DNA of 64,000 nucleotides from Gammaproteobacteria bacterium (lineage in GTDB: Bacteria; Pseudomonadota; Gammaproteobacteria; DSM-16500). Positions 1-64,000 of the stretch are shown in pieces (within the stretch, counting starts at the first letter, position 1; every line of letters begins with the position of its first letter). The translations under genes and the position numbers were made by a program. The notes beneath the pieces were generated by a model. The model saw only the letters and a list, made by a program, of their open reading frames with translations, had not been told where the DNA came from and ran no database searches. Where the stretch lies: the NCBI GenBank assembly GCA_013287765.1, contig JABDDD010000001.1:8842-72841 (forward strand). The letters run 5' to 3'.

Positions 1-2054
1 TCATCATAGAGTGGATCAGTCTCTCCTTGACCCTCCTGACCTTCTCCTTGGGTATCTTGATCATCTCCTGAGGTAATATCTTCTAAGTAAGCTGGTTTGG
101 CATAGGTTTTCCAGGCTGCAACGACTCGATGAACCTCTTCATCTGCAACATAAGCGCCATGCACCCTGACCGGCACACCTGTGCCTGGCGGTAAATATAA
201 CATATCACCATTACCTAATAATTGCTCAGCTCCTTGTTGATCTAAAATAGTTCTAGAATCGATTCGAGAGGATACTTGAAAAGCCACTCGCGTTGGAATA
301 TTGGCTTTGATTAACCCTGTAATCACATCAACAGACGGACGTTGGGTGGCTACAATTAAATGGATCCCCGCCGCACGGGCTTTTTGTGCAATTCGGGCAA
401 TTAAATCTTCTACTTTTTTACCGACCACCATCATCATATCAGCCAGCTCATCTATCACCACCACAATAACAGGCAAGGGTTGCAACGTGGGGGGTTGATT
501 GCCTAAACTCATTAGCCATTCAGGTGTTGGCAGCGAACTTTCGACTACTTTATTATTATAATTACTTAAATTTCGCACCCCAAGAGCTGACATTAATTTA
601 TAACGCCTATCCATTTCAGCCACACACCAGCGTAAAGCATTGGCCGCATCTTTCATATCAGTAATCACCGGCGTTAATAAATGCGGAATACCTTCATAGA
701 CAGACAGTTCAAGCATTTTAGGATCGATCATAATTAAACGTAATTGCGAAGGGTCTGCTTTAAATAACATGCTAAGCAACATAGCATTTAAACTCACAGA
801 TTTACCAGCGCCCGTTGTGCCTGCTACAAGTAAGTGCGGCATTTTTGCTAAATCAACCACAACGGGATAGCCTGCAATGTCTTTACCTAAAACAAGGCTC
901 ACAGGCGATAGTGATTGTTGATAACGTTCTGACTCTAAGATATCTCTTAAGCAAAGTAATTCACGATGCTCATTAGGTAACTCAAGACCAATCACTGATT
1001 TTCCAGGAATCACTTCTACCACACGCACACTCGTCACAGACAAAGAACGCGCGATATCTTTAGCCAGTCCAGTAATTTTACTGACTTTAATGCCTGGCGC
1101 TAGGTCTAATTCAAATCGCGTGATAACAGGACCTGGATGCACTGCAACCACTTTGACTGACACGCCAAAATCTGCTAAGTGCTGCTCGACTAATTGAGAA
1201 AGCTCTTCAAAACTAATACTTGAAAATGCCTTTTCTTCATGAGGAGACGGTGGATTCAGTAAAGTTAACGGCGGTAACATGCCCGTATTTATTGTAACGC
1301 TCGTCACTGTTTGGGTTGACTTTTTTAATTGTTTTTCAATTATTTTAGGTTTGATCGATAACACCGGCATTATTTTTTTTGCAGGTGCTAACACTAACGC
1401 TTCAGCAGGTAATACTTTTTTCTTTTGACGAGAAAAAGCAAGTAATGATACTAATAATTTTGTCAGCTGTCGTCTGATGATCCCCATTAAACCAAGCCAA
1501 GAAATACCCGTAAATAAAGTTAATCCACATAATAATCCGGTCAATAATAACAGCACACTGCCTGTGATATTAAAACTTCGCATTAATTCAACAGTCGTGA
1601 CGTCTCCTAGAATACCGCCAGAATGGGCTGGCATTTCGATCAAACTATTATGCAAATACAGTCTGACCAAACCGCAACCTGTTAAGAGAATCAAAGCAAA
1701 CCCAATCAATTTGAAAATAAATTCACTGATTTTAAAATTTGGCATCGATTGATAATGATTAATACCAACCCAAGCCGCAAACACCAGCATAGGTGGTAGC
1801 AAATAAGCAATAAAACCAAAAATAGACAGAATCATATCTGCCAAAAATGCACCCGCTCGCCCGCCCCAATTATTAACTTGTTCACTTAATCCCGTGCTTG
1901 ACCAGCCCGGATCACTGGTATGATAACTCACAAAAGAAACCACTAAAAAAATAGCCAGAGCCGTTGAAAGAATCAATAATCCTTCACGTAATCGTAATCC
2001 CATATGAACCGCAATGGGTCGAGGATCAGATTTTTTAGCGGTTGCTTGCTTCAA
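1..2054 (-). CDS. ftsK: DNA translocase FtsK (C-terminal gamma domain cut off by the left window edge)
   Basis: A minus-strand reading frame is open to position 1; it is absent from the ORF track because it has no stop in the window. My translation from TTG 2054 (alternative ATG 2003) gives ...[33 protein letters not shown]...[25 protein letters not shown], an FtsK N-terminal membrane domain. Walker [10 protein letters not shown] is encoded at about 798-825, and ...GETDPLYDD near 1-30. Confidence 0.85.
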
Positions 2055-2116
2055 GGTACACTCCAGGTATTTGACATAGCATTTGATTATCGTACTATAT
2101 CATTCTTAGAAAATAA

Positions 2117-3088
<972 letters not shown>

Positions 3089-3097
3089 GAGGATATC

Positions 3098-3541
3098 ATG
3101 GCAAAAAAAATGCAAACTTTATATGAAAAGGATTTTTACGCCTGGGCAATTCATAATGCGCAATTATTAAAATCAAGAAAATTATCAGAAATTGATATTG
3201 ACCATATTGCGGAGGAAATCGAAAGCATGGGAAAAAGTGAAAAAAGAGAATTATTAAATCGATTAGCGATTTTATTAGCACATTTATTAAAATGGAAATA
3301 TCAACCTGCTAAACAAAGTAAAAGCTGGGAATTCACTATCAAAGAACAGCGATTTGAACTAAATGATTTATTAATAGACAGCCCAAGCTTAAAACAAAAT
3401 TTAATAAAACAACTTTCACATGCTTACCAAAAAGCGCTACTACTTGCAGAAAAAGAAACTGGATTATTTAAGAAAACTTTCCCAAAAGAGTGTCCATTTT
3501 CTTTAAAACAAGCGTTACAAAAAGATTATTTACCAAAATAA
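3098..3541 (+). CDS. DUF29 family protein
   Basis: N-terminal [45 protein letters not shown] is the typical DUF29 signature. An AGGAGGA RBS lies directly upstream. Confidence 0.7.
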
Positions 3542-3627
3542 ACTTTAAGAAAAATTTGCAAGTGGGCGTGTTTTCAGGCATCATTTGCAGTTTTGTGACA
3601 ACCAATTTATATAAGCTTAGGAATAAT

Positions 3628-3894
3628 ATGGCAAAAGAAGATCAAATTGAGATGGAAGGCACTGTCCTTGACACGTTACCCAACACGATGTTTAGAGTTC
3701 AACTAGAAAATGGTCATGTGGTTATTGCCCATATTTCGGGTAAAATGCGTAAAAATTACATCCGAATTTTAAAGGGAGACAAAGTCACTGTGCAACTAAC
3801 CCCTTATGATTTGACCAAAGGCCGTATTACCTTCCGCAGCCGGGATGGGAGCAGTCGACAACAACCTGAAAATAAAGATGAAGCCAGTAGTTGA
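3628..3894 (+). CDS. infA: translation initiation factor IF-1, with a roughly 16-aa C-terminal extension
   Basis: [72 protein letters not shown] is canonical IF-1. I placed the start at ATG 3628 rather than the track start at 3490. Confidence 0.9.
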
Positions 3895-3898
3895 TATA

Positions 3899-6205
3899 TT
3901 AATGTACATCATGATCCACCGTTTCTCCAATGGCAAATTTTAATTTATTTTCCTCAACTGTCACAATCACATGACCGCCTTGATTGAGTTTGCCAAATAA
4001 TAATTCTTCTGCCAGCGGACGTTTAATTTGTTCTTGAATTAAACGTGCCATCGGCCGTGCACCCATTTTAATATCATAACCATGCTCTGCTAACCATTTT
4101 CGCGCGTCATCTTCAATTTCTAGCACAACATGTTTAGGCTCAAGCTGTACTTCCAATTCCATCAAGAATTTATTAACAACATATAAAATCGTTTTCATAT
4201 CAAGCGGCTTAAATTGAATAATTGCATCAAGTCGATTACGAAATTCTGGTGAAAAAATCTTATGAACCGCTTTCATTACATCCGTTGTGCTCTTTTCATC
4301 AGGCGTAAAACCAATCGATGTTTTATCAAAAGAATCAGCACCTGCATTGGATGTCATAATAAAAATAGTGTGACGAAAATCTGTTTTTCGACCATTGGTA
4401 TCTGTTAAAGTACCATGATCCATCACTTGTAATAATAAATTATAAACATCAGGATGCGCTTTTTCAATTTCATCTAACAACACCACAGAATGCGGATGTT
4501 TATTCACAGCTTCTGTCAGCAATCCCCCTTCATCATAGCCAACATAACCAGGAGGAGCGCCAATTAAACGAGACACCGTGTGGCGTTCCATGTATTCAGA
4601 CATATCAAAACGAATGAATTCTATGCCTAATATTTTGGCGAGTTGTTTACAAACTTCTGTTTTTCCAACCCCTGTTGGGCCTACAAATAAGAAAGAACCA
4701 ATGGGCTTTAACGCATCACGCAATCCAGAACGTGATAAGCGAACAGCCGCTCCTAAAATTTCAATCGCTTCATCTTGGCCAAAAATCATCATTTTAAGAT
4801 CACGGGTTAAACTTTTTAATAATTCACGATCAGACGTCGACACATTCTTTTCAGGAATTCTTGCAATTTTTGCGACTACTTTTTCAATGTCAGACGCTTC
4901 AATTATTTGATGACGACTCGCTTCTGGTAGTAAATATTGATAAGCACCGACTTCATCCACTAAATCAATTGCTTTATCGGGCAATCGACGGTCTGAAATA
5001 TATCGCGCTGATAATTTAGCAGCCGCTTCTAATGATTCGTCAGTATATTTGACATGATGATGTGATTCAAAACGACTGCGTAACCCTTTTAAAATATCAA
5101 TCGTTTGATCAACAGTCGGTTCTTTGACATCAATTTTTTGAAAACGTCGTGCCAACGCATGGTCTTTTTCAAAAATACCGCGATATTCTTTATAGGTTGT
5201 TGATCCGATACAAGTCAGATCCCCTGACGCTAACAGCGGTTTTATTAAATTAGAAACATCCATTAAACCACCCGATGCAGCCCCTGCACCGATAATAGTA
5301 TGGATTTCATCAATAAATAAAATAGCGCCTTTTTGCGTTTTTAATTGATGCAAAACGCTTTTTAACCGTTTTTCAAAATCGCCGCGATATTTAGTGCCTG
5401 CCAATAAACTGCCTAAATCCAAAGAATAAATCATCGCGTCATCTAAAATAGCAGGGACTTTCTTTTCAATAATAAGTCGTGCCAACCCTTCGGCAATCGC
5501 AGTTTTACCAACACCTGCTTCACCCACTAAGAGTGGATTATTTTTGCGACGACGACAAAGCACTTGAATGGTTCGTTCAATTTCATCTTCTCGTCCCACT
5601 AAAGGATCAATCATCCCTAATTTTGCCCGTGCATTTAAATTCATGGTGAATTGCTCTAAGGGGCTGCCACCACCTTCTGGGCTGTCACCACTTTCACCTT
5701 CTTCCATATAATGCTGAGAACCAAATTGATCTTGTTGTTCGCCTGGTCGTGGTTGTTGTACAGGGATACGTGCTTTTGTTGAGCCATGCGCAATAAAATT
5801 AATAACATCTAAACGGCTCACATTTTCTTGACGAATTAAATAAACACTTTGACTTTCTTGTTCGCTAAAAATAGCCGCTAAAACATTAGCGCCAGTGACT
5901 TCTGTTTTTCCAGAAGATTGCACATGAAAAACAGCACGTTGCAAAACCCGTTGAAATCCTAAAGTGGGTTGCGTATCTCGATCATGAATATGCATAGGAA
6001 TAATAGGTGTGGTGCGATCAATAAACTCGATTAAATTATTGCGTAATCGACCCAGATTGGCACCGCAGGCTTTTAAAACTTCTACGGCGGCAGAGTTATC
6101 AAGCAGCGCAATTAACAAATGCTCCACTGTCACAAATTCATGACGTTTAGCACGTGCTGCTTTAAAAGCTAGGTTCAAAGTATATTCAAGTTCTTTGTCT
6201 AGCAT
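3899..6205 (-). CDS. clpA: ATP-dependent Clp protease ATP-binding subunit ClpA
   Basis: 768 aa with an N-domain and two AAA+ modules (GEAGVGKT and GPTGVGKT Walker A motifs). It lies immediately downstream of clpS. Confidence 0.9.
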
Positions 6206-6225
6206 GGCACACCTCCTAACTTAAA

Positions 6226-6564
6226 TTAGGTTGCCTCTATGCTGCATAATAGAGGGTGATCATGCTTCCTTGCATACTCCATTACTTGATCTACTTTTGT
6301 CTCTGCAACATCTTTACTGTAAATCCCACAAACCGCTTTACCTACTGTATGTATCTCTTGCATAATTCTAGTTGCTAATTCAAGTTCAGTGCCAAAAAAA
6401 AGTTGCAACACATGCACTACAAAATCCATTGGCGTAAAATCATCATTATGCATCACCACTTTAAACAACGAAGGTTCTTTCAAAAGTGGCTTTATCTCTT
6501 CTCTTATTTCAACTTCAACGAGCGCTCTACCCTCGCCTGAACAAATTATAATCATTCTCCTCAT
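6226..6564 (-). CDS. clpS: ClpA adaptor protein ClpS
   Basis: [27 protein letters not shown]...[14 protein letters not shown] is a ClpS core. The clpS-clpA operon arrangement supports the call. The start is uncertain (6564 or 6555). Confidence 0.85.
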
Positions 6565-6759
6565 TGACCTCTTACTTATAGTATATGCGTATATCTCATT
6601 TTTTCCTTATTCAAAGAAAAAATCCATTGACGTTATCACTAATAGCCAGACATTTTTATACTTTAAAAAGACTACCAAACACTATTTGTGCAAAAAATAA
6701 TTACTTGACAATAGATTATTTCTCACTATTAAAAAATAAAAGATTTAGGCAAAAAATGC

Positions 6760-8019
6760 TCATTTTTTCATGTGGTTAATAATTGCATCGCCAAAGCCAG
6801 ATGAGCTCACTTCTTGGGCATCATTTATTAAACGTGCAAAATCATAAGTGACTGTTTTAGCCGTGATAGCGCCTTCAATGCCTTTGATAATTAAATCAGC
6901 AGCCTCATGCCAATTCATATATCGTAGCATCATTTCTGCCGATAAAATCAACGAGCCAGGGTTTACCTTATCAAGTCCTGCATATTTGGGGGCTGTGCCA
7001 TGGGTCGCTTCAAACATCGCAACAGTATCGCTTAAATTAGCCCCAGGGGCGATCCCGATACCCCCTACTTCAGCCGCCAGTGCATCTGAGATGTAATCGC
7101 CATTTAAATTTAAAGTTGCAATCACGCTATAGTCTGCTGGGCGCAGTAAAATTTGTTGTAAAAAAGCATCGGCGATCACATCTTTAATAATAATATCATG
7201 ACCATTATTAGGATTTTTTAACACACACCAAGGACCGTTATCTATTAAAGTTGCACTAAATTCTTCGCTCGCAAGCTCATACCCCCAATCACGAAAAGCC
7301 CCTTCAGTGAATTTCATAATATTGCCTTTATGCACTAAAGTCACAGAGCTTTTATCATGATCTATGGCGTATTGAATGGCTTTTTTAACCAGACGTTTGG
7401 TGCCAGCTGCTGAGACGGGTTTAATGCCAATTCCGCACTGTTTGGGAAAACGAATTTTTTTGACATGCATTTCTTCTTCTAAAAAACGAATGACTTTTTT
7501 AGCAGCATCACTATCCGCAGGCCATTCAATACCCGCATAAATATCTTCGGAATTTTCACGAAAAATAATCATATCGACATCTTCAGGACGTTTCACCGGA
7601 CTTGGAACGCCTTTGAAATAACGCACGGGGCGCAAGCAAACATACAAGTCAAGCTCTTGGCGTAGAGTCACATTCAAAGAGCGAATCCCACCGCCCACAG
7701 GAGTTGTTAAAGGGCCTTTAATCGAGACGACATAATCTTTAACGGCTGCTAATGTTTCTTTGGGTAGCCATGTGTCTTTATCATATATTTTTGTCGCTTT
7801 TTCACCGGCATAAATTTCCATCCAATGAATCTGGCGGCTGTTTTGGTAAGCTGTTTTAACGGCCGCATCGACCACTTTTCGCATGACAGGTGTAATATCA
7901 ACACCTGTGCCATCGCCTTCAATAAAAGGAATAATAGGATTAGATGGTACGTTTAAAGAAAAATCAGCATTAACAGTGATTTTTTTGCCGTGTTCTGGGA
8001 TGTGAATGGGATGGCTCAT
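6760..8019 (-). CDS. icd: NADP-dependent isocitrate dehydrogenase
   Basis: 419 aa with typical Icd blocks: [47 protein letters not shown]. Confidence 0.9.
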
Positions 8020-8049
8020 TAAATACTCCTAACTAAAATTTTAATTACT

Positions 8050-8100
8050 TCTCCCCTTGTGGGAGAAGCTGGCACGAAGTGCCTCTCCCACAAGGGGAGA
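8050..8100. repeat. palindromic REP-like element with 17-bp perfect arms
   Basis: TCTCCCCTTGTGGGAGA (8050-8066) and TCTCCCACAAGGGGAGA (8084-8100) flank an inner hairpin GGCAC-gaa-GTGCC. A related half-copy CCCACAAGGGAAGAGGTGA lies at about 44726-44744. Confidence 0.7.
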
Positions 8101-8168
8101 GGTGAAAAAGCATTTAGCAAAGAAAAAAAGAAAGTATGGTATCAATCTTGTTCGCAACTCACAAGATG

Positions 8169-9140
8169 TTACATCATACTACATCTTTTCCCCCCTTTTT
8201 TTGGTGCGGGCACAGGTGTTGTTTTAGGATCAGAAGAATCAGGGTTAGTGGTTAATGAATCTGTATTGTTTGAAGAGATACTACTTCTATACGCACTATT
8301 AGAACTACTATATAAAGTAGAAGGAGTTTGACTCACAGAGGCACCAAAAAGTTGTCGCGCCGATGCAGGTTGTGCAGGTGGTGCAACAGGGGTGAGAGGC
8401 CTAGGGGGGGTTTTGGGTGTAGTATTTGGCGTCCTGTCAGGTGTTGATGTTACTTCCGTAACACCCACGACTCTAGTTTGTTGCGGCGGCGTTTCTGGAA
8501 TATGAACATCAGTAATAGCAGCTAAATCTGCTTGGTCTTTTACTTTTTGTCCACAACAATCATAAGCTGGTTTAAGAGATACTTCTTCATACTTATCTAT
8601 TTCTACTAATGTTTTAGCAGCCTCCAGATGTGTAGCATAAAATTTATCAGTAAAAGCCTTACATTCTGTTTGCAATTTTTCATCTTGTAAAGTTTTACGC
8701 TGGGCTCTTAATTCAGTCAAATTAGTACCACAGTGATTTGCCATATTAACTATAGCTGCATGCAACTCATCTTCTTTTTTTTTCTCTGTGCTAAGTAATG
8801 TATATCTACGTTGAGACTCTTTTTCATCAATTGATTTTGCGTCTATTGAGTTAATTATTGCATTTGATTCAATGCAGCGCTGCTTGCAAAGTTTCCATAA
8901 GCTGCCTAGTTGTAGTTCCAAATGTGTAATCATTATATGACTTTCTTTTTCAAGACTTGATATATTCTTATAAGTTTTTTGATCTTGCTCTGAAAGAGAA
9001 CGGATTTTTTCTGCCATTGCAATACCCATTTTCAACAGGCGTTCTACTTCTTTTCTTATTAATTCCTCCGATAGATCAATGCCTTTTTCCTTAAGAGATG
9101 CTTTAATATCTGTTATCATTCTAGCTGCAGCCATTATCAT
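8169..9140 (-). CDS. hypothetical coiled-coil protein with a Pro/Ser/Thr-rich tail and a C-terminal CaaX box (candidate translocated effector)
   Basis: 323 aa with no recognisable enzymatic motif. The C-terminus is ...APKKGGKRCSMM-stop, a polybasic stretch followed by C-a-a-X. Confidence 0.55.
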   Translation of the reverse strand: MIMAAARMITDIKASLKEKGIDLSEELIRKEVERLLKMGIAMAEKIRSLSEQDQKTYKNISSLEKESHIMITHLELQLGSLWKLCKQRCIESNAIINSIDAKSIDEKESQRRYTLLSTEKKKEDELHAAIVNMANHCGTNLTELRAQRKTLQDEKLQTECKAFTDKFYATHLEAAKTLVEIDKYEEVSLKPAYDCCGQKVKDQADLAAITDVHIPETPPQQTRVVGVTEVTSTPDRTPNTTPKTPPRPLTPVAPPAQPASARQLFGASVSQTPSTLYSSSNSAYRSSISSNNTDSLTTNPDSSDPKTTPVPAPKKGGKRCSMM

Positions 9141-9242
9141 TTCTCCTTAAATTTAAAAAAATTTCCCTATGTTGAAACAAGGACAATCTTATCAAGAATG
9201 AATCAAAATAGATGCAAGATAAATAAGCTTAAATTTATACGC

Positions 9243-10385
9243 TTAAAGCTTTCTATGATGAGAAATAATAGGAGCGGGTTCTTCCTCATCTGCTTTATCA
9301 GATAGTTTGGGGGATGGGGGTTGTTGACGTATTTTTTCTTCTTGAGCTTGAATAGTTTTATTGATATATGCTATTTCTTTTGCACTTTCTGCTAAAAAAT
9401 GTTTGATCGGTTGACCAAGTTTAGATTTCTCTTGCGATAAGTGAGCTACCTCAACATAATCTTTAACATGATTAATCGGAGAGCGAGCAATATCGGATAA
9501 ATTTTTCCTCTGATCTGAAATTTCTTCCCTCATTTTTCCTAGTGCTTCTTTGGTCATTTCTAATGGCTTGATTAGATTATCAACCTTAACCACTTCATCC
9601 ACATGTTGATGTAACAAATGAAAATTAGGATGGCTTTGTAAACCAGACCATATATCTTCACTCACTATTCTTTTATCATTATCCGTTAAAACAGTCTCTT
9701 TTAGACAAGAGGCTATATGCCCTTCCACATAAGGACCACCCAACCATTTTTCTTTTAAATTAGTCATCGAAGTCACACCTTGATGCACTTCTTCAATAAA
9801 TTTATCAAAAAGTTTTTCTAAGGGATTTCTAAGATCAACCGGCACACCATTCACAGAATATCGTACCTGCTTTATTAAATCATCACGAATACGATTCACA
9901 GTTGGAATCACTTTGTAATCAATAATCGCTTTTTTAATGGCTTTTAATTGCGCAATTTTTTCGGCGATCTCGGTAAGAAATAGCTTTAATTGACTTAATA
10001 ATTGATTGAAAAATTCCATCAGCTGCTTAATTTTGTCTATTAGATTTTCGCGCGCTTCAACTGGTTTTTGCTTGATTAATTCTTCATAATAATAAAATTC
10101 TTCTTCTTTACGCTTTTGTCGATCTAATTCCATTTGTCTTAACTCTTCTCGCGCTTGCAAAGCTAAACGCAAAGCATACGCCGCAGTTAATCGTACTTCT
10201 TTTTCTACAATTTCTTTTACTTCTTTTTCAGTACGTGCAAAATTTATTTTTTGCGCTTCTATCGAATTGGGATTGCCTCGTCCACGCAAGAAATCCTCTC
10301 GTTGACGCTTAATGAGAACCTCTAGTGATTCCGCCAATTCACCATAAATCTGAATCTGACCTTTCATGAAATCACATTCGTTCAT
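9243..10385 (-). CDS. hypothetical coiled-coil protein (effector-like orphan)
   Basis: A long ORF of 380 aa, rich in heptad-like charged segments, with no conserved catalytic motif that I recognise. Confidence 0.45.
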   Translation of the reverse strand: MNECDFMKGQIQIYGELAESLEVLIKRQREDFLRGRGNPNSIEAQKINFARTEKEVKEIVEKEVRLTAAYALRLALQAREELRQMELDRQKRKEEEFYYYEELIKQKPVEARENLIDKIKQLMEFFNQLLSQLKLFLTEIAEKIAQLKAIKKAIIDYKVIPTVNRIRDDLIKQVRYSVNGVPVDLRNPLEKLFDKFIEEVHQGVTSMTNLKEKWLGGPYVEGHIASCLKETVLTDNDKRIVSEDIWSGLQSHPNFHLLHQHVDEVVKVDNLIKPLEMTKEALGKMREEISDQRKNLSDIARSPINHVKDYVEVAHLSQEKSKLGQPIKHFLAESAKEIAYINKTIQAQEEKIRQQPPSPKLSDKADEEEPAPIISHHRKL

Positions 10386-10545
10386 TATAAGACACCCCCA
10401 TCAAACCGTGGAAGGGAACATCCTTGTCTAGATTTATCTGTATAATCTTATTAAGTACAATTTTAACACATTTTTAAGTAAAATAATGCAAAATTAAGGC
10501 AAAAAAATGATTTTATACTCCTATCTTATTGATTTTAAAAATATT

Positions 10546-11733
10546 TTAAAATGTTTCTTTGACAGCTAATGAAATAATGAATACCGCTAAAATGCCTAAA
10601 AAAATTACAGCTCCGCGACCGCCTAACACTTGGTAATGCCCAATTGATAAGCCTTTTTTATATCGGCCGCTATACACCATTAGAGCAGGTAACAGCACTA
10701 ATAAAACTAAACAAATAATCCCTGCATAATTTAAAGCTTGAGTGAAAATACTCGGATAAAAAATAACTAAAATAAGCGGCGGTAAAAAAGTAATACAATT
10801 AATAATGATATTGCCGAATCCTTTTTTCTTTATGTGTAATCCATCGGCTAGAAAATCGACTAAACTTAATGAGACACATAAAAATGAAGTCAATACGCAA
10901 ATAGCCGTGAAAATATGTGCAATAATACTGATAGAATCATTATTTAAATAATCACTTAAAGATTGCGTCAACAAAGCAACTGAGCCACCTGTTTGCATAA
11001 TATTTAATATATTGTCACGAGGCACAGCGCCTAAAATACTTAAATTCCAGAAAAAATAACAGACAAAAGGAATCAAACTACCGATCAAAATCGCTTGGCG
11101 TAATTTTTTAATATCACTATCAAAATAACTGCGCAAACTAGGAATAATATTGGCAAAGCCAAAAGAAGTCAGCGTGACTGTGATCGTTGAAGTAAATAAT
11201 AACGGATGACCCGCTGCTAATTGTTGTGCTTTAACATGGGGAAAAGCAAAAGAAATCAAGATAAACAAAAAAGTTAACTTGATCGTCATCAACGCACGAT
11301 TCACATAATCAACTGGTTTAATCCCACGAAATACAATAAACCCAAAAATAATGACAAATAACACAGAATCCAACCAAAGCGGGGTCTGCAACCCTGTTTT
11401 TGCAGTCAGCGAATTAAAAAGATCAGACCCGCCTGAAATAAAAGCAGATAACAGCGTATAAAGTAACAACAAAAAACTAACCCACGCAACGAGCGCACCT
11501 GGCTTACCTAATGTTTTTTTTGCCATGGTAATAATATTATTGCCAGGCGGCATCCAAAGATTGACTTCCAAAATCAAAAAAGCACTAAAAGTCATGATGC
11601 CCCAACACAAAAACATCGTTAAAACAGACATCAAAAATCCACTTTCCGCAGTCACTATAGGTAAAGCTAACATCCCAGCCCCAATAGAGGTACCGACAAT
11701 TAATAATATTCCGCCCGCAATTTTAGTATCCAT
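10546..11733 (-). CDS. aromatic amino acid (Tyr/Trp) permease, TyrP/Mtr/TnaB family
   Basis: N-terminal GGILLIVGTSIGAGMLALPIVTAESGF is the signature of this family. About 11 predicted TM segments; 395 aa. Confidence 0.75.
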   Translation of the reverse strand: MDTKIAGGILLIVGTSIGAGMLALPIVTAESGFLMSVLTMFLCWGIMTFSAFLILEVNLWMPPGNNIITMAKKTLGKPGALVAWVSFLLLLYTLLSAFISGGSDLFNSLTAKTGLQTPLWLDSVLFVIIFGFIVFRGIKPVDYVNRALMTIKLTFLFILISFAFPHVKAQQLAAGHPLLFTSTITVTLTSFGFANIIPSLRSYFDSDIKKLRQAILIGSLIPFVCYFFWNLSILGAVPRDNILNIMQTGGSVALLTQSLSDYLNNDSISIIAHIFTAICVLTSFLCVSLSLVDFLADGLHIKKKGFGNIIINCITFLPPLILVIFYPSIFTQALNYAGIICLVLLVLLPALMVYSGRYKKGLSIGHYQVLGGRGAVIFLGILAVFIISLAVKETF

Positions 11734-11802
11734 TTTCTTCCTTAGATTTACATATGTGACCCAGAATGATACACTTTGTCACTTTATTTAGCTAATATTT
11801 TT

Positions 11803-30217: not shown

Positions 30218-31570
30218 TTAACCTATTGCTCTTAATAATTTTTCATGAATATTGCCAAAACCAGAATTGCTCATAACCACAACATGGTCGCCTGATGTTA
30301 ATTGGTGAGCAAGTCGTTGAACTAAAAGATCAACTGTTGCAAATAATCCAGTCGGCTTTAAGCAATCAGTTAATATTTTTTCAAGACCCCAATCTTCTGC
30401 GTCTGGTTTTTTACATAACACCATATCAGCCGCACTTAACGCTTCAGCTATTTTATTTTTATGTACGCCCACCCGCATTGTATAGGATCCAAATTCTAGA
30501 ACAACTATAATGCGTGATTGACCTACTTTAGCGCGCAATCCTGCTAAAGTAGTTGCAATCGCTGTTGGATGATGAGCGAAATCATCATAAATAGTAATTC
30601 CTTTTGCTTCCCCTTTAATTTCTAATCGTCTTTTAACATTTTTAAATAAAGGCAAAGCAGCCAGTGCTTTTTCAATGGGAACACCTGCATGATAAGCAGC
30701 TGCAATCGCAGCTAATGCATTATTCACATTATGCTGGCCTAATAAATTCCATTGCGCATCCCCAACAGGAATGCCTTGATAAAGCACTTTAAAAGCACTC
30801 CCATCTGGATTTAGTAACTGCGCTTGCCATAATGCATTACTTTCACCAAAAGTATTGGCTTTGCTCCATAAACCTTTTTCTAAGACAGCGGTTAAATTCT
30901 CATCTTCTTGATGATGAATAATCAATCCTTGCGGCGGGACTGTTCGCACTAAATAATGAAATTGTTGTTTTATCGCCTGCAGGTCAGGATAAATATCTGC
31001 ATGATCATATTCTAAATTATTTAAAACTAATGTCCGTGGATGATAATGCATAAACTTCGGGCGCTTATCGAAAAAAGCACTATCGTATTCATCTGCTTCA
31101 ATCACAAAAAAATGACCATTACCCATTCTGGCTGATACTAATAAATTTTCCGGCACACCGCCTATTAAAAAACCTGGATCAAGTCCTGCATATTCTAAAA
31201 TAAAAGCAAGCAAACTAGTCGTGGTGGTTTTGCCATGTGTCCCTGCAACTGCCAACACCCAACGATTATGTAAAATATTGTTGGCAAGCCACTGCGGTCC
31301 TGATAAATAAGGAATATTTCTTTCCATAATATATTCCATCACCGGATTGCCTCGCGCAATGACATTGCCCACAATCACACAATCAATACTAGGATCCAAT
31401 AGATTGGGATCATAGCCTTCCATGATAGGTATATTGAGATTATGCAGTTGTGTGCTCATCGGCGGATAAAGCGCATGATCTGAGCCTGAGACTGTGTATC
31501 CTGCTGTTTTAGCCAGTTGCGCAATCCCTGCCATAAAAGTACCGCCAATCCCTAAAATATGAATATGCAT
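30218..31570 (-). CDS. mpl: UDP-N-acetylmuramate:L-alanyl-gamma-D-glutamyl-meso-DAP ligase (murein peptide ligase)
   Basis: MHIHILGIGGTFMAGIAQLAKTAGYTVSGSD..YPPMS, and the GTHGKTTTTS P-loop of the Mur ligase family; 450 aa. Confidence 0.85.
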   Translation of the reverse strand: MHIHILGIGGTFMAGIAQLAKTAGYTVSGSDHALYPPMSTQLHNLNIPIMEGYDPNLLDPSIDCVIVGNVIARGNPVMEYIMERNIPYLSGPQWLANNILHNRWVLAVAGTHGKTTTTSLLAFILEYAGLDPGFLIGGVPENLLVSARMGNGHFFVIEADEYDSAFFDKRPKFMHYHPRTLVLNNLEYDHADIYPDLQAIKQQFHYLVRTVPPQGLIIHHQEDENLTAVLEKGLWSKANTFGESNALWQAQLLNPDGSAFKVLYQGIPVGDAQWNLLGQHNVNNALAAIAAAYHAGVPIEKALAALPLFKNVKRRLEIKGEAKGITIYDDFAHHPTAIATTLAGLRAKVGQSRIIVVLEFGSYTMRVGVHKNKIAEALSAADMVLCKKPDAEDWGLEKILTDCLKPTGLFATVDLLVQRLAHQLTSGDHVVVMSNSGFGNIHEKLLRAIG

Positions 31571-31642
31571 GTGAATTTATCCCTTGATCGTTAAATAAAT
31601 TACCCTTATTATAATATTCGAAGTAAAAAGAAGGAAGCACGG

Positions 31643-33208
31643 ATGCAACCTGATTACTCGCATGCTTTATTTGAAGCTATTCAAGACAGCGCTGTTTTAT
31701 TGGATAAATCTGGGCGTATCTTAGATTGGAATGCTGGCGCTGTCAGTCTTTTTGGTTATCATAAAAAAGAAGTATTAGGCAAATCCATTAATCTTATCTA
31801 TCAGCAAAATCACCCTTTTCAAAAAATGATTCATGAACAAAAAAAATGGCAGGCTGAAACGCGTTATATTCGCAAAAATGGTATAAAAGGTTTTTGTCGA
31901 ACCACTTTATCTTTACTCCCCACGCAATTACCGAATAAAGCCGCTGCTTTAATTTTACAGCAAAATATTACTGTGCATAAAATACTTGAAATAGAACTTC
32001 AAGAAAAAAATACCAAATTAACCCAAACACTTGAGCGATATCATGAACAATTTTATTTTACCAATGCTTTATTAATTAAAAATATTCATCTAAAAGAACT
32101 CACAGAAAAAAATTTGCGAGAAAGTGAATTACGTTTTCGTTTATTAGCTGAAAATGCCACAGATATTATTTCAAGACATTCGCCTGATGGCACTTATTTA
32201 TATGTTTCACCTGCTTGCAAGACATTATTAGGTTACGACCCTGATGACTTATTAAAATATAATACTTATAAATTTATTCACTATGAAGATGTCGGTAAAT
32301 TAAAAAAAGCATTTAATCGCCGCAAAGAAAATTCAAATCATCATATTATTACCTACCGCATTCGTCGCAAAGAAGGTGATTATCGTTGGTTTGAAAGTAA
32401 TATTCGCTATATTTACGATGAAGAAACTCGTCTGATCCGCGAAGTACAATCTGCCTCCCGCGATATTACCGATCGTATATTAGATAAAAAAGCACGTCTA
32501 CGGGGTCAACAACTAGCACATGTTTCGCGTTTAAGCAGTATGGAAGAAATGGCATCAGGCATGGCACATGAAATCAGTCAACCGCTAGCAGCGATCGTCA
32601 ATTATACTCAAGGCTGCGTGCGTTACTTGCAGAATAATCAACATGATCCAGCACAACTGATTGAAATCATGAAAAAAGCTGTCGGTCAGGCCGAACGAGC
32701 TGGGGAAGTGATTCATCGGTTAAAAAACTTTTTTTGCAAAGGTAAGTTATTTAAAACGCCTTGTAAAATCAATCGGGTTATCCGTGAAACCGTGAGTTTA
32801 ATTCGTTATGATTTAAATAGCTCTAAAACCAAAATTGACTTTACACTTGAAAAAGAAGTGCAGATTATTTCTGCTGATAAAATTCAATTACAACAGGTTT
32901 TATTAAATTTAATTCAAAATGCCATTGAAGCGATGCGCGATACCACGCAATATTTACGGCGTATTCATATTCAAACTAAACGAATTGATGAAAACACGAT
33001 TGAAATTATGTTTAGCGATTCAGGCCCTGGATTTACTAAAGAAATGGCGCAGAAAGTCTTTACGCCTTTTGTTACCACCAAAGCACACGGCCGTGGCATG
33101 GGCTTAGCGATTTGCCGCTCTATTATTGAAGCGCATGGCGGGCAATTTTTTATAAATCCAAACACCCAAGGCCAAAGCTGGATAAAATTCATCATACCGG
33201 TTAATTAA
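31643..33208 (+). CDS. PAS-domain sensor histidine kinase (FixL-like)
   Basis: Two PAS-like segments, H-box MAHEISQPLAAI, N-box LIQNAIEAM, and G-boxes DSGPGF / GMGLAI; 521 aa. Confidence 0.8.
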   Translation: MQPDYSHALFEAIQDSAVLLDKSGRILDWNAGAVSLFGYHKKEVLGKSINLIYQQNHPFQKMIHEQKKWQAETRYIRKNGIKGFCRTTLSLLPTQLPNKAAALILQQNITVHKILEIELQEKNTKLTQTLERYHEQFYFTNALLIKNIHLKELTEKNLRESELRFRLLAENATDIISRHSPDGTYLYVSPACKTLLGYDPDDLLKYNTYKFIHYEDVGKLKKAFNRRKENSNHHIITYRIRRKEGDYRWFESNIRYIYDEETRLIREVQSASRDITDRILDKKARLRGQQLAHVSRLSSMEEMASGMAHEISQPLAAIVNYTQGCVRYLQNNQHDPAQLIEIMKKAVGQAERAGEVIHRLKNFFCKGKLFKTPCKINRVIRETVSLIRYDLNSSKTKIDFTLEKEVQIISADKIQLQQVLLNLIQNAIEAMRDTTQYLRRIHIQTKRIDENTIEIMFSDSGPGFTKEMAQKVFTPFVTTKAHGRGMGLAICRSIIEAHGGQFFINPNTQGQSWIKFIIPVN

Positions 33209-33275
33209 AAATCAGATTATCTTAATAGAATTTGATATACTGAAAAATCACATCAAGCTGACTATTTCAAGGAGG

Positions 33276-33914
33276 ATGCAAATGGCAATGGATCCTGTTG
33301 TGTACGTTGTTGATGATGATCAAGCAATGGTTGAATCTTTATCGTGGGTAATCGAGTCTGTTGGATTAAGAGCAAAAACGTATACTCGTGCTAATGATTT
33401 TTTAGCTGAATACGATGCAATGCAACCGGGTTGTATGTTGTTAGATGTTCGTATGCCAGGCATGAGTGGTCCTGAATTACAGGCGCGACTCAATGTCTTG
33501 GGAGCCACTCTACCCATTATCTTTATTAGCGGGCATGGGGATGTTCCTTTAGCTGTTCGAGTCATGAAAGCAGGCGCTGTTGACTTTTTAACAAAACCCT
33601 TCAATGACCAAGTGTTATTAGAAAGCATTAATAAAGCATTAAGACTAGATAAATTAAATCGTGAAAAACAAAAAGAGAATGCTCAAGCCGAAGCAAAATT
33701 TGCCTTATTATCCCCAAGAGAGGTGCAAGTTTTACAAGGCATTGTGGCAGGGAAACAAAATAAGGTCATTTCAGCTGAACTGAATATTTCCTTAAAAACA
33801 GTCGAAGCCCATCGTGCGAGTGTGATGAAAAAAATGGGAGTCAAATCAGTTCCCGAATTGGTAAAGCTCGTATTAACCAATGGTGTGCAAGAAACGGCTG
33901 CGCAAGAATCATAA
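33276..33914 (+). CDS. response regulator, FixJ/LuxR family
   Basis: A receiver domain (VYVVDDD...LLDVRMPGMSG...KPF) plus a C-terminal LuxR HTH (LSPREVQVL...ISLKTVEAHRASVMKKMG). Confidence 0.85.
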   Translation: MQMAMDPVVYVVDDDQAMVESLSWVIESVGLRAKTYTRANDFLAEYDAMQPGCMLLDVRMPGMSGPELQARLNVLGATLPIIFISGHGDVPLAVRVMKAGAVDFLTKPFNDQVLLESINKALRLDKLNREKQKENAQAEAKFALLSPREVQVLQGIVAGKQNKVISAELNISLKTVEAHRASVMKKMGVKSVPELVKLVLTNGVQETAAQES

Positions 33915-34136
33915 AAAAAATAGCACAATTTGCTAAATTTTAGAGCACTCCTCCGTAAGGGGGATTTTGCTATTATTTAATTCATTTTTTATTAACTTGC
34001 TGATTTTAATTAAAAAAAACTAAAAAAACACCCCCTTTCCAAAGGGTGAGGTGTCTTTGGGTTAAAACAATAAAATAACATAAAACCACCAAAAATTTGC
34101 GCCAACATTTTAAATTTATTATATACTTATGAACCT

Positions 34137-35984
34137 TTGAACAAGAGCTCGATTATCATGTTTTTTTTAGGCGTTTTAGCTTTATTCCAAATAGTATTTT
34201 TACCTGGTTTTTTATTATTAACCGCGCTGCGTTATCGAGAAGGTTTTTTAAAAACGGTGCTATTATCATTTGGTTTAAGTATAACAATTAATTATTTCTT
34301 AATTTTAACCCTTACTTTTTTGCATCTTTATACTCCTGCGACCTTAATCAGTCTCTACTGCATAGAATGTCTTATGCTTTTATGCATGATTTCTTTTAAA
34401 AATTTATTAACTCCAACACATTTTAGTTTAAAACCCATCAGCACATTTTTTTCTTTTACTGAACAATCCTCTTTAATAACAATCAGTAAATTAGCCGGTT
34501 TTTTTGCCTTTGTTTATTTAATTTGTTTTTATAGTTTTTATGATGATGCACCCAAATCTGTTTTTTCTTCATGGGATGCGATCCTAAGCTGGAACCCCTG
34601 GGCACAGCAATGGGCGCAAAATATTTTACCGCCGCATACTTCTGATTATCCGCAGCTTATTCCAATCAATGTTTCTTTAACTTATCTAATAGTCGGAAAT
34701 CAACTAGAATTATTTGGGAAAATATTTTTTTATACTTTTCCTTTCGCCATTCTGGGTATTTTGTGGGATTTAGCTAATCGCAATAAGCAAGCCGGTTTTT
34801 TTTGGGGCATGGTATTTTTTATCGTATTTTTATTGAAAATTTTTGGCAATCAAAGTATTTCTGGCTATGCAGATATTCCTGTGGCTTCAATGTGTTTATT
34901 CAGTCTTTATTTATTATTCATAGAAAATACCCCACGCACAGACTGCAAAAAAAGTATTTTTTTAAGCGTCATACTCACTATGGGTGCTATTTCCACTAAA
35001 CAAGCTGGCCTTTTAGTCATGGCAGCCTACCCAATTTTTTTATATCTTTTTTTATCAAAAAATTTTCCATTTTATTCAACTACACAAAAAATAAAAATTA
35101 GTCTATTATCACTATTACTTATTATTGCCTCTCTCATCCCTTGGGAATCCTATAAATTATTTTTATATTATCATCATTTGGATTATTCGAATTCGCTCCC
35201 ACTACTAGAAGGCGCAGGTGATCAAGTCATGCGGCATAATTACTTTTTAAAAGTAAAGCATAGCCTACATTTACTTTTTCGTTTAATGGATAAAAACTTT
35301 CTTGTCATTATAGTACCTATTTTAATTATATTAAGTTGTTATTCTGCAAAAAAAATGCGACCTATCGCGCTTTGGTTAGTACTTCCCATGTTTTTAATGT
35401 GGGCGTTATTCTTTGGTTATGATGTTCGCAATATTGCTTACCTGCTGCCATTTTTAAGTATCGTCTTAGGATTTGGTTTCCAGTTTTTATTGCAATTTTT
35501 AAGTCATAATCGATTTGTTTATTTTTTAAAAACTCATGGAATCTTGGCGTATACTTTACTAAGCGTTTTGATCACACTGGGAGGATTATTAAAATTAAAT
35601 CATACTTATAAAAATAAAAAACTCATCAATCAACAATTCATAGCAATGAAACAAATAGGTATCCCCCAAATTAATGATTTTATGTATACCTATATTAATA
35701 AAAATCCCTTAGCCGGAATTATTATGACAAATTATGGGCCACTTTGTTATTTAACATCTTTTACCTCCAATTGCTTTTATAGACCCAATCTCTTATCTTT
35801 GGATCTTTTTTTAAAAAATCTAAGTGAGCTAAAACCTAGCTATATCGGTTTATTAACAATCAGTTCAAAAACAAAAGCAATTAAAGAATATGTGGCAAAT
35901 CACCCAGAAAAATTTGAAATGATTGAAAGTCATGTCGCTTATTTTAATCTTTATTACATTCGAGGAAGTTATGAAAAAAGTTAG
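34137..35984 (+). CDS. polytopic membrane protein, putative GT-C type (ArnT/PMT-like) glycosyltransferase
   Basis: 615 aa with more than 10 TM segments. Its 3' end overlaps a GT2/GtrA gene, an arrangement like GtrB/ArnC plus a GT-C transferase. No catalytic motif was verified. The start is uncertain (TTG 34137 or ATG 34158). Confidence 0.4.
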   Translation: MNKSSIIMFFLGVLALFQIVFLPGFLLLTALRYREGFLKTVLLSFGLSITINYFLILTLTFLHLYTPATLISLYCIECLMLLCMISFKNLLTPTHFSLKPISTFFSFTEQSSLITISKLAGFFAFVYLICFYSFYDDAPKSVFSSWDAILSWNPWAQQWAQNILPPHTSDYPQLIPINVSLTYLIVGNQLELFGKIFFYTFPFAILGILWDLANRNKQAGFFWGMVFFIVFLLKIFGNQSISGYADIPVASMCLFSLYLLFIENTPRTDCKKSIFLSVILTMGAISTKQAGLLVMAAYPIFLYLFLSKNFPFYSTTQKIKISLLSLLLIIASLIPWESYKLFLYYHHLDYSNSLPLLEGAGDQVMRHNYFLKVKHSLHLLFRLMDKNFLVIIVPILIILSCYSAKKMRPIALWLVLPMFLMWALFFGYDVRNIAYLLPFLSIVLGFGFQFLLQFLSHNRFVYFLKTHGILAYTLLSVLITLGGLLKLNHTYKNKKLINQQFIAMKQIGIPQINDFMYTYINKNPLAGIIMTNYGPLCYLTSFTSNCFYRPNLLSLDLFLKNLSELKPSYIGLLTISSKTKAIKEYVANHPEKFEMIESHVAYFNLYYIRGSYEKS

Positions 35985-37023
35985 CGTACTAATACCTGCC
36001 TATAATCCAACAGAGGACTTGCTTTGTTTAATCGACAAATTAAATCATATTGAAACATCGGGTATTATAGTTGTCAATGATGGCTCTGATCTAAAATATT
36101 CACCCATTTTTAATAAAATAAAAACAGAGTATCCAAAAATTATTTTACTAGAACACGCAGTGAACTTAGGTAAAGGCGCTGCTTTAAAAACTGGATTAAA
36201 TTATATTTTTAATCACTTTGCACAAGATATAGGAACCGTGACGGCTGATGCAGATGGACAGCATCTAGTAGAAGATATCATACGCGTGGGTGAAAAATTA
36301 TTACAACAACCACAAGATTTAATTATAGGGACACGAGAATTTTCTAATCATAAAAAAATACCCCTACGCAGTCAACTTGGCAATCTGTTGACAATTAAAT
36401 TATTTAAATTAATTGTCGGTCAATCTGTTGCAGATACGCAATCAGGTTTACGCGGCATTCCACATACTTTTATTCCGGCTTTGCTCACTATTCATAATAA
36501 TGGCTATGAATTTGAATTAAATATGTTAATTGCCTGCAAATATCTAAATCGCAAAATCACGGAAGTTCCTATTATGACGGTTTATATTGATCATAATAAA
36601 AGTTCACATTTTAATCCGATTATAGATTCTTTAAAAATTTACTTTGTGTTATTTCGTTTTATGTTACTGTCTTTGTTAACAACCACCTTAGATTTTACGG
36701 TATTTTCGCTATTAAGTTTTCAGGGTGTCAGTATTTTAGATTGTCAGTTAGCTGCACGGGTTTTATCAGTTTTATTTAATTATCCACTCGCTAAAAAAAT
36801 AGTTTTCCATTTTGAAGGCGGAAATTCTTATCCTTTTTTTAAATATATTATATTAGTACTTATTAATTTTATTATTTCATTTAGTATTATTAACTATTGC
36901 GTCAGCCACTTTAATATGGCGCCGGTGATTGCAAAAGTCATGGTCGAATCCACCTTATTTTTAGCCAATTTTGCCATTCAGCGAGACTTTATTTTTACTA
37001 AAAAAATAGCCTATGGTGCATAA
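35971..37023 (+). CDS. family-2 glycosyltransferase (polyprenyl-phosphate sugar transferase-like) fused to a GtrA-like membrane domain
   Basis: VSVLIPAYNPTEDL, VVNDGS and DADGQH motifs of GT2, with four C-terminal TM helices resembling GtrA. The start is set at ATG 35971, which has a GAGGAAG RBS. Confidence 0.7.
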   Translation: MKKVSVLIPAYNPTEDLLCLIDKLNHIETSGIIVVNDGSDLKYSPIFNKIKTEYPKIILLEHAVNLGKGAALKTGLNYIFNHFAQDIGTVTADADGQHLVEDIIRVGEKLLQQPQDLIIGTREFSNHKKIPLRSQLGNLLTIKLFKLIVGQSVADTQSGLRGIPHTFIPALLTIHNNGYEFELNMLIACKYLNRKITEVPIMTVYIDHNKSSHFNPIIDSLKIYFVLFRFMLLSLLTTTLDFTVFSLLSFQGVSILDCQLAARVLSVLFNYPLAKKIVFHFEGGNSYPFFKYIILVLINFIISFSIINYCVSHFNMAPVIAKVMVESTLFLANFAIQRDFIFTKKIAYGA

Positions 37024-37225
37024 AATGATTCAAATTAATACAGATAGTAAACTCATTTAGGTAAAAACCCTCAATATCTTTCGGGTCTTCAAGCAACGTT
37101 CTATTGGTAATTGCTAATTTCCCTTAGTTAAAATTAATGAGATGATGACAATCCCCATCGTAAGGATATTAGGGAAAAAGGACTTTCACTCAGTAGTAAA
37201 CCGGATGTTAGTAAGGGAGATAATC

Positions 37226-37666
37226 ATGCGTGAAGCTAAAAAAGTATTACTCGTCACAAATGCTGCAACCGATGCGGAAATCACTCAAATCATGAATGCG
37301 GTTCATCACGCAAAAAATCAAGGTCTTCCTATTGAGCTTAATTTAGTCCATGTGATTCCAACACTTCCGACTTGCTATTTTAATATTCCTTCTATGGCAC
37401 TTTTAGCAGAACGTTTTTATGAAGAAGCACGATCAGCGCTGATTCATATCGGAAAATTATTACATGTTAACACACAGAATCAATGGGTTATTCATGGAAA
37501 AGCACGCTTGGAAGTTTTACGTCTTGCCAATAAACTAGGTATACATTTCATCTTAGCAAGCAGTCAGAGTATTCAAGATTTACATAAATCTTTTTCATTT
37601 AAAAAAGAAGCGAATAATACTTCTATTCAAAGTATTAGTCATGCAGATATAGCCTTAAATGAATAA
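37226..37666 (+). CDS. universal-stress-protein-like protein
   Basis: KKVLLVTNAATDAE...LVHVIP...VLRLANKLGIHFILASS resembles the UspA fold pattern. The start is set at ATG 37226, which has an AGGGAGA RBS. Confidence 0.4.
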   Translation: MREAKKVLLVTNAATDAEITQIMNAVHHAKNQGLPIELNLVHVIPTLPTCYFNIPSMALLAERFYEEARSALIHIGKLLHVNTQNQWVIHGKARLEVLRLANKLGIHFILASSQSIQDLHKSFSFKKEANNTSIQSISHADIALNE

Positions 37667-37745
37667 AACGCTTTATTATTATTCTTGATTTTTTCCCAGA
37701 ACTTATTATGATCTTTAGATCTTACATTCTGGGAATTTTTTCTTC

Positions 37746-39008
37746 ATGCAAAAATACAATGCTCTCTATGCTCAATCAGGTGGTGTCACTGCTGTTATTA
37801 ACGCAAGTGCTTGCGGAGTTATTCAAACCGCCAGAATGCATTCTCACGAAATAGGCACTGTTTATGCCGCAAAAAATGGCATCATTGGCGCACTCACTGA
37901 AGACTTAATCGATACCTCTTATGAGACAGATGCTGATATTGCAGCCCTTCGCCACACACCTGCTGGAGCCTTTGGTTCTTGCCGACATAAACTAGGATCA
38001 CTTGAAAAAAACCGCGCGCAGTACGAGCGTTTAATTGACGTATTTGCAGCACATCATATTCGTTACTTTTTTTATAATGGCGGTGGCGATTCTCAAGATA
38101 CGGCATTTAAAATTTCACAAATCGGTCATCTATTAAATTATCCTATTCAAAGTATTGGTATTCCAAAAACAATTGATAATGATTTACCTTTTACTAATAA
38201 TTCTCCAGGTTTTGGCTCGGTTGCAAAATATGTTGCCGTGTCAATTCGTGAAGCAAGCTTAGATGTTGCCTCAATGGCAAAGACTTCTACTAAAATATTT
38301 ATTCTAGAAGTCATGGGTCGTCACACTGGCTGGATTGCAGCGGCAGGCGGTCTTGCTAAAAATAAAGAAAGTGATGGGCCGCACATTATTTTATTTCCTG
38401 AAATAAAATTGGATCATGAAAAATTTCTACAAAAAGTAAAATATGCAGTCAATACCTTTGGTTTTTGCTCAATTGTCGTCTCTGAAGGGTTAAAAAATGC
38501 AGATAATACTTTCGTTGCTGAATCTGGATTAACCGATGCGTTTGGCCATAAACAATTAGGTGGGGTAGCCCCCGTTATTGCACAATTAATTAAAGATCGA
38601 TTAGGGCTAAAATATCATTGGGCGGTTGCTGATTATTTACAACGCTCGGCAAGACATATTGCCTCTCTGACTGATGTAGAGCAATCCTATGCTTTAGGCA
38701 AAGCGGCTGTTGAATTAGCATTAGCTGGCAAAAATGCAATTATGCCTATTATTGTGCGTGAATCTGATCATCCTTATCGATGGCGCATAGGTGAGGCTCC
38801 TTTAGAAAAAGTAGCCAATGTCGAAGTGGCTTTACCTCGTGATTATATAACAGAAGATGGTTTTGGTATCACTGATCAGTGTCGGGCTTATTTATTGCCA
38901 TTAATTACTGGGGAAGATTATCCTCCTTATGTCAATGGGTTACCGAATTATGTCACCTTAAAAAATAAGCCGGTCACCAAAAAAATTGAAAAAACATTTG
39001 AAGTGTAA
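37746..39008 (+). CDS. 6-phosphofructokinase (PfkA family, possibly PPi-dependent)
   Basis: SGGVTAVINAS, NGGGDS, GIPKTIDNDL and MGRHTGWIA motifs; 420 aa. Confidence 0.8.
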   Translation: MQKYNALYAQSGGVTAVINASACGVIQTARMHSHEIGTVYAAKNGIIGALTEDLIDTSYETDADIAALRHTPAGAFGSCRHKLGSLEKNRAQYERLIDVFAAHHIRYFFYNGGGDSQDTAFKISQIGHLLNYPIQSIGIPKTIDNDLPFTNNSPGFGSVAKYVAVSIREASLDVASMAKTSTKIFILEVMGRHTGWIAAAGGLAKNKESDGPHIILFPEIKLDHEKFLQKVKYAVNTFGFCSIVVSEGLKNADNTFVAESGLTDAFGHKQLGGVAPVIAQLIKDRLGLKYHWAVADYLQRSARHIASLTDVEQSYALGKAAVELALAGKNAIMPIIVRESDHPYRWRIGEAPLEKVANVEVALPRDYITEDGFGITDQCRAYLLPLITGEDYPPYVNGLPNYVTLKNKPVTKKIEKTFEV

Positions 39009-39065
39009 TAGTTTTGCATATGATATGATTAAAAATAAAATTTAAATTTAAATTTAGGCAACCGG

Positions 39066-39881
39066 ATGAAAGAATTACCCAATGTTAAACATATCATTGC
39101 CATTGCCTCGGGAAAAGGCGGCGTCGGTAAATCGACGACTGCAGTGAATTTAGCGCTTGCCTTATCCAAAGAAGGCGCACGCACGGGTATTTTAGATGCA
39201 GATATCTATGGACCTAGTCAGCCATTAATGTTGGGCATCACTAAAAAACCAGAAAAGACAGCTAATAAAACCTTAATGCCTATTATGGCGCATAATTTGC
39301 AATCGATGTCGATTGGTTATTTAATTGATGAAACAACGCCTATGGTTTGGCGGGGTCCCATGGCGAGCATGGCATTGCAGCAATTATTACATGATACGCA
39401 TTGGGACAATCTTGATTATTTAATTATTGATTTACCGCCAGGAACAGGCGATGTGCAATTAACGCTTGCACAAAAAATTCCGGTTAATGGCGCAGTGATT
39501 GTGACCACCCCGCAAGATTTAGCATTAGTTGATGCAAAGCGTGCCTACGAGATGTTTCGCAAAGTACATGTCCCCGTGTTAGGCGTTATTGAAAATATGA
39601 GCACACATATTTGTTCGTCTTGCGGCCATCAAGAATCTATTTTTGGTACGGGCGGCGGTCAGCATTTTTCAGAAAAATATGGTATTGATTTATTAGGCGC
39701 GCTTCCTTTACATAAACAAATTCGCGAGCAAACGGATGGCGGTAGACCGACAGTGGTTGCCGATCCCAACAGCCCTATTTCTGCTTTATATATTGAGATT
39801 GCCAAAAAATTAATAACTAAATTATCTTCACAAGCTAAAAATCCCAGTAAATTCCCACATATTATTATTAAAGATGAATAA
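39066..39881 (+). CDS. apbC: Fe-S cluster carrier ATPase Mrp/ApbC
   Basis: IASGKGGVGKSTTAVNLALAL deviant Walker A, DLPPGTGD, and CSSCGH (CxxC); 271 aa. Confidence 0.85.
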   Translation: MKELPNVKHIIAIASGKGGVGKSTTAVNLALALSKEGARTGILDADIYGPSQPLMLGITKKPEKTANKTLMPIMAHNLQSMSIGYLIDETTPMVWRGPMASMALQQLLHDTHWDNLDYLIIDLPPGTGDVQLTLAQKIPVNGAVIVTTPQDLALVDAKRAYEMFRKVHVPVLGVIENMSTHICSSCGHQESIFGTGGGQHFSEKYGIDLLGALPLHKQIREQTDGGRPTVVADPNSPISALYIEIAKKLITKLSSQAKNPSKFPHIIIKDE

Positions 39882-39893
39882 AGGTTTAAAAAA

Positions 39894-40460
39894 ATGAGTA
39901 TTAAAGCCGACAAGTGGATTCGCAGAATGGCTGAAACGCAGCAAATGATCACGCCCTTTGAGCCGCAGCAAGTGAGACAAACTTCGCAAGGAAAAACCAT
40001 TTCTCATGGCACATCAAGCTACGGATATGACATACGCTGTGCGCGTGAATTTAAAATTTTCACTAATATTAACTCAGCTATAGTTGACCCTAAAAATTTT
40101 TGCGAAAGTAGTTTTGTCGATTTGACGGCTGATGTTTGCATTATTCCGCCTAATTCTTTTGCGCTAGCACGGAGTATTGAATATTTTCGTATTCCGCGTA
40201 ATGTATTAGTGATTTGCGTTGGCAAATCAACTTATGCTCGTTGCGGTATTATTGTCAATGTCACACCGCTTGAACCTGAGTGGGAAGGTCATATTACTTT
40301 AGAATTTTCAAATACGACGCCACTGCCTGCAAAAATTTATGCAAATGAAGGTGTGGCACAGCTATTATTTTTAGAATCGGATGAAGAATGTGCGGCTTCT
40401 TATAAAGATAAAAATGGCAAATATCAAGGGCAAATGGGCGTGACGTTGCCAATGACTTAA
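39894..40460 (+). CDS. dcd: dCTP deaminase
   Basis: [13 protein letters not shown]...[11 protein letters not shown]...[23 protein letters not shown]; 188 aa. Confidence 0.9.
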
Positions 40461-40484
40461 ATAAAAAATCTTATTAAACAATAC

Positions 40485-41399
40485 TCACATTAATTCAATG
40501 GATTTTTTATTAATAGGCGATACAGGAGAATGACTCTCTTTTTCATCTCGAACTGGTTGCGCCCAAAGCCAAAAATGATCACTAGCTCTTTTTCTTATTG
40601 CTTGCTTTGCCTGCTCCTCTAGAACTTTTTTTATTCGCTCATCAATTTTTAAAATAAGATCTTCCGGAACAGTCTCAACAGATTGACACAATTTATTTTT
40701 GAAATCTAATAATTCTTTTTTGTATGTGAGTTCATCTATGACCTTTTCAGAAATAGCTGAAATAAGTGTTTGCGGAACATACTTAATATTTTCCCACATT
40801 ACATTTGCTAAATCTAATAACTCTCTTTTGTCTGTGATTGTGCTTATAAATTTTTGAACAAGTTTAATATTGTCACTTTGCCAAGAGGAATTTTTAATAG
40901 ATTTTGCTATCATTGGGTCTACTTTTTCACAAATTTTTGAAGTTTCAGCGCATATTTGAATAACTACAGTCAGTGGTAATTGTCTTAACAAAACATTAAC
41001 AAGACGTGCAAACTGTTCCATATTCATATCCTGATATCTGAACAGACAATAAAACATGTTAGTTTGAGTGCCTTTTTCAGAGGTAAGAACACATAGTAAT
41101 AAATTTTTAATATCTTCCTGTGACAACGCAACTTCTCTACTAAAAAAACAAACATGTAAAGCCGACATTATACCGATAGGATCTGGCATCCCTCTTTCAA
41201 GCCAAGAATACATCCTATTCAAAATAGGCTGATATTTTGATTTTTTCTTAACTAACTCATTCAGCAAAAGTACTTTATAGTTGTAATCATCTTTAAAATC
41301 AGCCAATTCACCCTTTGTTAGGTTAGAATATATACCTTCTAGATTCGATCCTAGCTCTAATAAATTAATTTTTTCAAAAGGATTACTACTTAATGACAT
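40485..41399 (-). CDS. hypothetical protein (effector-like orphan)
   Basis: An ORF of about 304 aa counted from ATG 41399, which has a GGAGAA RBS; the track start is TTG 41462. I recognise no conserved motif. Confidence 0.4.
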   Translation of the reverse strand: MSLSSNPFEKINLLELGSNLEGIYSNLTKGELADFKDDYNYKVLLLNELVKKKSKYQPILNRMYSWLERGMPDPIGIMSALHVCFFSREVALSQEDIKNLLLCVLTSEKGTQTNMFYCLFRYQDMNMEQFARLVNVLLRQLPLTVVIQICAETSKICEKVDPMIAKSIKNSSWQSDNIKLVQKFISTITDKRELLDLANVMWENIKYVPQTLISAISEKVIDELTYKKELLDFKNKLCQSVETVPEDLILKIDERIKKVLEEQAKQAIRKRASDHFWLWAQPVRDEKESHSPVSPINKKSIELM

Positions 41400-41504
41400 C
41401 GCTGCTTCTCCACACAAGATTAAAAGTTGGTCAATCATACATGAGTTACAAAAAATAAACAACTATTACTTATTTGAAATAAATTAAATCAAATAGCAAT
41501 GTAA

Positions 41505-42461
41505 TTAAGAGCATATTTTACTCAATCTATCGCGAACTGCATCCCATTCGCTTTCATCAGGGACAGCTTCAATGACGATTTGCCGCATATTTTTTTGATC
41601 TAAAAAACGCAAAGTTGCATAGAGTTGATGGGCATAAGCTCTAGCATCCAAAGGCATTTGAATCACACAAATATCAGGGCTTAACATAATTTTTTCACGG
41701 GTTAATAAGGCTTGTGGTAAATTATCTGCTGTTAAATACGCAAGCCACTTTTCCCGAGAAAAAATTAACTTTGCAGGTGTCAATGGCGCATAATGTGAGG
41801 CAAACGCGCCTGATACTCGCTCAGCTGTGCTACCTCTCTCTTTCATTAAAACTTTTGTACCAAGCACTTTTTCTATTTCGGCATAGCTTATTGCCCCAGG
41901 ACGCAAAATTCGCGGATGCTCTTTAGTCGTATCAACAATCGTCGACTCCACCCCCACCTGACACCGGCCTCCTGCTAAAATGATATCTACTTTCTCGCCT
42001 AATTCTTCATAGACAGCATCAGCTGTCGTCGGACTAATACGCCCAAAACGATTGGCAGAAGGCCCCACTATCCCATTACCCAATTGTTTGATTAATTTTA
42101 GAGCAACTGAATGATTAGGGCAACGTATACCCACCGTGTCCTGGCCACCTGTAATTAAATCAGAAACAAAAGGCGCTTTTTTAACAATTAAAGTTAAAGG
42201 CCCTGGCCAAAAAACCTTTGCAAGTGCAAGCGCCATCGGCGATAGCTCGACTGCCCATTGAAATAACGCAGCAAAATCCGCAACATGCACAATTAAAGGA
42301 TGATCAATCGGCCGGCCTTTTGCGGCAAATACTTTACGAATGGCTGTCTCTTGCGTCGCATCCGCCCCTAACCCATAGACCGTTTCAGTAGGAAAAGCAA
42401 CGAGCCCCCCTTGCTTTAAAACGGCAGCACTTTCTTCAATAGAATATTTTAATTTCATCAT
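41505..42461 (-). CDS. L-threonylcarbamoyladenylate synthase (Sua5/YwlC long form)
   Basis: GGLVAFPTETVYGLGADA, a YrdC domain, and a C-terminal Sua5 domain; 318 aa. Confidence 0.85.
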   Translation of the reverse strand: MMKLKYSIEESAAVLKQGGLVAFPTETVYGLGADATQETAIRKVFAAKGRPIDHPLIVHVADFAALFQWAVELSPMALALAKVFWPGPLTLIVKKAPFVSDLITGGQDTVGIRCPNHSVALKLIKQLGNGIVGPSANRFGRISPTTADAVYEELGEKVDIILAGGRCQVGVESTIVDTTKEHPRILRPGAISYAEIEKVLGTKVLMKERGSTAERVSGAFASHYAPLTPAKLIFSREKWLAYLTADNLPQALLTREKIMLSPDICVIQMPLDARAYAHQLYATLRFLDQKNMRQIVIEAVPDESEWDAVRDRLSKICS

Positions 42462-42502
42462 GGCAAAATTTCGACTACATATTTAACTGATTTTCTTGTA
42501 AA

Positions 42503-43324
42503 ATGTCTTCCATGAATGATATATCCTTAATTGAACAATCAACCATCCTCCCTGCTATTGCAAAAGTGCAAGGACAGCCATTCACTGCGTTACCTAAAGA
42601 TCTCTATATCCCACCCGATGCAATGGAAGTATTTTTAGAAACCTTTGAAGGGCCGCTTGATTTGTTATTATATCTCATTAAGAAAGAAAATTTAGATATT
42701 TTAAATATTCCTATTGCCGAAGTCACCCGCCAATATATGGAATATGTCGAATTGATGAGACTGGTTTCATTAGAATTAGCAGCGGAATATTTAGTGATGG
42801 CAGCCCTTTTAGCCGAAATTAAGTCTCGCATGTTATTGCCACAAGTTGCACCCATCGAAAATGAAGAAAAAGATCCCCGAGCCGAATTAGTCCGGCGCTT
42901 GCAAGAATATGAACGCTTTAAAAAAGCCGCTGAATCCATTGATTCACTGCCTCGCAATGGACGTGATACTTTTGCCGCAAGTGCTGTTATGAATCATCCT
43001 GTTCTTGAAAAACCGAAACCCCACGTTTCGCTACAGGAACTAATGCTCGCCTTTGCTGCCGTATTAAAAAGAGCAGAATTAAATGCCCATCATCACATCG
43101 AGCTTGAAAAATTATCCGTACGTGAATGCATGGCACGCATTTTATCTGCTTTAGAACAACAGGATTTTATCACTTTTTCCAGTGTTTTTATTCCATCAGA
43201 AGGTCGCATGGGTGTTGTTTCCACTTTTTTAGCCATGCTAGAATTATTAAAAGATAATTTGATAGAATTCGTGCAAACCACCCCTTTTGGGCCTATTCAC
43301 CTTAAGGCCATTCAACAAGGTTAA
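42503..43324 (+). CDS. scpA: segregation and condensation protein A
   Basis: FEGPLDLLLYLIKKENLDILNIPIAEVTRQY is the ScpA signature; 273 aa. Confidence 0.85.
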   Translation: MSSMNDISLIEQSTILPAIAKVQGQPFTALPKDLYIPPDAMEVFLETFEGPLDLLLYLIKKENLDILNIPIAEVTRQYMEYVELMRLVSLELAAEYLVMAALLAEIKSRMLLPQVAPIENEEKDPRAELVRRLQEYERFKKAAESIDSLPRNGRDTFAASAVMNHPVLEKPKPHVSLQELMLAFAAVLKRAELNAHHHIELEKLSVRECMARILSALEQQDFITFSSVFIPSEGRMGVVSTFLAMLELLKDNLIEFVQTTPFGPIHLKAIQQG

Positions 43325-43328
43325 TATT

Positions 43329-43949
43329 ATGGATATGACTCAAAATATTTTGGAAGCAGCTCTCATGGTTGCTGGACGCCCTCTAACAATTGTTGATTTG
43401 CAAATGTTATTTGATGAACTCAATCGTCCGGATTCAGCGACTATTAAAACAATACTTAAAACCCTCATTGAAAAATATACTGATAGCGGGATTGAATTAA
43501 AAGAACTGGCAAGCGGCTTTCAATTTCAAGCTAAAACAGAGTTAAGTCCTTGGTTAATGAAGCTATGGGAAGAACGCCCTCCTCGTTATTCACGGGCTTT
43601 TCTAGAAACATTAAGCATGATCGCTTATCGACAACCTATCACCCGCGCTGAAATTGAAGAAATTCGCGGAGTCAGTGCAAGTTCGCATATTATGCGCACC
43701 TTAATGGAGCGTGAATGGATTCGAATAATAGGTTATCGCGATCTCCCAGGGAAACCAGCTATTTATGGCACCACTAAAGCTTTCTTAGATCATTTTAATT
43801 TAAAAAATCTAGAAAGCTTGCCAACTTTAAGTGAAATCACCCAACTTATTGCAGACAAAGAAACACCGTTACCCGTACAATTTGAACTAACCGATCTTAA
43901 AGAAACATTAACTCCAATAATAACTGAAGAGATAAACACTGAAACGTGA
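43329..43949 (+). CDS. scpB: segregation and condensation protein B
   Basis: LEAALMVAGRPL..., AFLETLSMIAYRQPITRAEIEEIRGV, and GRPAIYGTT-like LPGKPAIYGTTKAFL. The start is set at ATG 43329. Confidence 0.85.
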   Translation: MDMTQNILEAALMVAGRPLTIVDLQMLFDELNRPDSATIKTILKTLIEKYTDSGIELKELASGFQFQAKTELSPWLMKLWEERPPRYSRAFLETLSMIAYRQPITRAEIEEIRGVSASSHIMRTLMEREWIRIIGYRDLPGKPAIYGTTKAFLDHFNLKNLESLPTLSEITQLIADKETPLPVQFELTDLKETLTPIITEEINTET

Positions 43950-44722
43950 TGAGTGAAAAAATACAAAAAATATTGGCGAATGCAGGACTTGCCTCTCGCC
44001 GGCAAATAGAAAATTGGTTACGTGAAGGAAGAATTGCCATTAACGGTCAAACCGCTAAATTAGGCGATCGCATAACTGAAAATGTCAATGTCGCAGTCGA
44101 TGGCCGCGTGGTTAAATTATTTAAGCGCCAATCGCAAAAAACGCGGGTTTTACTGTATCATAAACCAGAAGGTGAAATTTGCTCTCGAGCCGATCCTGAA
44201 AAAAGGCCTTCGGTTTTTGATCATTTACCCTTATTACGCAATGGTCGATGGATATCGATTGGTCGTTTAGATTTTAATACCTCAGGGATTTTATTGATGA
44301 CGAACAATGGCGAATTAGCGCATCAATTAATGCATCCTGCGAAACAAATTGAGCGTGAATATGCCGTACGCATTAAAGGTCAAGTGTCTCCTGATATGTT
44401 AAAACAACTTAAAACCGGTATTGCGCTTGATACAAAAGAAAAAGAAAAAGAAAAAGAAAAAGAATTACCTGCACATTTTGCAAGTATTATTGATGCAGGT
44501 GGTGAGGGGTCTAATCATTGGTATCATGTGATTGTCCACGAAGGCAGAAATCGCGTTGTACGCAAGTTATGGGAATCGCAAGGTGTGCAAGTCAGTCGTT
44601 TGATTCGCATTCGATTTGGAACACTCACATTGCCACGTGGATTGCGTCGAGGAAAATGGATGGAACTTGAGTCTGATGCAGTGAGTGATTTAATTCAGTC
44701 ACTGAAAGAGGCTCAAGAGTAG
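43949..44722 (+). CDS. rluB: 23S rRNA pseudouridine synthase RluB, with a KEKEKEKEKE insertion
   Basis: S4 domain (IQKILANAGLASRRQIENW), catalytic GRLDFNTSGILL, and YHVIVHEGRNRVVRK. The start is ATG 43949, overlapping the scpB stop. Confidence 0.85.
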   Translation: MSEKIQKILANAGLASRRQIENWLREGRIAINGQTAKLGDRITENVNVAVDGRVVKLFKRQSQKTRVLLYHKPEGEICSRADPEKRPSVFDHLPLLRNGRWISIGRLDFNTSGILLMTNNGELAHQLMHPAKQIEREYAVRIKGQVSPDMLKQLKTGIALDTKEKEKEKEKELPAHFASIIDAGGEGSNHWYHVIVHEGRNRVVRKLWESQGVQVSRLIRIRFGTLTLPRGLRRGKWMELESDAVSDLIQSLKEAQE

Positions 44723-44778
44723 TATCCCACAAGGGAAGAGGTGATATTGGAATATTTTATAAAATAAAAAGGATTTTT

Positions 44779-46884
44779 ATGTTATCTCCAGACTATCAAG
44801 CTATGTCTTCAGATATAGAGCCTTCTTTTGAGTTACGTCCCATCATCGCTATGCATAATATTAACATTTTCTTCGGAAAATTTTGTACCGACGCAGTCGA
44901 TTATTGCCCTGAAAAAATAAAAAAAACAGTTTCTGCACTAGCAACAGGTTTGACCGATATTTTTAGCGCTATTTCTAAAGGATTATCGGCTTTTGTTACC
45001 CATCGTCATGGAAAAACTCAGTGGGAAAAACCACTGCTTAATGCTTTAATGATTCCGGTTAATGTCGGCTTAACAATCGCTCATCTTTTGCCTATCAGTG
45101 CACGCGGATGGGGCATCCCTTGCTTGCCTGCGCTGATGGTATTTACTAGTCCAGGTTTTTTATTTTACGATGCAATCATCCAACCTAACAAATGGTACCG
45201 CATTCGAAATGGTATCGCAGGCGTTTTATCTGTGATTGCAAGTGCCTATGCTTTTTTATTCGTGATGGCTTTAACAGTGCGCTTACAAAAAGGTGAATTT
45301 GAAACTACTTTAAATCCGCTTGAATGCTTCAATCTTATTTTACAAACTCCTTTATCTCGTTTACAAAAATTATTAGCAGCCACGATGGGCTACACGGCTG
45401 CCTTTAATGTCACTTTATTTATTCGTGATTTTATACTGCATCAATTTCAATATAGTTTAAATAATTTTATGGCAGAGATTAAAACACGCTACCAAGAAAA
45501 AGCGCTTGATCATATTGATCGACTTTATAAACAATATGAAGATGATACTCAAAATGATTTATATCTCGTAAAAATAAGTGAAATTGAAGCATTAGAACAG
45601 GATCTACAAGAAAAAATAGCGTCCGGAAAAAATTGGGATTACTATGGTTTTTCTCTGCAACTTGTGGAAGAAAGCATGAAATTCTCGGCTGTTGCCTTTG
45701 AGTGGCCTACTAGAATAACGGCATCCTTTCCACTAGTCCAAAGTGCTTTATTAGCAAATAACTTATTAAGCGAAAGACAAGGAACAAATTATCTGACTAC
45801 GACAGGAGAACCCAAAAAAGCAGAAGAGAAACCCCTATCGATTATTAAAGATAATTTAAACCCACACCCCCGCAGTGTATTGGTTGAAAAAATAGCTCAA
45901 CGCTTTGGATTATCAGACAAAGAGGATGATTTTATTTTACACGCCTCAAGCGTAAAAAATACAGATTCATCTGAATATACAGATGCATCACTTTCTTTAA
46001 TCAAAAATACTTATCTTTCAAGCCCGCTTCGCTTAATTTTTTTTACTTTAAAAGGATTTATCACTAACGATCCTGACCCTGCACCGATTGCTATGTTACA
46101 CTACGATCGAAAAGAGATTTATTTGAAAGCCATCAAAGCAAACTTTATGGGGAAATTGCTGCCTTTACCATTAATGCCTACTAATCCCAATGATTGTCCT
46201 CGCAATTTTTTTGATGAAGAAAAATATTATAAAGCACATGATGATCAGACCATCAAGGAGATGTTGCAAGGCATCTTCAACATTGATTCAAATTCAAAAA
46301 CCATTTCATTTGAGCGAAAAGCAAATCTATGGAATCAATTTTTTTATTATTTATTAACAAACCCATCCCCCGCTATAACACCTGACGATCTAAAACAAAA
46401 TTTTTCTCAATTATCTGCCAGAGAAAGAGAAACACCCATCAGTACTCGACGAGATTTTCCAAATAAATCTGCTCCTACATCTCCGACTACTAATCGGTCT
46501 CTTGTCAGTTCTAATAAAAAAAGGGTAGACGTGAGTGACCAACACTCAGACATTGGGCATGACTATAAGTTTCATTTTCATTCAAACTCTGCAAGCAGCA
46601 CACCTACCGGAAGAATACGTAAAAATAAAAGCGTGCCAAATATGCCAGGGACTCAGACAGACCAATTAAGTGCGCAGGCGTTTCAAAGTATCCCCGCCTA
46701 TTACACTCGCCTATCGGAAGTGCACCAAACATTGTTTCATGCAGCCCAAGCCACGCCTACACCTTCTGGAAAAAATTATTCTTTATCATCATCATCTTCT
46801 TCTTCATCATCTTCTTCTTCTTCAACTTCTTCTTCAACTTCTTCAACTAGCCATATGACTCGATCAAGAAGCAAGACTCGCTAA
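44779..46884 (+). CDS. hypothetical membrane protein with a C-terminal poly-Ser tract (effector-like orphan)
   Basis: 701 aa. The N-terminal third has several TM segments. The C-terminus is ...LSSSSSSSSSSSSSTSSSTSSTSHMTRSRSKTR. Confidence 0.45.
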   Translation: MLSPDYQAMSSDIEPSFELRPIIAMHNINIFFGKFCTDAVDYCPEKIKKTVSALATGLTDIFSAISKGLSAFVTHRHGKTQWEKPLLNALMIPVNVGLTIAHLLPISARGWGIPCLPALMVFTSPGFLFYDAIIQPNKWYRIRNGIAGVLSVIASAYAFLFVMALTVRLQKGEFETTLNPLECFNLILQTPLSRLQKLLAATMGYTAAFNVTLFIRDFILHQFQYSLNNFMAEIKTRYQEKALDHIDRLYKQYEDDTQNDLYLVKISEIEALEQDLQEKIASGKNWDYYGFSLQLVEESMKFSAVAFEWPTRITASFPLVQSALLANNLLSERQGTNYLTTTGEPKKAEEKPLSIIKDNLNPHPRSVLVEKIAQRFGLSDKEDDFILHASSVKNTDSSEYTDASLSLIKNTYLSSPLRLIFFTLKGFITNDPDPAPIAMLHYDRKEIYLKAIKANFMGKLLPLPLMPTNPNDCPRNFFDEEKYYKAHDDQTIKEMLQGIFNIDSNSKTISFERKANLWNQFFYYLLTNPSPAITPDDLKQNFSQLSARERETPISTRRDFPNKSAPTSPTTNRSLVSSNKKRVDVSDQHSDIGHDYKFHFHSNSASSTPTGRIRKNKSVPNMPGTQTDQLSAQAFQSIPAYYTRLSEVHQTLFHAAQATPTPSGKNYSLSSSSSSSSSSSSSTSSSTSSTSHMTRSRSKTR

Positions 46885-46886
46885 GC

Positions 46887-46976
46887 AGGGTGGGCAAAGG
46901 AGCGTTTTTCGCGACGTGCCCACCAATCAGCGCTATTTGGTGGGCACGTCGTAAAAAACACTCCTTTGCCCACCCT
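46887..46976. repeat. large imperfect inverted repeat of the same family as 29090-29200
   Basis: Arms are AGGGTGGGCAAAGGAGCGTTTTTCGCGACGTGCCCACCAA (46887-46926) and TTGGTGGGCACGTCGTAAAAAACACTCCTTTGCCCACCCT (46937-46976). It shares the TGTAGGG...T-run...CCACCAA architecture and lies between convergent genes. Confidence 0.8.
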
Positions 46977-46997
46977 ACATGTGTACTGAGAAAAGTC

Positions 46998-49565
46998 TTA
47001 TGTTTTAGCTTGATTTTTTAATTCATATAATAATGCTAATGCATCTTTAGGTGTGAGCTCATCGATATCTAATAATTTTAATTGATCAAGCACGGGATGA
47101 TTTTTATAGGTAAAAAAATCTGCTTGAGACGGATTTTCTTTAGGCTTTATTGTTTGACTTTTATCAAGTATCTGTAATTTTTGCTTAGCTTGCAAAATCA
47201 CCTGTCGCGGCACCCCTGCTAATTGCGCAACTTCAATACCATAACTTTGACTAGCAGCACCTTCTTTTACAGTGTGTAAAAAAATAATCTTTTCATGATG
47301 CAATGCTGCTGCAAAATGCTTATTTTTAATAACAGGAATTTCATCAGCAAGTATAGTTAATTCAAAATAATGCGTGGCAAATAAAGTAAGAGATTTAATA
47401 TGCATCGCTAAATATTCAGCAATAGCAAAAGCAAGAGACAATCCATCAAACGTACTCGTCCCTCGACCGATTTCATCCATTAAAACTAAACTCTTATCAG
47501 TTGCATTATGTAAAATCGCCGCGGTTTCTGTCATTTCTACCATAAAAGTAGAACGACCACTGGCTAAATCATCAGCAGCGCCTATACGCGTAAAAATACG
47601 ATCCACTAAACCAATGCGAGCACTTGCCGCTGGTACAAAACAACCGGTGTAACTTAATAAAGTTATCAAAGCAATTTGCCGCATATAAGTCGACTTACCA
47701 CCCATATTTGGACCAGTAATTAATAACATACGTTCTGTTGCAGCTAATTTTACATCATTTGGTACAAAGGGTTTAGTTAACACAGCCTCTACCACTAAAT
47801 GACGACCGGCTTTAATTTCAATACCCGATTCGCTCGTTAATTCAGGACATACCCAATTTAAACTATCTGCACGTTCTGCAAAATTAATTAAAACATCTAA
47901 TTCAGCCAGTGCTACGGCCGAACGTTGTAATACAGCTACATCTTGCATTAATTTTTCGAGTAATTTTTCATATAATTCTTTTTCGCGCGCAAGTGATTTT
48001 TCTCGGCTGCTTAAGGCTTTATCTTCAAAAATTTTTAATTCAGGCGTAATAAATCGTTCGGTATTTTTTAAAGTTTGACGACGAATATAATCAACAGGCG
48101 CCTGCTCTGCTTGCAGACGGCTTATTTCAATATAAAATCCATGAATGCGATTGTATCCTACTTTTAAAGTAGAAAGCCCCGTGCGTTTTTTCTCGCGCTC
48201 TTCTAATTCTATTAAGAACTGCCCGGCATTTTCACTTAAACCTAATAATTCATCTAATTCTGCATCATATCCTTCGGCAATCACTCCGCCATCACGAATC
48301 GTCACTGGCGGATTTTCAATAATTGCTCGCTGTAATTCTTGATGTATGTCAGGAAATTCACTAATTTCTTTTGCTAAAAAAATCATGCGTGTGGCTGTCA
48401 ATAATTTTAATTCTTGTTGTATCGCTGGTAATATATTTAAAGTTGTTCTCAATTCTACTAAATCACGTGGACGCGCAGTTTTTAGTGCAATCCGCGTCAC
48501 AATCCGCTCAAGATCCCCGACCGTTTGTAAAAGATCATGCAACTTTAAATAACGTCGATCTACTAAACTTTCTTTGATGGCAGCCTGTCTTTTTCGTATT
48601 TCATCTAATTGTCTTAAAGGACGATTGACCCAACGTTTTAATAAACGAGAACCCATCGCTGTGGCTGTGTGATCTAATACCGCAATCAGCGTATGTTCTT
48701 CGCCGCCTGATAAATTTTGCGTTAATTCTAAATTACGGCGAGTCGCTGCATCTAAAATAATAGCTTCTGCAAAACGCTCCACATGTAGCGCACGAATATG
48801 CGGCAAATCACTGCATTGTGTTTGTTTCGCATAATGCAACAGTGCACCAGCTGCTCTTAACGCATTTTTCATATCAACACAATCAAAACCAGCTAAATCA
48901 TGTGTTTGCATTTGCTGAATTAATAATCGCTCAGCAGTTTCTAAACTAAATTCCCACGGCGGGCGGCTTTTTAAATTTAAATTTAAAGAAGAATGCGTGA
49001 TAGTTAAACTTAAATCTTCACACACTAAAAGCTCCGCTGGTTTCAAACGCTCTAATTCACTTTGCAGCGCGTCTTGTCCTTTTACTTCTAATAAATTAAA
49101 CCGACCATTGGCAATATCTAATGTTGCAATGCCAATTTTTTCTTCATCTGCATAAAAAGCAGCGAGCACAGTATCTTGCCGATCATTTAAAAAAGCCGCA
49201 TCACTCACCGTGCCAGGTGTTAACACACGAACGACTTTCCGCTCAACTGGGCCAATACTTGTTTTAGGATCACCCACTTGTTCACAGATAGCAATCGATA
49301 ATCCCTGACGCAATAATTTTCCAATATAAGATTCCGCAGAATGATAAGGCACACCTGCCATTGGAATAGGATTATCTTGCAATTGGCCACGCGCTGTTAA
49401 AGTAATATCTAATAAACGCGCGGCTTTAATTGCATCTGCAAAAAATAATTCATAAAAATCACCCATACGATAAAATAATAAAGTCTCAGGATAATTCGCT
49501 TTGATGCGCAAATATTGCTGTATCATCGGCGTGGACTGTTTAATATTTTCACAGACTGCAGTCAT
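46998..49565 (-). CDS. mutS: DNA mismatch repair protein MutS
   Basis: [35 protein letters not shown] and [12 protein letters not shown]; 855 aa. Confidence 0.9.
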
Positions 49566-49648
49566 ATTGATTTCTCTATTATTAAGATTAGGATTAAGAT
49601 ATTAAGATTGAGAATCTTATACCCTGAGTCTTTCATTAGGTAAAGAGC

Positions 49649-50137
49649 ATGATAGATAAAATTAAGCAGCAAGTGATTCAATTAGGTGAACAGTTAAAAG
49701 ATCTTAATTTAAAATTAGTCACGGCAGAATCTTGTACCGGTGGCGGTTTGGCCTATTGGATAACAAGTGTCCCAGGAAGTTCTGCCTGGTTTGACAGAGG
49801 ATTTGTGACATATAGCAATGCGGCTAAAGAACAATTATTAGGCGTGAACGCGATGACACTCAATACTTTTGGTAGTGTCAGTGAACAAACTGTACGCGAA
49901 ATGGCAGAAGGCGCATTGCAACAAAGTACAGCAGATATTAGTATCGCAATCACTGGTATCGCAGGGCCTGAAGGCGGATCAGTCAGTAAACCCGTGGGCA
50001 CGGTTTGGATAGGAAGTACAAACAAAATTCAAACCATTTCGCTTTTGCGTATTTTTTCAGGAGATAGACAATCTATTCGCATGCAATCTATCAGCGATGC
50101 TTTAGATATTATTTTAGAGACTATCATTGCTAGTTGA
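49649..50137 (+). CDS. pncC: CinA C-terminal domain protein / nicotinamide-nucleotide amidase
   Basis: LVTAESCTGGGLA...GFVTYSNAAKEQLLGV...ITGIAGPEGG. It occupies the classic cinA-recA position. Confidence 0.8.
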   Translation: MIDKIKQQVIQLGEQLKDLNLKLVTAESCTGGGLAYWITSVPGSSAWFDRGFVTYSNAAKEQLLGVNAMTLNTFGSVSEQTVREMAEGALQQSTADISIAITGIAGPEGGSVSKPVGTVWIGSTNKIQTISLLRIFSGDRQSIRMQSISDALDIILETIIAS

Positions 50138-50248
50138 TTTATTTTATAAGCGCCTTATAATAATCAAAAGGTACAACGCTTTCAAAAATAAAAAACACTT
50201 AACCCCCCTGGCTTCATTTTTCAAACAAAAAACATTTAAGGATCTCCA

Positions 50249-51289
50249 ATGGAAGAAAATAGACAAAAAGCACTCGCTGCTGCATTGAGTCAAATTGAAC
50301 GACAGTTCGGTAAGGGTTCTGTTATGCGGTTAGGTGATGACAGTGCAGAACATGATATCGAAGTTATTTCAACCGGGTCTCTATCGCTAGATATTGCCCT
50401 TGGTATTGGCGGTTTACCTCGCGGTCGAATTGTTGAAATTTATGGACCTGAATCCTCTGGCAAAACAACACTCACTCTTCAAGTTATCGCCTCTTGTCAA
50501 AAAATGGGCGGGACAGCTGCTTTTGTAGATGCAGAACATGCACTTGATCCTGCTTATGCCAAACGTTTAGGTGTTGATGTCGATCAATTATTAGTTTCTC
50601 AACCAGACACCGGGGAACAAGCGCTTGAAATCACCGATATGCTAGTGCGTTCTAGTGCCGTTGATGTGGTTATTATAGACTCTGTCGCAGCACTCACCCC
50701 CAAGGCTGAAATTGAAGGGGAGATGGGTGACCAACATATGGGTTTACAAGCACGTTTGATGTCACAAGCCTTACGTAAATTAACCGCTAATATCAAACGC
50801 TCCAATACACTTGTTATTTTTATTAATCAAATTCGCATGAAAATTGGTGTGATGTTTGGTAATCCAGAAACAACCACTGGGGGAAATGCTTTAAAATTTT
50901 ATGCATCCGTTCGTTTGGATATTCGTCGAATTGGCAGCGTTAAAAATGGTGATGAAATCATTGGCAGTGAAACACGAGTAAAAGTCCTCAAAAATAAAGT
51001 GGCGCCTCCCTTCAAACAAGCAGAATTTGATATTATTTATAACGAAGGTATCTCGCTGCAAGGTGAAATAATTGAACTAGGTGTTAACCATGGATTCGTT
51101 GATAAAGCGGGCTCCTGGTTTAGCTACCAAGGACAACGTATTGGACAAGGGAAAGATAATGCGCGTCAATTCTTGAAAGAACATCCAGAACTTGCCCGAA
51201 CGATTGAAGCTAAAATTCGCGAAAAGTTATTGATCAAACCTAAACAAGGCTCGACTGAAACGACTCTCCCTGAACTTTTGACAGAGTGA
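50249..51289 (+). CDS. recA: recombinase RecA
   Basis: [34 protein letters not shown] and [37 protein letters not shown]. Confidence 0.95.
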
Positions 51290-51298
51290 TGATTGACC

Positions 51299-53899
51299 AT
51301 GGCCAATAAAAAAAATTCATCGATTTTTACTACTCAGCAAATTCGTAGTGCTTTTTTAAATTATTTTTATGAGCATCAGCATGAATGTGTGCCAGGAAGC
51401 TCACTCATTCCGCATAATGATCCGACTTTACTCTTTGTAAATGCAGGAATGGTGCAATTTAAAGATGTCTTTTTAGGTCGAGAGGAAAGATCCTATCATC
51501 GAGCCACCTCAGCTCAACCTTGTATTCGTGCTGGCGGCAAACACAATGATTTAGAACGCGTTGGATACACTGCACGGCATCACACTTTCTTTGAAATGTT
51601 AGGTAATTTTAGTTTTGGCGATTACTTTAAACGTGAAGCCATTCAATTTGCCTGGCAATTTTTGACAGAAATATTAAAGCTACCGCCGCAAAAATTATGG
51701 ATCACGGTTTTTAAAGAAGATGCTACAGCTGCTGATATTTGGCTCAATGAAATACAGATTGATCCGACTCGATTGAGTCGATTAGGTGAAGATAGTAACT
51801 TTTGGTCAATGGGACCCACCGGTCCCTGCGGCCCTTGCACAGAAATTTTTTATGATCATGGCGCACACATTCCAGGCGGCCCGCCTGGAAGCCCAGATGA
51901 AGAAGGCGATCGGTATGTTGAAATCTGGAATTTAGTCTTTATGCAATACGACCGGGCGGCAGATGGGGCATTAACACCTTTACCTAAACCCTCTGTTGAC
52001 ACGGGTATGGGACTTGAACGCATTGCGGCAGTGATGCAAGGCGTGCAAAATAATTATGATACTGATCTTTTTCAGCATTTAATAAAAAAAATAGCCGAAC
52101 TTGCGCAACTAAAAGATTTAACGCACACTTCTTTAAGGGTTATTGCCGATCATATTCGAGCGAGCGCTTTTCTAATTGCTGACAGGATTATGCCCGCCAA
52201 TGAAGGTCGCGGTTATGTCTTACGCCGAATTATGCGACGCGCCATTCGTCATGGTTATCAATTAGGTTTGAAAGAACCTTTTTTTTATAAGTTAGTACCA
52301 CCTCTTATCGAACAAATGGGGGAAGCCTATCCTGAATTAGTCACAGCAGCTGCCCATATTGAAAAAACTATTTTACAAGAAGAGCAACAATTCAGTATTA
52401 CTTTAACGCAAGGATTGAAATTATTTTCAGATATTATTAAAAATCTAAATGGCAATATCATTCCAGGTGAAATAGTTTTTAAACTTTATGATACGTATGG
52501 CTTTCCAGTTGATTTAACAGCTGATATGGCACGTGAACATAATCTAATCGTTGACTTAGAGGGCTTTGAAACAGCTATGACTGAGCAACGGGCGCGTTCA
52601 AGACTTGCCAGTCAATTTACAGCTTCTTATCAAGTGGGTGCAAATCTTGAATCTGCGACTGAGTTTGTAGGACATAAAGACTTATTAACAGATACCTCTA
52701 CTGATACAGGAAAAATTCAGGCGATTTATTTAGATGAACGAGCCGTCGATCAATTATCTGCTGGTGAACAAGCTTCGATTATTTTAGATCGCACGCCTTT
52801 TTATGCAGAATCGGGCGGACAAGTGGGTGATCAAGGTATTTTACAAACCGCTGATGCGCTCTTTCGTGTAGAAGATACGCAAAAACAAGGTCACTCCTAT
52901 GTGCATTTTGGTCAATTAGAAAAAGGCCAATTAAAACTAGGGGAAACAGTTTTTGCAATTGTTGATGCCAAAAGACGTGCGGCCACTGTATTAAATCACA
53001 CAGCCACTCACTTATTGCATTTTGTTTTGCGTCAAGTATTAGGAACACATGTTATTCAAAAAGGATCTTTAGTCGAACCTGCTCGTTTGCGTTTTGATTT
53101 TTCTCATCCGAGTGTTTTATCAGCAGATGACATTCAACGTATTGAACAACGGGTCAATGAAGAAATTCGTGCAAATCATGAAAGTATTGTGCGCATTTCC
53201 TCTCCAGAAGATGCAATTGCCAGTGGCGCCATGGCGTTATTTGAAGAAAAATATGGTAAAGAAGTCCGTGTCGTTAGGTTTGGAGAATCTATAGAATTAT
53301 GCGGTGGGACACATGCACATCACACAGGCAATGTAGGCTTATTTAAAATCACCGGCGAATCAGGGGTTGCAGCAGGTATCAGACGTATAGAAGCCGTCAC
53401 TGGAGACATCGCTTTGCAATGGCTTGAAAACCGCGAAAACCAACATCGTCTAGAAACACACAAAACTGAAGAAGCCATACGGTCATTAGAAAAAGAGTTA
53501 AGTCAGCTCAAAGAAAAATTAGCAGTCTTCAGCGCAGAGGCGCTCACTTCAAAAGTAAAAGAAATAAACGGCATAAAAGTCTTAACAGCAAAACTCGAAG
53601 GAGTTGACCCTAAATCTTTAAGAATCATGGTTGATCAACTAAAAAACAAATTAGGTAGTGGTTTAATTACGCTTGCTGTGGTCAAAGAAGGAAAAGTCAG
53701 TATAGTTGTCGGCGTGACGAAAGACCACACAAATAAAATCAAAGCAGGCGAACTTGTCAATATGCTTGCAACACAATTAGGCGGCAAAGGCGGTGGCCGA
53801 CCCGATATGGCAGAAGCGGGCGGCAATCAACCTGAAAATTTAGATCAAGCATTGGCTTTGATTGACAACTGGGTAAGGAATCTCCCACCCTCCTTCTAA
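51299..53899 (+). CDS. alaS: alanine--tRNA ligase
   Basis: FTNAGM-type motif (FVNAGMVQFKDVFLG), RAGGKHNDLE, the WSMGPTGPCGPCTEIFYD zinc site, and the HTATHLLH editing domain. The start is set at ATG 51299. Confidence 0.9.
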   Translation: MANKKNSSIFTTQQIRSAFLNYFYEHQHECVPGSSLIPHNDPTLLFVNAGMVQFKDVFLGREERSYHRATSAQPCIRAGGKHNDLERVGYTARHHTFFEMLGNFSFGDYFKREAIQFAWQFLTEILKLPPQKLWITVFKEDATAADIWLNEIQIDPTRLSRLGEDSNFWSMGPTGPCGPCTEIFYDHGAHIPGGPPGSPDEEGDRYVEIWNLVFMQYDRAADGALTPLPKPSVDTGMGLERIAAVMQGVQNNYDTDLFQHLIKKIAELAQLKDLTHTSLRVIADHIRASAFLIADRIMPANEGRGYVLRRIMRRAIRHGYQLGLKEPFFYKLVPPLIEQMGEAYPELVTAAAHIEKTILQEEQQFSITLTQGLKLFSDIIKNLNGNIIPGEIVFKLYDTYGFPVDLTADMAREHNLIVDLEGFETAMTEQRARSRLASQFTASYQVGANLESATEFVGHKDLLTDTSTDTGKIQAIYLDERAVDQLSAGEQASIILDRTPFYAESGGQVGDQGILQTADALFRVEDTQKQGHSYVHFGQLEKGQLKLGETVFAIVDAKRRAATVLNHTATHLLHFVLRQVLGTHVIQKGSLVEPARLRFDFSHPSVLSADDIQRIEQRVNEEIRANHESIVRISSPEDAIASGAMALFEEKYGKEVRVVRFGESIELCGGTHAHHTGNVGLFKITGESGVAAGIRRIEAVTGDIALQWLENRENQHRLETHKTEEAIRSLEKELSQLKEKLAVFSAEALTSKVKEINGIKVLTAKLEGVDPKSLRIMVDQLKNKLGSGLITLAVVKEGKVSIVVGVTKDHTNKIKAGELVNMLATQLGGKGGGRPDMAEAGGNQPENLDQALALIDNWVRNLPPSF

Positions 53900-53983
53900 T
53901 TAACAAATATCGACTTTTCCAAAAATATCGGGCATGATCAAAATATAATTTATTTTTAGTCTCATGAAGGAATGATCACTTCA

Positions 53984-55234
53984 ATGGCATTAATTGTACA
54001 AAAATACGGCGGCAGTTCTCTTGGCACTTTAGAACGCATTAAACATGTCGCTGACAGAGTGCATCAAGCAAGGCAAGAAGGTCATGATATTGTCGTTGTC
54101 GTATCAGCCATGCAAGGGGATACGGATCGCTTGATTCAACTGGCAACTGCGCTCACCGCCCATCCAAACCCACGTGAATACGATGCATTAGTTTCAACTG
54201 GTGAACAAGTCTCAATGTCTTTATTGGCAATGGCATTGCATAATATAGCTTGCCCTGCTCGTTCTTATTCTGGCACTCAAATTGGTATTATGACTGATCA
54301 TGCGCATACTAAGGCTCGCATTTTAGATATTAAAACGCATCTCATACAAGAAGAGCTTTCTCAAGGCTATGTCGTCGTCATTGCCGGCTTTCAAGGCATT
54401 AACCCTAGAGGAGATGTCACCACTTTAGGGCGCGGTGGTTCTGATACCACTGCTGTTGCGCTTGCTGCGGCTCTTCGCGCCAATGAATGTCAAATTTATA
54501 CGGATGTTGAAGGAGTTTATACAACCGACCCACGATTAATTCCGGAAGCATCGCTACTTTCTCATATTAGTTTCGAAGAAATGTTAGAAATGTCGAGTTT
54601 AGGTGCTAAAGTATTACAAATGCGTTCGGTCGAACTTGCCAGTCAACATAACATGCCGATTCGAGTATTATCGACTTTTACCAATCATCCTGGCACCTTA
54701 GTGACTTTTGAGGAAAAAATTATGCAACGACGTCTTGTTTCAGGTATTGCTTTTAGTCGTGAGGAAGCGATGATTGCGATCAATGGCGTACCTTACAAAG
54801 CGGGTATTGAAGCGCAAATTTTAATGAAAGTGAGTGATGCTGACATTGAAATTGACATGATTGCTCAAAATGCAGCCAATAAAGAGACAGCAGATTTCAC
54901 TTTTACCGTACAACGTAAAGATTTTGCCAAGACTTTAATTATTATTGAAGAATTAAGTCGAACCTTGAATGCGACCTCGATTCAAAGTAATGCAAACGTT
55001 GCCAAACTATCACTAGTTGGCATTGGTATGCGTTCACAAACTGGGGTTGCAAGTAAAATGTTTCAAGCATTAGGTCAAATAGGTGTTACTATTCAAATGA
55101 TTACGACATCGGAGATTAAAATTTCTGTGGTTATTGATGAGAGTTTTTTAGAATCCAGTGTTCGCGTTCTGCATGATGCTTTTGAGCTTGATAAGATAAA
55201 ATTAGAAAAGCAACCCCTCTTTATGGAAACTTAA
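53984..55234 (+). CDS. lysC: aspartate kinase
   Basis: MALIVQKYGGSSLG, VVVVSAM, GRGGSDTTAVALAAAL, and C-terminal ACT domains. The start is set at ATG 53984. Confidence 0.85.
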   Translation: MALIVQKYGGSSLGTLERIKHVADRVHQARQEGHDIVVVVSAMQGDTDRLIQLATALTAHPNPREYDALVSTGEQVSMSLLAMALHNIACPARSYSGTQIGIMTDHAHTKARILDIKTHLIQEELSQGYVVVIAGFQGINPRGDVTTLGRGGSDTTAVALAAALRANECQIYTDVEGVYTTDPRLIPEASLLSHISFEEMLEMSSLGAKVLQMRSVELASQHNMPIRVLSTFTNHPGTLVTFEEKIMQRRLVSGIAFSREEAMIAINGVPYKAGIEAQILMKVSDADIEIDMIAQNAANKETADFTFTVQRKDFAKTLIIIEELSRTLNATSIQSNANVAKLSLVGIGMRSQTGVASKMFQALGQIGVTIQMITTSEIKISVVIDESFLESSVRVLHDAFELDKIKLEKQPLFMET

Positions 55235-55410
55235 ATAAAAATTTCTTCAAAAAAATGCAAAACCTATTTGCACAAATGAATGTTATTGTTTAACATTGCT
55301 GACTTTATAAAAGACTATTAACTTAATATAAAGTTTAAGTCGAATAGATTGCATTGTAACTAATGGAAATAAAAAAGATAGTACAACAAGGTAGTATAAG
55401 GAGAAGCAAA

Positions 55411-55650
55411 ATGCTCATTTTAACGCGACGTGTGGGTGAAACATTAATTATTGGCGATGATGTCATCGTGACAGTGCTTGGTATTAAAGGTAACCAAGTC
55501 CGAATCGGTATTAATGCACCAAAAGAAGTATCTGTACACCGAGAAGAAATTTACCAACGCATTCAACAAGAAAAGAATGCGACAGGCACAACGGGGACCG
55601 GTACCATTAAAGAAGAAAAAGATAAAGACAAAGAAACGGATACAGAGTAG
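55411..55650 (+). CDS. csrA: carbon storage regulator CsrA, with a roughly 18-aa acidic/Thr-Gly C-terminal extension
   Basis: [52 protein letters not shown] is canonical CsrA, and an AAGGAGA RBS lies upstream. The alaS-(lysC)-csrA-tRNASer-tRNAArg order resembles the enterobacterial alaS-csrA-serV-argV region. Confidence 0.9.
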
Positions 55651-55676
55651 TTTTGTAAGTATGACAAGGAATACAA

Positions 55677-55769
55677 GGAGAGATGGCCGAGAGGCTGAAG
55701 GCGCTCCCCTGCTAAGGGAGTATGGGGCCTAAAGCTCCATCGAGGGTTCGAATCCCTCTCTCTCCGCCA
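55677..55769 (+). tRNA. tRNA-Ser (anticodon GCU)
   Basis: GGAGAGA acceptor stem pairing with TCTCTCC-G-CCA, anticodon loop CT-GCT-AA, a long variable arm, and a GGTTCGAATCC T-loop; 93 nt. Confidence 0.9.
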
Positions 55770-55844
55770 GTTAAAAAGGAGAAATAAGTTTTTACGCTTT
55801 ATTTTAGTTAAAAAAATACAATTTCTATGAAGTTTAGTCGAGTT

Positions 55845-55921
55845 GCGCCCGTAGCTCAGTTGGATAGAGTACCTGGCTACGAACTAGGGGGTCGGGAGTT
55901 CGAATCTCTCCGGGCGCGCCA
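55845..55921 (+). tRNA. tRNA-Arg (anticodon ACG)
   Basis: GCGCCCG acceptor stem, AGCTCAGTTGGATAGAGT D-arm, anticodon loop CT-ACG-AA, T-arm GGGAGTTCGAATCTCTC, and CCA; 77 nt. Confidence 0.9.
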
Positions 55922-55951
55922 CATGTTAGAAAATCTTTAAATAAAATATCT

Positions 55952-56028
55952 GCGCCCGTAGCTCAGTTGGATAGAGTATCTGGCTTCGAACCAGGTGGTC
56001 GGGAGTTCGAATCTCTCCGGGCGCGCCA
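55952..56028 (+). tRNA. tRNA-Arg (anticodon UCG)
   Basis: The body matches the preceding tRNA-Arg except at 4 positions. The anticodon loop is CT-TCG-AA; 77 nt. The island integrase gene starts 46 bp downstream. Confidence 0.85.
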
Positions 56029-56073
56029 ACTAAGTAAAATAAATCAATAACTTATAGCAAGCCAATCCAAGTT

Positions 56074-57087
56074 TTAATAAGCCACTGAAGATGAGTGTAG
56101 GGAAAACGTCACATTCACTCTAGCAGCCGCTTCTTTTAAATGATCACTACTCAAATGCGCATAACGTAGAACCATTTCAAAACTTGTCCATCCACCCAAT
56201 TGCTGAAGCTCTTGTAAAGAGGTTCCATTCTGCACGTGCCAACTCGCCCATGTATGGCGCAAATCATGCCAACGAAAGTTTTCGATATGCGCTCTCTTCA
56301 GTGCTTTTTTCCAAGCTTTAGTATTACACTCAGCTATAGGGTTATTCCCGTAGACAAAAACAAATTGCGAATGCTTTCCTTTCTGCTCTTGCAATACTTC
56401 TATTGCAACATCATTTAAGGGAACAGGAATTGCCTTTTTAGTTTTTGCCTGATCAGGATGGATTAAAGCATGCCTCTTTACTAAATCAACATCGCACCAT
56501 TGTAAATCTGTAACATTCGATTTTCTAAGCCCTGTAGCTAATGAAAATCTAGCAAGAGCTGAAATGTGCGGAGGAAGCTCCTGGATAAGACGAGCTGCCT
56601 CATCAATAGTCAACCACCTTATCCTTTTGGTATCTTCTTTACGCATACGTATTAGAGGCGCTTTTTCAATCCAACCCCACTCCCTTTCTGCCTTCCGTAA
56701 AATCGCCCTCACTATTTCTAGCATGCGATTAACACTAGCATTTTTGACTCCTTCCCTTGATTTTTTTTCTGCTATTTGATCAACAACATCACGGGTTATT
56801 TGACGCAAGGTATAACATTTTAAATGCGGATCGAGCCATTTTAAATGTAACTTATCATCCACTAAACTACGCTTATGTTGTGATTCAGCAAGCCAACGAA
56901 GGACTGCCTGCATCCATACAATTTCAGGCTTGACGTCAAGATATTGGTTTTCCCACATCTCCGCCTTTATCTTGTCATGAAATTTTTGTGCATCTAATTT
57001 GCTGCTAGTCCCAGTACTTCGTTGTATTCTTTTTCCACTGTGGTTAATATCAACCCACCAAATATTTTTTCTTTTGTACAGTGCCAT
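56074..57087 (-). CDS. int: P4-type tyrosine integrase
   Basis: MALYKRKNIWWVDINHSGKRIQRSTG arm-binding N-terminus. Catalytic residues appear in ATGLRKSN (Arg), WHDLRHTWASW (H-x-x-R) and LGGWTSFEMVLRYAHL (Tyr); 337 aa. Confidence 0.85.
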   Translation of the reverse strand: MALYKRKNIWWVDINHSGKRIQRSTGTSSKLDAQKFHDKIKAEMWENQYLDVKPEIVWMQAVLRWLAESQHKRSLVDDKLHLKWLDPHLKCYTLRQITRDVVDQIAEKKSREGVKNASVNRMLEIVRAILRKAEREWGWIEKAPLIRMRKEDTKRIRWLTIDEAARLIQELPPHISALARFSLATGLRKSNVTDLQWCDVDLVKRHALIHPDQAKTKKAIPVPLNDVAIEVLQEQKGKHSQFVFVYGNNPIAECNTKAWKKALKRAHIENFRWHDLRHTWASWHVQNGTSLQELQQLGGWTSFEMVLRYAHLSSDHLKEAAARVNVTFSLHSSSVAY

Positions 57088-57302
57088 ATTTTTCTCCTAT
57101 CATTTGCTATGACACCTTGTGACTTTTTAGCGACATTAGCATAAAGCGATCGCAAATAATCAGCAAGATCATCTTCTCGAAAACACCAACATTTTCCCGG
57201 CTTAGCTCCAGGAACTTCGCCACTAATTACTTTTCTTCGTAACCCTTCGGGAGTCATTTTTAAAAATGCGGCAGCTTCTTTAAGATCGAGTGTTTTCATC
57301 AA
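56994..57302 (-). CDS. excisionase/AlpA-like helix-turn-helix DNA-binding protein
   Basis: MKTLDLKEAAAFLKMTPEGLRRKVISGEVPGAKPGKCWCFREDDLADYL is a MerR/excisionase-type HTH. Its 3' end overlaps the integrase start by 94 nt. Confidence 0.55.
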   Translation of the reverse strand: MMKTLDLKEAAAFLKMTPEGLRRKVISGEVPGAKPGKCWCFREDDLADYLRSLYANVAKKSQGVIANDRRKIWHCTKEKIFGGLILTTVEKEYNEVLGLAAN

Positions 57303-57474
57303 AGCTTACCTGCTGATTTTTAAGTAATCGCTTTAATAATTCATCACGAAAAATTTTTATATGCTTAGGTGCTTCGATACCTATTCGAATTCCATTTACA
57401 TCATTGAGGACAATGACTTTAATGTCATTGCCAATTGAAATAGATTGGCCGACACGCCGATTAAGAATTAACAT
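57280..57474 (-). CDS. island-encoded CsrA paralog
   Basis: MLILNRRVGQSISIGNDIKVIVLNDVNGIRIGIEAPKHIKIFRDELLKR aligns along its whole length with the canonical CsrA at 55411. The start is set at ATG 57474. It overlaps the excisionase-like ORF start by 23 nt. Confidence 0.8.
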   Translation of the reverse strand: MLILNRRVGQSISIGNDIKVIVLNDVNGIRIGIEAPKHIKIFRDELLKRLLKNQQVSFDENTRS

Positions 57475-57622
57475 ACATACTTCCTTATTTTCCAATTATT
57501 TTAATGTTATTTAGTGTTTTATTCTTATTAAACAATAAGAAAATGAATGATACTATCTGTATACTATTAGTCAATACTTTTTGTATTATTCTATTTATAA
57601 TTATATGTATTAATTATTAATT

Positions 57623-58774
57623 TTAATATTTTAATTTATTAGGCATATCTTGGGATAAACCGAGAGATTGAGATAAACTTCTATTTCGTTTGAAAACACT
57701 TTGTGAAGCAAGGCCATACTTCTGATCTTGTTGATTAGGATGCGCAAAGCCAGGAACAACAACTTGATTCTGTAGATCAACAATTTTCTGTTTTAATTGT
57801 TTTGTTTCAAATTCGGCTTTCTTTTTCCCATGAATAAGAGCCTGCAATTGACTATCATATTGCTTTAGATTCCGTAAAAACTGCGTTTGCTTACATATTA
57901 ATTCTTTTGGTCGTCCTGTTATAATATTCATTAAGCTAGAAATATCTCTTTTTTGAATATAATGAAATACAGCAACTGAAAAAATAGCAAACATACTACC
58001 TATAATCCACCCCACTGGACCTGCAACAAGCATAGCGCCGCCAAAAAGTATGAGCAAGCTATTACTCATTAAAAATCCTGAGCCTGCAGACAAAACTACA
58101 TTAATCCCTGTCATAACCCGCTTCACGCCCTTTTGGACTGAAGTTTGTTTATAACATTGCACTAATTTTGTCTGTTTTTTTTTGACATCTTGGTTAAATA
58201 AATTAATTGTACTTTGAAAATAAATATAATCATTAGCACAATAACGATCTGAATGTTGATTAGACAACACAGACAGCTTAATTTTTTTTAATATTCCCAG
58301 CTGTTGTTGATATAACTGAATAATAGATTGCATTTTAAGGGTTGATATCCCGAGCATCCTTTTAAATCTTCCAACATCATAGACCATACTTAACACGCCT
58401 CCTATTACAGCACTAACTATTCCGCAAACCAGTGAAACAGGATGCAACATGCCTGGAATAAGAGTTAACAAAGTATCGCATAATGAAAAGCCGCCTGTTG
58501 CTACAATCAAAGGATTAATAAGTGAGGCTATGTAGACAAAAATCTTTTTTGTGGTAGATTCTTTTTTAATATTAGAATGTTTTTTACTTTTAACATTTGA
58601 CTGAAGCAAAGCGAGTGTCGCTTGCATAATAGCTAATTTATGGTTTTCAACCTTAAGTTTTGAATTATGATCTAATCTTGTATCATAATCCTTTTCTATT
58701 TTAAGAATACATTGAAAATATTTATTTAATGTCTGGACATTACATTTATTAAATATATTATCTTGCTTCATCAT
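57623..58774 (-). CDS. hypothetical membrane protein with two hydrophobic hairpin regions and a coiled-coil tail
   Basis: 383 aa. Hydrophobic blocks are IFVYIASLINPLIVATGGFSLCDTLLTLIPGMLHPVSLVCGIVSAVIGGVLSMV and VMTGINVVLSAGSGFLMSNSLLILFGGAMLVAGPVGWIIGSMFAIFSVAVF. No known motif. Confidence 0.45.
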   Translation of the reverse strand: MMKQDNIFNKCNVQTLNKYFQCILKIEKDYDTRLDHNSKLKVENHKLAIMQATLALLQSNVKSKKHSNIKKESTTKKIFVYIASLINPLIVATGGFSLCDTLLTLIPGMLHPVSLVCGIVSAVIGGVLSMVYDVGRFKRMLGISTLKMQSIIQLYQQQLGILKKIKLSVLSNQHSDRYCANDYIYFQSTINLFNQDVKKKQTKLVQCYKQTSVQKGVKRVMTGINVVLSAGSGFLMSNSLLILFGGAMLVAGPVGWIIGSMFAIFSVAVFHYIQKRDISSLMNIITGRPKELICKQTQFLRNLKQYDSQLQALIHGKKKAEFETKQLKQKIVDLQNQVVVPGFAHPNQQDQKYGLASQSVFKRNRSLSQSLGLSQDMPNKLKY

Positions 58775-58782
58775 ATAAAAAT

Positions 58783-59655
58783 TTATCGCCCCAAATAATT
58801 CACAGTTATTTGTTCTCGGCTATGACCAAGCTCTTCGGTTAAAGTCATACGCGCTTCATAATCAATTTGTTTTTGTAGAGATGTAAGCTGAGAGGCCTTA
58901 GACCCACCATTAATAGGTGCTTCCCAACCAGTTAATTCTTTATATCGCCTTTGAGCATAGGCATGGCGAAGACCATGAAGATTTTTAAGACCTGCACGGA
59001 GTACTTGTTTGTCATAAATAGAACGTTGCTGAATATAAGATTTTTTTATAGGGATCAGTGATAAACCTTTAGAAAGTAATATTTTTTTTGCTTGCTCTAA
59101 CCAGAAACGTTGTTCATCGGTTAAAATGGGGATATACCTGCCTCTTCCTCCTTTACACCAGGAGTCATCTAAAACTAGATATTTACCTTTATCTGCAAGC
59201 CAAGGTTTTATTTTTAAGGCTTCCTCGCGACGCAAGCCAAATACTCTTTGCAATTGCAATGAAACTTGCACATGGATATTACTGATTTTCGAAAAATCAG
59301 GATCATAGAGAGCACGATTATTCGTTGGCACATAGCGACGTCTGCCCAAATTAAGTTTTTTATTACTTGGCACAATATTTTTTTTATTAATTTGCACGCA
59401 TAAATACCGTAATACTGAAGTTCTATTTTTAATAGTAGAAGTTTTTAACTCTTTTTTTTGCCAAAATTTAATTATTGCAAGGATATGCTTTTCTTTAAGC
59501 CCTCGTATATCTCGTAAACCATATCCTTGGGTTATCAAATCATCAGCAAATTTATACAAAATATTTTTTCTATCATGCTGAGTAGCATAAGAACCATCAC
59601 GGTTATGTTTTAAAGTTTGATAAATTGAACGCTGTAAATCATGACGGATACCCAT
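58783..59655 (-). CDS. second tyrosine recombinase (integrase-domain protein)
   Basis: FGLRREEAL (Arg), KGGRGRYIP (Lys), HGLRHAYAQRRY (H-x-x-R) and GHSREQITVNYLGR (His...Tyr); 290 aa. Confidence 0.65.
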   Translation of the reverse strand: MGIRHDLQRSIYQTLKHNRDGSYATQHDRKNILYKFADDLITQGYGLRDIRGLKEKHILAIIKFWQKKELKTSTIKNRTSVLRYLCVQINKKNIVPSNKKLNLGRRRYVPTNNRALYDPDFSKISNIHVQVSLQLQRVFGLRREEALKIKPWLADKGKYLVLDDSWCKGGRGRYIPILTDEQRFWLEQAKKILLSKGLSLIPIKKSYIQQRSIYDKQVLRAGLKNLHGLRHAYAQRRYKELTGWEAPINGGSKASQLTSLQKQIDYEARMTLTEELGHSREQITVNYLGR

Positions 59656-60177
59656 TGTTACTTTTTATAAAATTTTAACCCTTAAACGGCTTGTCAAATG
59701 ATAAGTGTTAAGCGTCTCAATCTTTAGCGCCGTGCGACAAAAGATCGCAATTGATATTGCAAAGAGACGAGATATTAGGGTTTGTTAAATTTTAATAAAA
59801 ATAATTTCCTCCATATAAACAGGTTAATAATAGATATCATTTTGCTCAAAATAACTCAGGTTTAAGATTGAGAATTTCTTGCATAAAGTGAAATAAAAAA
59901 AACAGGTTAAATTAAATTGAACGATTAAAAATTCAATGTTGCGAATATAAGCATGAACCATTTTGCTAGCGATCTGAGTTTCATCATGCCATGCAGACCT
60001 TGCCTGTGGTTTGCGTCGTTAAGGCTCGACTGTATTTATAATGCTACAAAATTTATTGAAGAAATACAATGGTTTTTTAGATAAAAATTTTATTTAATTT
60101 TATAGTCATCACGACAAAAAAGTGAGGTTTATTTAGAAAATTTATTGTTTTTAATAAGAAAATTTTGCTACCATGAC

Positions 60178-60219
60178 CCGCGTCACTACAGACATCTGCG
60201 ATGTCTTCTAGTGACGCGG
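60178..60219. repeat. GC-rich imperfect hairpin in an AT-rich intergenic region
   Basis: CCGCGTCACTACAGACATC-tgc-GATGTCTTCTAGTGACGCGG forms 7-bp and 11-bp paired segments around a small internal loop. No T-run follows it. Confidence 0.6.
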
Positions 60220-60306
60220 AGCAGCTTTGCAATATAACTGATAATATTCTTCCAATAATGCTGATATCATATTAAAATATTATTATTTTAATATGGAAAT
60301 AAAAAT

Positions 60307-60855
60307 TTGAATAATTTTAATTTTTTAAGCTTTTTCCTAGGATTAGCGCCCTCGATCTTCATTATCTACCTTACTGATGTTTCTTCAAAAAAAAGAGAGT
60401 TAAAAAAACAAATTATAGATATATATAAATTAAGCTCAGAGTTATTAAATGAAATTAATTTATTTTTAAAAACGCAAAAATTTATTTGTGAACACTATGA
60501 AGAATATCGCGAAAGAGAATATGCAGGACGTGGGTTTGAACCTTTAGAAAACGCTGATTCTTTAATCAATTTAAGAAATAAAAATTTTGCCGATTTTTTC
60601 GCAGCTGAATGGCTAGATAAATTTTATTATTTTTTTGCTTTATGTACTATTTCATTCCCAAAACTAACTAATGATTTAGATGAATTGCATAAATTGATTG
60701 AAGATATTTATGTAGTAAAAGAAATATCTTCAATAGAGGATGAGCCTCAAGAATTTTACAATTATATAAATGAAAAAATTATTCAAAAATTCAATTCGTT
60801 ACATGAAAAAATACGAAAAGATATTACTTCCAAATGCATATGGAACCCTGTATAA
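60307..60855 (+). CDS. hypothetical protein with an N-terminal TM segment (TTG start, weak call)
   Basis: A 182-aa ORF in very AT-rich DNA that ends 28 bp before the first CRISPR repeat. I recognise no motifs. Confidence 0.3.
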   Translation: MNNFNFLSFFLGLAPSIFIIYLTDVSSKKRELKKQIIDIYKLSSELLNEINLFLKTQKFICEHYEEYREREYAGRGFEPLENADSLINLRNKNFADFFAAEWLDKFYYFFALCTISFPKLTNDLDELHKLIEDIYVVKEISSIEDEPQEFYNYINEKIIQKFNSLHEKIRKDITSKCIWNPV

Positions 60856-60883
60856 TTCTCAACAGTCAAATGCCCTCTATAGG

Positions 60884-61308
60884 GTTGTAGTTCCCTCTCT
60901 CATCAGCCCCCGAACGTTATAATCATTAAACACATAGAAGAAACTAGTAGTCGGTTGTACACCCCGGAACGTTATAATTAAAAGCACGCACACCGTAGTG
61001 ATGAGTGAGTTGTAGTTCCCTCTCTCACCCCGGAACGTTATAATGCTACATATAAAATTGTGAGTAGTGGTACGGTTGTAGTTCCCTCTCTCACCCCGGA
61101 ACGTTATAATGTTATGGTTGGAGAAGTGACTGAGGCTCCTGTTGTAGTTCCCTCTCTCACCCCGGAACGTTATAATTTATATAAGTGAACTTTGTGTCCG
61201 CATCTAGTTGTAGTTCCCTCTCTCACCCCGGAACGTTATAATAAACCTAAGAAAAAATACTACTTAATGCTGGTTGTAGTTCCCTCTCTCACCCCGGAAC
61301 GTTATAAT
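60884..61308 (+). CRISPR. CRISPR array 1: 7 repeats (5 perfect 36-bp repeats plus 2 degenerate at the left end) and 6 spacers of exactly 30 bp
   Basis: Consensus GTTGTAGTTCCCTCTCTCACCCCGGAACGTTATAAT occurs at 61009, 61075, 61141, 61207 and 61273. Degenerate copies lie at 60884-60923 (40 bp, with a TCAG insertion and one substitution) and 60954-60978 (25 bp, with an 11-bp deletion). Strand orientation is assigned by analogy with the Neisseria meningitidis II-C repeat. Confidence 0.9.
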
Positions 61309-61370
61309 CAACTAGCGACAAGTTAATGATTTTAATATATTTTATCTTAATTTGGCGCTGTTTTTTCATC

Positions 61371-61707
61371 TTAAAACAAGAGCAATTGACTAGCATTTAC
61401 CTTTTTCTCATTAAATTTACGGGTACCCACTAGCAACCTCATACTAGCAAACTGTTTTTCGGTGATTTGCAAATAACGCACCGAACCTTCTCTCGTCTTT
61501 CTAGTCCTTACCTGCCGAATCATAGGGTTCGACTTTTCCTCAACGCTCACAACCATTACTCTTAACAACAGCTGCTTGAGGTGGTTTGAAACCTGCTCCT
61601 GAAAGCCGATTTCGAAGGGTCTGCCTTCATCTTCTATAAAGCTTAAAGTTTAGCTTCCTGCTGCTAATACTTGTCCCTCGTAATCCGCAGCGCACTATAA
61701 TGTTCAT
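61371..61707 (-). pseudogene. cas2: cas2 remnant (type II-like), disrupted by at least two frameshifts
   Basis: The C-terminal frame reads ...[52 protein letters not shown]. From memory, this matches the type II Cas2 C-terminus (S. pyogenes ...[33 protein letters not shown]...). A middle segment in another frame reads [18 protein letters not shown] (GF...Q..V pattern). The N-terminal ATG at 61707 is in a third frame and stops at 61627. The span is 337 nt, which is not a multiple of 3. Confidence 0.6.
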
Positions 61708-61811
61708 TATCGATCACTTAATAAGCGTGAATTTATTTATTATTCTTTTTGTTAAAGTGCCTATTGTATAATATGTAATCTATTTAATAAATGTAAACGA
61801 AAACACTTTTT

Positions 61812-63023
61812 TTATTTAATATTATTAATAGATTTTTTTAATTCTTTAGCAAATGCTTTATTTGGATTATCTCTAATATATTTTTCAGCAATTTGGTATC
61901 GTATTTGATCGTTTGATGCTTCTTTTAATTGTTGAGCAGTATTTAACGTAATGTTGCTAGTAAACAACCAACGTACATTTAATTTAAAAAAACTATATCT
62001 TGAGTGGCCAATATCAATATTTAGTAAATTGTTTTTGAAATTTTTGTATTGATCCATGGCATTATTTAAAGTTGCTTTTGTTAACACCGACATTGGCACA
62101 TTTGATTTCTCTTCTATATCATCGCAAGATAATTTTTCGCTGGGAGCCACTAAATTATTATATTTATCAACACAAAATTTTATTGCTTCTTTTAATGATG
62201 GTCTTTTTTTAGGATTGACATCAATCATCTGAGAATAAAGACTTTCTAATCTATCTTCTGCAAGTATGTCCCCATCAAACCCTGAACCAAAATGTTTCCA
62301 ATAAAGAAGCCAATCTTGAGAAAATTTCAGAAGTTGTCCTAAGGAATAAACATCTTGGCTTGGATCCGCAGGAATTTTAGCTGCTAATTCTGGTGGTAAA
62401 TGCCATGATTCCTTTGCCCACTTTCCTGATGTCAAATCCGTTTTTGAGTTTAAGTTATTTTTTAATTTTCTAGCGAGTCCGAAATCGCAAAAAAATATTT
62501 TTCCGTTTTTATCCATGCATAAATTTGCGTCTTTTATATCCCCATGTACAATTCCGTGTTTGACATGTAATTTCTGCGCTTCTTTTAATATAGAAATATA
62601 AAATTTTAAAAATTCTTTAAAATTTGCAAACTTAGGTTTGTTATCTCTTACGAAGATTGTTTTATTTAAACTTGGCGGTAGTTTCTTCATTAATAGATAA
62701 ATATTTGCTTGATCATTTTTATCAACTTTTCCTATTCCAAGGTACAATTTATTTAATTCCGCTTCATGCTCAATATCTGCTATTTCCTCAGGAGAAAGAA
62801 TTCTTCCACTCTCGGAGATCTTTTTTACAGCAGTTTCTACGTCTTTTATGGTTTTGAAAAGACTAACAATCCCGCATGCTCCGCTTCCATAATCATCATC
62901 ATTTTTCAAACTAATGGTTGATTCATCAATATAAAATGATGAATCCCTATCGATTCTTAAATTTTCTTTTTTCTTTTTGTAATCTTGACTGTCTTTACTT
63001 ACATATTGGAAAGATGATTGCAT
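61812..63023 (-). CDS. eukaryotic-like (Hanks-type) Ser/Thr protein kinase with an uncharacterised ~100-aa C-terminal domain
   Basis: Gly-loop GSGACGIVSLFK, beta3 Lys in AVKKI, catalytic loop HGIVHGDIKDANLCMD, DFG in FCDFGLAR, PPELA (APE-like), and DVYSLGQLL; 403 aa. Confidence 0.8.
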   Translation of the reverse strand: MQSSFQYVSKDSQDYKKKKENLRIDRDSSFYIDESTISLKNDDDYGSGACGIVSLFKTIKDVETAVKKISESGRILSPEEIADIEHEAELNKLYLGIGKVDKNDQANIYLLMKKLPPSLNKTIFVRDNKPKFANFKEFLKFYISILKEAQKLHVKHGIVHGDIKDANLCMDKNGKIFFCDFGLARKLKNNLNSKTDLTSGKWAKESWHLPPELAAKIPADPSQDVYSLGQLLKFSQDWLLYWKHFGSGFDGDILAEDRLESLYSQMIDVNPKKRPSLKEAIKFCVDKYNNLVAPSEKLSCDDIEEKSNVPMSVLTKATLNNAMDQYKNFKNNLLNIDIGHSRYSFFKLNVRWLFTSNITLNTAQQLKEASNDQIRYQIAEKYIRDNPNKAFAKELKKSINNIK

Positions 63024-63053
63024 AGGAAATTTCCCCCTTATTAGTTTCAGGAA

Positions 63054-63086
63054 ATTATAACAATATAATATTAAGAGAATATTATG
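63054..63086 (-). promoter_or_regulatory. candidate PmrA-box promoter of the kinase gene
   Basis: The minus strand reads cATAATATT-ct-cTTAATATT-atattgt-TATAAT. That is two 11-bp-phased half-sites resembling the Legionella/Coxiella PmrA element (cTTAATatT-N2-cTTAATatT), placed 7 bp upstream of a perfect -10. An AAGGGGG RBS and ATG 63023 follow. Confidence 0.45.
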
Positions 63087-63206
63087 TAATATATAAAAGT
63101 TTTTAATTATTTGATTTTATTTGATATTTTTGTTTAAAAAATTATTTTCGATAATGAGCATTATGATAGCAATGGATAGCTGTATAAATAATAACATTGT
63201 AAAAAA

Positions 63207-63512
63207 TCAAATAGATGATTGAGCTTGATGGCGAACAAAAACTTTAATTTTCACGTGCTTACGCTTTTTTTCTTCTTTATAGAGATCATATTGCTGTTGT
63301 AAATTAAGCCAACTCTCAGGTGTAGTTGAAAAAGCTTTACCAAGTCGAATAGCCATGCCAGGGCTAACGCCAAACTTCCCGTTCACAAGCTCAGAAAGAG
63401 ATTTACGAGACACCCCTATTCCTTTAGCTACATCAGAAATAGTTAATTCAAGTGGTTCAAGATATAACTCTTTTAATATTTCACCAGGATGTGGTGGATT
63501 ATACATATGCAT
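63207..63512 (-). CDS. higA: HigA-family antitoxin (XRE HTH)
   Basis: MHMYNPPHPGEILKELYLEPLELTISDVAKGIGVSRKSLSELVNGK..GVSPGMAIRLGKAF is the typical HigA antidote sequence. It lies downstream of higB. Confidence 0.85.
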   Translation of the reverse strand: MHMYNPPHPGEILKELYLEPLELTISDVAKGIGVSRKSLSELVNGKFGVSPGMAIRLGKAFSTTPESWLNLQQQYDLYKEEKKRKHVKIKVFVRHQAQSSI

Positions 63513-63538
63513 ATTTTATCCTTTGTTAAACATTTATT

Positions 63539-63817
63539 TTAATGATAGTCAATATAATCAACATCGTAAGCATTCTCATTTTTAAAACGAAATATCACTC
63601 GCCAGTTTCCATTAACTTTGACAGACCAGTAGTCTTTTTTATCTCCTTTTAAGGGGTGTAAATTTGAGCCTGGAAAGTCCATGTCTTGTATATCAACGCT
63701 AGTATTAAGTTTAGCAATTATCAGCCTTAACTTTGTCATATGTTTAGGGTTAATTTTGGCAGATTTTCCTTTTAAGAAAAACTGCTCTAAACCCTTATGC
63801 TTAAAATTTATAATCAT
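63539..63817 (-). CDS. higB: HigB-family toxin (RelE/ParE superfamily, plasmid maintenance killer)
   Basis: MIINFKHKGLEQFFLKGKSAKINPKHMTKLRLIIAKL...LHPLKGDKKDYWSVKVNGNWRVIFRF is the typical HigB pattern. Toxin-first gene order is characteristic of higBA. Confidence 0.85.
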   Translation of the reverse strand: MIINFKHKGLEQFFLKGKSAKINPKHMTKLRLIIAKLNTSVDIQDMDFPGSNLHPLKGDKKDYWSVKVNGNWRVIFRFKNENAYDVDYIDYH

Positions 63818-63822
63818 AGCTA

Positions 63823-63851
63823 AATGTAACGTATTACGTGACGAGTGTCAA
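63823..63851 (-). promoter_or_regulatory. candidate sigma70 promoter/operator of higBA
   Basis: The minus strand reads TTGACA-N17-TACATT, with an ACGTA-n-TACGT palindrome in the spacer. The -10 ends about 6 nt before the higB ATG and no SD is visible, so the transcript would be leaderless. Confidence 0.3.
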
Positions 63852-63933
63852 TTATTATTTATTTTTTTGCTTACTTGAGATAAATTAAAAATGTGGTGCA
63901 GCATAAAAAATATACCATATAAATTAAGATTGA

Positions 63934-64000
63934 GTAACGGTTCCCTCTCTCACCCCGGAACGTTATAATAAAACAATTATAGCGTAAAGATCAGGATGGG
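63934..64000 (+). CRISPR. CRISPR array 2 (first repeat plus one spacer; continues beyond the window)
   Basis: GTAACGGTTCCCTCTCTCACCCCGGAACGTTATAAT at 63934-63969 matches 32 of 36 consensus positions; positions 3-6 at the 5' end have diverged. A 30-bp spacer follows, and the last base of the window (G at 64000) is where the next GTTGTAG... repeat would start. Confidence 0.6.

Follow-up and report, generated by a model that had tools for sequence, protein, structure and literature searches.

The window (the whole 64,000-nucleotide stretch that was analysed) contains a CRISPR array, array 1 (60884 to 61308, plus strand), which consists of seven repeat units and six spacers and has its cas-proximal end on the right. 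Units R3 to R7 are identical copies of GTTGTAGTTCCCTCTCTCACCCCGGAACGTTATAAT (36 nt, period 66). R1 (60884 to 60923) carries one substitution and a 4-nt insertion, and R2 (60954 to 60978) has an internal deletion of 11 nt. The six spacers are all different, each 30 nt long, and single-copy in the window. At least three near-identical direct repeats with a fixed period and unique spacers of constant length define a CRISPR array, and all of these features are present in array 1; an earlier reading made from the sequence only had correctly described it as a real array with five identical repeats. A possible eighth, strongly decayed unit (R0, 60821 to 60856, plus strand) was recognized weakly and by eye only: its GGAAC..TATAAT ends 27 nt ahead of R1, which is the expected spacing. 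R0 overlaps the stop codon of the open reading frame at 60307 to 60855.

A search for targets, which the earlier reading had proposed, found none. The seven spacers of the window gave no match at E<=1 in phage and plasmid collections, their 3' 22-mers had no exact match in IMG/VR, and no self-target was present within the window.

The repeat family and the cas2 remnant

For comparison we used 118 genome tiles carrying the repeat family of array 1. The closest array (L092) is identical to the window repeat in 34 of 36 positions, and dozens more are identical in 32 or 33. The II-C class of the family is based on co-occurrence with the three genes counted, cas9 (53 tiles), cas1 (60 tiles) and cas2 (67 tiles). 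Arrays with 34/36 identity to the window repeat adjoin cas9-cas1-cas2. Judged by its sequence, the window repeat is a member of a very widespread proteobacterial II-C repeat family. It is 26/36 identical to the Neisseria meningitidis repeat, and the Neisseria sequence that the earlier reading had cited occurs verbatim in three Neisseria loci (L064, L076 and L117), so the claimed likeness is genuine. On typing, Rfam CRISPR-DR34 aligned over its full length with every full unit, scoring 28.3-29.4 bits (E 0.005-0.011) against a gathering score of 35 bits, which makes the window repeat a relative of DR34 that does not pass the curated cut-off. The CGTT variant preceding TATAAT is private to the window repeat (0/118 tiles), and an exact 30-mer of the repeat had no match in genome_contigs or in metagenome_contigs. 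In about 15 of the 118 tiles, arrays or solo repeats stand in ample flanking sequence without any cas2; orphan arrays are thus a frequent feature of the family.

To the right of array 1, on the minus strand, lies the 3' stub of a cas2 gene (61371 to 61490), which comprises the last 39 codons (ending ...LLLF) and the stop codon. The stub matched NCBIfam TIGR01573 with E=4.8e-5 over profile positions 44-95 of 96; a Pfam search for Cas2 gave no match with the stub or with two other reading frames. Its product is 45-62% identical to the 102-aa Cas2 of Clostridium II-C loci, and 55-77% identical to Cas2 encoded beside arrays of the same family. Compared with more than 10 loci, DNA homology to cas2 begins sharply at 61490/61491. 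The gene is thus not intact: 39 of about 102 residues remain, and the first ~63 codons are missing. Sequence derived from cas2 may extend up to 5 nt further, to 61495.

The stop codon of cas2 is separated from the first repeat by a gap of 62 nt (61309 to 61370), which occupies the position of the leader. In most of the 67 loci with cas2 this gap measures 61-65 nt (mode 63); its sequence is not conserved. In all 67 relatives, as in the window, cas2 is on the strand opposite to the GTTGTAG reading of the repeat, with the array downstream of cas2. The convergent orientation, which the sequence-only reading had described as that of II-C loci, is therefore confirmed. That reading had also assigned 61371-61707 to a frameshifted cas2. 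The segment 61371-61490 is indeed cas2, but the gene is not frameshifted: the 200 nt upstream are intron, which ruled out a full-length frameshifted gene, and there is no cas2 start at 61707 because 61491-61697 is the 5' fragment of a group II intron. The open reading frame at 61371 to 61568 (minus strand) is chimeric, consisting of intron-derived codons followed by the 39 Cas2 codons, and a 61-aa product (P0001) is annotated from it in the public record. With the stub as query, the protein sets of NCBI, JGI and Logan yielded no full-length Cas2 that shares its C-terminus.

In relatives, the remainder of cas2 together with cas1, cas9 and the tracrRNA takes up the next ~4.8 kb past the array, the gap and the part of cas2 that corresponds to the stub. 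Tblastn with queries from four close relatives detected no fragment of Cas9 or Cas1 in the 64 kb, in agreement with the absence of cas1 and cas9 next to the cas2 remnant that had been noted earlier; the longest open reading frame in the window (868 aa) encodes AlaS. A scan of the 64-kb window for a tracrRNA anti-repeat, another proposed check, found none outside the arrays. The best hit scored 28 of 72, in repeat orientation and within an open reading frame, and the best on the complementary strand 22 of 72; in relatives the anti-repeat scores 38-50 and is found 30-130 nt past the start of cas9. Without Cas1 and an intact Cas2, the relic at array 1 cannot acquire spacers in cis; without Cas9 and tracrRNA, it cannot interfere in cis. 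In summary, the description as a decayed Neisseria-type II-C locus holds, given the repeat (34/36), the Cas2 stub (55-77%), the matching geometry and the absence of cas1, cas9 and tracrRNA.

The intron fragment and the genes beyond it

The group II intron fragment (61491 to 61697, minus strand) is about 205 nt long and represents part of domain I. It was identified by Rfam model RF01999, which matched at 61510-61628 with 112.5 bits and full model coverage, and by blastn against plasmid introns, where homology reached down to 61488-61493. It resembles an intron on a plasmid of Ca. Megaera polyxenophila (NZ_CP104167.1), to which it is 84% identical over ~150 nt of domain I. In the alignment of the two, the GTGCG at 61697 shares a column with GTGAG of the Megaera intron, and the GUGNG starts of both are equally far from the RF01999 motif. 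From this motif and this one pairwise alignment we infer that the 5' boundary of the fragment is at 61697. Unlike the Megaera intron, the window copy has only the first ~205 nt and lacks domain V/VI and the reverse transcriptase: RF00029 had no match in the window, nor did a tblastn search with the Megaera intron ORF. The window copy is truncated at its 3' side, not at its 5' side, and is therefore interpreted as the product of a deletion rather than of abortive retrohoming.

At the junction (~61491-61495) the cas2 stub directly abuts nucleotide ~205 of the intron, and a 3-nt CGA microhomology may be present there. Insertion of the intron into cas2 was ruled out: the sequence at the position of the 5' exon is no part of cas2, and the stub borders on the 5' part of the intron rather than on its 3' end. 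An independent assembly, Logan contig L001, has identical sequence across the junction. Searches for exact copies of the proteins gave no record for HigB or for the 61-aa product; those for the kinase, HigA and the integrase gave only short Logan contigs of window DNA, apart from a divergent 24-nt tail of L001.

Beyond the intron fragment lies a gene for a 403-aa Hanks-type (eukaryotic-like) Ser/Thr kinase (61812 to 63023, minus strand; Pkinase 6.6e-18). It scored 65.5 bits with PF00069, and the glycine loop, VAIK-type lysine, HxD and DFG that mark such kinases are all there (in the translated sequence as GSGACG, AVKK, HGDIKDAN and DFG). The best relatives of solved structure are eukaryotic MKK7 (2.6e-9) and PknB (1e-6). 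The kinase gene is followed by higA (63207 to 63512, minus strand; TIGR02607, 104.6 bits where the cut-off is 47.7; HTH_3) and, upstream of higA, by higB (63539 to 63817, minus strand; PF05015, 84.4 bits). With the toxin gene first and a gap of 26 nt, the two form a HigBA type II toxin-antitoxin pair. A promoter-like site, TTGACA-17-TACATT (63823 to 63851, minus strand), precedes higB; it is a match to the consensus only.

A probable terminal unit of a second array (63934 to 64000, plus strand) completes the window, with a repeat at 63934-63969, one 30-nt spacer and a G at 64000. The earlier claim of a second array at this position is borne out as to the repeat; inside the window the array amounts to one unit and one spacer. 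The 5' 7 nt of the unit differ (GTAACGG), and the other 29 nt are identical to the array 1 repeat. Terminal units with a diverged 5' end and an intact 3' part occur in about 20 of 55 related arrays. This is how a terminal repeat on the cas-distal side looks, so the 63934 unit is probably the outermost one of a second array that shares its repeat with array 1 and extends rightwards past the window. As a tracrRNA anti-repeat it was rejected because of its repeat orientation and 29/29 identity.

Probable loss of the cas genes

We consider it probable, with good confidence, that what remains here descends from a canonical type II-C CRISPR-Cas locus, situated in an island by tRNA-Arg, that lost its cas genes by one deletion. 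The island itself, reported earlier, is real: a tRNA-Ser/Arg/Arg cluster is followed by integrases. Array 1, the 62-nt gap and the 39 cas2 codons retain the geometry of intact loci of the same family. In the proposed course of events the intron would originally have been located beyond the cas operon, with cas2-cas1-cas9 between intron and array. A single illegitimate deletion, with one endpoint within the intron and the other within cas2, would have taken out the entire effector and adaptation machinery, and the kinase and higBA would be the genes already present on the far side of the intron. The deletion is deduced from one genome; no relative with an intact version of the locus was found. 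RecA homologs, all of them proteins of metagenome-assembled genomes, are 85-92% identical, and the top one (P0022) comes from a different organism whose synteny is different.

A rather unlikely, though possible, alternative is that array 1 is an orphan that depends in trans on an intact set of cas9, cas1, cas2 and tracrRNA, encoded just past array 2 or on a different contig. The locus would then be a II-C system with two arrays, in which one end of cas2 was duplicated and truncated. Five repeats of array 1 remain identical to one another, and the array 2 unit agrees with them at all 29 shared nt; the cas-distal form of the unit at 63934 would, by canonical geometry, place the cas genes of array 2 to the right. 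L001 ends at 61466. Counted from ~61496, this leaves a single unique base and 30 shared ones, a pattern that a second context of the 3' segment of cas2 in the read set would produce. The tail of L001 has one repeat-spacer unit beyond the content of the window. Against this reading stand the protein searches, which gave no full-length Cas2 with the C-terminus of the stub, the frequency of orphans among the 118 tiles, and the damage to array 1, where three units out of eight are affected.

The sequence-only reading held that the kinase and higBA had replaced cas1 and cas9. The genes are real; a replacement is not supported, as there are no flanking element ends. That a kinase-higBA cassette inserted itself at the expense of cas1 and cas9, possibly taking over the site in the role of effector or addiction module, is improbable. 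The block does fill the space of the cas genes in relatives, and the kinase matches defence-kinase models of PADLOC (PD-T4-6 8.9e-13, mad6 3e-16; 46-57 bits), but the PD-T4-6/MADS matches are limited to the catalytic core and score no better than generic Pkinase. No mobile-element ends or repeats were found bracketing the block, which has its own promoter-like site, and the break in cas2 adjoins the intron fragment, not kinase-higBA. The sole homolog of the kinase that was found (P0142, 38% identity) is encoded in another genome among the housekeeping genes tyrS, lysS, prfB and prfC. Among the 118 tiles, none had a kinase homolog and two had higBA-like genes; with the surroundings of P0142, these counts led us to reject kinase-higBA as a CRISPR-linked module.

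A chimeric join at the intron-cas2 junction or between higB and array 2 is very improbable: CRISPR repeats and introns are well known to mislead assemblers, and L001 diverges at 63819 into a 24-nt tail (15 nt and an inverted repeat end), but L001 is an exact copy of 61466-63818, the intron-cas2 junction included, L002 is an exact copy of 55999-61038, the tail is a dead end and not a real path because it ends only 9 nt into the repeat, and the window at 63819-63851 has a plausible higBA promoter.

Possible use of array 1 and likeness to known systems

Every repeat of array 1 terminates in TATAAT, at the position of the repeat-embedded promoters of N. meningitidis. In II-C systems such promoters transcribe the array antisense to the cas operon (PMC5965381, PMC3737331). 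The window repeats have neither a -35 element nor a TG extension; a promoter scan did not flag them, and the number of sites was no higher than in shuffled sequence. Transcription from the array 1 repeats is therefore argued by analogy only. Short crRNA precursors could still be produced from array 1; to be of any use, they would need Cas9 and a tracrRNA of matching repeat type encoded elsewhere. It is unlikely, if conceivable, that the two arrays of the same type form a system in which the left one lost its cas operon by the intron-anchored deletion, is still transcribed from the promoters in its repeats, and works in trans with a Cas9-tracrRNA set beyond array 2. If a Cas9 set does exist there, array 1 would be a clean natural orphan type II array of known origin, and its use in trans a traceable recent example of how such an array is born and kept up.

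The locus is of little importance outside its own genome, because cas genes are often lost, orphan arrays are frequent, and the repeat family is among the most widespread of type II-C. Its value lies in the recognition of the public 61-aa 'hypothetical protein' as an intron-Cas2 chimera and, under the deletion reading, in a junction kept to within a few bases, which would show a route by which an effector module is lost.

The window shares with the II-C loci of N. meningitidis and Pasteurella multocida the 36-nt repeat and 30-nt spacers, the GTTGTAG.TCCCT.TCTCA start and TA.AAT end of the repeat, and the array downstream of a convergent cas2, here with a 62-nt gap. It differs from the canonical arrangement in lacking cas9, cas1, the first ~63 cas2 codons and the tracrRNA. 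Snodgrassella sp. B3882 (L017) resembles the window in having two arrays of the same family in the same orientation, separated by a few kb in which cas2, cas1 and cas9 gave no match; no cas2 stub was detected there, and the intervening genes are different and unannotated. Like array 1, CRISPR2 of Enterococcus faecalis (PMC4580645) is a type II array that has no cas genes next to it, and its repeats agree with those of a further array of that species or genome, as do those of the two arrays in the window. CRISPR2 is of type II-A, whereas the window has a II-C array with a cas2 stub and a deletion junction; since both are still visible, the loss of the cas genes at array 1 can be traced.

Array 1 and its repeat family

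The segment 60884-61308 (plus strand) is a genuine CRISPR array, far exceeding what chance would produce: it consists of seven repeat units (R1 to R7) with a period of 66. R3 to R7 are identical 36-mers (GTTGTAGTTCCCTCTCTCACCCCGGAACGTTATAAT), in agreement with the five identical repeats of the sequence-only reading. R1 (60884-60923) has one substitution and a 4-nt insertion, and R2 (60954-60978) lacks 11 nt in its interior. All six spacers measure exactly 30 nt and none are alike; no second copy of them was found within the window. The search for spacer targets proposed in that reading gave no match, whether in phage and plasmid collections, in IMG/VR or elsewhere in the window. A possible eighth unit, heavily decayed (GGAAC..TATAAT), lies at 60821-60856; it ends 27 nt 5′ of R1 and overlaps the stop codon of a family-less ORF (60307-60855).

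Related loci were sought in 8-kb genome tiles with a degenerate pattern made of the first 19 and last 6 nt of the repeat. At least 118 tiles matched, mostly from Beta- and Gammaproteobacteria. The closest repeat among the matches listed, from an Accumulibacter MAG (L024/L092), is identical in 34/36 positions, and dozens are identical in 32-33/36. The Neisseria repeat, which is the consensus of the Rfam family CRISPR-DR34, is 26/36 identical, and DR34 aligns full-length with each unit. The likeness to the N. meningitidis repeat noted earlier was thus borne out. The DR34 scores (28.3-29.4 bits) are under the gathering score of 35.

The cas2 stub, the intron fragment and the missing cas genes

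A 65-codon ORF at 61371-61568 (minus strand) matches the cas2 model TIGR01573 (profile positions 44-95 of 96, E=4.8e-5), and its homologs are 102-aa Cas2 proteins from Clostridium II-C loci. DNA homology with cas2 genes next to arrays of this repeat family begins sharply at 61490/61491 (more than 10 independent alignments) and extends as far as the stop codon (61371-61373), which is separated from the first repeat by the canonical distance, 62 nt. The last 39 residues are 55-77% identical to Cas2 proteins adjoining arrays of the same repeat family.

The sequence upstream of this stub is of different origin. Rfam RF01999 (group-II-D1D4-2) matches 61510-61628 (minus strand) over the full model length with 112.5 bits, and blastn alignments with introns on 280 plasmids cover the DNA from 61662 down to 61488-61493. 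When aligned with the intron of a Ca. Megaera plasmid, GTGCG at 61697 falls in the same column as the GTGAG start. The Megaera intron runs ~1.9 kb further, to a domain V/VI match and a decayed RT, whereas neither a domain V/VI match nor RT similarity was found within the window. Taken together, these sequence comparisons indicate that 61491-61697 represents the initial ~205 nt of an intron, fused directly to cas2 codon ~64. The apparent frameshifts, previously read as those of a decayed cas2, are this intron-cas2 fusion, so 61707 is not a cas2 start. The public annotation has a 61-aa product (P0001) from the chimeric ORF.

To look for the other cas genes, every ORF of four close relatives, among them a 1137-aa Cas9 and several Cas1 proteins, was used as a tblastn query. 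Across the whole 64 kb nothing but the cas2 stub and the arrays was matched; no Cas9 or Cas1 fragment was detected, and the longest ORFs of the window encode AlaS (868 aa) and MutS (855 aa). The suggested search for a tracrRNA anti-repeat, carried out as a repeat/anti-repeat scan of both strands, found nothing above 28 of 72 outside the arrays, compared with 38-50 in relatives. In cis the relic is capable of neither adaptation nor interference. A 31-nt partial repeat likeness at 35124-35155 (plus strand; TTGCCTCTCTCATCCC..GGAA..TATAA; 28 of 72), located within ORF 34137-35984, was taken as chance.

The simplest history would be a single deletion of ~6 kb, with one endpoint at nt ~205 of an intron lying beyond the cas operon and the other inside cas2; CGA, present both in relatives of the intron and in the likely sequence of cas2, may mark the junction. 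One such deletion most likely caused the loss of the cas genes. Had the intron inserted into cas2, it would be preceded by the 5′ part of cas2 and its 3′ end would adjoin the stub; neither is seen. Abortive retrohoming leaves 5′-truncated intron copies; the copy in the window is 3′-truncated instead. An assembly artefact is rejected by the Logan contig L001 (SRR8432291), which matches 61466-63818 exactly, across the junction. A second Logan contig, L002, matches 55999-61038. The intron-cas2 deletion junction is the one noteworthy detail of the locus.

The Hanks-type kinase gene (61812-63023, minus strand; Pkinase 6.6e-18; motifs GSGACG, AVKK, HGD and DFG) has its best solved relatives in eukaryotic MKK7, PknB being weaker. 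The models of the defence kinases PD-T4-6 and mad6 cover its catalytic core only, with scores not above the generic domain. The one detectable homolog (38% identity) lies among tyrS, lysS, prfB and prfC in a MAG. higB (toxin, 63539-63817) and higA (antitoxin, 63207-63512) are arranged toxin-first, as is standard, and have a promoter-like site at 63823-63851. The kinase-higBA block was not found to be bracketed by repeats or element ends. Among the 118 related tiles listed the kinase has no homolog, and 2 contain higA or higBA-like genes. The proposal that the kinase and higBA replaced the cas genes therefore finds no support; they are probably genes left beside the deletion. In the two tiles, L054 has a higBA-like pair at 1231-1798 and L045 two HigA-like matches at 1958-2498, just past the far end of the array.

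The relic lies within an AT-rich island (26-35% GC), in which the array/cas2/intron segment has ~40%. As the sequence-only reading described, it is a tRNA island: it comes after tRNA-Ser, tRNA-Arg and tRNA-Arg, and two integrase genes lie inside it. Upstream of it are mutS, recA, alaS and an aspartokinase gene. The RecA homologs place the organism no more closely than in a gammaproteobacterium-like lineage. A 40-nt GC-rich hairpin, present once in the window, stands in AT-rich intergenic DNA at 60179-60218 (plus strand); its nearly perfect stem has 18 base pairs and a small internal loop (-34.2 kcal/mol, z = -6.4 vs shuffles), and it might serve as a terminator or mark the end of a mobile element. 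A 21-nt AT-rich inverted repeat (58740-58760/61776-61796, 95% complementary) encloses the second integrase, ORF 60307-60855, array 1, the cas2 stub and the intron fragment; it may be due to chance. Two plus-strand ORFs among the housekeeping genes, 44779-46884 (701 aa) and 34137-35984 (615 aa), belong to no Pfam or NCBIfam family.

Array 2 and a possible second cas set

The second array noticed at 63934 is represented within the window by one unit of the same repeat type. This unit (63934-63969) departs from the repeat in its first 7 nt (GTAACGG) and is identical to it in the remaining 29; 30 nt and a G follow up to the window end. Among the matches listed, the far end could be read in 55 related arrays, about 20 of which have a terminal unit diverged in its 5′ 3-12 nt and intact in its 3′ part (e.g. 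AATAAAGTTCCC... in L080, CCGGTTACTCCC... in L074, TACGCAGCTCCC... in L061). Since the 63934 unit has this terminal form and the orientation of array 1, it probably forms the cas-distal terminus of a second array that extends to the right. If array 2 has cas genes of its own, canonical geometry would place them past it, outside the window.

L001 (SRR8432291_263) ends at 61466, exactly 30 nt into the cas2 stub, at a distance from ~61496 of 30 shared bases plus a single unique one, and the end of L002 inside R3 obeys the same rule, which suggests, as an indirect hint, that the cas2 3′ segment has a second context in the SRR8432291 reads. At its other end L001 departs from the window at 63819, a single nt upstream of the ATG of higB, and continues with 15 nt and an inverted repeat end. 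This tail hints indirectly at an extra repeat-spacer unit (spacer start AAAGAAACACAATGG) absent from the window, and looks like a dead-end chimera; the two ends could reflect a second cas2 context and an extra unit, or chimeric reads. When the public protein sets were searched with the stub, its C-terminus did not turn up in any full-length Cas2, which argues against a second intact copy. About 15 related tiles among the matches listed are orphan arrays or solo repeats. We regard a putative working Cas9 set in this genome as rather unlikely. The Snodgrassella sp. B3882 tile L017 has two arrays of the same repeat family in the same orientation, 4.8 kb apart (651-884 and 5658-5891); the interval contains no cas match, just small unannotated ORFs, and L017 is a further orphan pair.

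Comparison with type II-C loci

Every repeat terminates in a perfect TATAAT. Promoters embedded in the repeats are known from the II-C arrays of N. meningitidis and C. jejuni (PMC5965381), and the TATAAT occupies the same position, although the window repeats have neither a TG extension nor a -35 element. A consensus promoter scan did not flag the repeats.

Among the 118 tiles listed, cas9 is present in 53, cas1 in 60 and cas2 in 67. In all 67 cas2-bearing tiles among these matches the array is downstream of cas2, whose strand opposes the GTTGTAG reading of the repeat; the convergent orientation pointed out earlier for the window is the same. The cas2-array gap in these 67 tiles is usually 61-65 nt (mode 63). 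Listed tiles that extend beyond cas9 have a strong anti-repeat 30-130 nt past the cas9 start. With this repeat family adjoining cas9, cas1 and cas2 in canonical geometry, the II-C assignment is well supported, the sequence-only observation holds for the most part, and the locus is a degraded representative of a CRISPR family that is very common. The arrangement of cas2, array and anti-repeat in the related tiles is that of the published II-C layout, in which a minimal cas9-cas1-cas2 operon has the anti-repeat in most cases upstream of cas9 and, in N. meningitidis as well as in C. jejuni, the array is transcribed antisense to the operon (PMC3737331).
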